Of a stretch of 43,677 nt of DNA, positions 1-43,677 are shown one piece after another. Location of the stretch: positions 1-43,677 of IMG/VR virus record IMGVR_UViG_3300044109_000018; one strand, 5' to 3'. The number at the start of each line of letters is the position of its first letter. The first letter of the stretch is position 1. The DNA comes from a virus (taxonomy: Duplodnaviria > Caudoviricetes). A program made the position numbers and the translations under genes. Under the pieces are notes generated by a model. That model was not told the DNA's origin. It saw only the letters and a program-made list of their open reading frames with translations, and searched no databases.

Positions 1-152
1 TCGACGGCGATGCGGGTGATCACATGTCCCTTTCACCCCCAGGTGTCGACGTCGACGCGGGCGAGCTGGACGGATCCCGCGGGCTACCTGCACACGGCGA
101 GCGTGACGGGCGTCGACAACCCGGAAGGCCGCTGCGTCGAGACGGTCTGTCT
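1..152 (+). repeat. Terminal duplication, copy of 43526-43677
   Basis: Identical except position 26 G vs 43551 T (TGT Cys vs TTT Phe). Confidence 0.95.
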
Positions 153-225
153 GTGCGTGGAGCTCCTGGCGGAGGTGCCGGTGGAAGACACGAGCTGGAT
201 TGAAGCCGGGTGGGCGGAGGGGTAG
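1..225 (+). CDS. Head-closure / head-tail adaptor, 3' part
   Basis: In frame with ORF starting at 43328 through the terminal overlap; ends TSWIEAGWAEG. Confidence 0.85.
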   Translation, partial: STAMRVITCPFHPQVSTSTRASWTDPAGYLHTASVTGVDNPEGRCVETVCLCVELLAEVPVEDTSWIEAGWAEG

Positions 226-1029
226 ATGCCGATCCCCGCCCTCTTCACGTCGCCGCGTCCGCACAACGACCTGAGCAAGTTCGGGCCGTCGCACTGGAAT
301 GCCGTCACGGCCTTACTCGAAAGCCTGCTCGATGGGCCGGAGGCGGACGGGACGGTCCTGACGCGGGACTCGGACTCCGCGACGGGGGCCGCCTGGAGCG
401 CGGGCGGGGCAGGACCCGAGGGACCGCAGGGGCCGGCCGGCACGAACGGGACGAACGGGGCGGCGGGGAGCCAGGGTATTCAGGGGATCCAAGGCATTCA
501 GGGGATCCAGGGCATCCAGGGCGAGATCGGACCGGCGGGCGAGAGTGGCCTGTCCCTGTTCCGGCTGACGGCGGACGGGAGCGCGATCGGGCCGACGATC
601 GCGGACTTCTTCGGGAGCAATTCCGCGTTCGTGACCGAGCTGGATGCGATCTACGAGTTCTTTTTTTATTTGAAGTTTCTCAAGACCACGAGCGCGGTCC
701 TGACGTTCACGCTGACGAACACGCAGGCGTACACCAATTTAGTGGCCGCCTTTCTCGGGAGCCAGTCGGGTGGCCTCGCGGCGTCGGTCTCCCACTTCGG
801 GGCCGGCGTGGTGGGGATGACGACCGCCGCGGCGGCGCTGCCGAACTCGAGCAGCATGACGACCGGCGGCAATCAGTCGATCGTGTTGCACGCGCTGGCG
901 GAGTGTGGGGCCGCGGGCAATATCCGGCTGCGTGTCACGGGCAGCACCGGGACCGTCACGCCGCTCAGGGGCAGTTACTACACGGTGCGCAAGCTCAGTG
1001 CCGGCAACGTCGGGAGCTTCGTCGCGTAA
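226..1029 (+). CDS. Collagen-repeat neck/head fibre protein (267 aa)
   Basis: About 15 G-X-Y triplets including (GIQ)5 at 412-549; beta-rich C-terminal domain; lies among neck genes. Confidence 0.75.
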   Translation: MPIPALFTSPRPHNDLSKFGPSHWNAVTALLESLLDGPEADGTVLTRDSDSATGAAWSAGGAGPEGPQGPAGTNGTNGAAGSQGIQGIQGIQGIQGIQGEIGPAGESGLSLFRLTADGSAIGPTIADFFGSNSAFVTELDAIYEFFFYLKFLKTTSAVLTFTLTNTQAYTNLVAAFLGSQSGGLAASVSHFGAGVVGMTTAAAALPNSSSMTTGGNQSIVLHALAECGAAGNIRLRVTGSTGTVTPLRGSYYTVRKLSAGNVGSFVA

Positions 1030-1445
1030 TGGCCATGAACCGCCTCACGTGGGTCGGGCTCGACGAGTTGAAGAACGATCTCCGCCTGCTGCCCGTGGCG
1101 CTCGGCGGCGAAGGCGGGAAGATCGCCGAAGGGCACGCGAATGGCGCGGCGGCCACGATTAAAGCCGGGTATCCAGCGCGGACGGGGAATCTCCGGGACA
1201 AGGTCGTCGTCGTCCACACACGCGGGGCGTTCGGGGCGAAGTCGATCGTGAAGAACACGTCGAAACACGCACGCGTCTTCGAGAGCGGCAGTCAAGCGCG
1301 GCACACGGAACTCGGCGCGAATCGTGGGGCGATGCCGCCGAATCCGATCTTCACCCAGACGGTGATGCGGGCCCGGCGGGCGATGTATGCGGACTTGATC
1401 GCGCTCATGGAACGGCACGGGCTGACGGTCACGGGGTCGATGTAA
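1029..1445 (+). CDS. HK97 gp10-like tail completion protein (138 aa)
   Basis: GLDELK...PARTGNLR...VFESG...GAMPPNP motifs; TAATG overlap. Confidence 0.8.
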   Translation: MAMNRLTWVGLDELKNDLRLLPVALGGEGGKIAEGHANGAAATIKAGYPARTGNLRDKVVVVHTRGAFGAKSIVKNTSKHARVFESGSQARHTELGANRGAMPPNPIFTQTVMRARRAMYADLIALMERHGLTVTGSM

Positions 1446-1912
1446 TGCCGGACAGCTCGCTCATTGGTCTGGCGCTCGTCGAGAAGTTGGCCGCCGATGG
1501 GACGCTGACGGCGCTCCTCCCGGACGGGGTGTGGCGGAAGGTCGCGCCGAAGAATGCGAAGCGGTTCGCGATCGTCAGTTTGATTGACGGGGTCGACGTC
1601 GGGCAGTTCGGCGGCCGGGCCTACGAAGACGCGTTGTATCTCGTCGAGGCGCGCGTGCTCTCGACGGTCGTCGGCGGGAACGTCTACGCGGCCGCGGCGC
1701 GGATTGAAGTCTTGCTTGAAGATCAGCCGCTCGACGTCGCGGGCTATGGGTGGATGACGATGCACCGTGAGGAACCGATCGAGGACACCGACGTTGACGC
1801 CGTCGATACCACGATCCAGTGGCACCGGGCCGGGGGCCACTACCGGGTCCAGATGAGTGTCGGCTACGTCGCGCCGCCGTTGGCGTGGGTCGCTGGGGGG
1901 TGGATTGCCTGA
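1445..1912 (+). CDS. Tail terminator (DUF3168-like)
   Basis: LAADGTLTALL..GVW..APK N-terminus; position after gp10-like gene. Confidence 0.75.
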   Translation: MPDSSLIGLALVEKLAADGTLTALLPDGVWRKVAPKNAKRFAIVSLIDGVDVGQFGGRAYEDALYLVEARVLSTVVGGNVYAAAARIEVLLEDQPLDVAGYGWMTMHREEPIEDTDVDAVDTTIQWHRAGGHYRVQMSVGYVAPPLAWVAGGWIA

Positions 1913-3363
1913 TGCCTGGTGACGTGCACGTCCGCTCGCCGTTTCAATCGACGTTCCCGGACACAGCGAATCCGCTGTTGTTCCAGCCGTCGCACCAGAA
2001 TGCGGACCGGTTGTTCAGTGGAGGGGTGGACGGGGAGATCCTCGTGCGGGCGGCGGGGAGTGCGACGGGGGCGGCATGGAGTGCGGCCAGTAGTGGATTG
2101 CCGACCGGGGTCGCGGTGGGATCCGTGCTGGTGAGTAATGGGATCGGGGTGACGCCGGTGTTCAGTGCGTCACCCGTACTGACGAGCATTCCGTTTCTCG
2201 CGAGCCCCACCGAGTTCTATCCGTGGCTGGTCGATCTCTCTGCGGTAGATGCAGACTCGCCCGCGTTTCGCTTCGGCGTCAGGGTGATGGCTGGCGTCAA
2301 CGGCGCGGACCCGCGCGCGGACGTCGTAGCTACGCTCGGCTGGAACCTGCAAGCGGGGAGTGGCCGGTTCGATACGAGCGAGGTCGCGCAAGGGTTGTCC
2401 TTCGAGAATTACTACGTGGCGAACGGGATCCCGCAAAGCGAACTCCATCTCACGTCGTTTGACCTCAACGGCCTGGAACATCGGGCCATCTCGATCGGCT
2501 CGCCTCGCGACGGCGGCGCGGGATCCAGCGTCGGGTTTGAGGGCGACCGTTTTTACTTCCGCAACTACGCGGGGACGATCAAGATCCAGTGCGACTTCGC
2601 GTCTGCGACTGGCGGCGCGCTGATCCTGCCCGAAGGCGTGGCGCTGCAATTCGACGTCAACAATGTGCCAGTCGCGAAACAGATCAATGCGACCGGCGCG
2701 GCCTTCCTGACCCTGCCGTATATCAATGCGGACAATCGGCTGGTGATGCCCAACGCGCCGCTCCTGATCGGGGCGACGCCAACGACCGGATCGTACCCGA
2801 ACATCTTCGCGACGCTGCAGGCCACGACGCTCCCAGCCGAAGGTCGGTTGCTCGACGGCGCGATGCCCTCCGTCACCGGGAACGCGTACGCCTTCCACTT
2901 TCAGGGATCGTGCACGGGCCAACAGATTGCGCGGCTCTACAACTCGAACAACACGAGCGGCGCGGATTCCGTCCTCTGGATTGATTCACGTGAGGCGGGC
3001 GGCGATCCGTATGTCCGCTATTACGCAAACGGCGCGTTCGCGTGGGCGGTCGGGCTGGACCGCTCCGATAGCGCGAAGTTCGTCTGGTCGCAGACGACGC
3101 CCGGCAACGCGACGAAGATGGCGCTCACGACGGCGGGCGACCTCTCGGTGCTGGGCGGCGCGAACATCGGCGCGCTCACCGGCAACGCCAACGCGATCCT
3201 CGATGTGCAGAGCACCACCAAAGCCTTCATGCCGCCGCGCATGACCACGACCCAGCGGGACGCGATCGCCAGCCCGACGGCTGGAATGGTCGTCTACAAC
3301 TCCACGACTGGCAAGATCAACGTCCGCGGCGCCGCGGCGTGGGAAGCGGTGACCTCCGCATGA
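1912..3363 (+). CDS. Fibre/spike-like virion protein (483 aa)
   Basis: TGATG overlap; shares N-terminal module with 226-1029; C-terminal STTKAFMPPRMTTTQRDAIASPTAGMVVYN fibre-type motif. Confidence 0.7.
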   Translation: MPGDVHVRSPFQSTFPDTANPLLFQPSHQNADRLFSGGVDGEILVRAAGSATGAAWSAASSGLPTGVAVGSVLVSNGIGVTPVFSASPVLTSIPFLASPTEFYPWLVDLSAVDADSPAFRFGVRVMAGVNGADPRADVVATLGWNLQAGSGRFDTSEVAQGLSFENYYVANGIPQSELHLTSFDLNGLEHRAISIGSPRDGGAGSSVGFEGDRFYFRNYAGTIKIQCDFASATGGALILPEGVALQFDVNNVPVAKQINATGAAFLTLPYINADNRLVMPNAPLLIGATPTTGSYPNIFATLQATTLPAEGRLLDGAMPSVTGNAYAFHFQGSCTGQQIARLYNSNNTSGADSVLWIDSREAGGDPYVRYYANGAFAWAVGLDRSDSAKFVWSQTTPGNATKMALTTAGDLSVLGGANIGALTGNANAILDVQSTTKAFMPPRMTTTQRDAIASPTAGMVVYNSTTGKINVRGAAAWEAVTSA

Positions 3364-3551
3364 CCCCTGAACAGCACGCCAAACTCCTCGATCAGTACGT
3401 GCGGATCGCGATCGGCAATCTTGTCATCGACGTCGCCGCGCTCCGAGCCGAAAACGATCTGCTCAAAGCGCAGCTCCAGAGTCTCTCACCCCCGGTCCCC
3501 GTCCCGTCTGACGAGGCGGGATCGGTTCACGCATCAGAGGAAGGGACGTAG
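3360..3551 (+). CDS. Small coiled-coil protein, possible fibre chaperone
   Basis: ATGA overlap; heptad VAALRAENDLLKAQLQSL. Confidence 0.55.
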   Translation: MTPEQHAKLLDQYVRIAIGNLVIDVAALRAENDLLKAQLQSLSPPVPVPSDEAGSVHASEEGT

Positions 3552-3554
3552 CCC

Positions 3555-4058
3555 ATGTCTGTTACCGCAGAACTCCGCCTCAGTGTCACCGGCAAACAGG
3601 TCAACGCAGGGGATCTGGGATCGCCCGTGCATCCCTTCTCGCTCACCTCGTCCGAAAGCTTGATCAGCGGCGTCGGCGCGGGGGCGGTCGACCGCGTCTT
3701 CACCGACGAGCGCACCTTGGCCGCGAGCGCCACGGAGGATCTCGATCTCGCGGGCGTGCTCGCCGATATGTTCGGCGCGCTCATCACCTTCGCTAAGGTC
3801 AAGGCGATCATCATCCAGGCGGCCGACGGCAACACCAACAACATCAACGTCTCGCGTCCGGCGGGCGCGACGGGCGTGCCGATCTTCCTCGCGATCTCGG
3901 ACGGGTTCGTGCTCCCGCCCGGCTTCACCTTCGCGTGGTTCGGATCGGGCGCGGGCGTCACCGTCACGGCGACGTCGGGCGATCTCATCACGATCACCAA
4001 CGCGGCGGGTGGGACGTCGGTCACCTACAAAGTGATCATCCTCGGCACCTCGGCGTAA
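3555..4058 (+). CDS. Putative virion structural protein (167 aa)
   Basis: Purine-rich SD upstream; beta-rich; in tail operon. Confidence 0.6.
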   Translation: MSVTAELRLSVTGKQVNAGDLGSPVHPFSLTSSESLISGVGAGAVDRVFTDERTLAASATEDLDLAGVLADMFGALITFAKVKAIIIQAADGNTNNINVSRPAGATGVPIFLAISDGFVLPPGFTFAWFGSGAGVTVTATSGDLITITNAAGGTSVTYKVIILGTSA

Positions 4059-4091
4059 ACCTTCGGCAGTCAAGAGAACAGGACAAGTTAA

Positions 4092-4511
4092 ATGGCCGCA
4101 ACCGATCGCATCTCGGGCCGCTACGGGTTGATCAAGATGGACCCGACCGGCGTCGGCACCGCGGCGGCTGTCGCGGTGGCCTCGATGAACAAATGGGACC
4201 TGGACCTCTCGAAAGAGAAGTTCAAGGTGACCTGCTTCCAGGATCCCAACCACATCTACGTCGACGGGTTCCCAGACATCAAAGGGTCGTACTCCGGATT
4301 GTACGACCCGGCCGACGGGCTGGTGATCTTCGACGTGATCTTCGGCTCCGTCAAGCCGTACGTCGAGCTGCTCCCCGATTCGAACACGCCGCTCGTGCTC
4401 TTCGGGGGCATTGCGCTCCTCGACGGGAAGATCGCCGTCGACGGGAACGGCACCGTCGGGATCAGCGGGTCGATTACGGCCGCCGGGCCGTGGGTCATCC
4501 CGGGCGCGTAG
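4092..4511 (+). CDS. Major tail tube protein (139 aa)
   Basis: ISGRYG..WDLDLS...VTCFQD...YVDGFPDIKGSYSG pattern; upstream of chaperone and tape measure. Confidence 0.75.
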   Translation: MAATDRISGRYGLIKMDPTGVGTAAAVAVASMNKWDLDLSKEKFKVTCFQDPNHIYVDGFPDIKGSYSGLYDPADGLVIFDVIFGSVKPYVELLPDSNTPLVLFGGIALLDGKIAVDGNGTVGISGSITAAGPWVIPGA

Positions 4512-4515
4512 GCCG

Positions 4516-4782
4516 ATGCTGACCGGCGTCCAGGGCCAGATCCGCTGGCACCACTACTCGTGCGCGGCGGTGCATGGCTTCACCGTCGCGCGGGGGAAGG
4601 ATCGGCGGACCTGGTCGCTCGTCGGGATTGTGGGCGTGACGAACGCCTTCAACCTGACCCAGACCCCGCTGACCTTCGTCGCGCCGCACGCGAAAGGATC
4701 GTGGCGCTGGCCAGTCGTGTCGTTCGTCGTGGACGCCAACAAGAGACTGACCGCGAAACTCGGACCGCTCCAGGAGAAGTAA
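4516..4782 (+). CDS. Hypothetical tail-region protein (88 aa)
   Basis: ORF fills the gap between tube and chaperone genes. Confidence 0.55.
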   Translation: MLTGVQGQIRWHHYSCAAVHGFTVARGKDRRTWSLVGIVGVTNAFNLTQTPLTFVAPHAKGSWRWPVVSFVVDANKRLTAKLGPLQEK

Positions 4783-4786
4783 CCGC

Positions 4787-5182
4787 ATGTCGCACTCTCG
4801 CGTCGTCAACCCGGGCCTTGAGCGGCTCCACTTGTCGGACGGGGACTTCGTCGACGTCTCGCGCGAGCTGAACGCAGGGGAGTACTACGACATGCTCATC
4901 GCGCAGGCTGACCGGCAGCCGTTCGCGAAGATTCTGGCGTACGTCGTCGGCTGGTCGTTCATTGGGCTCGACGGGCAACCGTTGCCGTACAGCCTCGAGC
5001 TGAACGAGACCGTCCGGCGGAGCACCGTCCGCGCGCTCGACAAGGCGACCGTTCGGGAACTGATCGCCGCGCTCGACAAGCACGAGAAGACGGAAGACGC
5101 GAAGGCCGCGGAAAAAAAAACCGTCCAGCCTACCGCGAGCACGTCCTCCGGGCCCTCGTCATCGGCCAGCGGCTCGGGATGA
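4787..5182 (+). CDS. Tail assembly chaperone (gpG-like)
   Basis: Position before tape measure; A9 slippery run at 5112-5120. Confidence 0.8.
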   Translation: MSHSRVVNPGLERLHLSDGDFVDVSRELNAGEYYDMLIAQADRQPFAKILAYVVGWSFIGLDGQPLPYSLELNETVRRSTVRALDKATVRELIAALDKHEKTEDAKAAEKKTVQPTASTSSGPSSSASGSG

Positions 5183-5265
5183 GCTACGACGAGGTCCGCG
5201 CCCTCCCGCGTCACGTCTACGCGATCGCCGACGAAGAACTCAGAACAGAGACGACCGAACCCTAA
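4787..5265 (+). CDS. Tail assembly chaperone gpGT-like, via -1 programmed frameshift
   Basis: GAA AAA AAA ACC; the -1 frame reads NRPAYREHVLRALVIGQRLGMSYDEVRALPRHVY...EP and stops at 5265, directly before the tape measure ATG. Confidence 0.85.
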
Positions 5266-6987
5266 ATGGCCATCACCGCCAAGTTCGAAGCGGACTTCCA
5301 GGACTTCAAGCGGGGAGTCACCGAGGCCGAAGCCAAGCTCGAAACCCTCGGGGCGAGCGCGGGACGGGCGGAGCTGAAGCTCGTCAAGATGACGGGCGCG
5401 ACCTCTGCGGGGGTGGCGCCGGCGAACAATATCCGGCTGGCCTATTCCCAATTCGACGGCGCGCTCCAGTCGGTGGGCGTGCACATCGGCCCCCAGATCA
5501 AAGCGATCGAAGACCTGCAGATGGCGACCGGGAAAAGCGCCGCGGGGATGAGCGGCATGGCCAAAGCGGGCGCGGCCATCGGCGTCGGCGTGGCGGCCTG
5601 GGGGATCACGCGCGCGGCGATGGAGTTCTTCGAGCTCGACAAGGCCGTGGCGCAGACGTGGACCTCGATGCTGGGGTGGGGCAACGTCGCGGTCGAACAG
5701 GCGGGCGCGAAGGCCGATGTCCTCGCGCGTGCCAGCGCGACCGCCGGCCGCGAGATCACCCGCATGGCCGAGGCGATCGCTATCAACGAGGCCGAGCACA
5801 AACGGTGGAAGGGGCTCATGGAGGCCCCCGCCAAGCTGGCCGCGTTTGAGAAGTCGCTGGCCGCCGTCGACGCCGAAGCGGCGAACCTCTCGACGACGCA
5901 GATGGATCTCATCAAGCGTTCGCTCGAACTGGGGATCAGCACTGCGGACATTGCGGCGGGCATGTCGCTCTCGAAGGACGCGGTCGAGGTGTACGCGGGC
6001 TCGCTCGACAAGCTCGCGCAGTTCGCGAAGCAGGCCGCCGACAGTGCGGAGCGCCTGGCGAAGCTCGACGCGAAGAGCGTCCAAGAAACCGCCGACCTGT
6101 GGCGCGACTTCGGGGTCGAGAAGATCCGGCAGAGCGGCACGGTGACCGACGCGCAGATTGCGGAGATCAATCGCTGGCGCGACCACGAGATCGGCCAGTT
6201 GAACAGCAGCACGGCCGATTACCAGAAACACAAGGCCGCGATCGTCGCGGTGTCCAAACAGCAGGCCGACGCGCAGATGGTCGACTGGGACTTCCTGCAG
6301 ACCCATTCGATCGAGGGCCTGCAAAACGTCGCCGACAAAGCCAAGGCCACGTACGACGAGATGCGCTTCGGGGCGCGGACCTTCACCCGCGAAGAGCTGG
6401 AGGCCCAGCTCCAGAAGGTGCACGAAACGGCCCGTGCCGCGACGGGCATGGGACAGGCCTTCGACGACGCGATGACGCCGCCCGAAGGGGGCTGGGCGTT
6501 GATGCCGACGCTGGATCAGATCCAGGCCAAGAGCGACGCGCTCCGGAAATCCTTCGTCGCGATGGGCCACGTCATCAGCAACCTGGACGGGAGCAAGGGA
6601 TCCGATCTGGGGAAGTCGTACGCGCGCGGGCTGAGCGAGTTCGATCCGTCGCTCGTCGAGATGTACCGCAAGATGGGCTTCGAAGACTGGCAGATCTTAA
6701 ACCTCCTGCTCGGCCTCGCGCAGGTCTGGGACTACCAGTCGACGATCGACGCGAAGAAATCCGGGAGCGCGGGCGGGGCTGGCGGTCCGCTGTCGGCCGG
6801 CGGCGGGGGGGGATCTGGATCGGGCGGACGGCTGAGCGCGGGCGGCGGCGCGGGCGTCATTACCGTCACGGTCAATCAGACCGTCAGCGGCGTGTTCGAT
6901 CCGGCCTCGAAGCACGCGATCGCGGCGGCCGTGAAAGATGAAGTCCTCAAGGGCCTGAAGCAAGCCAAGCAACTGGGAGTCGGCTGA
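5266..6987 (+). CDS. Tape measure protein (573 aa)
   Basis: Ala-rich helical; AITAKFEADF start; follows G/GT chaperones. Confidence 0.85.
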   Translation: MAITAKFEADFQDFKRGVTEAEAKLETLGASAGRAELKLVKMTGATSAGVAPANNIRLAYSQFDGALQSVGVHIGPQIKAIEDLQMATGKSAAGMSGMAKAGAAIGVGVAAWGITRAAMEFFELDKAVAQTWTSMLGWGNVAVEQAGAKADVLARASATAGREITRMAEAIAINEAEHKRWKGLMEAPAKLAAFEKSLAAVDAEAANLSTTQMDLIKRSLELGISTADIAAGMSLSKDAVEVYAGSLDKLAQFAKQAADSAERLAKLDAKSVQETADLWRDFGVEKIRQSGTVTDAQIAEINRWRDHEIGQLNSSTADYQKHKAAIVAVSKQQADAQMVDWDFLQTHSIEGLQNVADKAKATYDEMRFGARTFTREELEAQLQKVHETARAATGMGQAFDDAMTPPEGGWALMPTLDQIQAKSDALRKSFVAMGHVISNLDGSKGSDLGKSYARGLSEFDPSLVEMYRKMGFEDWQILNLLLGLAQVWDYQSTIDAKKSGSAGGAGGPLSAGGGGGSGSGGRLSAGGGAGVITVTVNQTVSGVFDPASKHAIAAAVKDEVLKGLKQAKQLGVG

Positions 6988-9900
6988 TGTCCGTCGTCAC
7001 GTTGACGGCGATGACGGGCGTCGTCGCGACGTCCTACGCGGCGGCCTGGGATCCGGTCGCAGCCGGCTGGAGCGCGACGTCGGTCAACGGGAATAGCGGC
7101 ACCGTATCGATGTTCGGCGGCGGATCGTTCCCCTCTCCGATCTTCAGCGTGGCCGGGACGCTCGTCGATGACGGCACAACCGTGCCGCTCGACGCGATTA
7201 TTTCTGACGTCACGGTCGAGTTCGACTGGGAGCTCGTGATCGCGTCGCCGCTTGAGATGCGGCTGTTCGCCGCGGATATCATCACGGCGCCTGGCGACAG
7301 TGGATCAGCCGTGCTCCCGAGTGGCCCGATGGACCGGGCGACGCTCTATGGTTCGGGCTGGGGCTGGCAAGTCGAAGCCATCAACGGCGAGCCGACTGAC
7401 GGCCAAGTCATCATCGGCGCGTACACCGTCCATGTCACCTACACCCTGCCCACGCCAGAGCCGCCCGAACTCACGATCGCGATGGAGGGCGTCGACCCGA
7501 TCACGGTGTGCCCGCGCGTGGCGGACGACGTCCTGATCGAAGACGCGCTCGACGAGGCGCCCACGACCGCCCGCCTGACCATGACCCCGCTGCCTCCCGG
7601 CGCCGCGCCGCTCCGGATCGACGCGTACGGGGTGCCCCTCTTTCGTGGGCACCTCCAGACGATCGAGGAGATCTACGAAGGCAAGCCGACCCAGCTCGCG
7701 CACTACGTCTCGGCCATCGACCGCGTCTGGCTCCTGAATCGCCGCCGGCCGTTCGGCAGCTACGTCGACGTCTCGGCGTCGGACATCGTGCTCGATCTCA
7801 TGGCGACGTTCGCGCCGGACTTCGATACGTCCTTCGTCCAGACGGACTTGCTCCCCATCACGATCAGCTTCGACGGGACCGAGGACTTTGTCACGTGCCT
7901 CTCCCGGATCGCGCGGGCGGTGGTGAGCTGTCATCACTACATCGGGAACCTCGATCCGCCGGACCTGCATTTCTTCTACGCGGAGCCGCCGGAGACCTCG
8001 TTCGGGGCGACGGGGATCCCGGGCCCGACGACCGCGCTGACCGTCACGGAGACGGCCAATCTCGTGACGGGCGGGGGGGGCGTCAGTGCCACGGCGATCT
8101 TCAAATACCGCGTCCGCTACAAGTACGCCGACGGCCGCGTCTCGGGGTGGGGCCCTATCTCGAATCTCCTCTATCGGTCGGCGGGCGGGTTCACGGCGCT
8201 GTTCAGTGGGATTCCGATCGGCTCGGCCTACGACGGCCAGGCGGTGGTCGCGCGGCAGATCTATTGGATCAACGTGAGCGACGGGTTCCATTCCTGGTTC
8301 CCGTACTTCCAGGTGGTCGACAACACAACCACGAGCTGGGACTTTGATTCGGGCGACCTGCCGCAGCCGTCCCCGATTGGCTTGCCCGGTCAGGCGGGGC
8401 TCCCGATCTTCCCGAACAGCTTCGGGCCGTCGTCGGTCCCGACGCGTCCACGTCCGGCCGCGCTCGGCGCGTTGACACCAACCGTGACCGGCACCAACAA
8501 CCCATGTGGCGAGACGATCGGCGCCTCGACCGATTACCTCTTCGCGGTGACCAGTGTCGCCGCCGATGACACGGAGTCTGAGTTCGGCACGGTGTCCGGA
8601 ATCGTCACGCAGGTTGCGGGCACGCTGAAGAAATTTAGTTTTACGAGCGTGCCTGTGGGCGCAGCGGGCACCGTCTACCGCAAGGTCTTCGCCGCCTCGG
8701 CCCCGGCCGGGACGCCGCCAGTGTTCGATCCGGTCGGGTTCCCGAACCTGATCCAGGGCTGGCTGATCATCCCGGACAACACGACAACGACCCTCGACGA
8801 TACCAATCGGTGCTTCGCAGTCGGTGCCAACGGATTTCTTAACGCGGCGATCCCGGGCGCGCTGCACGAGAACGGGCCGGACCTCGAAGGCGGGGACGAT
8901 CCCGATCCAATCGACGACCTGAGCTGTGTCCTCGACGATCCCCAGATCCGCTCGACGTGGGACTGGTCTCAGCTCCGGAATCGCGTCTTCGTGAAAGGCG
9001 CGGGGACCGTGCTGAGTGCGGTGGAAGCCCCTGGCACCTCGGCGCTCAGCGTGACGGATACCTCGCTGTTTGTCGGCGCGGCCGGACAGATCCTGGTCGG
9101 CACGCGCGTGCTCGACTTTGACGGGGCCTCAGGCGGCGCCGTGAATCTGACGGCCGTGCTCCCGGCGCCCGGCTTCGCGATCGGGACGCCGGTGAGTCTC
9201 TGGATCGAGCGCAACGACTACGCGGCCCAGCTCGATCTCGCGGCCTCGGAAGGCGGCGACGGCATCCACGAATACACCGTCGTCGACACGTCGCTGACGA
9301 CCCTCCAGGCGATGGCCGACCGCGGCGACGCCGAGCTGCTCCTCTTCAGCCGGCCGATCCTCACGGTGATCTATGCGACGCGGGATCCCAAGACCAAGGC
9401 GGGCAAGACGATCGCGTTCAATCTCACCAACCCGCCGCTCGTCGCGACCTTGAAGATCCAGAGCGTGGCGATCGACCAGGTCGTCATCGCCAACACCCTG
9501 ACCCCGCGCTATACCGCGACGGCGAGCTCCGTCCGGTTCTCGCTCGAAGACCTCCTGCTTCGGGACGGCACCGGGGCGGCGGGGGCGAGCGGCGGGAGCG
9601 GCGGGAGCGGCAGTTCGGGCGGCGGCGGCAGCCCAGGCCCGACGGGCGCCACGGGGCCGACCGGGGCGACGGGACCGGCGGGGCCGCCGACCACCGACGC
9701 CTCGCTCCTGACCAGCGGCACCCTGCCTGATGGGCGCTTCCCGGCGACCCTGCCGGCGGCCTCAGGCGTCAACCTCACGGCGCTGAACGCGACGAATCTC
9801 GCCTCTGGCACGGTTCCTGACGCCCGATTCCCTGCTACCTTGCCCGCGGCGTCCGGTGTGAACCTGACCGCGCTCAACGCCACGAACATCGCGAGCGGGA

Positions 9901-10613
9901 CATTGGCGGACGCGCGGCTGTCGTCACTGGTGCCGATCATCGCCGGCACAGCGCCAGCGAACGATCAAGTCGCCGTGTGGACGGGCACGAACGGGATCGA
10001 AGGCAACAACAATCTGACGTGGAACGCCGCCTTCCTCTCGCTGACCCGGTACGCGAACGATCCCTCCATCAAAATGCGCCGGGCCAACGGCACGGTCGGG
10101 GCCGAGACGGGCGTGCTCGTCAATCAGCAGATGGGCGGATTCGAGGGCGCCGGCTGGACCTCCGCGGGGGCGTTCTCTGGGACCGCGGGCATCTACGCGT
10201 TTTTTGCTGAAGATACGTTCAGCGGGACCGCGCAAGGGACGCGCTGTGAAATCTACACGATCACCGTGGGCGGAACGTCGCTCATCAAACGACTGACGAT
10301 CGGGCACAACACGCTGCTCGGGGCCGCAGCGAAACCCACGACAGGAAACGACGCACTGATCTTCCCTGACAGCACCGCGCCTTCTGGTATGGCGTCGAAC
10401 ACGGCGGGGATCTTCGCCGACGATCTCGGCGGGACCACCGTCATGCGTGGGATCCACGAAGACGGCACGGTCGGGACGCTCGGACTCGTCGTGACGAAAG
10501 CGACGACCGGCGACCCGACCGGACTCGAAGGGCTCTTCGCGATCAACACGTTCGATAACACGTTCAAGGTGTACGCGGACGGCGCGTGGCGCACGCTCGC
10601 GTCCGGCTGGTGA
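6987..10613 (+). CDS. Tail tip hub / central fibre protein (1208 aa)
   Basis: Follows tape measure; QLRNRVFVKG hub-like segment, two FN3-like inserts, Gly-Ser linker, collagen triplets and 30-aa tandem repeats. Confidence 0.8.
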   Translation: MSVVTLTAMTGVVATSYAAAWDPVAAGWSATSVNGNSGTVSMFGGGSFPSPIFSVAGTLVDDGTTVPLDAIISDVTVEFDWELVIASPLEMRLFAADIITAPGDSGSAVLPSGPMDRATLYGSGWGWQVEAINGEPTDGQVIIGAYTVHVTYTLPTPEPPELTIAMEGVDPITVCPRVADDVLIEDALDEAPTTARLTMTPLPPGAAPLRIDAYGVPLFRGHLQTIEEIYEGKPTQLAHYVSAIDRVWLLNRRRPFGSYVDVSASDIVLDLMATFAPDFDTSFVQTDLLPITISFDGTEDFVTCLSRIARAVVSCHHYIGNLDPPDLHFFYAEPPETSFGATGIPGPTTALTVTETANLVTGGGGVSATAIFKYRVRYKYADGRVSGWGPISNLLYRSAGGFTALFSGIPIGSAYDGQAVVARQIYWINVSDGFHSWFPYFQVVDNTTTSWDFDSGDLPQPSPIGLPGQAGLPIFPNSFGPSSVPTRPRPAALGALTPTVTGTNNPCGETIGASTDYLFAVTSVAADDTESEFGTVSGIVTQVAGTLKKFSFTSVPVGAAGTVYRKVFAASAPAGTPPVFDPVGFPNLIQGWLIIPDNTTTTLDDTNRCFAVGANGFLNAAIPGALHENGPDLEGGDDPDPIDDLSCVLDDPQIRSTWDWSQLRNRVFVKGAGTVLSAVEAPGTSALSVTDTSLFVGAAGQILVGTRVLDFDGASGGAVNLTAVLPAPGFAIGTPVSLWIERNDYAAQLDLAASEGGDGIHEYTVVDTSLTTLQAMADRGDAELLLFSRPILTVIYATRDPKTKAGKTIAFNLTNPPLVATLKIQSVAIDQVVIANTLTPRYTATASSVRFSLEDLLLRDGTGAAGASGGSGGSGSSGGGGSPGPTGATGPTGATGPAGPPTTDASLLTSGTLPDGRFPATLPAASGVNLTALNATNLASGTVPDARFPATLPAASGVNLTALNATNIASGTLADARLSSLVPIIAGTAPANDQVAVWTGTNGIEGNNNLTWNAAFLSLTRYANDPSIKMRRANGTVGAETGVLVNQQMGGFEGAGWTSAGAFSGTAGIYAFFAEDTFSGTAQGTRCEIYTITVGGTSLIKRLTIGHNTLLGAAAKPTTGNDALIFPDSTAPSGMASNTAGIFADDLGGTTVMRGIHEDGTVGTLGLVVTKATTGDPTGLEGLFAINTFDNTFKVYADGAWRTLASGW
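9708..9925 (+). repeat. About 2.4 tandem 30-aa repeats (SGTLPDxRFPATLPAASGVNLTALNATN)
   Basis: Near-identical protein, DNA diverged mostly at synonymous positions. Confidence 0.85.
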
Positions 10614-10619
10614 TCCTTT

Positions 10620-10931
10620 ATGCCTGAAATTCTCACGCTCACGACGCCGGTCGCGGGACCGTCCACCACGACGTGGAAGGTGGAAGACATCTATCTGTCC
10701 CGACTCGCGCCGGCGATCAAAGTGACGCTCGTCTCGAACACGGGCGAGCGGTTCGTGTTCCGGCAGATCCCCGGCCCGGACATCACCGCCGCGGAGATCC
10801 TCGTCGGGCTCTCGTTCATCAACCAAGGGAAGTTCATGGTGAATCAGGGGAAGTCGCTGGAAAAGTGGCTGCTCGATCGGATCTCGGCGGCCGGGGTCAA
10901 GGTCGGGACCGTGAGCGGGACGGTCGAATGA
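10620..10931 (+). CDS. Hypothetical protein, possible tail tip accessory (103 aa)
   Basis: ORF directly after hub gene. Confidence 0.6.
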   Translation: MPEILTLTTPVAGPSTTTWKVEDIYLSRLAPAIKVTLVSNTGERFVFRQIPGPDITAAEILVGLSFINQGKFMVNQGKSLEKWLLDRISAAGVKVGTVSGTVE

Positions 10932-12589
10932 GCGCCCGCTTCCCTCGCCTCAGTGCGGACGGGCGTGTCGCGTCCGGGTCCGGCACGATCATTGTGGACG
11001 AGCAGGTGGTCGGCGTCGGCTTTGAGCCGCAGTGGTACAAGCCCGGCATCTTGCTCGTGAAGGGGTTCTACAACGACGACCGACCCCACACGATCGACCT
11101 CGCGACACAGGTTGATACGCCGCTTGCGCCAAACGGCCCGATGTATTCGCACCTGCGGGCGGGCGGCGGCACGTGGATCGGCGCCGAGGACAGGAGCCCG
11201 TTGTTCAAAGTCGCCTGCTCGCGCGGCGGCCAGCGCGCGTGGCTCATTGAGCACGGCGGCAACAACAACGATCACTCCCTCTTACTCGACACGGCGACCG
11301 GCGTCGTCGAAGTCGCGCGCGGCAGCGTCCACAACCCGCGCGTCGAGGACGGCCTGCTCGTCTGGACCGAGGACGGCGGCATTCGACAACGCACGATGGG
11401 GCGCTGGACGAGCGGCCGCATTGTTCGGCTGCACGCCTCCGGCGACCTGTGGGAAGGCACGCCGATCCCGGTGATGACCCCGCAGGGTCCGTGGGTCGTC
11501 GTGATCACGAACCTCGACATCCGGGCCTATCCGTGGGGCGAGACGCGAGGGCACATCATCGCTACCGGGGAAGACGAGAACCGCGAGCCCGACGCGCTCT
11601 GGCTCAACGGCGCGATCGTCGTCGTCTGGAGCGACAAGAACGGCACACTGCCGCCACGCACCGCTCGTCTCACGCTCGACGCTCCACGCGTGGAGCTGAA
11701 CGCCGCGCCTCCGATCGTGATACCGCCGCCGCCACCTCCACCACCGGCGCCACCACCACCTATCCCGGAGCCTCCGATGCCTGACCAATCCCTCGCGGCC
11801 CTTGTCGCCATCTGTGTCGCCGCAGGCCGAGAGATCGACCGGCGCTTTCCAGGCTTGCGCCAGAAGCTGACGATGGAGTGGATCGCGAAGACCGCCGACC
11901 TCGCGTCGAAGAAGAACAAGCGGATCGGGCACAGCTCGTCACATTCCGACTCGACGCCGAATCGGCGCAACGAGTTGGGCATCCTGCCTGAAGGCGCGAA
12001 GAACGAGATCGGCCGGCAGAACTACACCGCGGTGTCGCTGTGGCGCATCAATCCACCGACTGACGAATGGCGCGATCCAGTAATCACCGAAGACCGGCAC
12101 GACTTCTGGTTCCCGGCCCAGCCGACTGACATCGGGACGGATCCGGATCCAGAGCCGGATCCCGAATTGCCGCACGCGTATGACGGCGAGCCTGGCGGCC
12201 GCTGTCGCGTCTGCGGACAGACCGAAGGCGCCCTGGTGCATCGTGGCGATTCCGTCGAGCCCCACGCGTTCGAAGGGACCGGCGAGCTGTGCGACCGCTG
12301 CGGCGAACCGGCCGACAATCTCGCCTTCCATCTCCCGGTGACGCCGCCGACGGACTGGCAGGCAGCCGTCCGGAAGCTCGAGGCCGGACATGCGGCGCTC
12401 GTGGCCAACGCGGGCCTCATGGAAGACCGGATCGCCGCGCTCGAGAAGCGCGTCAATGTCGGCATCTTTCAGGCGCTCGCGCTGGCCGAACAGCGCATCA
12501 TCGCGCTCGAGGAGCGGCCCGTGGGCGTCGGCATCACGACGAAACTCGTGATCAGGGGCGTCACGCTCGAGGTGGAGCCGGGGCCATGA
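10928..12589 (+). CDS. Multidomain protein: beta-rich N-terminus, polyproline linker, two H-x-CxxCG-x-H motifs, coiled coil (553 aa)
   Basis: ATGA overlap at 10928; motifs visible in translation. Confidence 0.65.
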   Translation: MSARFPRLSADGRVASGSGTIIVDEQVVGVGFEPQWYKPGILLVKGFYNDDRPHTIDLATQVDTPLAPNGPMYSHLRAGGGTWIGAEDRSPLFKVACSRGGQRAWLIEHGGNNNDHSLLLDTATGVVEVARGSVHNPRVEDGLLVWTEDGGIRQRTMGRWTSGRIVRLHASGDLWEGTPIPVMTPQGPWVVVITNLDIRAYPWGETRGHIIATGEDENREPDALWLNGAIVVVWSDKNGTLPPRTARLTLDAPRVELNAAPPIVIPPPPPPPPAPPPPIPEPPMPDQSLAALVAICVAAGREIDRRFPGLRQKLTMEWIAKTADLASKKNKRIGHSSSHSDSTPNRRNELGILPEGAKNEIGRQNYTAVSLWRINPPTDEWRDPVITEDRHDFWFPAQPTDIGTDPDPEPDPELPHAYDGEPGGRCRVCGQTEGALVHRGDSVEPHAFEGTGELCDRCGEPADNLAFHLPVTPPTDWQAAVRKLEAGHAALVANAGLMEDRIAALEKRVNVGIFQALALAEQRIIALEERPVGVGITTKLVIRGVTLEVEPGP

Positions 12590-12617
12590 ACGACCAGCAG
12601 CCGACCGTGACGTACGG

Positions 12618-12715
12618 TACAATAGACGGAGTCAACGAGCGTTATCAGCGCCCGCTGACCCCTAACCACTTCCCCGAGATTGGAGGTCTCGCGGCCATGG
12701 CTAAGCGCAATCATA
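12618..12715 (-). ncRNA. Candidate cis-antisense RNA (SymR-like architecture) to the HNH gene 5' end
   Basis: Minus-strand -10 TATGAT at 12715-12710; hairpin 12628-12662 whose three A-C mismatches on + are G-U pairs on -. Confidence 0.5.
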
Positions 12716-13152
12716 CGTCGGCTGTTCGGCGCAAGCCCGCGCGCGAATTGAGTTCCTGGCAACACGCGAAGCGCCGCTGTTTTGAAACACAAAGCCCGAA
12801 GTATCGCTACTACGGCGGGCGTGGGATCACGATGTGCGAACGATGGCGAAACAGCTACGCGGCGTTCCTTGCGGACATGGGTCGTTGCCCAGCCGGGTCC
12901 ACACTTGAACGAAGAGACAACGACGGGAATTACGAACCAGGCAATTGCGTCTGGGCCACACGGAAAGAGCAATCCCTGAACCGTAGTTCCAATGTGAACC
13001 TTGACGTGCCGCGCGTGCTCGACCTTCTAAAGGCAGGGATGGGACCGGCGGCGCTCGGTCGAATGTTTCAGTGTTCACATCGGACGATTCAGCGGCTCGC
13101 CCACAAACACGGGTTCAGATTTACTTCAGGTCGCAAACTGGTGCAGCGATGA
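12697..13152 (+). CDS. HNH-type endonuclease (YGGRGI family) with C-terminal HTH
   Basis: SW..AKRRC...YYGGRGITMCERW...F.ADMG...TLERRDNDGNYEPGNCVWAT..EQ..N; GGAGG SD at 12682. Confidence 0.85.
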   Translation: MAKRNHTSAVRRKPARELSSWQHAKRRCFETQSPKYRYYGGRGITMCERWRNSYAAFLADMGRCPAGSTLERRDNDGNYEPGNCVWATRKEQSLNRSSNVNLDVPRVLDLLKAGMGPAALGRMFQCSHRTIQRLAHKHGFRFTSGRKLVQR

Positions 13153-13439
13153 CGGCGCCAGAACAGCAGACCGTTCAGTACTGGGCCGTCTCGATCCTGA
13201 CCTCGCGGACGGCGCAGTTCGCGGGGTTCACCATCCTGCTCGGGATCCTCTCGCTGCCCGAGGTGCTGGCGCTGATTCCGCTGAAGTACATGCCGCTGCT
13301 CCTGGCCGCGGTGGGCGTGATCAACTTCATCCTCCGCAAGCTGACGGTGCGCCCCGTGGCGTTCATTGCGCCGGGGGCGACGGCGCCGGTCCTCGTGCCG
13401 CGGATTGACCCGCCCGCGCCGCCGGTGGTGACCGACTGA
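13149..13439 (+). CDS. Holin-like membrane protein (96 aa)
   Basis: Two hydrophobic helices followed by LRKLTVRPV; upstream of endolysin. Confidence 0.65.
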   Translation: MTAPEQQTVQYWAVSILTSRTAQFAGFTILLGILSLPEVLALIPLKYMPLLLAAVGVINFILRKLTVRPVAFIAPGATAPVLVPRIDPPAPPVVTD

Positions 13440-14158
13440 TGGTGACAAAGGCCGCCCGTACGCCGCGCACTGGCATGGCAGGGATCGGGGTCGATGCCTT
13501 TGGTGACGCGGCGTTCGACCCGACCGCCAATGTGAAGGCGTTGGTCATCGCCGAGAGCAGGCGGCAAGACGACCTGCGCGCGGCCGCGAAAGAACTGTCG
13601 GACGTCAAGCACACGTACGAGCAGACCATCGGCAAGCTGCGCGAGGACTATCAGGAGAAAATCCAACGCGCGGAATCGGGGCGGCTCGACAGCATTCGCC
13701 AGGTGGACCGCGAAGAAGTGGCCAAGACCGCCGTCGCGGCGAACACGGCGATCACCACGCTCGCGAAACAGACGAACGACCTCGCCGTCACGCTGGCGAA
13801 GACCGTGGCGGATACGGCGGCGGCGGCCGAAGCGCGCAACTCGGCGCAATACAGCGATACCAACAAGCGGCTCTCGGCGCTGGAATTGTCGTCCTCAGAA
13901 GGCAAAGGGAAGCAAACCGTCGCCGACCCGCAGATGGAAAAACTGACCGCGCTCGTCGAGACGCTGGCGCGCACTCAGGCGACCGGCGCCGGGCAGAGCC
14001 AGGGCATGAGCGACAGCGTGAAGCTGCTCGTCACGATCCTAACGATCGTCACGCTGCTCCTGGGATTCTACTCGTTCACACAGCGAGGCTCGACGCCGCA
14101 GATCATCTACACGCCCGCGCCGCCCGGCACACAACTGCCGGCCACGGTGCCACGATGA
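13439..14158 (+). CDS. Coiled-coil protein with C-terminal TM helix (239 aa)
   Basis: Long helical region then LLVTILTIVTLLLGFYSF. Confidence 0.65.
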   Translation: MVTKAARTPRTGMAGIGVDAFGDAAFDPTANVKALVIAESRRQDDLRAAAKELSDVKHTYEQTIGKLREDYQEKIQRAESGRLDSIRQVDREEVAKTAVAANTAITTLAKQTNDLAVTLAKTVADTAAAAEARNSAQYSDTNKRLSALELSSSEGKGKQTVADPQMEKLTALVETLARTQATGAGQSQGMSDSVKLLVTILTIVTLLLGFYSFTQRGSTPQIIYTPAPPGTQLPATVPR

Positions 14159-14385
14159 GCGAGGATCTCCTCCAGTGCGACGGGCGCAGCGAAGTGGCGA
14201 AAGGCTGCGTCCATCTCGTGGTGGATCTCGGCGCCGGGGTGTGTCTCGGGTACAGCGCGTGCTGCATGGCCGTACGCCCGACGGCCAGACTCAAATGGCA
14301 AACGGTGTTCTATCTCCTCATCGTGCTGGGGGAAAGCTGGCAGGTGTACGAACACTTTGCGGCGAGTGGGACGAGGCGCCGATGA
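14155..14385 (+). CDS. Small membrane protein (76 aa)
   Basis: ATGA overlaps both sides; two hydrophobic stretches. Confidence 0.5.
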   Translation: MSEDLLQCDGRSEVAKGCVHLVVDLGAGVCLGYSACCMAVRPTARLKWQTVFYLLIVLGESWQVYEHFAASGTRRR

Positions 14386-14852
14386 CCCTCTATCCGAACG
14401 ACGCGGCGATCAAAGCGCGGCTCTCGGCACAGCAGGTCGTCGCGATGACGATCTGGGCCGAAGCCCGCGCCGAACCGATCGAAGGGGAAGTCGCGGTCGG
14501 GTGCGTCATCCGCAATCGCCTGCTTCGACCGCAGCGGTTTTCTGATTCATGGAAGGGCGTCTGCCTCGCGCGCTGGCAATTCAGTTGTTGGATCCCGCAG
14601 GGCGGCGAGGCCAATTACCGGATGCTGCTCGCGCGCTGCGAAGCGGTGCAGGCGGGATTGCTGTTCTGGCCGGCGCAGGCGGACTGGATCGCGCAGGGCA
14701 TCATCAGCGGCGCGATCGAGGATCGTACAGGAGGCGCAACCCATTACTTCGCGCCGCGGGCGATGTCCCCGATCGGGCGCGTGCCGACGTGGGCCAAAGG
14801 GTTGACGCCGATGAAGGTCGGCTCGCAGCTCTTTTTCAGCGGGGTGTCATGA
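14382..14852 (+). CDS. Endolysin, SleB/Hydrolase_2 cell wall hydrolase (156 aa)
   Basis: TIWAEARAE..EG..AVG.VIRNR...WQFSCW...D.TGGATHY...P.WA motifs. Confidence 0.9.
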   Translation: MTLYPNDAAIKARLSAQQVVAMTIWAEARAEPIEGEVAVGCVIRNRLLRPQRFSDSWKGVCLARWQFSCWIPQGGEANYRMLLARCEAVQAGLLFWPAQADWIAQGIISGAIEDRTGGATHYFAPRAMSPIGRVPTWAKGLTPMKVGSQLFFSGVS

Positions 14853-15088
14853 GATCCCTCTACGTCCCGACCGACGCGGTGATCCATGACGCGGCGAGTC
14901 ACGGCCAGCTCGTCACGGAGTCCGGCCACCGTGTGCATTGCGTGAAGCACATGACCGATCGACTGTTCCGCGAAGCGATGACGGTCCCGCCGTGCGACGA
15001 GGTGCCGGCCTGGAAACGCTGGGCGATGTACCGCTTCGTCAAGCGATTCGGGACGGGAGCCTACGGGGGGCTGGGGATCACCCTATGA
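14849..15088 (+). CDS. Hypothetical protein (79 aa)
   Basis: ATGA-coupled ORF. Confidence 0.55.
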   Translation: MRSLYVPTDAVIHDAASHGQLVTESGHRVHCVKHMTDRLFREAMTVPPCDEVPAWKRWAMYRFVKRFGTGAYGGLGITL

Positions 15089-15360
15089 GCGACGAGCAAA
15101 CGGTTCGCCCGGCCGGCGTGATGTTTGCCCCGCCGCCACCGATCCTCTACGGCCAGATCGCGGCCGCGGTCAAGCAGTACGCCGAGGCGCTTCCTGTCGG
15201 CGAGTCGGGCGGGGTGGTCGCGATCGCCACGACGCGCGGCGTGCAAGGGGCGATCGTCCAGAAGTTCGGGGACCGCAACACGATTGTCGGTTGGATTGGC
15301 AAACCGAGCGGCTGGGGGGCACCGCTTGAGGGTGGGCTGGCGTGGAAGCTCACATGGTGA
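15085..15360 (+). CDS. Hypothetical protein: helix plus amphipathic strands ending in Trp (91 aa)
   Basis: ATGA-coupled; ends EGGLAWKLTW. Confidence 0.55.
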   Translation: MSDEQTVRPAGVMFAPPPPILYGQIAAAVKQYAEALPVGESGGVVAIATTRGVQGAIVQKFGDRNTIVGWIGKPSGWGAPLEGGLAWKLTW

Positions 15361-15554
15361 CGCCGACCTTCTGGCGCGGGCCGTTCTCGGTGCGCCGGGG
15401 ACGCCACCGTGCGGGCAGACAAGAGTGGCAGATCGTCAACGTGAACGGCTACCCGGAAAAGATCGGGATCGCGTACCGGGTGGACGCCGAGACGCTGTGT
15501 CGGCAGATGAACCAGGGCGCGAAAGTCACCCCGCGCGTGGAGGTGATCCCATGA
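15354..15554 (+). CDS. Hypothetical protein (66 aa)
   Basis: Coupled ORF ending with the SD of the next gene. Confidence 0.5.
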   Translation: MVTPTFWRGPFSVRRGRHRAGRQEWQIVNVNGYPEKIGIAYRVDAETLCRQMNQGAKVTPRVEVIP

Positions 15555-15910
15555 CGATCGTCAACGTGCCGAAAGCAGAGATGCTGCACCGCGTGGGCGC
15601 GATCGTCGAACGCCTCCGCCTCTGCTCGGCGTACTGCGGGCGGGAGTTCGCGGCGGAGGCTGAACAGCTGGAGCAGGCGTTGACCGCGATCGAAGAGGCC
15701 CACGCGGCGAACGTGGACACGTACCTGGATGGGCTCTATCGCCGCCACAACGAGCCGCCGCCGATTTTCGACGCGCTCGGAATGACCGTCGCGGGCCGGT
15801 GGAACCGGATCCACTTCCGGCAACTCGCGAAGAACCGGCGACGGGCCGAGGCCGCGATCTTGGCCGACTCGATCCGGGCGTTGGCCGCGGGCGCCACTGG
15901 AGAGACCTGA
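15551..15910 (+). CDS. Hypothetical protein (119 aa)
   Basis: GGAGG SD, ATGA overlap. Confidence 0.6.
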   Translation: MTIVNVPKAEMLHRVGAIVERLRLCSAYCGREFAAEAEQLEQALTAIEEAHAANVDTYLDGLYRRHNEPPPIFDALGMTVAGRWNRIHFRQLAKNRRRAEAAILADSIRALAAGATGET

Positions 15911-15923
15911 TTTTGGAGGACAC

Positions 15924-16112
15924 ATGCCACACGACAAGAACGGCGCGGAATTGAAGGTCGGCGACCGGGTGCTCGTCGAGGCCACGGTGAAACAGATTCA
16001 CCTGACCGAGGAGTTTTGCAACGTCGGGCTCGAAACGGTCGAGCCGATGTTTCCGGGGACACACCTGTTGGCAATGACCCTGAACGCGAAGCAGGTCACG
16101 AAGAAGTCGTAA
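15924..16112 (+). CDS. Small SH3/KOW-like protein (62 aa)
   Basis: GGAGG SD; DKNGAELKVGDRV motif. Confidence 0.65.
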   Translation: MPHDKNGAELKVGDRVLVEATVKQIHLTEEFCNVGLETVEPMFPGTHLLAMTLNAKQVTKKS

Positions 16113-16279
16113 CCGGCGCCACGCGAGAGACCAGTTGACGGCGGGGCCATCGGTTACCAGGCGTGCAGCTCCAGCCTCCTTCCGGGTTGGGGTGGCCTCT
16201 TCAGCTTGCAGCGCTGGCCTGGTTTCCTCCGCCGGTGGACTCCGTGCGGTCAGCTGGTCTCTTGGGTGGTGAACGTCGG
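16113..16279 (+). ncRNA. Candidate rod-like structured RNA (about 165 nt)
   Basis: Nested stems CGAGAGACCAGTTGAC/GTCAGCTGGTCTCTTG, CCATCGG/CCGGTGG, ACCAGGC/GCCTGGT, CCAGCC/GGTTGG; G-U pairs on + strand. Confidence 0.6.
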
Positions 16280-16293
16280 ATGAAAGGACAGAG

Positions 16294-17202
16294 ATGACAC
16301 AGGTGCCACGCGTCGTCGTCCTCGCGCTCGCGGCCGTCGTGTTCGGCGGGGCGGTGCCGACGCTGGGGGCGTTCCAGATCGTGCCGTCGTGCGGCGAGGT
16401 GACGACGGGCGATCCCTTCACCCTGATTTTTGATGGCACCTCACCGGACGCAACCGGCTACCGGATCTATGTAGGCGTCACCCGGCTCGGGGGGGATATC
16501 CCGCTCGGTCCCTCGCTGACCGGCGTGACCGTGCCCGGCCTGACGCCGCCGGCGGTCGGCGTCCATACCCTCACGGTGACGGCGTTCAACCTGGCTGGGG
16601 AATCCGTGCGCACGGGGAGTTGCACCCTGACGGTCGTGGCGCTCCCGCTGCCGCCGCCGACCAATCCCCCCGGGACGATTGGGCTGACCGTGGCGGGGAC
16701 GCTGCTCGACGTCGAGGACTCCCACTTCATGACGGGATCGAAGGTGACGATGGGGAGCGGGGCCGGGCACGTCGCGTCGATCTCGGTCTTTGTCGGGCCG
16801 ATCGATGCGCTCGCGGTGAATTCGGCGTACGCCGTGGCGCTCTACAGCGATGTCGCGGGGCGCCCGGGGGCGTTGATCGCGGCCTCGAGCCCGGGGGTCC
16901 TCGTCGCCAACAGCTGGAACACCCGGCCCGTGTCGGCGACCGTGCCGATGGCGGCGGCGACGTCCTACTGGCTGATGTTCAACACGAACGGCCGGACGAC
17001 GGCGGTCAATAACCTGCGGTACAACCCCGGCGCCGCGGGGGCTGGCGCGTGGAGCACGGGCGGCTTTCCGTACGGGACCTGGCCGGCGACGTTCCCGACG
17101 AGCACGCTGTCGAGTGCCCAGTATTCGATCTTTGCGACGTTTGGGGGCGTGCCGTCGGCGCCGACCGGGCTGCGGATCGAGCGGATCGCGAAGTCACCAT
17201 GA
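16294..17202 (+). CDS. Secreted protein: signal peptide, FN3-like domain, beta-sandwich domain (302 aa)
   Basis: Hydrophobic N-terminus; TGYRIY...VTAFNLAGES FN3 signature; PSAPTGLRI at end. Confidence 0.7.
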   Translation: MTQVPRVVVLALAAVVFGGAVPTLGAFQIVPSCGEVTTGDPFTLIFDGTSPDATGYRIYVGVTRLGGDIPLGPSLTGVTVPGLTPPAVGVHTLTVTAFNLAGESVRTGSCTLTVVALPLPPPTNPPGTIGLTVAGTLLDVEDSHFMTGSKVTMGSGAGHVASISVFVGPIDALAVNSAYAVALYSDVAGRPGALIAASSPGVLVANSWNTRPVSATVPMAAATSYWLMFNTNGRTTAVNNLRYNPGAAGAGAWSTGGFPYGTWPATFPTSTLSSAQYSIFATFGGVPSAPTGLRIERIAKSP

Positions 17203-17435
17203 CGCGCCGGATCCTCCTGGTGGCCGTCCTCCTGACCGCGGGGTGCGCGGGGCATCGGCCGTTGGTCATCCTCACCCCGGCCGTACCGCCGGTGGTGGAG
17301 CGCCACGACTGGATCGTGCCGCTCTCGACGCCGAACCAGGATCGGATCTGCGTGCAGACGGTCGATCAGAGCTACCGGCCGTGTTGGACGGTGGGGCAGC
17401 TCAGGCTCGCGTTGGTGAGTTTGAAGGCGGAATGA
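17199..17435 (+). CDS. Lipoprotein, possible o-spanin (78 aa)
   Basis: MTRRILLVAVLLTAGC lipobox; Pro-rich; two further Cys. Confidence 0.65.
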   Translation: MTRRILLVAVLLTAGCAGHRPLVILTPAVPPVVERHDWIVPLSTPNQDRICVQTVDQSYRPCWTVGQLRLALVSLKAE

Positions 17436-17649
17436 GCCAGCCCCGCTCGCGGATCTCCATCTCCGCAATCTCGATCGCATGCGCGAAGCTCTCCGCCGCG
17501 AAGGGCACGTCGAACTCCTGACCCTCCCGTGACAGGGCGGTCACGGTCCACCGGAACGGCTCCGTCCCGCACGGCCCGCAACAGACGGAGACCGTGAGGC
17601 CTGACCGGCCAAGCGCTTCCCAGCGTGCGAGGGCCGTCCGCTCGTTCAC
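17401..17649 (-). CDS. Hypothetical protein (82 aa)
   Basis: GTGA-coupled to the KGG-like gene. Confidence 0.5.
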   Translation of the reverse strand: MNERTALARWEALGRSGLTVSVCCGPCGTEPFRWTVTALSREGQEFDVPFAAESFAHAIEIAEMEIRERGWLIPPSNSPTRA

Positions 17650-17831
17650 CCCTTCCCCTTGGCTTTCTTCTTCGCGGACCGCACGACGGCGGCAGCTTTG
17701 GAGGCCTTCGTGGCGCGGGCCTTCCGCTGGGCGGCCGTCATCTCCCCGGCCCCCTTCTTCCCGCCCTTGGCTCCCTGCTCCCGGAAGTAGTCGAGCACGT
17801 CTTCGGGGAGGGGTTTCTTGCGCTTCGCCAT
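17646..17831 (-). CDS. Small basic KGG-motif protein (61 aa), probable nucleic acid binder
   Basis: YFREQGAKGGKKGA.EMTAAQRKARATKA. Confidence 0.65.
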   Translation of the reverse strand: MAKRKKPLPEDVLDYFREQGAKGGKKGAGEMTAAQRKARATKASKAAAVVRSAKKKAKGKG

Positions 17832-17840
17832 AGGCTGCCT

Positions 17841-17934
17841 ATCTTACCCCCAAAGGCCGAGAATTGTCAGCCTTTTCGGCAGACAGAATTGAAAGTCGAT
17901 TGTGCTTTACACCTTACCCCCTAAGGCGTATACT
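17841..17934. promoter_or_regulatory. Divergent sigma70-like promoters sharing operator CTTACCCCCWAAGG
   Basis: Right: TTTACA(17906)-17-TATACT(17929). Left: CTGACA-18-TAAGAT. Operator copies at 17843-17856 and 17913-17926. Confidence 0.7.
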
Positions 17935-17941
17935 TCTCGGT

Positions 17942-18211
17942 ATGGCAACCCCGAATCTCGACGGCATCTACGACGACGCTGGACGTTACCTGGCACCTGC
18001 TGCCGTCGTGCTTACTAGCAGACCGGCAGGCCCCTGGGATGCCAACGTGGCGCCCCACGCGGTCTACGCCTTCCATCAGCCCGCCTTTGATGGCCAGGGC
18101 CCTGGCTTCGCCCTCTACCACATCATCGGGGGCGAGTCGGACAAGTCCACGGTGAGCGCGTTCACCCTGCAGGCGTTGGGGATCGCGGTTCCGCTTCAGG
18201 TGGCCGCGTGA
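17942..18211 (+). CDS. Hypothetical protein, probably leaderless (89 aa)
   Basis: ATG 7 nt after TATACT. Confidence 0.6.
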   Translation: MATPNLDGIYDDAGRYLAPAAVVLTSRPAGPWDANVAPHAVYAFHQPAFDGQGPGFALYHIIGGESDKSTVSAFTLQALGIAVPLQVAA

Positions 18212-18354
18212 TGGCCTACTACCTCCATGTCACGTACCCGAACGGCACGGTCCTCACCCTGGCCTCCGCCACCCGGTTGCTGCGGGCGCTCTGGATCATC
18301 TCGCTGGCTGACAAGCCCGTCACCCTGCGTCCGGAAGATCGGGAGGTCGCGTAA
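18211..18354 (+). CDS. Hypothetical protein (47 aa)
   Basis: MAYYLHVTYPNG...EVA; TGATG and TAATG overlaps. Confidence 0.55.
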   Translation: MAYYLHVTYPNGTVLTLASATRLLRALWIISLADKPVTLRPEDREVA

Positions 18355-18683
18355 TGACGTGTCATTACCGCAAGCGCTTCGTCCCGGACTCCACGATTCG
18401 CGCGAGGATGGACGCACGCGATCGCCGCTTCGACGCCGAGCAGCGCGCCAAGTTCCCGCATCTCTTTCCAGAGGACGCCCCGACCGAAGGCCCGCTGGTC
18501 ATCCGGTATGTCGATCTGGTGCCGGCGCCGCACGCCAGCGGTCCCGTCCGGAACGTGGGCCTGCAGCCCGCCCAGACCGTGCCAGGCTGCCGGGTGTGCT
18601 TGCTCGGGACGGGGGCGATCGTCGAACTGGTGGATCTGATCTGTCCGACGTGCGGGATGGACTACCGGGAGCGTGGAGAGTGA
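18354..18683 (+). CDS. Zinc-finger protein (109 aa)
   Basis: CRVC...CPTCG; GGAGG SD. Confidence 0.6.
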   Translation: MTCHYRKRFVPDSTIRARMDARDRRFDAEQRAKFPHLFPEDAPTEGPLVIRYVDLVPAPHASGPVRNVGLQPAQTVPGCRVCLLGTGAIVELVDLICPTCGMDYRERGE

Positions 18684-18922
18684 GCTGCGGTCCCGGATGC
18701 GGGGGCTGCGGAAGATGTTCCAGCGGCGGACGCCCGGACGAAATTTGCGCCGATTGCTCGACCGGCTGCTGGCCTGGACGCTTCGACGTCGCGCCGTTCC
18801 TCTGTGATGAATGCTACGCCATGCGGGAGCGGTGGGCCGCCGAGCAGGAAGCGAAGTCCAACGCCCGGAAGATGATCAAAGCCTCCTTCCCGTTCATTCC
18901 GAAGAAGAAGGGTGCAGCCTGA
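18680..18922 (+). CDS. Cys-rich small protein (80 aa)
   Basis: CGPGCGGCGRC..CADC..CDEC; GTGA overlap. Confidence 0.55.
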   Translation: MSCGPGCGGCGRCSSGGRPDEICADCSTGCWPGRFDVAPFLCDECYAMRERWAAEQEAKSNARKMIKASFPFIPKKKGAA

Positions 18923-19224
18923 TGAGCGAGACGAAGCACACACCGGGACCGTGGCGGGCCGAGGAGAGCGCGCACCAGCAAGAGTTCTCGCACTGGATCG
19001 GCACGACGTCGCTGAAGGTCATGCCGCGCCAGTCGACGATCGCCGCCGTGCTCAACGCGGGCAGCGAAGAGTCGGCCGCCAACGCTCGCCTGATCGCCGC
19101 CGCGCCGGAGCTGCTCGCCGGCTGCCGGGCGCTCCTGGCGATCTATGACGAACATCTTGGCGGCTCGGGGCTGCAGGGTGTGCGAGACGCGCGCGCCGCG
19201 ATCGCGAAAGCGGAGGGACGCTGA
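18922..19224 (+). CDS. Conserved phage protein, HTPGPW/ANARLIAAAPELL type (100 aa)
   Basis: Both signature motifs present. Confidence 0.8.
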   Translation: MSETKHTPGPWRAEESAHQQEFSHWIGTTSLKVMPRQSTIAAVLNAGSEESAANARLIAAAPELLAGCRALLAIYDEHLGGSGLQGVRDARAAIAKAEGR

Positions 19225-19415
19225 TGGCTGTCCGCCCCGACAACCCCACGAAGGCGTACCTCGGAGACGGCGTCTACGTCTCGAACTACTGGGGCGATCT
19301 GAAACTGGAGACCGATCGCAACGGCGTGACCCATTGGATCGTGCTGGAGCCCCAGGTCTATCGGGCGCTCCTCGACTACGTGGCGGCGCAGGTTGCGAAG
19401 GCGGAGGGACGCTGA
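19224..19415 (+). CDS. Conserved phage hypothetical protein (63 aa)
   Basis: YLGDGVYV...IVLEPQVY motif. Confidence 0.7.
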   Translation: MAVRPDNPTKAYLGDGVYVSNYWGDLKLETDRNGVTHWIVLEPQVYRALLDYVAAQVAKAEGR

Positions 19416-19624
19416 TGATGACCCACAAGGGACCGTACCTCGTCATGCGCTACGCGCCTCGCATCGGCTACCCGGCGAGCGCCCAGAAGATCGTCACCGT
19501 GGCCGCGCGGACCCACACGCTCACCGGCGCGATCGGGGACATCACGGCCCGCGGCCGACGGCTCTCTGGCGGGTACTGGATCGCGAAGGCGGGACAACCA
19601 GCCCACCGGACGATGAAGACGTAG
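19415..19624 (+). CDS. Hypothetical protein (69 aa)
   Basis: TGATG overlap, GGAGG SD. Confidence 0.5.
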   Translation: MMTHKGPYLVMRYAPRIGYPASAQKIVTVAARTHTLTGAIGDITARGRRLSGGYWIAKAGQPAHRTMKT

Positions 19625-19972
19625 GTGGGTTACTACCAGCGGACCAAGTACCCCAAGCCCGAGATCGGCGCCGTCACTCGGCGCGTCCGCGATCTGAAGG
19701 ATGCGAAGGCCGAACGGATCTGTCGCGCATTCGTGAGACGCCGAGACGAAAAGCGCTGCATCATCCCGCGCTGCCGGCGGTACGGGAAGCACATGCACCA
19801 CATCGTCTACCGCTCGAAATCGAAAGGCCTGCGCTGGGCGACGTCGAACACGTGCCTCCTCTGTGTGGATCATCACCGCCTGGAGCACGCGGGCGAGATC
19901 ACGATCCGAGGGAACGCGGACGCCAAGCTCGTCATCACCGGAGACGTCAACCGCTTGAGCTTCCGGCTGTGA
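19625..19972 (+). CDS. HNH endonuclease (NinG-like)
   Basis: RRDEKRCIIPRC...HMHHIVYRS...NTCLLCVDHH..EH. Confidence 0.8.
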   Translation: MGYYQRTKYPKPEIGAVTRRVRDLKDAKAERICRAFVRRRDEKRCIIPRCRRYGKHMHHIVYRSKSKGLRWATSNTCLLCVDHHRLEHAGEITIRGNADAKLVITGDVNRLSFRL

Positions 19973-20022
19973 CCTACCCTGTCATCAGGCGGGTGTAGAC
20001 CAGCCAAACGGACACGAGACAA

Positions 20023-20542
20023 GTGGGCACTCCGAGAATCGATCCCGTCCAGCGTTTCATGCGCTTCGTCGCGCCTGACCCGACGACCGGGTGTTGGGTG
20101 TGGACGGGCTCCATCAGCACGAACGGCTACCCGCAGTTTCGAATGGCGAAGAAGGACTCGCCGCTGGGCGCGCATCGCGCGGCCCTCATTATTCTCCGCG
20201 GCATGCAACTCCCCAGCGGGCGCCAGATGCATGTGGATCACGTCTGCGGCAACAAGCTGTGTGTAAACCCCGGACCATCTCGAGCTCGTGACGGCCGCCG
20301 TGAACCTAGCGCGGGCCGCCGCGAACCAAGCGCGCAAACATCCGTCTCGACGGGGTCATCCGTCGGCGACGTGTCGGCGGGGTCATCTGTTCACCGACGC
20401 CACCACCTCCTGCCGGTCCGACGGCACGCGGGGATGCAAAACCTGTCGCGACCTTCGTCTGGCCCTTCGTCGCCAAGAAGCTGATCGGCGTCGACAGGTT
20501 TCGCGCGCGGTGTTAGCATCCTGGCCGGATGCACTCTCTTAG
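20023..20542 (+). pseudogene. HNH homing endonuclease with +1 frameshift
   Basis: GCWVWTG..NGYP..AHR..DHVCGNKLCVN in one frame; PDHLELVTAAVN...CRRGH...CKTC continues in +1 frame after AAACCCCG near 20270. Confidence 0.8.
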
Positions 20543-20548
20543 TGCATC
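20491..20548 (+). promoter_or_regulatory. Sigma70-like promoter and 5' hairpin for the attP-adjacent gene
   Basis: TCGACA-17-TAGCAT with TG extension; GATGCACT/AGTGCATC stem. Confidence 0.55.
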
Positions 20549-20569
20549 GCATCGAAGGAGGACACACCT

Positions 20570-20860
20570 ATGGACCCCACCAAGACCCGCATCGCCGGAG
20601 ACTTCACCGTCGAGACCACCTACAACCCGCCGCTGCTCGCGCGCCTGGACGATGGCCGGATCGTCCGGATCGAGCATCTCGGAAACGCCGCCGGACACTC
20701 CCCCGCCTACATGGGCTGGGATGAGCAGGGCCGGCCGGTGCTCGAATCGATCGCCCGCTTCACGACGCTCGACGTCGCCCGCATCGCGCCCTCCCGCGCG
20801 CAGGTCGAGCGGCTCTTCGGCACGGTCAACACCCAGGTGATGACGGAGAGCGAGCGGTAA
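20570..20860 (+). CDS. Hypothetical moron-like protein (96 aa)
   Basis: AAGGAGGA SD; own promoter. Confidence 0.7.
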   Translation: MDPTKTRIAGDFTVETTYNPPLLARLDDGRIVRIEHLGNAAGHSPAYMGWDEQGRPVLESIARFTTLDVARIAPSRAQVERLFGTVNTQVMTESER

Positions 20861-20863
20861 GGG

Positions 20864-21101
20864 CTGGCGCGTTTCTGGCGCGATCGGCGCCGGAGCCATC
20901 TGGAAATGCCTGGAGTTTTTTGCACCCTTCGCCTTCGGCCGCCGTGACTCCCCGCCGCGCGCAGGGCGCGGATTCAGGGCCGGTTTGATTGGCTGAAGGG
21001 CTGAAGGCCTGCGCTCAGCGACACGGCTTAGAAGGCCGGTGCTCTATCCAACTGAGCTACGGGCGCAATGACTTACGAGGATTGACGCGATCTCTGGCGC
21101 A
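20864..21101. other. attP: tRNA core flanked by arm-type repeats
   Basis: CTGGCGCG at 20864 and 20875; TTGACGCG at 21082 and CTGGCGCA at 21094; adjacent to integrase stop. Confidence 0.75.
21024..21066 (-). tRNA. 5' half of tRNA-Arg(UCU), attP core; not a full tRNA
   Basis: GCGCCCGTAGCTCAGTTGGATAGAGCACCGGCCTTCTAAGCCG: acceptor 5' strand, D arm, anticodon arm with TCT; no T arm. Confidence 0.9.
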
Positions 21102-21109
21102 GCGAAAGG

Positions 21110-22252
21110 TCACCCGCCTTTGAACCCGCCGGCCGCCCGGACCGCCGCGATCGCCGCCGCGCGGATGGGGTCGATCGCGCGCTTCCCGTAGCGCTGCGCC
21201 GTCGCCGGACTCTTCTGCCGCATCAGGAGTTGGACGACGGGCAGGTTCCCACCGGTCTTCTCGTAGACCTCGGTCGCCCACGAATGCCGGAGGTCGTACG
21301 GCCGGATGCCTGACAGCTCGAGCTTACTGCACGCCCGCTGAAACGACGCCCACATCGCCGAGTGGGAGAATCCGCCCAGCCCGCCGGCTTCGACCAGGGC
21401 GCCGAGCGCCGCCGCCCCTTCCTCAGTCAGCGGTTGCGCGGTGCCTTTCGTGCCTTTCCCCTTCCGGCGTCCGGCAATCCAGACCCACGGGAGCGGTGCG
21501 TCCAGGTGCAGATCGCTCGAGCCGACGCGCTTCAGCTCGCCGTGTGACAGGCCGACGTAGGCGATCACCCGCAAGCGGAGCTTCGTCAGCGAGATCGTCG
21601 GTCGGGTGCCTGACCCGTCCGGCCGGCCGCGATCGGGAAGATGTGACAGCAGCGCTTCGACCACATCGTACGGCAGGCCGCGCGCGTCCCCGTCCGGTTC
21701 CTCCGCTTCACTGATCTCCCGGACCGGATTGTCCGCTCGCCGGCCGTCGAGGACCGTGTAGAGGTTCTCGAGCGCGCGCAGCCGGTTGTTGACCTGGCTC
21801 GCGGAGAGCGGCACCGCGAGCTCCACCCACCGGGCGCCGTGCCGATCGATCCCGTCCGTGCGCCAGCGGCGCATGACGCGCTTCGGGCCGATCGTGAGCC
21901 AGCGATCGCGCACGGCCGCAATCTCCCACGGCTTGATCGTTGCCCTGGCCCTGGCCCCAAACTCCGCGACCCAGAGCCCGATGTGCCGCGTGCGTTCCTG
22001 CCGGTCGGGCATCGTGAGGATCGTCGTCAGGTAGTCCTGCGCATCCTTCGCGAACGTGCCGGCCGTGGCGGGCGGCGTGACGATCTTCAGCGCGTCGCGC
22101 GTTGCCTTGCGGTCGCGCTGCATGGCTTTCGGATCCGTGTCGAGCGGGTACGGCGTGTAGACGGGCCGATGCCCGGTCACCCGGACGCACGTCTGCCAGC
22201 CGGCGCCGTGCCGGCGGATCCCACGCCAGAGGGGTTTGGCTTTCTGGAGCAT
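21110..22252 (-). CDS. int: Tyrosine integrase with divergent catalytic motifs (380 aa)
   Basis: LSASQVNNRLRALENLY, RPYDLRHSWAT, VVQLLM...TAQRY; next to attP. Confidence 0.9.
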   Translation of the reverse strand: MLQKAKPLWRGIRRHGAGWQTCVRVTGHRPVYTPYPLDTDPKAMQRDRKATRDALKIVTPPATAGTFAKDAQDYLTTILTMPDRQERTRHIGLWVAEFGARARATIKPWEIAAVRDRWLTIGPKRVMRRWRTDGIDRHGARWVELAVPLSASQVNNRLRALENLYTVLDGRRADNPVREISEAEEPDGDARGLPYDVVEALLSHLPDRGRPDGSGTRPTISLTKLRLRVIAYVGLSHGELKRVGSSDLHLDAPLPWVWIAGRRKGKGTKGTAQPLTEEGAAALGALVEAGGLGGFSHSAMWASFQRACSKLELSGIRPYDLRHSWATEVYEKTGGNLPVVQLLMRQKSPATAQRYGKRAIDPIRAAAIAAVRAAGGFKGG

Positions 22253-22255
22253 CGG

Positions 22256-22780
22256 CTACGCGGGCGGCGCGCCCGCTGCGGCTTTGAACTTCACCGCCGT
22301 GCCGTACATCTGCAGGTAGAAGAACTGAAACGAGTCCGTGTCCATGTCGATGTCCTGCCGCATCCCGATGACCGCGTCGGCGCCGAGCATGGCCGCGCGC
22401 AGCTTCAGTTCCTGGACCGCGACGAAAAAGGCTTGTTCGAACTGGCTCTGCCCGACACTCCACTCACCGTAGAGAAAGCTCCAGTCCATCCGGAACGCCC
22501 CGACGGTCCCGGCGGTTCGGGCCGCGGCGATGTCCGCGGCGTACTGTTTCACCAGCTTCGAGAGCGCGCTGCCGAACAGACCCTTGTTCGACACCTGGAA
22601 ATATACGGGGCCGAGGATGTCGTAGTCGCGGCGCACGTCGCCCGTCGTCACGAGAATGAGCGCGCCCGGCGACGGCTCGCCAGCGGCGGCGACACGTCCG
22701 GGGATTAGATCCTTGCCGCAGTGTTCGCACACGCGGGACGCGTCCGCGATCTCCTTGGTGCAGTAGCGGCACTTCCTCAC
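22256..22780 (-). CDS. Zinc ribbon + YbjQ/UPF0145-like protein (174 aa)
   Basis: KCRYC.KEI...CEHCG; LVTTGD...YDILGPV...ELKLRAAMLGADAVIG...MYGTAVK. Confidence 0.8.
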   Translation of the reverse strand: MRKCRYCTKEIADASRVCEHCGKDLIPGRVAAAGEPSPGALILVTTGDVRRDYDILGPVYFQVSNKGLFGSALSKLVKQYAADIAAARTAGTVGAFRMDWSFLYGEWSVGQSQFEQAFFVAVQELKLRAAMLGADAVIGMRQDIDMDTDSFQFFYLQMYGTAVKFKAAAGAPPA

Positions 22781-22783
22781 GGC

Positions 22784-23242
22784 CTATCCTTTCCGGCGGC
22801 GGCGCAGCTTTGTTTTTCGCTGAGCAGCCCCGCGAGCACGCACGCGACGAGGGGTAGGGCCGTCGGCCGCCGTAGGACGAGGACCTGGAGTTGGTCGATG
22901 ATGCCCTTCGTCAGCTCTCTCGCTTGCGAGAGCGAGCAGCTCGGCGAGCGTCTGAACAACTCTCTCCGTGATCTGGTCGATGGGCACGATCGCGGGGAGC
23001 CCTTCGTCGGCCTTCGACGGCGCCGGAGCGGGGACGCCTTCAATGCGCGCAAAGAACGCGGACGGGGACATACCGAGTCCCTGGATCGCTTTGACGAACG
23101 TCTCGACCGCTGGGCCAAGGTTGTCGTTCGACTCCAGTTTCGAGATCGCGCTCTGATGTAGACCGCTGGCTGTGGCGATCTCGTCCTGGTTGCGGGCGCC
23201 GCGGGCACGGATGAAGGCGGCCCGGATCTGCTTCCACTCCAC
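22784..23242 (-). CDS. CI-like XRE repressor, probably leaderless (about 152 aa)
   Basis: NQDEIATASGLHQSAISKLES HTH; GTG 7 nt after TATGCT; divergent from Cro; no S24 peptidase domain visible. Confidence 0.85.
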   Translation of the reverse strand: MEWKQIRAAFIRARGARNQDEIATASGLHQSAISKLESNDNLGPAVETFVKAIQGLGMSPSAFFARIEGVPAPAPSKADEGLPAIVPIDQITERVVQTLAELLALASERADEGHHRPTPGPRPTAADGPTPRRVRARGAAQRKTKLRRRRKG

Positions 23243-23249
23243 GACGAGC

Positions 23250-23376
23250 AGCATACCGAACGGGATATTTTCGCAACTGATTGATTCCCTTGGGGATGAG
23301 GCCACGCCACAGTTTCTTTGGAAAGACGCGAATTAAACCTTGACGGGATATCCTCTAAGGGATTACCCTTCAGCTT
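23250..23376. promoter_or_regulatory. Immunity switch: divergent promoters and ATCC-N6-GGAT-like operators
   Basis: TTGACG(23340)-18-TACCCT rightward; TATGCT leftward; ATTCccttggGGAT (23284) and ATCCtctaagGGAT (23350). Confidence 0.65.
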
Positions 23377-23589
23377 GTGAAACGCATCTGGTTACGGGAC
23401 GCACGGACGCGGGCGAAGCTGACGCAGGCCGAACTCGCCGCACGCCTGGGTAAGCCGCAGTCCTACATCAGCAAACTCGAAATCGGGGAGATCGACGATC
23501 CGCCGGTCAGTCACGTGATCGCGCTGGGTCGTGAGCTGAAGGTCGATCCGTTGTCGCTACGGTTCGGGCAACGCGAGGCGGCAGCCTAA
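23377..23589 (+). CDS. Cro-like XRE HTH regulator (70 aa)
   Basis: LRDARTRAKLTQAELAARLGKPQSYISKLEIG. Confidence 0.9.
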   Translation: MKRIWLRDARTRAKLTQAELAARLGKPQSYISKLEIGEIDDPPVSHVIALGRELKVDPLSLRFGQREAAA

Positions 23590-23831
23590 TGACCACTGCG
23601 ACCGACACAACTGTGATCGCGAGCGCCGACGGGCTGACTCTTGTCGCCACACCCGAACCCTTCCCGGTGAAATCAGCAGAGGTGGAAGGGACCGAGCAAG
23701 CCCTGAGCCGTCCGCGTCTCGTGTGTTGCTGGTGTACGCCACATCACGTCATCCGCGAAGGGCCGGACCCGGTGTCGCATGGCGCGTGTCCGATTGGGGT
23801 CGCTCGGTTCGAAGCCGGGGCGACCGCATGA
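23589..23831 (+). CDS. Hypothetical protein (CCWC...SHGAC; 80 aa)
   Basis: TAATG overlap; metal-binding motif. Confidence 0.6.
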   Translation: MTTATDTTVIASADGLTLVATPEPFPVKSAEVEGTEQALSRPRLVCCWCTPHHVIREGPDPVSHGACPIGVARFEAGATA

Positions 23832-23971
23832 CCGTCGCGCGACGGTATTGGATGACTGGCGTGTGCGCGGATTGCACAACGGCCCGTAAAGAAGCCGGCC
23901 GCCGGAGCCTTGTCAAAGCGAACGCGGAGCGACGGCGCAGGGCTGGCTTGCCGGCGAAGGCGGTCGCGTGA
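23828..23971 (+). CDS. Hypothetical protein (47 aa)
   Basis: ATGA and GTGA overlaps. Confidence 0.45.
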   Translation: MTVARRYWMTGVCADCTTARKEAGRRSLVKANAERRRRAGLPAKAVA

Positions 23972-24210
23972 TCGGCTGCTGGCCGCTCGACGAACCGTTC
24001 CCGGTCGTGCTGACAGACGAACAGTTGATGCGCGTCTTGGGCGTGGGGAAGTCGACCTTCTACGCGTCGAAGAAGATCGGGCGCTATCGGAAGTTGGAAG
24101 TCTCCCCGGCCCTCACGAGGACCACGCGCTACAGCGGCGCGAAGGTCCGCGAGTGGGTCAGCGGGCAGTGGACCGAGGCGCGAACCTTCGGCGGGAGACG
24201 GACCGCATGA
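23968..24210 (+). CDS. Excisionase/AlpA-like wHTH protein (80 aa)
   Basis: LTDEQLMRVLGVGKSTFY...RYSGAKVREWV. Confidence 0.75.
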   Translation: MIGCWPLDEPFPVVLTDEQLMRVLGVGKSTFYASKKIGRYRKLEVSPALTRTTRYSGAKVREWVSGQWTEARTFGGRRTA

Positions 24211-24268
24211 CGTTCTGGCGCACCTTCCTGCGCGCGTTGTTCGAGGCCAAGGCCGAAGGGGCGATGCG

Positions 24269-24478
24269 ATGGCGTTGACCGCGACCCACCGGAAGACCTG
24301 GGCGCACGGCGTGATGAGCGAGACCGTGATCGCGGACGGGGAGATCCGCTACACCGTGCGGAAACACGAGCGGACGGTGTTCGCGGCGGCCGTCCCCTGG
24401 ACCGCGTCCCCTCGTCGCATGTCGGAGATGACGCACCTGCAGGAGTCGGCGGCGCGGGCGGCGGAGCTGCTCGCATGA
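24269..24478 (+). CDS. Hypothetical protein (69 aa)
   Basis: ORF in early operon. Confidence 0.45.
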   Translation: MALTATHRKTWAHGVMSETVIADGEIRYTVRKHERTVFAAAVPWTASPRRMSEMTHLQESAARAAELLA

Positions 24479-24648
24479 AGAAAGCTCAACCCGTCAATCG
24501 GCCACCCGACAAACTTCCACCGCCGCTGCGTCGACACGTCGAAGGCTGTCTCGGCGCGGGCCGGATCCCGGTGGCGCAGTGTGCGTGCGGCGGGCGAGAC
24601 GTGGTGAAAGGGAAGTAAGGGCCGATGACCGACCGTAGAGAGTGAGTT

Positions 24649-24822
24649 CGCTAGAGCTATCGGGTCTCGCCTACGCCCACTGGACGCGCTCGGCTGAAGC
24701 GGTGGAGGCACGACGCGCGCGGACCGATGGCCGGGCCTCTAGCGTGATTTTTGTAAGTGGAGGAGGGCGGGGAGAGTAGTCGACCGCGGCAGCTCGTTCC
24801 AGGCTGCCGCGGTCAGCCCCGC
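24649..24822 (+). other. Two large hairpins upstream of the serine recombinase
   Basis: CGCTAGAG/CTCTAGCG closing nested stems; perfect 12-bp GACCGCGGCAGC/GCTGCCGCGGTC. Confidence 0.55.
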
Positions 24823-24874
24823 TTCAGGGTCAGGTGGACAGGACGGATGTGGAGCCGTCGAGCCAATGTCGAGT

Positions 24875-24951
24875 ATACAACGGGTAGTAGGCACCGCCTC
24901 GATCGAGCGCGATGTATTGGGGCGAAAATTCCAAAACACAAAATGTAGTGG
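24875..24951. promoter_or_regulatory. Tandem NrdR-box-like sites
   Basis: ACACAAAATGTAGTGG (24936) matches acaCwAtATaTwGtgt at 13/16; weaker copies at 24907 and 24875. Confidence 0.45.
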
Positions 24952-24973
24952 TGCCGGCGTTGGTGCTGCCGAG

Positions 24974-25759
24974 ATGCAACCGACCGGTGACGTCACAGCT
25001 GGCCGGTTACATCACGGCGCTAACGCGATCGGCTACGCGCGCGTCAGCACAGAGGAACAGGCGGAGGACGGCTACTCGCTCGACGTGCAGACGGCGCGGA
25101 TTCGCGCGATGGCTGTGGCGCAGGGCGTGACGCTCGCGGAGGTGATTCTCGACCCGGGCGAATCGGCGAAGTCTCTCAATCGTCCCGGTATGGCGCGACT
25201 GCTCGCGCTCGTGGACGCGCGCGCGGTCGACACCGTCATCATCGCGAAGTTGGACCGCCTGACCCGGTCGCTCGTTGACCTGGCCGCCTTACTCCAACGC
25301 TTCGATCGCCGCGGCGTGGCGCTCGTCAGCGTGGCGGAGACCCTCGATACAGGCTCGGCGATGGGCCGCATGATGCTGCACTTCATCGTCCTGCTGTCGC
25401 AGTGGGAGCGGGAGGTGATCGGCGAGCGCACGCGGGAGGCGCTGCAGTACAAACGGGCCAACTGGGAACGCGTCGGCACGATCCCGTTCGGGTATCGGCT
25501 CGCCGAGGACGGCGTCCACCTTGAGGCGGACGAGGACGAGCAGGCCCTCGTCGCGCAGCTCCGGGCGCTCAGGGCTCAAGGTCGCAGTCTCCGCCAGATC
25601 GCCGACGCGTTGAATGCCGCTGGCTGGACCACGCGGCGCGGCACGGCTTGGCGGTTCGAGTACGTCGCGCGCGTGCTGGCTTCCGCGCTCCGGATGGCCA
25701 AGGCTCGGCTCGAACCGCAGCAACCGCGACTTTTTGAAGAGGGCCGGAAACATGGGTGA
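24974..25759 (+). CDS. Serine recombinase, resolvase + recombinase domain (about 261 aa)
   Basis: GYARVSTEEQ, SAKSLNRPG, KLDRLTRS, ERE.IGERT, PFGY, SLRQIADALN. Confidence 0.92.
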   Translation: MQPTGDVTAGRLHHGANAIGYARVSTEEQAEDGYSLDVQTARIRAMAVAQGVTLAEVILDPGESAKSLNRPGMARLLALVDARAVDTVIIAKLDRLTRSLVDLAALLQRFDRRGVALVSVAETLDTGSAMGRMMLHFIVLLSQWEREVIGERTREALQYKRANWERVGTIPFGYRLAEDGVHLEADEDEQALVAQLRALRAQGRSLRQIADALNAAGWTTRRGTAWRFEYVARVLASALRMAKARLEPQQPRLFEEGRKHG

Positions 25760-26003
25760 ACGGAGCGGCTGGTCGGCGGTGGTGACGTTCGAGTCGGACC
25801 GGGGTGAGCCGACCTGCGTCCGCACGACGATCGACGATCCTGAGCCTGACGTCGCCGCGCGGAAGGCCGTCTTTCGGGCCTTGCGTGAAGGCAAGCCGCG
25901 GAAGTACGAGAGCGTCGTGATCGTGCTGACCGAACGGTTCGATCCGGCGCCGGCCTCCGCGGATCCTCCGTCAGTCGACGTGCCTCAGCCGGTGACGACA
26001 TGA
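25752..26003 (+). CDS. Hypothetical protein (83 aa)
   Basis: Overlaps recombinase end; coupled to next gene. Confidence 0.55.
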   Translation: MGERSGWSAVVTFESDRGEPTCVRTTIDDPEPDVAARKAVFRALREGKPRKYESVVIVLTERFDPAPASADPPSVDVPQPVTT

Positions 26004-26272
26004 CGAAGACCTTTTGTGATCGCTGCGACGCCGAGACCACGGGCCAGCAATCCGGCTGCCTCACCGGCGTCGATGATGCGGACACCGACGGCGGCGGGAC
26101 CGTGACGCACACCGTCGAGTTGTGCGGCGACTGCTATCAGGCATGGATCGCGTGGGCCTATCCGTCGCATGCGCCGGCCCCACCCGCGTCCGTCGCCGCG
26201 TCGGATCCCCATGTCGATAGCACGGGAAATCCAGGCACGCGCGAGAACCTGCATTTGGAAAGTGCAGATTGA
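26000..26272 (+). CDS. Zinc-finger protein (90 aa)
   Basis: FCDRCD...ELCGDC. Confidence 0.65.
   Translation: MTKTFCDRCDAETTGQQSGCLTGVDDADTDGGGTVTHTVELCGDCYQAWIAWAYPSHAPAPPASVAASDPHVDSTGNPGTRENLHLESAD
26193..26243 (+). repeat. 51-bp direct repeat, copy 1 (copy 2 at 30130-30180)
   Basis: TCGCCGCGTCGGATCCCCATG-N10-GGGAA-N2-CCAGGCACGCGCG. Confidence 0.85.
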
Positions 26273-26277
26273 TCCCG

Positions 26278-26598
26278 ATGGCCCTCCCCACACCACCCCC
26301 TCGTCGTCCTCCTCTCAGATCCCGACGTGCCGATCCTCGATCCTCCCGCTGGTCCACCCCTGATCGCCAGGCACGGGCCCAGGGGCCCACGTTCGCGCTC
26401 GGCCAGGTCGTGCGCTATCGACCCGGCACAGGCACGTACGGCTACGAAGACGTGCTCGAGGCGGACGGCCGGCTGCCGGGCGTGGTCGTCGGGTTCTCAC
26501 GGACCCGCGTGCGCGTGCAGTTCACGCTCACCAAGCGAGGACCGCGGGCGACCGTCACGCGCGCCGTCGACGCGACGTCCTTGCGAGACGACTTGTGA
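26278..26598 (+). CDS. Hypothetical SH3-like protein (106 aa)
   Basis: FALGQVVRY...GVVVG...RVRVQF. Confidence 0.5.
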   Translation: MALPTPPPRRPPLRSRRADPRSSRWSTPDRQARAQGPTFALGQVVRYRPGTGTYGYEDVLEADGRLPGVVVGFSRTRVRVQFTLTKRGPRATVTRAVDATSLRDDL

Positions 26599-26840
26599 GG
26601 ATCGTCACCGCGATGTTGATCAGTCGCGTCGTCCCGGGCTGGCCGGACCAAGTCATCCTCGACAGCGTGCCGCTCGGGAAAGAGTACCGGATTGATCTCG
26701 ATTCAAGGCGGGTCGCGACGCTCAAGAACCGTGAGCATCCGGATTGGGGCACGATGCAGGTCGAAGCCGTGGTGGAGATCGACGACGGGTTCCCGTTACC
26801 GGTGGTGTGTCTCCGGATTGACGCCGATGGCCGCGATTGA
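26595..26840 (+). CDS. Hypothetical protein (81 aa)
   Basis: GTGA overlap. Confidence 0.55.
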   Translation: MRIVTAMLISRVVPGWPDQVILDSVPLGKEYRIDLDSRRVATLKNREHPDWGTMQVEAVVEIDDGFPLPVVCLRIDADGRD

Positions 26841-26851
26841 AAAGGAAGGTT

Positions 26852-27295
26852 ATGCCACGCGGTAAACACTCCGGTCATCTAAAGGGCCAGCAGAATCCGC
26901 AATGGAAGGGCGGCCGGACGATCGCGTCGAGCGGCTATGTCCTCATTCGTGTCGGCAAGGATCATCATCTTGCGGACGTCCGCGGCTACGCCTACGAACA
27001 CCGGCTGGTCGCTGAACAGAAGCTCGGACGTCGGCTGCTCAAAGGCGAGATCCCGCACCACGTCAACGGCATCAAGACTGATAACCGGCCGGAGAACATC
27101 GACGTCGTTGAGAGTCTATTTGCTCACCGCGTGAAGCATCGAACGGTGAAGGCGAGCCTTCGGCAACGTCCACACGAATCGAACGAATTCGTCGCGTGCG
27201 CGTGCGGCTGCGGGGAGATGTTCGCCAAATTCGATTCTGACGGCAGGCCGCGGCGGTTCATCACTGGCCACAACACGGCGGTCCGGCATGGCTGA
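26852..27295 (+). CDS. HNH endonuclease (147 aa)
   Basis: NPQWKGGR..GYV..YEHRLVAE..LGR..HHVNGIKTDNRPEN; CACGCG tail. Confidence 0.9.
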   Translation: MPRGKHSGHLKGQQNPQWKGGRTIASSGYVLIRVGKDHHLADVRGYAYEHRLVAEQKLGRRLLKGEIPHHVNGIKTDNRPENIDVVESLFAHRVKHRTVKASLRQRPHESNEFVACACGCGEMFAKFDSDGRPRRFITGHNTAVRHG

Positions 27296-30185
27296 CCATT
27301 CCAAGATCGAATGGTGCGATGCCACCTGGAATCCTGTCAGGGGGTGTACGAAAGTCTCGCCCGGATGCAGCCGATGTTATGCCGAGGTCTTCGCGGAACG
27401 CTTCCGCGGGGTCAAGGGCCATCCGTACGAACAGGGATTCGACCTGCGCCTCGTGCCGGAGAAGCTCGCCGAGCCGTTGACGTGGACGAAGCCGCGCCGG
27501 GTCTTCGTGAACTCAATGAGCGATCTGTTTCAGGAGGGCGTGCCGTTTCCGTTCGTCGCCGCCGTCTTCGCGGTGATGGCCGCCTGCCCGCGCCACACGT
27601 TCCAGGTGCTCACCAAACGACCGGACCAGATGCGCGCCTTCATGACGTGGGTGAACGCGCCAGAGGGCGCGGAGACGTTCACGGAGCTGTACGGCGCGAA
27701 GGCCGGCCAGCCCGTTACGCTGCTGCGGATGCGGCGAGTCGACGTCGACCTCGCGGGCGCGGTTCACGGGGCCACCGCCGAGGGCGTGGACCTCGACGCG
27801 TGTCTGCACAACATGGGAGTCTGGCCGCCGCCGAACGTCTGGCTGGGCGTCTCGGTCGAAAGTCAGCTCTGGGCGGAGACGCGGATCCCGGTGCTCCTGC
27901 AGACGCCGGCGGCCGTGCGGTTCATCAGCGCGGAGCCGTTGCTTGGGCTGGTGTTCGTCAAGCACTGGTTACCCCTGTCCGATTCCACACTCCCGCGTCT
28001 CGATTGGGTGATCGTCGGCGGCGAGAGCGGGCCCGGCGCGCGGCCGTTCGATCTCGCGTGGGCGCGCCGCATCGTCCAACAGTGCCAAGCGGCGGGCGTG
28101 CCGGTGTTTGTAAAGGGACTTATATACTTGACTCCCTATCCTAGTCATTTAAGGAACCGCGTGTCCATTTGCACCCAGCCGATGATGCGCAGCGGGAGCC
28201 GTTCACCGTCTACGGGTGTTTTGGCGGGTTTTAGACGGCGTAGTAGCCTGTGGAGGCTCCGCGTTAACGCCGCGTCTCTTCCCGGGTTCTTCTGGCGCCT
28301 CAAGCGAACCAATGGACACCCCCTCGATAAAATCGTGAGCGGTCTTCGGGTCTTGCAAGCCTGCTTTGTGTGCGCTACGCCACGCGCCACAACGTTCGCA
28401 GGCGTCGAAGTCGCGCTCACTCATCGGCGTTTCTCTCCGCAACGAACTCGATGCAACCGCATTCCCGTGACGTGTCTGCGAACGCCATGCACTGACCTCC
28501 GCTCGGGTGACGGTTCCGCGTATGTCCGCATCGGCACAACTGCTCCAGAATCGTCTTCCGGCGCTTCCGCTGAACCGCTGGCTTGCTTCTGGCCTTCGGG
28601 CGGTATTTCAGAACGGTATCCGCGATGGCGTCGAGCGGTTTCATTGTTTCGCCTCCGGCCCGTGCGGTCCATCGTGGCCTTCTGGCAGGGCACACCGATA
28701 GGTCACGTCGAACGGCTCATCGCGTGGCGGCGAAGTTTGCGGCACTGGATACCGACCATCGCATCGCCACTCCGCGTGCCGTGTTGGTTCACGCATCAGA
28801 CGATTAGCATCGCGCTTCAACCTGGCGAGTCGCTCACGGGACAACCAGATCGCTGCTTCGATCAGGGCCTGTTCTCTGGTCAAATCCCCACGATTCGCCA
28901 AGGTGACAGCCTGATGCAGCACAGGGCAGTTCAGCGATTCCAATTGCATGTCTTCCCAAGTCATCTAGTTACCCTCCGGCTTCGCGATCAGGGCCGCGTA
29001 AGTGAGCCGCTTCAGGGCCATACCGTCCACAAAACTGTCGAGCCGGTCAAACGTCGGCCGCTTCACGTTGCCGTCGTTCAGACGGAACGCGAATTCGTCC
29101 ACATAGCGGCCGGTGTGCTTCGGGGTGATGTGGTGGTAAACGCCGATGATGCCGCGCTTCAGGACCGCGAACGCGCTCTCCACGCTGTTCGTGGTGACGT
29201 CCTTGCGGCGGTACTGGCGCAATCCGTGGTTGATGGCATCGTGCCGGTAGAACAGCCCGTCAAGGTCCGCGTAGACCGGCGCTTCGTCGGTATGGAGCTG
29301 GGAGCCGAGTTCCACGTTGCTGTAGATGGCGTGGCGGATCGCCTCCGTCGTCGGGTTCTCCATCGTCATCGCCTTCAGACGTCCGCCGCGCTCGCGCATC
29401 CCGAGGACCGGCGTCTTGCCGATAGGCCCGCGGCCGAGGTTCAGCTTCTTGTCCTTGTGCTTGTTCCGCTCCTTGCCGCCGATGTACGTCTCATCAATTT
29501 CTACGATGCCCTGCAATTTCTTCAGGTCTTTGCCGCAGGCTTCGCGCAACCGGTGCAGCAGGAACCACGCCGACTTCTGGGTCAGTCCGATTTCCTTCGA
29601 CAGTTGCAGGCTGGAGATGCCCTTGCGGGCCGTGACGAGCAGGTACATCGCGTAGAGCCACTTGTGGAGCGGAATGTGCGACCGCTCCATCACCGTGCCG
29701 GTGCGGACAGTGAAGTCCTCCGCGCACTGGTTACAGCGGTAGTACCCGGCCTTGCGCGCCGTGATGCGCTCGCCCAACCCGCACACCGGGCAGACGACGC
29801 CGTTCGGCCAGAGGCGGGATTCGAGGTAGAGCCGCGCCGATTCCTGATCGGGGAATCGGTCGAAAAGCTGGAACGTGCTTATCGCGGACTTGGTCGCATT
29901 CGCTTTCGGCATGAGGTAATTCTATGTCAAACGGTCAAGGGAGTCAAGTATATAATTCCCTTTGTAAAGCAGCTCGGGGCGCGACCGTTCGGTCTCTGCA
30001 CGCCGGAGTGTGGGATTGGCCCGCACGGAATGACGTTTCGTAATCGGAAGGGCGGCGATCCGTCCGAGTGGCCGGAAGATCTACGCGTCCGGGAGTTTCC
30101 AACCGGCGTCGCGTCTTCCCCCTCGCCGCTCGCCGCGTCGGATCCCCATGCCCCGGATCCGGGAACGCCAGGCACGCGCGCATGA
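27288..30185 (+). CDS. DUF5131 / phage Gp37-Gp68 family protein (347 aa native) with in-frame IS insertion
   Basis: SKIEWCDATWNPVRGCTKVSPGCSRCYAE, FVNSMSDLF, WVIVGGESG, GVPVFVK|QLG split by the IS, KGGDPSEWPEDLRVREFP. Confidence 0.9.
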   Translation: MADHSKIEWCDATWNPVRGCTKVSPGCSRCYAEVFAERFRGVKGHPYEQGFDLRLVPEKLAEPLTWTKPRRVFVNSMSDLFQEGVPFPFVAAVFAVMAACPRHTFQVLTKRPDQMRAFMTWVNAPEGAETFTELYGAKAGQPVTLLRMRRVDVDLAGAVHGATAEGVDLDACLHNMGVWPPPNVWLGVSVESQLWAETRIPVLLQTPAAVRFISAEPLLGLVFVKHWLPLSDSTLPRLDWVIVGGESGPGARPFDLAWARRIVQQCQAAGVPVFVKGLIYLTPYPSHLRNRVSICTQPMMRSGSRSPSTGVLAGFRRRSSLWRLRVNAASLPGFFWRLKRTNGHPLDKIVSGLRVLQACFVCATPRATTFAGVEVALTHRRFSPQRTRCNRIPVTCLRTPCTDLRSGDGSAYVRIGTTAPESSSGASAEPLACFWPSGGISERYPRWRRAVSLFRLRPVRSIVAFWQGTPIGHVERLIAWRRSLRHWIPTIASPLRVPCWFTHQTISIALQPGESLTGQPDRCFDQGLFSGQIPTIRQGDSLMQHRAVQRFQLHVFPSHLVTLRLRDQGRVSEPLQGHTVHKTVEPVKRRPLHVAVVQTEREFVHIAAGVLRGDVVVNADDAALQDRERALHAVRGDVLAAVLAQSVVDGIVPVEQPVKVRVDRRFVGMELGAEFHVAVDGVADRLRRRVLHRHRLQTSAALAHPEDRRLADRPAAEVQLLVLVLVPLLAADVRLINFYDALQFLQVFAAGFAQPVQQEPRRLLGQSDFLRQLQAGDALAGRDEQVHRVEPLVERNVRPLHHRAGADSEVLRALVTAVVPGLARRDALAQPAHRADDAVRPEAGFEVEPRRFLIGESVEKLERAYRGLGRIRFRHEVILCQTVKGVKYIIPFVKQLGARPFGLCTPECGIGPHGMTFRNRKGGDPSEWPEDLRVREFPTGVASSPSPLAASDPHAPDPGTPGTRA
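28203..28424 (-). CDS. IS passenger, CxxCG..H protein (73 aa)
   Basis: DACERCGAWRSAH...HDF; GGAG SD. Confidence 0.5.
   Translation of the reverse strand: MSERDFDACERCGAWRSAHKAGLQDPKTAHDFIEGVSIGSLEAPEEPGKRRGVNAEPPQATTPSKTRQNTRRR
28417..28644 (-). CDS. IS passenger, basic Cys/His protein (75 aa)
   Basis: LDAIADTVLKYRPK; CRCGH...H...C...CGC; GGAGG SD, ATGA overlap. Confidence 0.65.
   Translation of the reverse strand: MKPLDAIADTVLKYRPKARSKPAVQRKRRKTILEQLCRCGHTRNRHPSGGQCMAFADTSRECGCIEFVAERNADE
28641..28964 (-). CDS. IS passenger (107 aa)
   Basis: Starts right after transposase stop; CALPEGHDGPH motif. Confidence 0.65.
   Translation of the reverse strand: MTWEDMQLESLNCPVLHQAVTLANRGDLTREQALIEAAIWLSRERLARLKRDANRLMREPTRHAEWRCDGRYPVPQTSPPRDEPFDVTYRCALPEGHDGPHGPEAKQ
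28965..29912 (-). CDS. IS1595-family DDE transposase (315 aa)
   Basis: RWPNGVVCPVCG..CNQC zinc ribbon; KGISSLQL; EIDETYIGG, HTDE, TTNSVES; promoter TTGACT-17-TAGAAT in the IR. Confidence 0.95.
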   Translation of the reverse strand: MPKANATKSAISTFQLFDRFPDQESARLYLESRLWPNGVVCPVCGLGERITARKAGYYRCNQCAEDFTVRTGTVMERSHIPLHKWLYAMYLLVTARKGISSLQLSKEIGLTQKSAWFLLHRLREACGKDLKKLQGIVEIDETYIGGKERNKHKDKKLNLGRGPIGKTPVLGMRERGGRLKAMTMENPTTEAIRHAIYSNVELGSQLHTDEAPVYADLDGLFYRHDAINHGLRQYRRKDVTTNSVESAFAVLKRGIIGVYHHITPKHTGRYVDEFAFRLNDGNVKRPTFDRLDSFVDGMALKRLTYAALIAKPEGN

Positions 30186-30346
30186 AGGTCTTCTTCTGGG
30201 CGTGCGCCGTCGTCTTCGTCGGAGGCCTCGTGGTGGATCTCCTCGTGGCGCGTCGACGACGCCGGAAGATCCGGCAGCAAGACCTGAGCCCGGGGTGGAT
30301 TAACGAAAACCTCTACGGTCGAGGGAAGCGCGGTGACGACGAGTAG
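30182..30346 (+). CDS. Small single-TM protein (54 aa)
   Basis: Hydrophobic N-terminus followed by Arg run. Confidence 0.5.
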   Translation: MKVFFWACAVVFVGGLVVDLLVARRRRRKIRQQDLSPGWINENLYGRGKRGDDE

Positions 30347-30361
30347 TCTGGACGTCGTGCC

Positions 30362-31069
30362 GTGAGCGGTCGCGACTACGCCTCCGTGCCGGAGCGCATC
30401 ACCTGGACCACAGGGTTCCGCGTGCCAACTGACAAGCTAGTGCTTTGCGCGTTGTCGACGTTCGCGAATTTTCAGACCGGCGAGGGGGCACAGCCGGCGA
30501 TCGCGACGTTGGCCGCACGCGCAGGACTCTCGAGAAGCACCGTACAACGGGCGTTGCACCGCCTGGAAGTCGACCAGTGGATCGCGGTGACGGCGCGCCG
30601 GCATCGCCGGCCGACGACGTATCGGATCTGCGTGGAACGGCTCGCGGAGAATTGGGTGGGGGCGAAAGTCGTGAAACGTTTGCGCGTCACGGGTGACGCG
30701 CAAGAACCTGTGGAAAACGTGTTGAAATCCGATTCCTTGCGCGTCACTGGTGATTCGTTGCGCGTCACAGGTGACGCGCAAGAACCCGTTTTGAGCGTCA
30801 CCGGTGACGCGCCATCCCCTGTACGTACTGATCCCCTGTACGGATCCCCAGTACGAAGAGAAGAGCCGTCGCTGCGCGCCGGTGTTCATTACGCCGGAAC
30901 GACGACGAAGAGCGCAGAGGCGAAAGGTCAGCCCTATCAACAAACGTTCGGACCCCTCGATGTGAGCGCGGAGGACGAGAAGACGGCCCAGTGGAAGGCC
31001 CATTGGACGCGGATGAAAGAGATCACGGCGTCCGCGCTGAACCAAAAACGAGACCGGAAACAGGGATGA
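30362..31069 (+). CDS. Replication initiator, HTH_36-like (235 aa)
   Basis: KLVLCAL..PAIATLAARAGLSRSTVQRALHRLE..WI; internal iterons. Confidence 0.85.
   Translation: MSGRDYASVPERITWTTGFRVPTDKLVLCALSTFANFQTGEGAQPAIATLAARAGLSRSTVQRALHRLEVDQWIAVTARRHRRPTTYRICVERLAENWVGAKVVKRLRVTGDAQEPVENVLKSDSLRVTGDSLRVTGDAQEPVLSVTGDAPSPVRTDPLYGSPVRREEPSLRAGVHYAGTTTKSAEAKGQPYQQTFGPLDVSAEDEKTAQWKAHWTRMKEITASALNQKRDRKQG
30680..30855 (+). repeat. Putative replication origin: four palindromic iterons plus three ATCCCCWGTACG repeats
   Basis: TTGCGCGTCAC-NG-GTGACGCGCAA at 30680, 30737 (partial), 30758, 30791 (variant). Confidence 0.8.
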
Positions 31070-31334
31070 CCACGATCTCTCTCGGGTTCGAAGTCGCTAC
31101 CGGCGCGCCCGTCGCGATCCCACTGAAGCACCTGGCCATCACCGGGCAGACCCAGGAGGCCGGGAAGACGACCGCGCTCGAGGCGCTGATCACGCGCTCC
31201 GGGTTGCGGGCGCTGACGTTCGTGACGAAACGCGGGGAAGGGCATTCGTCGACGGGTTCTTCATCCGCGCGGGGAACGCGTTCGTCCTGGCGCCGGGCGT
31301 GAAGGTCAGCGAACGCGAGCTCCAGGTGTCGTGA
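31066..31334 (+). pseudogene. Internally deleted HerA/DUF87-like ATPase remnant
   Basis: HLAITGQTQEAGKTT Walker A variant, then out-of-frame join to a plausible C-terminus (DGFFIRAGNAFVLAPGVKVSERELQVS). Confidence 0.6.
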
Positions 31335-32149
31335 TGCCCGACAAGTTCCGCGCCGGGAAACGCCTGTGGAGCAAGGCCGACGATGCCGCGATGCGTCGGA
31401 CCTATCCGCATACGTCGACGGCGGTGCTCGCGCGGCAGTTGCGACGGACCTACTCGGCGATCTGCGCGCGGGCCAAGCTGTTGGGTCTGCACAAGAGCGC
31501 CGCCTATCTCGCCAGTCCTGACGCGTGTCGGCTGCGGCGAGGGGATCACGTCGGCGCCCGATTCAGATTTCAGAAGGGCCACGTACCGGCGAATAAGGGC
31601 CTGCGACGGCCTGGCTGGTCAGCGGGGCGCATGGGGGAGACGCAATTCAAGAAGGGCGTGGCGCCGAGGAACAACATGCCGATCGGCAGCACGCGGCTCA
31701 TTGAGGGATACGTCTTTCGGAAGGTCTCCGACGTGGCCCATGTGGCCTATACGGTGAACTGGAAAGCTGAGCACGTCCTGATTTGGGAACGCGCGCACGG
31801 TCCGGTGCCCCCGGGGCACGTGCTCGTCTTTCGAAACCGCGATCGCACCGACGTACGGCTCGACAATCTCGAACGCATCACGCGCCGCGAGTTGATGGCG
31901 CGCAACACCGTCCACACCTTGCCGAAGCCGCCGCGGTGGATGAGCAGCTCGCCCGTCGGCGTCCTGGACCCCGGGGCCCCACCCCCAGGACTGAGGCCCA
32001 ACGTGAGACGGCTGACGCCTGGGGCGGGACCGTCACGATCCCAACGGCGGCCTCGGTGGCGGCGACGGCGCCGAACAGCTCGTGGTGGACGACGTGCACG
32101 TCCCGCGAGGCCTTCGACGCAGCGGTGGCCAGGGAACGCGCGCGGATGA
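31334..32149 (+). CDS. HNH endonuclease, C-terminus apparently truncated and fused
   Basis: FQKGHVPANKG, TQFKKG, HVLIWERAHGPVPPGH..FRNRDRTD..LDNL; natural-looking sequence ends near LPKP (about 31930). Confidence 0.8.
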   Translation: MPDKFRAGKRLWSKADDAAMRRTYPHTSTAVLARQLRRTYSAICARAKLLGLHKSAAYLASPDACRLRRGDHVGARFRFQKGHVPANKGLRRPGWSAGRMGETQFKKGVAPRNNMPIGSTRLIEGYVFRKVSDVAHVAYTVNWKAEHVLIWERAHGPVPPGHVLVFRNRDRTDVRLDNLERITRRELMARNTVHTLPKPPRWMSSSPVGVLDPGAPPPGLRPNVRRLTPGAGPSRSQRRPRWRRRRRTARGGRRARPARPSTQRWPGNARG

Positions 32150-32259
32150 ACGAGTCGAAGCTGTCGCGCGTGCGCTGCGGGCGTGAGGAGTAGCTAGCGC
32201 GTGGCCGCCGGCAACGTAATGGCCAGACGCTGCGTCGCTCACGCCGGCGTCAACGACGC

Positions 32260-32538
32260 TTACGCCCTGACCACGCTCTCCGCCCGCGGCCCTTTCGGCG
32301 CCTCGGTGGGGAGAAAGTGGACCGTCGATCCGACGTCGAGTCGATCGAACTCCGGCGCCGCGCTTCGATGGAAGAAGTACTCCCGATCATCAGGCCCCTG
32401 AATGAACCCGAAGCCTTTGTCGGCCAGCAACCGGACGACGGTCCCGGTGAGCGTCACGCGGTGCACCTTTGTGCGGGCGGCCGCGGCGCGCGTCTCGGCA
32501 AAGACACGGGCCAGGCGGACGCGGGCGGGTCGGGCCAT
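32260..32538 (-). CDS. Cold-shock domain protein (start may be GTG at 32457)
   Basis: DKGFGFI (RNP1), EYFFHRS (RNP2), KGPRAE.V. Confidence 0.9.
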   Translation of the reverse strand: MARPARVRLARVFAETRAAAARTKVHRVTLTGTVVRLLADKGFGFIQGPDDREYFFHRSAAPEFDRLDVGSTVHFLPTEAPKGPRAESVVRA

Positions 32539-32539
32539 G

Positions 32540-32935
32540 TCACGGCGTGCGCACCTTCGCGCCCTTCGACGGCTTCACCGTGGCCCAGGCCGTCGGCTCG
32601 CCGACGTCGGTACTGGCCTGGAGGAGCTCGCGCACGAGCCGCTCGGCCAGCCCCGCGGCCACCAGGTGCACGATCAGCACGTCCTGATTGAGCCGGCTGG
32701 TCCCCGCGCGTTCGACGTGGGTGACGTCGTACCCGAGACACGTCACGCTCTCGCCCTTGTCGACGCCCGCCGCGACGAGCAGGAGATCAATCTCGGCGCG
32801 CACCGCTTTCTCGTCGAGCGCGGTCTGCGCGACGGCGGCGAGTGTCGCTTCCAGGCGGCGCTGTTTCCGAACGAGCGGCGGCAGGGACTCGACGAGCGAG
32901 GGGTAGTGAGTGACTGGACGAATGGCCGCGGGCAT
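32540..32935 (-). CDS. Hypothetical protein, coiled coil + beta domain (131 aa)
   Basis: GGGAG SD; leftward operon. Confidence 0.6.
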   Translation of the reverse strand: MPAAIRPVTHYPSLVESLPPLVRKQRRLEATLAAVAQTALDEKAVRAEIDLLLVAAGVDKGESVTCLGYDVTHVERAGTSRLNQDVLIVHLVAAGLAERLVRELLQASTDVGEPTAWATVKPSKGAKVRTP

Positions 32936-33145
32936 CTAGGACTCCCGCCGTGCGATCGTCACGCGGGGCAGACACCCCATGATCCCGATGTGCAGCCTGG
33001 CCGCGGTCAACGTCTGCTCGAAGGCCACTTCATCATCGAGATCCCACGCGATCACGAGCGCTCGTAACAGGTGGTCGGATCGGGAGGGTGCTGGACGCGG
33101 GAGTGCCGGTCCGACGCCGGATCCAGGTCGATCATCCGTGCCCAT
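32936..33145 (-). CDS. Hypothetical protein (69 aa)
   Basis: Coupled between HTH gene and 131-aa gene. Confidence 0.45.
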   Translation of the reverse strand: MGTDDRPGSGVGPALPRPAPSRSDHLLRALVIAWDLDDEVAFEQTLTAARLHIGIMGCLPRVTIARRES

Positions 33146-33368
33146 TCGATCGCTCACGGCGTTGCTTCTGGATGAACGCCTGCACGTCCGCCGGATCCAC
33201 CCGCCACCGGATCCCGAACCGAATCGCGGCCAGATCCCCATTCCGAATCAGCCGGCGCACGTATTCCGGACTGAAGCCCAATCGAAGGGCCACCTGGGAC
33301 ACCTCCAGCAACCGCGGGAGGTGCGGCAGGTACGGCAATGACGAATCCAGGGGGTCGGTCGGCATCAT
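33132..33368 (-). CDS. Excisionase-family HTH_17 DNA-binding protein (78 aa)
   Basis: LLEVSQVALRLGFSPEYVRRLIRNGDLAAIRFG..WRV. Confidence 0.88.
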   Translation of the reverse strand: MMPTDPLDSSLPYLPHLPRLLEVSQVALRLGFSPEYVRRLIRNGDLAAIRFGIRWRVDPADVQAFIQKQRRERSNGHG

Positions 33369-33406
33369 GTCTGGGCCTTCCTCAGCATGGTGCGGCTAAC
33401 CCAGGC

Positions 33407-33457
33407 ATTCTAAACGACCACCCACTACTACTAGACGCTCGTCACTGCGACTAGACG
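33407..33457 (-). promoter_or_regulatory. Leftward -10 (TAGAAT) with three CTA(A/G)ACG direct repeats
   Basis: Repeats at 33410, 33431, 33451 (20-21 bp period). Confidence 0.45.
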
Positions 33458-33561
33458 TACCGGCCGTGTGTGTCCGCCCTCCTGCAGGCGCACGCTGGAG
33501 GGTACCGGCGCCCCGGTTCCTCGGGGTCCTGCCGTCCGTCCCACAGTGCAAGGGGTTCTAC

Positions 33562-33726
33562 ATGGAGGCGTCGCGCACGCTCGGCGCCGGCGTCACCCAG
33601 CTCCCGCTGCGCCTGCCGCGTCCACGTCCTCGTACCCGTCGCCTCAAGCAACTCGGCATGGGCTGGGGTCGAGGCCGACGCGTCATCACCACCAGGCGCG
33701 CGCTCCCCTCGAGGGCTGCGGCCTGA
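33562..33726 (+). CDS. Small basic hypothetical protein (54 aa)
   Basis: TGATG coupled to packaging HNH. Confidence 0.4.
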   Translation: MEASRTLGAGVTQLPLRLPRPRPRTRRLKQLGMGWGRGRRVITTRRALPSRAAA

Positions 33727-34070
33727 TGCCGACGGGTCCTCCTCGCCCCTGCCATGTGCCCACGTGCCCGCGTCTCAACTGCACCGAGCACGCGGTCCCG
33801 GACTGGCGTCCCCTGGTCGGGCCTCCACCCCCACGTATCCGCGGCCGTGCCCTCCAACGGTTACGGGCCCAGCTCTTCGCGCGACAGCCCTGGTGTGAGG
33901 CCTGCGAACGTGAGGGCCGGCTGTTCGTGCGCGCAACCATCCGCGATCACATCGTGCCGCTCGCGGAAGGCGGACGCGACGACGTGAGCAACGAGCAGGC
34001 GCTCTGTCTCTCGTGTTCGGACGCGAAGACACGGCGCGAGTCCGCGCGCGCGCGCAGGGATCATCGTTGA
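33726..34070 (+). CDS. Terminase-associated HNH endonuclease (HK97 gp74-like, 114 aa)
   Basis: PRPCHVPTC; PWCEAC..ATIRDHIVPLAEGG.D..NEQALC..C; precedes terS. Confidence 0.9.
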   Translation: MPTGPPRPCHVPTCPRLNCTEHAVPDWRPLVGPPPPRIRGRALQRLRAQLFARQPWCEACEREGRLFVRATIRDHIVPLAEGGRDDVSNEQALCLSCSDAKTRRESARARRDHR

Positions 34071-34172
34071 ACGGGCCGGGGGGGGGCATCGAAGTCTCTG
34101 TAAGTCCCTCTGCCGGAAACCCGGCCCGGGTGCTTTGCGAGTTTTCGCACAAAAACCTTTTCAGGAGAATCC
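34071..34172. other. Probable cos region
   Basis: Non-coding gap between HNH and terS with a G run, the usual cos position in HK97-like phages; exact cut site not determinable. Confidence 0.5.
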
Positions 34173-34664
34173 GTGGGAAATCAGAACAGCGGGCGGCGCC
34201 CGCAGCCGACGGCGCTCAAAGTCCTCCGAGGGAATCCTGGCAAGCGGAAACTGAACGCGCTCGAGCCGATCCCGCCGGCCGGCGCCGTGCGACAGCCCAC
34301 GCTGTCGACGACGGCCGGCCACGTCTGGGATCGTCTCGCGCCGATCGCGATCGCGATGCGCACGTTGACCGCCGCGGACGTGACGGCGTTCGCGACGCTG
34401 TGCGAGCTGCAGGCCACGCTCGAATGCGCCTGGGCCCAGAAGAATCCACCGCCGAAGACTGGTGATCGGAAGGCAGACCGCGAGGCGAGGTACGCGCACG
34501 CGTCGACCCTGGCCGACGCGATCAAGACCGAGAAGGACTTCGCGCCGATCGTCCGCCAGTATTACGCGCTCTTCGGGCTCGAGCCGGTGAGCCGCGCCAA
34601 GATCCAGGTCCCGGAGCCGGCCAAGACGCCGGTAGTCAGTAAATGGGCCGGTGAGCTGAAGTGA
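34173..34664 (+). CDS. terS: Terminase small subunit, P27 family (163 aa)
   Basis: GRRPQPTALKVLRGNPGKR...FGLEPVSRAKI. Confidence 0.92.
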   Translation: MGNQNSGRRPQPTALKVLRGNPGKRKLNALEPIPPAGAVRQPTLSTTAGHVWDRLAPIAIAMRTLTAADVTAFATLCELQATLECAWAQKNPPPKTGDRKADREARYAHASTLADAIKTEKDFAPIVRQYYALFGLEPVSRAKIQVPEPAKTPVVSKWAGELK

Positions 34665-35557
34665 AGGAGTCCGGCTCCGTGCGCGCCGTGCGCCTGATCA
34701 ATCAGCTCACGCACACGGCCGGTCCGTTCGCGCGGCAGCCGTTCGCCCTGCGGCGGTGGCAGCGGACGATTCTCCGGCGCCTCTTCTCGACGCGGAAAGA
34801 CGGGCTCCGGATCTACCGGACGTGCCTGCTGATGCTGCCGCGGAAGAACGGCAAGACCGAGCTCGCCGCAGCGATCGCGATCTATTGCCTGCTCTTCGAC
34901 CATGAGATCGGCGGGGAGATCTACTGCGCCGCGGCGGACAAAGAACAGGCCTCGAAGGTCTTCTTCGCGATGGTCGCGATGTTGCGCCACGATCCCGAGC
35001 TCCTCGCGCAGGTCGAGATCCTCGAGTCGCAGCGGCGCATCGTCCACCGGGCGAGCGGGAGCTTCTGCCGGGCGATCTCGGCCGAGGCCTACACGGCGCA
35101 TTCGTTCAACGCGTCCGTCGTCATCTACGACGAGCTCCACGCCGCGGCGAACCGGGATCTGTGGGACGTGCTCGCGACCAGCCAGGGCGCCCGCGCGCAA
35201 CCGCTGATGATTGCGATCTCCACGGCCGGCTTCGATCGCCATTCGATTCTCTGGGAGCTCTACTCCCACGCCCAGAAGGTCAAAGAGAACCCCGCGCTCG
35301 ACCCGACGTTCCTGCCGATTCTCTTCGAAGCGCCGATCGGCGCCGACTGGACCGACGAGCGGGTCTGGAAGCAGGCCAACCCCGCGCTCGGGGACTTCCG
35401 CAGTCTCGAGGAGATGCGCACGATGGCCGCCCGCGCGCAGGAAATCCCCGCCCAGGAGATGACCTTCCGCCGGCTGTACCTGAATCAGTGGACGGAGAGC
35501 GCCGAGCGCTGGATCTCGTTGGCCGCGTGGGACGCGTGCTCGGTGGTGGCCGCATGA
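34661..35557 (+). CDS. terL: Terminase large subunit, ATPase part (298 aa)
   Basis: PRKNGKT Walker A, IYDELH Walker B, ISTAG motif III, WKQANPALG, FRRLYLNQW. Confidence 0.92.
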   Translation: MKESGSVRAVRLINQLTHTAGPFARQPFALRRWQRTILRRLFSTRKDGLRIYRTCLLMLPRKNGKTELAAAIAIYCLLFDHEIGGEIYCAAADKEQASKVFFAMVAMLRHDPELLAQVEILESQRRIVHRASGSFCRAISAEAYTAHSFNASVVIYDELHAAANRDLWDVLATSQGARAQPLMIAISTAGFDRHSILWELYSHAQKVKENPALDPTFLPILFEAPIGADWTDERVWKQANPALGDFRSLEEMRTMAARAQEIPAQEMTFRRLYLNQWTESAERWISLAAWDACSVVAA

Positions 35558-36207
35558 CGCGGGCCGAGTACCGCGCGCGGTTGAAGGGCCGGCCTTGTTA
35601 CGTCGGGCTGGACCTCTCGAGCACGAAGGATCTGACCGCGCTCGTGGGGACGTTCCCCGATGACGAGGGCCACGGCTTCGACGTGCTCCCGGAGTTTTTC
35701 GTCCCCCAGGCAAACATCCTCGAGCGCGTGACGCGGGACCGCGTGCCGTACGACCAGTGGGTCCGGGACGGGTTCCTGAACGCGACCCCAGGGAACGTCA
35801 TCGATTCGGAGGCCGTGCGGCGGACGCTCAACGCGTGGGCGCTCGAGTTCGATCTGCGCGAAGTGGCTTATGACCCCTGGAACGCGACCGACCTGGTCAT
35901 CCGGCTCCAGGAGCAGGACGGGCTCGTGTGTGTCCCGATCCGGCAGGGGTTCCGGTCCCTCTCGGCGCCGACCAAAGCGCTCGAGACGGCGATCCTGTCG
36001 AAGACCCTGCGGCATGACGGGCACCCGATCCTGCGCTGGTGCATCGGGAACATCGTGGTCGAGCTCGACGCGGCGGGGAACTACAAGCTGTCGAAGGCCG
36101 TGAGCACGGAGCGGATCGACGGCGCGTCCGCGCTGGTCAACGCGATGGACCGGATGGGCCGCCACAGCGACGCGCCCGCCGAGGATCCCGTCCTGGTGTC
36201 CGCATGA
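35554..36207 (+). CDS. terL: Terminase large subunit, nuclease part (217 aa)
   Basis: CYVGLDLSSTKDLTA, YDPWNA, HDGHPILRW, RIDG..A; own ATG in ATGA overlap. Confidence 0.92.
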   Translation: MTRAEYRARLKGRPCYVGLDLSSTKDLTALVGTFPDDEGHGFDVLPEFFVPQANILERVTRDRVPYDQWVRDGFLNATPGNVIDSEAVRRTLNAWALEFDLREVAYDPWNATDLVIRLQEQDGLVCVPIRQGFRSLSAPTKALETAILSKTLRHDGHPILRWCIGNIVVELDAAGNYKLSKAVSTERIDGASALVNAMDRMGRHSDAPAEDPVLVSA

Positions 36208-36386
36208 AGCGCACCCACCCAGGGCGGCCGCCGCTCGACGACGAGGATCCGTCCGTCGACGTGCATTTGCGGATGCCGTCGAAGCAGTACGACGACGCGT
36301 ACGATCGGGCGCGTCGCGAACGGGTCACGGTGCCGGAGCAGATCCGGCAGGACATGCGCGACGCGGCGCGGCGGGCGAAGGAGTAG
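36204..36386 (+). CDS. Ribbon-helix-helix-like protein (60 aa)
   Basis: GRPPL..VHLRMP..YD..ARRERVTVPEQIR. Confidence 0.65.
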   Translation: MKRTHPGRPPLDDEDPSVDVHLRMPSKQYDDAYDRARRERVTVPEQIRQDMRDAARRAKE

Positions 36387-36395
36387 AATCCGCGC

Positions 36396-36626
36396 GTGGC
36401 CGACGAGACACCTCCACGAAGAAGAAAGAGAACCCGAAACGTGCTCGGGGAATCCAGCCTCGCACTAGTGAAGGGCGACAGCCGGGTCGTGACTGTCAAC
36501 ATGCCCTTGTCGGAGGTCCTCCGCCTCCGCCTCGAGGCGGCATCGCTCGGCGTCACCTTGAACGAATACATCGTGGCCCTTCTGAATGCACGCCGCCGCG
36601 GGACCCGAACCAAGAAGAAGCGGTAG
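36396..36626 (+). CDS. Ribbon-helix-helix-like protein (76 aa)
   Basis: VTVNMP...LRLEAASLGVTLNEYIVALL; TAGAAT 6 nt upstream. Confidence 0.65.
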   Translation: MADETPPRRRKRTRNVLGESSLALVKGDSRVVTVNMPLSEVLRLRLEAASLGVTLNEYIVALLNARRRGTRTKKKR

Positions 36627-36646
36627 CGCGCCGCCTCCCGCCAATT

Positions 36647-36669
36647 GTGGGCCTACAAAATAGGCTCAC
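36647..36669. promoter_or_regulatory. Palindromic operator or hairpin before head genes
   Basis: GTGGGCCTA-caaaa-TAGGCTCAC. Confidence 0.5.
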
Positions 36670-36710
36670 CCCCCGTCCGGCCCCACGCTGATACGTGTGG
36701 CGTTCTCCGA

Positions 36711-36941
36711 ATGATGCGCTGGCTGTGCTGGTGGCGGCCGCCCTGTCTCTTGCGGCGGGTGATCGTGAACTTCACGCACGACCCGACGGAGGCCTTCGAG
36801 GGGATTCTCTGGTCCTGTCGCGGACCGTGGCTCACGCTGCGCGACGTGTCAGCGCTCAAAGCGAACCTCCCGCCTGTGCCGGTGGCTGGCGAGATGGTCA
36901 TTCCACGCGAGCGGATCGCGTACCTCCAGGTGGCGCCGTGA
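36711..36941 (+). CDS. Small Sm/LSm-fold-like protein (76 aa)
   Basis: VIVNF..AFEGILW..LTLRDV..GEMVIPRERIAYLQ. Confidence 0.6.
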   Translation: MMRWLCWWRPPCLLRRVIVNFTHDPTEAFEGILWSCRGPWLTLRDVSALKANLPPVPVAGEMVIPRERIAYLQVAP

Positions 36942-38434
36942 TCGTCCGGACGTTCGAAGGCCTGCAGGCGCTCACCACACCGACGCCGAACTGGGGCGCG
37001 GCGGGCAGCTCGGTGAACCTCTACGGGCTGAACCAGTCGTACTTCGACATTTGGCGGACGCAACCGAACGTCCGGATCTGCGTCGACTTCTTGGCCCGCA
37101 ACGTCGCGCACGTCCCGCCGCACGCGTACCGCCGCGTGTCGGACACCGATCGGATCCGCCTGGCTGATCACGACCTCACGACCTGGCTGAGTCACCCAAA
37201 CCCCGCGACCACGCGCTATCGGCTCAGCGAAGATCTGATGACGGACCTCGGGATTTACCTGCAGGCCTACCTGCTCAAGGTGCGCTACCGCGGGGCGGAC
37301 GGCCGCGACGCCATCGGGCTCGTGCGCCTACCGCCCTACGAGATGAGCGTGGAGGGCGGGTTGCTCCCGACCGGGTTTGTCTGGACCACGAACGGGCGGG
37401 AGAAGCGCTTCGCGCCGTCCGAGATCGTCCACATCGCCGGCTATCGGCTGGGGATTTCCCCGCTCGAGACGCTGCGGCGGATCCTTGCGGAAGAGGCGGC
37501 CGCCGGCGATCACCGCGAAGGCTTCTGGCGCAACGCCGCGCGTATGGACGGCATCGTCACGCGCCCGGCCACGTCGAAGCCCTACAACGAGACGCAGGCG
37601 CAATCGTGGCGCGAGCAGTGGCAGGCGATGTATGCGAGCGGCGCCGGCGCGGGCAAGACGCTCCTCCTCCAAGGCGGGGAAACCTTCACGCCGCAGACGT
37701 TCAGCGCGAAGGACTCCGAATACACCGCGGGCGGGAAGCTCCGGCGCGAAATCGTGGCCGCCGCGTACCACATTCCGCTGCCGTTTGTCGGCATTTTGGA
37801 AAACGCCACCTTTAGCAACATCAAAGAGCAGCACCGGAACCTCTATCAGGACTGTCTCGGGCCGTGGTTTGAAATGCTGCGGCAGGAATTCCACCGGCAG
37901 CTCCTCGTCGAGTGCGACGACCAGCAGGACGTCTATCTCGAGTACTCGATCGACGCGAAGCTCGCGGGCACCCCGGAAGAGCGCGCGGAGTCGATCCACC
38001 AGTCCACCGGCCGCCCCTGGCGCACGGTGAACGAAGCGCGCGCGCTCGAGAACCTCCCGCGCATCGACGATGACGCGCTCGACACGGTCGCCCCGCAACA
38101 GGGCGGCCCGTCCGACGCCAGCGCGCATCCCGAACGGACTCCGGCGGCCCCAGCGCGCCCAGACGAAGACGACGAGGACGAGGAGGACGACGACGAAGAG
38201 GACGCCGCCCTGGTGGCCCCGGTCCTCCAGGCGGCCCGGGCCCGCCAGCACGCCACGCTGCACCGCCTGCCGCCCGTGGATCGACCCTCCGCGTTTCTCG
38301 CCGGCGTCGACCGCTGGACCCGCGAGCTCGCCGCCGATCTGACGCCGCTCGTCGGCGCCGCCGAAGCCGGCCGCCTGGCGCTCCAGACCAACGTCGACAC
38401 CCTGACCGCGCTGGCCACCGAGGACGCCCGATGA
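36938..38434 (+). CDS. Portal protein, HK97 family (498 aa)
   Basis: CVDFLARNVA, PNP, GISPLE, FWRNAA, ATFSNIKEQ, TVNEARALENLP; acidic C-terminal extension. Confidence 0.93.
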   Translation: MIVRTFEGLQALTTPTPNWGAAGSSVNLYGLNQSYFDIWRTQPNVRICVDFLARNVAHVPPHAYRRVSDTDRIRLADHDLTTWLSHPNPATTRYRLSEDLMTDLGIYLQAYLLKVRYRGADGRDAIGLVRLPPYEMSVEGGLLPTGFVWTTNGREKRFAPSEIVHIAGYRLGISPLETLRRILAEEAAAGDHREGFWRNAARMDGIVTRPATSKPYNETQAQSWREQWQAMYASGAGAGKTLLLQGGETFTPQTFSAKDSEYTAGGKLRREIVAAAYHIPLPFVGILENATFSNIKEQHRNLYQDCLGPWFEMLRQEFHRQLLVECDDQQDVYLEYSIDAKLAGTPEERAESIHQSTGRPWRTVNEARALENLPRIDDDALDTVAPQQGGPSDASAHPERTPAAPARPDEDDEDEEDDDEEDAALVAPVLQAARARQHATLHRLPPVDRPSAFLAGVDRWTRELAADLTPLVGAAEAGRLALQTNVDTLTALATEDAR

Positions 38435-39405
38435 ATCATTACGAACACGTCCTCAGCTTCGCGCTCGAGCATCCCTGGGCCATCACGCGGCCGATGCTCA
38501 CCGTGATCGCCTCGATCCTGGCACGCCGCGTGGCCGGCCAGGACGTCGACCGCGCGGAGATCGAAGCCGCCCTGGTCAACCGCAAGAACCTGCCGCAGCC
38601 GATGGCGGGCTCGATCGCGATCCTCCCGGTCTACGGGGTGCTCGCCCCGCGGATGAATCTCTTCAGCGAGATGAGCGGCGGCACGACGTTCGAGAAATTG
38701 ACCGGGCGCGTGCGCGAGGCGATGGGCAACAAGGCCGTCAAGACGCTGGTCCTGGACATTGATTCGCCGGGCGGGAGCGTCGCCGGCGCTCCCGAATTCG
38801 CACGCGAGTTGATGAAGGCCCGCACGAAGAAGCCGATCGTCGCGCAGATCCAGTACACGGGCGCCTCGGCGGCGTATTGGCTGGCGTCCTGTTGCACGGA
38901 GATCGTCGCGGCGCCCTCCGCGCGGGTCGGATCGATCGGGGTCTACACCTCGCACGACGACATCAGCGAGGCCCTCGCCAAGCTCGGCGTGAAGCGCACC
39001 TACCTGTCGGCCGGCGAAGGCAAGGTGGACGGCCACGAAGCCGAACCCCTCAGTGCGGCCGCAACCGACCGCATCACCGCGATGATCGACGAGGCCTACG
39101 GCCAGTTCGTGGGCGACGTGGTCAAGGGTCGCGGCGCCGGGATGACGGCCGAGCGCGTCCGCAAAGAGTGGAAGGCGCACGTCTACGGATCGGCCGAAGC
39201 CCTCTCGCTCGGGATGATCGATTCGATCGCGACCCTCGACGACACCCTGGCGCGCATTCTCTCGGCCGGCGACGCCGACGACCAGCGCGCCGCCCTGACC
39301 TTCTCTTCGACCGCCGACACGCCGCAGGAGCCTGTGAAGGCCACCGGCCAGGATCGCCGGCCCGAAGCCGAGCTCGAACGCCAACTGTTCGAGCTGCACC
39401 GTTGA
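38431..39405 (+). CDS. Prohead protease, S49/SppA family (324 aa)
   Basis: LDIDSPGG, ASAAYWLAS, VGSIGV. Confidence 0.92.
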   Translation: MNHYEHVLSFALEHPWAITRPMLTVIASILARRVAGQDVDRAEIEAALVNRKNLPQPMAGSIAILPVYGVLAPRMNLFSEMSGGTTFEKLTGRVREAMGNKAVKTLVLDIDSPGGSVAGAPEFARELMKARTKKPIVAQIQYTGASAAYWLASCCTEIVAAPSARVGSIGVYTSHDDISEALAKLGVKRTYLSAGEGKVDGHEAEPLSAAATDRITAMIDEAYGQFVGDVVKGRGAGMTAERVRKEWKAHVYGSAEALSLGMIDSIATLDDTLARILSAGDADDQRAALTFSSTADTPQEPVKATGQDRRPEAELERQLFELHR

Positions 39406-39434
39406 AATCGCCCCAAAACAGAAAGCTACCCATC

Positions 39435-40703
39435 ATGAACATCGTCGCCATGGAGCGCGACCTCCTCGCCAAGACCGGCGAGGCCTCCGCGCTCTTCGAA
39501 AAGACCGCCCTGGCCTGCCAGGCCCACACCGAGACCGCGGCAGACGGCACCGTCATCACCGGGCGCCTCTTCACAACCGAGGAGAAGGCCGCCGTCCAGA
39601 AGCTCATCGACGAGGGCACCGCGCTCAAGGCTCGCATCGCCTCCGCCAAGGGGGACGCGAATCTCTCCGCCGAGATCGAGCGCCTGACCGCCGGCATGAC
39701 CACGCCACGCACGGCCGCCGGCCAGCCGCGGGCGATGAAGTCGCTCGGCCAGCAGTTCATCGAGTCCGCGACGGGGCAGTTCTTCGTCAAGAAGCTGCAC
39801 CACGGGACGCGGAGCTGGCACACGCCGGTTGCGGAGCTGATCGAGATGCACGCGGCCACGCTGACCGAGGACGCGGCCAGCGGCGGTGATCTAATCATCT
39901 CGGACTTCCGGCCGGGCATCGTGCCGCTCCTCTTCAAGCGGCTGACCGTGCGGGATCTGCTCGCGCCCGGCTCGACCGACTCCAACAACGTCTCCTACAT
40001 GAAGGAGACGACCTTCACGAACACCGCCGCCGCGGTCGCGGAAGGCGCCGCGAAGCCGGAATCCACGCTCATCTTCGACCTGGTCAACGACCTGGTCCAG
40101 GTGATCGCGCACTGGCTGCCGGTCACCGAGCAGATGCTCGAGGACGTCAAGCAGATCTGCGCCTACATCGATGCGCGCCTCCGGCTGGGGGTGGATCTGA
40201 CCGAAGAGGACCAGCTCCTCAACGGCGACGGCACCGCCCCGAACATCTCCGGCATCCTCGACCGCGTCGGGCTGACGGCGGCGCAGGCGCGCGGGGCGGA
40301 CACCAACGCGGACGCGATCTTCAAGGAACAGATGAAGATCTTCAACGCGTCCTTCGTGATGCCCGACGGCCACGTCATCAACCCGACCAACTGGCAGACG
40401 ATCCAGCTCGCCAAGGATGCCAACGGCCAGTACTACGGGAGCGGCCCCTTCGCCGGCCCGCAGGCCGCGACGCTCTGGGGGCTGCCGGTCGCGGTGTCCC
40501 CGTCGATCGTGGCCAACACGTCGCTGACGGGCTCGTTCAAGTCGAGCGCGCAGATCTTCGACCTCGGCGGGATGCGCGTCGACGTCAGCAACAGCCACAG
40601 CGACTTCTTCATCAAGAACTTGGTCGCTATCAGGGCCGAGCGTCGGCTGGCCCTCGCCGTGTACCGTCCCGCCGCGTTCGGGACCAGCACGGGCCTCAAC
40701 TAA
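39435..40703 (+). CDS. Major capsid protein, HK97 fold (422 aa)
   Basis: VAEGAAKPES, IAHW, EEDQLLNGDG, KDANGQY, LWGLPV, FIKNLVAIRAERR..RPAAF. Confidence 0.95.
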   Translation: MNIVAMERDLLAKTGEASALFEKTALACQAHTETAADGTVITGRLFTTEEKAAVQKLIDEGTALKARIASAKGDANLSAEIERLTAGMTTPRTAAGQPRAMKSLGQQFIESATGQFFVKKLHHGTRSWHTPVAELIEMHAATLTEDAASGGDLIISDFRPGIVPLLFKRLTVRDLLAPGSTDSNNVSYMKETTFTNTAAAVAEGAAKPESTLIFDLVNDLVQVIAHWLPVTEQMLEDVKQICAYIDARLRLGVDLTEEDQLLNGDGTAPNISGILDRVGLTAAQARGADTNADAIFKEQMKIFNASFVMPDGHVINPTNWQTIQLAKDANGQYYGSGPFAGPQAATLWGLPVAVSPSIVANTSLTGSFKSSAQIFDLGGMRVDVSNSHSDFFIKNLVAIRAERRLALAVYRPAAFGTSTGLN

Positions 40704-40707
40704 GGCC

Positions 40708-41163
40708 ATGAAGCGACTCTTCGTCCTCAGCGCGCTCTGTCTCGTGATCGCCGGGCTTGTCCCGGCGGTCACCAGCCTCCGGGCGCAGAACCGGGCCGAA
40801 GGCGCGATCGCCAACGCGACGACGACCCACACCAAGATCAGCGTCGGGGTGACCGAAGACGAGACGGCGGTCAAGACGAGTGCCGGCGCGGTCTACACGA
40901 TCACCGCGACGAACACGAACGCCGCCGCCCGCTATCTCAAGTGCTACAACCTGACGGCCGCGAGCGCGGCCCCAGGCACGTCCACGCCGTGGTTGCGGCT
41001 GGCCATCCCGCCGGCGGCGACCAGCGGCGCGTTGTCGGTGACCTTTCCCAACGGCGCGTTTTTCTCGACCGCGTTGACGTGTGCCCTGGTCACGGGCGCG
41101 GCGGATACCGACGTCGCCGAGGTCGCCGCCAACGAAGTCATGTGGTTCATCACCTACAAGTAG
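40708..41163 (+). CDS. Beta-sandwich protein with signal-peptide-like N-terminus (151 aa)
   Basis: MKRLFVLSALCLVIAGLV..LRAQ; directly after capsid gene. Confidence 0.7.
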   Translation: MKRLFVLSALCLVIAGLVPAVTSLRAQNRAEGAIANATTTHTKISVGVTEDETAVKTSAGAVYTITATNTNAAARYLKCYNLTAASAAPGTSTPWLRLAIPPAATSGALSVTFPNGAFFSTALTCALVTGAADTDVAEVAANEVMWFITYK

Positions 41164-41173
41164 GAGCGCGCAG

Positions 41174-41533
41174 ATGGGACAGCCTCGATACGACGCGACC
41201 CGCAATCAGATGGTCCGCGGGGACAGCGACGCCGACGTGGCCTATGCGGCTAACGGCGCGATCACGATCAGCGACGGCGTGCATGCCATCACGAAGGGCA
41301 GCGCCGCGGCGATGACCTTGGCCCCGCCGGCGGCCGCGGATGAAGGCATCCGGCTGATCATCACCGCCCGCACGGCGTTCGCGCATACCGTGACGCTCAC
41401 CGAAGGCCTCGGCGGGAAGGGTGCCGCATTCGACGTGATGACCTTCGCGGCGGTGGGCGACACGATCGAACTGCTCGCGGACAACGCGCACTGGGTGCCG
41501 GTGAGCGCCCCGTACGGGGTTGTGATCAGCTAA
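41174..41533 (+). CDS. Putative head decoration/fibre protein (119 aa)
   Basis: AGGAG SD; MTLAPP..EG.RLII..AHTVT..FAAVGDTIEL beta pattern. Confidence 0.6.
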   Translation: MGQPRYDATRNQMVRGDSDADVAYAANGAITISDGVHAITKGSAAAMTLAPPAAADEGIRLIITARTAFAHTVTLTEGLGGKGAAFDVMTFAAVGDTIELLADNAHWVPVSAPYGVVIS

Positions 41534-41544
41534 GCCCCTGGGCC

Positions 41545-41952
41545 GTGGACGACCAGCCGATCGTCCGGTTCGTCGGCCAGCGGGAACAGCATCTCGGCGA
41601 CTGCACGATTGCCGCCTTCGCGATGTGCGTCGGCGTGTCGTACTCGGAAGCCCTGGTTGCGATCGCGGCCGTCGAGCCGCGCGTACTGACCCTTGGCGCG
41701 AAGTGGCCGCACTTAAAGCGGGCGGCCACGACGTTCGGCGTCGAGTTCGTCGAGCGCAAACGGTTCGATCTCGATGACCTCGACGAAGGCGGCGGGATGC
41801 TCGGCGTGAAATTCCGCGACGGCTGCGAGCACGCGGTGTTCTTCAAGCGGGGCCTCATCTTCGATGGTCGGTCTGGCGCCGTGTGGGACGCCGATGTGTA
41901 TTTGCGGGTGAACAAGGTGACGGTCCTGACGATGCTCGTGCGGACCCGGTGA
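41545..41952 (+). CDS. C39-like cysteine peptidase (135 aa)
   Basis: Q....GDCTIAAFAM, HAV, IFD: Q-C-H-D arrangement. Confidence 0.7.
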   Translation: MDDQPIVRFVGQREQHLGDCTIAAFAMCVGVSYSEALVAIAAVEPRVLTLGAKWPHLKRAATTFGVEFVERKRFDLDDLDEGGGMLGVKFRDGCEHAVFFKRGLIFDGRSGAVWDADVYLRVNKVTVLTMLVRTR

Positions 41953-41968
41953 ACGAGGGAGTAACGGC

Positions 41969-42244
41969 ATGGCGAAGACGACCGGCGGCATCGTCGTCGA
42001 GACGACGACCTCGAGCGTGACGCAACCGGGCCCGGGCCCCGGCGAATCCAACGCGCGCGCCAGGCGCCGCGAGGCGCCGCCGGTCGCGCCGCCGGCGGCC
42101 GCTGCTGCCGACGACGAGCGCGCGGCTGAGGCGCGCGCGACCGGGAAGCTGGGCGGCGAGGGCAACCTGCCGGTCGAGGAATTGGAGCAGCCCCCCCAGG
42201 CGAAGGCTGCGAAGCCCGCAAAGGCGAAGAAGACGCGCCGGTGA
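41969..42244 (+). CDS. Low-complexity hypothetical protein (91 aa)
   Basis: GGGAG SD; Ala/Pro-rich, basic tail. Confidence 0.5.
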   Translation: MAKTTGGIVVETTTSSVTQPGPGPGESNARARRREAPPVAPPAAAAADDERAAEARATGKLGGEGNLPVEELEQPPQAKAAKPAKAKKTRR

Positions 42245-42462
42245 TCGGCCGACGCGATCCGGGCGCCTGCATCGTCTGCGGCGCCGCGCACTGTGCGTGC
42301 GGCGGCGGGCCGATTGCGATCGTGCAGCTCCCGGCGCGGGACGGCGCGGCGGTGGAACTCACGGGGCTTCCGCTCGTGGCTGAGATCATTCAGGCGAGTC
42401 TGCCGGCCGGGCAGTTCACCACCGCGACCTATCGTGGGGATCCGAGGAAGCGCAGACGATGA
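42241..42462 (+). CDS. Small Cys/His protein (73 aa)
   Basis: CIVCGAAHCAC; coupled both sides. Confidence 0.55.
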   Translation: MIGRRDPGACIVCGAAHCACGGGPIAIVQLPARDGAAVELTGLPLVAEIIQASLPAGQFTTATYRGDPRKRRR

Positions 42463-43328
42463 GCTTCATCATGCCGCCGTTCTGGGCGACCGGCTCTGGT
42501 CGCGCGGCCGCGCCGCATGCGGTGGCCGTCCGCGTGACGCCGGCGGTGACGATCGTGTCGTCCTCGATCGCGGCGGCCTCCGTGCTCGAGACGCTGACCC
42601 CGCACTGGCTGGTCTCTGGGGACACGGTGCTCGTCGCGGGGCACACGGGATCGACGCCGGCGGTCGACGGCTCGCGGGTCGTGACGGTGATCGATGCCAC
42701 GCATGTCTCGATTCCACTGAACGTCACTGTCGCCGGCGCCGGCGGGACGCTCACGCGGACGATCGCCGTGGAACCGTTGACGCTTGCGCAGGGCAAGCTC
42801 CGGGCTGGACTCGATTGGGCCGACGGCGATGCGCGGGACGCGCTGATGCTGGGGTTCATCGCCGCGGCGCGGGCGAAGGTCGAGCGGGACACGGGCCTCT
42901 CGCTCCTGCCGCAGACGTTCGATGTGGCCTTCGATGCGCTGCCGGCGGACCGCACGCCGATCACGTTGCCCTGGCGGCCCGTGCTGGCGCTGGCGTCGAT
43001 CACGTCGATCGATAGTGCCGGTGTGGTGCAGACGCTCGCGACCACGAACTACCACCTGGACCCGGGCAGTGAGGCGCCGATCGCGGCACGGGTCGGGCTG
43101 TCGCTGGCCGGCGCGTGGCCGACGGACCTGCGAAGTTTCCAGCCGTATGTGCTGCGACTCGTTGCCGGTTGGTCGTCGATCGCGGAGGTCCCCGCGCCAC
43201 TCGTTGAAGCGATGGGGATCCTGATTGCGCACGCGGCGACGACCGGCCGGGACCGGTTCACCGACGCGCTGAGCCGCGATGAGTACGCCGAGAAGATCGC
43301 GTCGTACGAGCTGGTCACGGTGGCCTGA
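42459..43328 (+). CDS. Head-tail connector (gp6-like) with extra N-terminal beta domain (289 aa)
   Basis: EPLTLAQGK..D..D.L...FIAAAR..VERDTG..L.PQT; VPAPL..A. Confidence 0.85.
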   Translation: MSFIMPPFWATGSGRAAAPHAVAVRVTPAVTIVSSSIAAASVLETLTPHWLVSGDTVLVAGHTGSTPAVDGSRVVTVIDATHVSIPLNVTVAGAGGTLTRTIAVEPLTLAQGKLRAGLDWADGDARDALMLGFIAAARAKVERDTGLSLLPQTFDVAFDALPADRTPITLPWRPVLALASITSIDSAGVVQTLATTNYHLDPGSEAPIAARVGLSLAGAWPTDLRSFQPYVLRLVAGWSSIAEVPAPLVEAMGILIAHAATTGRDRFTDALSRDEYAEKIASYELVTVA

Positions 43329-43677
43329 TGGGGATGATCGCGCCGAAGACGTCCGTCGGCGAACGTCCCCACAGGGTGACCTTACAGAACGGGGGCACGC
43401 CCGTCCCGGACGGCCACGGCGGGTTCACGGAGAGCTGGGTCACGCTCGACCCGGGGATTGTCTCGGCGGCGATCCGGCCCCCGACGGGCGAGGACTTGGA
43501 ACGGCTGGCCGCGGGGACGGTGATCTCGACGGCGATGCGGGTGATCACATTTCCCTTTCACCCCCAGGTGTCGACGTCGACGCGGGCGAGCTGGACGGAT
43601 CCCGCGGGCTACCTGCACACGGCGAGCGTGACGGGCGTCGACAACCCGGAAGGCCGCTGCGTCGAGACGGTCTGTCT
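43328..43677 (+). CDS. Head-closure / head-tail adaptor, 5' part (continues across the junction to 225; about 140 aa)
   Basis: ATG overlaps connector stop; RPHRVTLQ...PDGHGGFTESW motif typical of SPP1 gp16-like proteins. Confidence 0.85.
   Translation, partial: MGMIAPKTSVGERPHRVTLQNGGTPVPDGHGGFTESWVTLDPGIVSAAIRPPTGEDLERLAAGTVISTAMRVITFPFHPQVSTSTRASWTDPAGYLHTASVTGVDNPEGRCVETVC

Follow-up and report, generated by a model that had tools for sequence, protein, structure and literature searches.

How can an insertion sequence occupy a gene in a phage operon and leave the reading frame of that gene open from end to end? Insertion sequences classically cause polar mutations, and polarity is poorly tolerated in phage operons. 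The question is raised by the window, a 43,677-nucleotide stretch of DNA from a temperate phage, in which a DUF5131 gene is split by an 1846-bp IS1595-family element with an 8-bp target duplication, and the host frame stays open.

The element and its host gene

The 5′ part of the DUF5131 gene comprises 275 codons on the plus strand (27288–28114; Pfam PF07505, E 1e-80; phrog_2045). It is followed by the element (28115–29960, minus strand) and the native 3′ part of the gene (29969–30185), and the duplicated target TTTGTAAA is located at 28107–28114 on the left and 29961–29968 on the right. The native stop overlaps the ATG of the next, coupled ORF of 54 aa (ATGA; 30182–30346, plus strand). The replication initiator that the preliminary description had placed downstream is an O-like gene on the same strand (30362–31069; phrog_391, E 1e-10; HTH_36). 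The element and the duplication together measure 1854 bp, or 618 codons, and the host frame runs through the whole element as a 965-aa ORF (27288–30185). Inside the element, this frame contains no stop, and each of the other five frames contains 6–24. Without the element, the DUF5131 protein has 347 aa and ends in FVKQLG...KGGDPSEWPEDLRVREFP, the native C-terminus as found in homologues (e.g. L244, L251, L272 and L277). The in-frame insertion, the uninterrupted host frame and the regained C-terminus were correctly recognized in the preliminary description. The conserved FVK-QLG motif of DUF5131 is split by 618 foreign residues; the fusion is likely inactive, and the in-frame landing was likely in part luck. 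The left junction is bridged, with zero differences, by contigs from two sequencing runs, one of which may be the source of the record, and the contig cover of the right junction, which is not formally bridged, ends 3–4 bases past the duplication. No contig joint skipping the element, as expected of an empty site of the same phage, was found among the contigs of four runs, and the phage record holds a single copy of the element.

The transposase (28965–29912, minus strand, 315 aa) matches PF12762 (E 8e-44), PF12760 (E 1e-10) and NF033547 (189 bits, cut-off 75). It is an ISXO2-like DDE transposase with an N-terminal zinc ribbon, which, together with the 23-bp terminal inverted repeats with one mismatch and the 8-bp duplication, is characteristic of the IS1595 family; passenger genes between the repeats are characteristic of its transporter insertion sequences. 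The three passengers, all on the minus strand and without a family match, are passenger 1 (28641–28964, 107 aa), which begins directly 3′ of the transposase stop, the basic passenger 2 (28417–28644, 75 aa), which overlaps passenger 1 by ATGA, and passenger 3 (28203–28424, 73 aa), the least certain gene call. In agreement with the preliminary description, the transposase and passengers 1 and 3 share the register of the host frame and passenger 2 does not. The passengers of relatives include methylases and PAPS-reductase-like genes. The window element may belong to the ISNwi1 subgroup, which has ends and a transposase clade of its own. Close relatives above 60% identity were not found in cultured phages or plasmids.

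The stop-free antisense frame covers the whole element (28116–29960, plus strand, 615 codons) and matches nothing in Pfam. It enters through the right, transposase-distal inverted repeat (28115–28137, plus strand), in which GGGA and an AT-rich spacer are followed by TTG at 28128–28130, where many relatives have ATG. The TTG is a candidate start, as suggested by genes of derivatives that begin there. The frame exits through the left inverted repeat (29938–29960, minus strand), the TAA of which is out of frame and which contains an outward-reading TATAAT (29951–29956). A promoter-like TTGACT-17-TAGAAT (29919–29947, minus strand) ends 6 nt before the transposase ATG, and the transposase mRNA is likely leaderless, judging from this spacing. 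Between 26800 and 30500, we found neither a promoter-like site on the plus strand nor an RNA element or splicing ribozyme matching Rfam at E 0.5.

In 3000 synonymous resamplings with the codon use of the phage itself, the host frame acquired a mean of 4.7 stops within the window element and was stop-free with a probability of 0.005, so the open frame is rare by chance in the codon-shuffle check that had been proposed. In the same resampling, the window transposase alone is unremarkable (P0 = 0.40).

Stop avoidance across transposases, passengers and ends

The codons TTA, CTA and TCA are read as stops on the opposite strand. They are absent from the window transposase and from 101 of 161 non-redundant related transposases, against 17.1 expected at matched GC3 and a maximum of 32 in 20000 simulations of the 161 genes. 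They are the three most depleted codons in the set; the best of 455 control codon trios was absent from 34 genes against 5.2 expected. A second set gave a similar result, with 19 of 26 transposases free of the three codons (3.7 expected), although TCA alone was the top depleted codon there (CTA 0.57, TTA 0.59). At a GC3 of 0.65–0.70, the three codons occur at 0.42 versus 1.53 per 100, and 22 of 37 genes have none. Other A-ending codons of the same transposases are near expectation, and the TTA/CTA/TCA counts are bimodal. Such specific avoidance beyond GC3 bias is one mark of ambigrammatic sequences in the narnavirus sense, the other being a reverse frame that is translated and needed. Distant IS1595 genes from plasmids (n=8) lack the trait, with 29 codons observed versus 31 expected and none in one of the eight genes. 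At GC3 0.6–0.8, genes without the three codons are commoner in viral records (28/35) than in genome contigs (23/48; p 0.003). Open and closed copies are intermixed on a quick tree (33 changes versus 40 when shuffled), which does not support a single origin and may reflect an old trait that decays repeatedly. The open antisense frame is a trait of the element family and not of the window copy alone, in line with the first check proposed in the preliminary description.

The avoidance extends beyond the transposase. When 120 elements were classed as open or closed from the transposase alone and the remainder of each element was then scored, the in-register passengers had 0.22 stops per 100 codons in the open class versus 3.69 in the closed class. 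The corresponding values for register-2 passengers were 1.46 and 5.08, with 3.29 in control genes, and register-1 passengers displayed little avoidance (2.06 versus 2.54 in controls; gene calling for the 230 control ORFs was crude). Outside the transposase, the classes differed at matched GC as well (1.48 versus 3.01 stops). At least 80% of the element is open in 57 of 120 cases and in 15 of 26 in the second set; wholly stop-free elements number only 10/120 and 0/26. Sphingopyxis indica DS15 (L162) and Novosphingobium marinum DSM 29043 (L157) each carry a nearly open copy.

The two ends are not equivalent. Counted from the right end, the open frame is frame 1 in 68/120 elements (16/26 in the second set) and tends to exit through the far, left end, the TAA of which is in frame in only 20/120 (4/26). 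Position 13 of the right end is ATG or TTG in 86/120 elements; ATG occurs there at the right end only in 34 elements and at the left end only in 4. TAGATG is found at 22 right ends versus 1 left end, and 13 versus 1 in the second set. Shine-Dalgarno-like pairing is equal at both ends, and its strength does not mark the entry end. Boxes resembling a -10 element, with at most one mismatch, are present at 26/120 left ends and 1/120 right ends. In the transposase-less derivatives L491, L493 and L513, DNA-methylase ORFs begin at the right-repeat ATG, and the Pfam domain of the L491 methylase begins at residue 6. Among 36 derivatives that lack a transposase, 8 have both strands open, with no excess over flanking DNA (8.4 expected).

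The peptide encoded by the antisense frame drifts almost freely, having 71% identity where the transposase has 94%. In 34 independent pairs, the rate of changes silent on both strands (0.23) did not exceed that of antisense-altering changes (0.27–0.29; four-fold sites 0.40).

Insertion sites and the in-frame question

The preliminary description had also asked whether insertions are biased to in-frame sites, and the relatives do not support such a bias. The element length plus 8, modulo 3, is distributed 43/42/36 over 121 sites, without bias, and is a multiple of three at 4 of 19 strictly intragenic sites. Of nine antisense sites within genes, two have a host frame that enters the open frame and one has a host frame that rejoins; this sole rejoining copy carries 20 stops. 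Only 3 of the 10 stop-free elements could rejoin a host frame. Because the in-frame bias test fails, of the two readings offered earlier, a non-polar insertion is likely a property of the element family, whereas the translationally silent insert holds for the window copy only. Any antisense frame-1 intragenic insertion of the window element should rejoin, which would apply to about 1 in 6 intragenic insertions. With a crude gene caller, no antisense orientation bias was found at 79 sites (22 antisense versus 38 sense co-directional), and openness did not differ significantly between antisense (16/22) and sense (19/38) copies (p 0.11). At eight antisense sites, the stop of the open frame was not clearly tied to the start of the next host gene.

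A possible lane for ribosomes

Stops are avoided across the transposase, passengers and ends, the frame is phased to position 13, and the peptide is almost free to drift. On this sequence evidence, we consider it rather probable that the reverse frame is a lane for ribosomes that prevents Rho termination and keeps downstream phage genes expressed. Rho suppresses antisense transcription, and untranslated RNA is subject to Rho-dependent polarity (PMC12360218). A host transcript would enter the element at the right end, where host ribosomes could read in through frame 1, as in the window, stop and restart at TAG-ATG or ATGA within the repeat, or start at the GGGA-spacer-ATG of the repeat itself. 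The ribosomes would leave through the left end, and their passage would stop Rho from ending the transcript inside the element. In the opposite orientation, ribosome cover would be provided by the coupled genes of the element. In the window, the lane happens to meet and rejoin that of DUF5131, so that ribosomes would finish at the native stop, which overlaps the ATG of the 54-aa ORF and precedes the replication initiator. Rho alone does not explain the avoidance of the exit stop, because a stop 8 bases from the end would shield the transcript almost equally. More tentatively, and with slightly less than even confidence, we suggest that in a widespread phage-resident IS1595 lineage the repeat acts as a ribosome funnel, combining stop-restart for incoming frames with a start of its own. 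It would feed a frame free of sequence demands, make the element transparent to Rho in either orientation, and constrain the passengers and their register. Neither an ORF that runs endlessly round a circular intermediate nor a bypass by ribosomes where the repeats pair is favoured, as the lengths modulo 3 are split between two classes.

Translation of the frame might instead be selected for the control of the element itself and not of the host operon, either through ribosomes that stabilize an RNA antisense to the transposase or through reading of the frame from a junction promoter in a circular intermediate. The lack of antisense orientation bias and the outward TATAAT of the left repeat are consistent with this; moreover, a circular intermediate has been reported for the IS1595 member MTnSag1 (PMC5704250), and translation itself has been suggested to matter in narnaviruses (PMC8316113). 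We nevertheless regard self-regulation as unlikely: the start, 13 bases from the end, is too close for an internal promoter, the -10-like boxes are at the left end and not the right, no promoter-like site was found on the plus strand between 26800 and 30500, and the avoidance is enriched in viral records. The selection of tolerated fusions by in-frame intragenic insertion is improbable. The window copy rejoins exactly, the exit TAA is avoided by the frame, and with a looser gene caller frame and length match at four of seven open antisense intragenic sites (L131, L163, L185 and the window). However, at L131, L163 and L185 the gene calls are weak and one or two stops lie close to the entry, and the unbiased lengths and rare rejoining under strict calls are at odds with such selection. 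Furthermore, a TAG directly before the ATG blocks read-in at 28/120 right ends, and the insertion interrupts a conserved motif of DUF5131.

We consider a functional protein product of the antisense frame very improbable. At four-fold sites, antisense changes are slightly more conservative than in a permuted null (mean BLOSUM -0.50 versus -0.58, 3/1000), and beyond this small shift we found no support: the peptide drifts as described, the frame crosses unrelated passengers, methylases among them, and three such frames have no Pfam match. The remaining alternative, that high GC3 keeps antisense frames open and the window copy is a chance case, is largely refuted, and we give it hardly any credence. 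Reverse ORFs driven by GC3 have been described (PMC13262655), the window contains some GC-rich genes with 0–1 TTA/CTA/TCA codons, the window transposase alone is unremarkable, and the controls were crudely called. Against this, the avoidance persists at GC3 0.65–0.70, three stop-free elements have only 51–55% GC (L232, L046 and L047), neither the phasing nor the asymmetry of the ends is a consequence of GC, and the distant IS1595 genes fit the null.

The closest precedent is hed of IS900 (IS110 family), an element-spanning ORF opposite the transposase that depends on host expression and has no known function (PMC8141618). The antisense ORF of the window element likewise spans it entirely, as it does at least 80% of many relatives. 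Whereas hed lacks its own ribosome-binding site and start (PMC8141618), the start of the IS1595 element appears to lie inside the repeat, where real genes begin in derivatives, and the passengers that its frame runs through are exchangeable. According to the title of Doran 1997, cited in PMC8141618, the targets of IS900 are translation initiation signals; IS1595 elements, with a transposase not of the IS110 type, target AT-rich 8-mers in both orientations. Ambigrammatic narnaviruses keep an in-register reverse frame open by avoiding UUA, CUA and UCA (10.1101/761890), as the IS1595 transposases avoid TTA, CTA and TCA, and the translation rather than its product may matter (PMC8316113). Unlike these eukaryotic RNA viruses with one gene per segment, the IS1595 element consists of DNA and carries several genes that differ in register, and its RNA would be host-derived. 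MTnSag1/tISSag10 and tISCpe8 share with the window element a DDE transposase, repeats (about 25 bp in theirs), an 8-bp duplication, AT-rich targets and passengers (PMC5704250), but the accessible part of that source does not mention an open antisense frame for them. A search of the openly available literature found no description of such a frame in IS1595.

If the proposed role is correct, the element would be a naturally occurring non-polar cassette, complete in itself, with which a transposon can persist in densely packed phage operons, and a family bearing a codon-level cost over 1.5–2.5 kb for a translated reverse frame free of sequence demands would explain the persistence of insertion sequences in phages. 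It would also give element-spanning antisense ORFs such as hed a testable role and provide a bacterial model for why ambigrammatic sequences exist. For annotation, such insertions yield long false fusion ORFs, of which the 965-aa ORF is an example.

Avoidance of antisense stop codons among IS1595 relatives

The open antisense frame is a real, family-wide trait. Three scans, each contributing its best 80 relatives, gave 240 loci, of which 214, including the window, contain an intact transposase match; removing near-copies left 161. Reverse ORFs can be driven by GC3 (PMC13262655), and expectations were derived from 230 GC3-matched flank ORFs identified by a crude calling rule. The codons TTA, CTA, and TCA, which read as stops on the other strand, are all absent from 101 of the 161 transposases, versus 17.1 expected; the frame noticed in the preliminary description is thus kept open in many related copies. 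These codons rank lowest of all, at 0.36–0.40 of expectation, with AGA (0.44) and CGA (0.58) low too. The best of 455 control codon trios reaches 34 transposases against 5.2 expected, nowhere near the TTA/CTA/TCA excess. Three repeat-pattern scans provided a second set (304 loci, 136 with a transposase match, 71 complete), whose 26 new and non-redundant elements include 19 transposases lacking the three codons, against 3.7 expected. For eight distant plasmid IS1595 genes from the top of the match list, 29 observed against 31 expected is consistent with the null. On a Nitrospirales chromosome, one 1692-bp relative is present in seven copies (L116–L122) with 13 stops in the frame; they lie in genes in all three frames and represent a chromosomal copy without the trait.

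Openness characterises the element as a whole, not the transposase alone. Both repeats are present in 128 of the 161. At least 80% of the length is open in 57 of 120 elements and ten are wholly stop-free, counts that favour the open-frame reading because eight elements of more than 2.8 kb were left out, each of them from a genome contig and with 13–56 stops; the transposase counts are not favoured in this way. The corresponding numbers in the second set are 15 and none of 26. A classification based solely on the transposase also holds for passengers and spacers, including at matched GC. Passenger codons are in register with the open frame in 7183 of 11559 cases in open elements versus 4178 of 13121; register-1 passengers are the weak class for stop avoidance. 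Among the passengers of open elements are real methylases and a PAPS-reductase-like gene, 7 of the 78 scanned having a Pfam match. At the right, transposase-distal end of L020, L024, L041, L056, L226, and other elements, a 42–48-residue ORF overlaps the transposase stop and often ends on a TAA 8 bases from the end, so that ORFs tile the sense strand all the way to the end.

Insertion in the DUF5131 gene

The 43.7-kb virus record is a temperate phage with integrase, portal, terminase, head, and tail genes. Its IS1595 element (28115–29960) has 23-bp repeats and the target duplication TTTGTAAA. The 1846 bp of the element and the 8-bp duplication make 618 codons with no stop in the DUF5131 frame and 6 to 24 in the remaining five, bearing out the claimed open host frame. 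Synonymous codons were resampled from the phage's own usage, the codon-shuffle simulation proposed earlier, and the frame was stop-free in just 0.5% of 3000 trials. Translation was also said to rejoin the native C-terminus, and the tail after the element is indeed native: 80 of the 80 viral homologues examined extend beyond the FVK/FFK-Q motif, by a median of 63 residues, and several share the KGGDP.EWPEDLRVREFP ending. The native stop and the next ATG share bases, and an O-like initiator follows, in agreement with the replication initiator placed downstream. The left junction is spanned by contigs from two runs, and the right junction is covered only 3–4 bases beyond the duplication. One contig (record 7 of run X1) is nearly identical to 29967–30865, with 3 differences; upstream of 29967 it carries a different, uninterrupted DUF5131 (TPVFV-KQLG) without the AT-rich target, and comes from a related phage whose allele is intact. 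Within the finding as a whole, the in-frame fusion matters least.

Entry, exit, and the proposed role of the open frame

The open frame is in phase with the right end, being frame 1 in 68 of 120 elements (p 1e-7), and position 13 there is an ATG or TTG; the TAA of the far repeat falls in this frame in 20 of 120 elements (p 3e-5). Both p-values are too small, as related elements were counted as independent, a concern eased by the second set and a tree in which open and closed copies are mixed. ATG, above all TAG-ATG, characterises the right end, not the left. In frame 2, the TGA of the repeat overlaps the position-13 start, and frame 0 runs into a stop in its first 45 bases at 83 of 120 right ends, the left end being similar (70 of 120). 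In three transposase-less derivatives (L491, L493, L513), methylase ORFs start at the position-13 ATG, which argues that this codon works as a start for RNA arriving from outside. Altogether, 36 transposase-less elements of 171–1340 bp share the same repeats (also L325, L388, L398, L399, L487, L616, and others); many have perfect 8-bp duplications, often with one DNA-methylase or PAPS-reductase-like gene, and they are non-autonomous cassettes. A 1178-bp stretch between the same inverted repeats (L357:2045-3222) has TnpB (OrfB_IS605 and Cas12f1-like) as its sole gene; its target duplication was not matched.

The stop avoidance is selection-like and is accompanied by phasing, end asymmetry, free drift, and enrichment in viral records; selection very probably acts on the open frame. 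The antisense peptide is not conserved: the 34 independent pairs compared show changes silent on both strands no more often than peptide-altering ones, and the shift towards conservative replacements is only small. The suggested bias to in-frame insertion likewise failed to appear, in-frame sites being no more than chance; the low score of its 3' tail excludes the window itself under the strict intragenic filter. A looser gene caller gave 4 of 7 sites matching in frame, to which we give little weight, since three of the four have weak gene calls and stops near the entry. Most insertion sites are intergenic, and orientation has no bias to antisense; PHROGs matches confirm flank strands in both orientations, most flank ORFs having no match.

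Rho terminates untranslated and antisense transcription, hence polarity (PMC12360218), and the role of the open frame is more likely than not anti-polarity. Plausibly, the frame would hold ribosomes on host transcripts that run through the element in the reverse direction. The right repeat of the window copy reads TAC-TTG instead of TAG-ATG, so that incoming host ribosomes would continue directly into the element and, given its fitting length, would finish at the native DUF5131 stop coupled to the next gene; such rejoining may account for the survival of this single copy. By its tested features the element belongs to IS1595 with passengers (compare PMC5704250). It works like IS900 hed (PMC8141618) but is not a hed-type element, having its own start and lacking oriented targeting. 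It shares its codon signature with ambigrammatic narnaviruses (10.1101/761890), in which translation itself is suggested to matter (PMC8316113). We found no account of an open antisense frame in IS1595 in the literature searched, and the trait is apparently undescribed so far for this family.

Other features of the phage and related loci

Two ORFs in different frames (34661–35557 and 35161–36207) together make up the terminase large subunit, both matching phrog_9 (profile 187–470 and 476–672); the frameshift between them, near 35550, reflects either an error of assembly or decay of a prophage gene. At 31066–31302, a short ORF containing the Walker-A-like GQTQEAGKT ends early, and the gene that follows (31331–32149) encodes an HNH protein whose tail is of low complexity; both seem to be frameshifted or truncated. 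The replication initiator gene contains three 32-base repeats (30680–30822), each of which includes a palindrome; they are likely origin iterons. The phage has both a tyrosine integrase (21110–22252) and a serine recombinase (24866–25759), three HNH genes (26837, 31331, 33468), and a cold-shock-domain ORF (32260–32538). Among related loci, different elements in different records have the same kinds of neighbours, portal and methylase in L065 and L150, and the same HNH phrog_1314 neighbourhood in L046 and L047.
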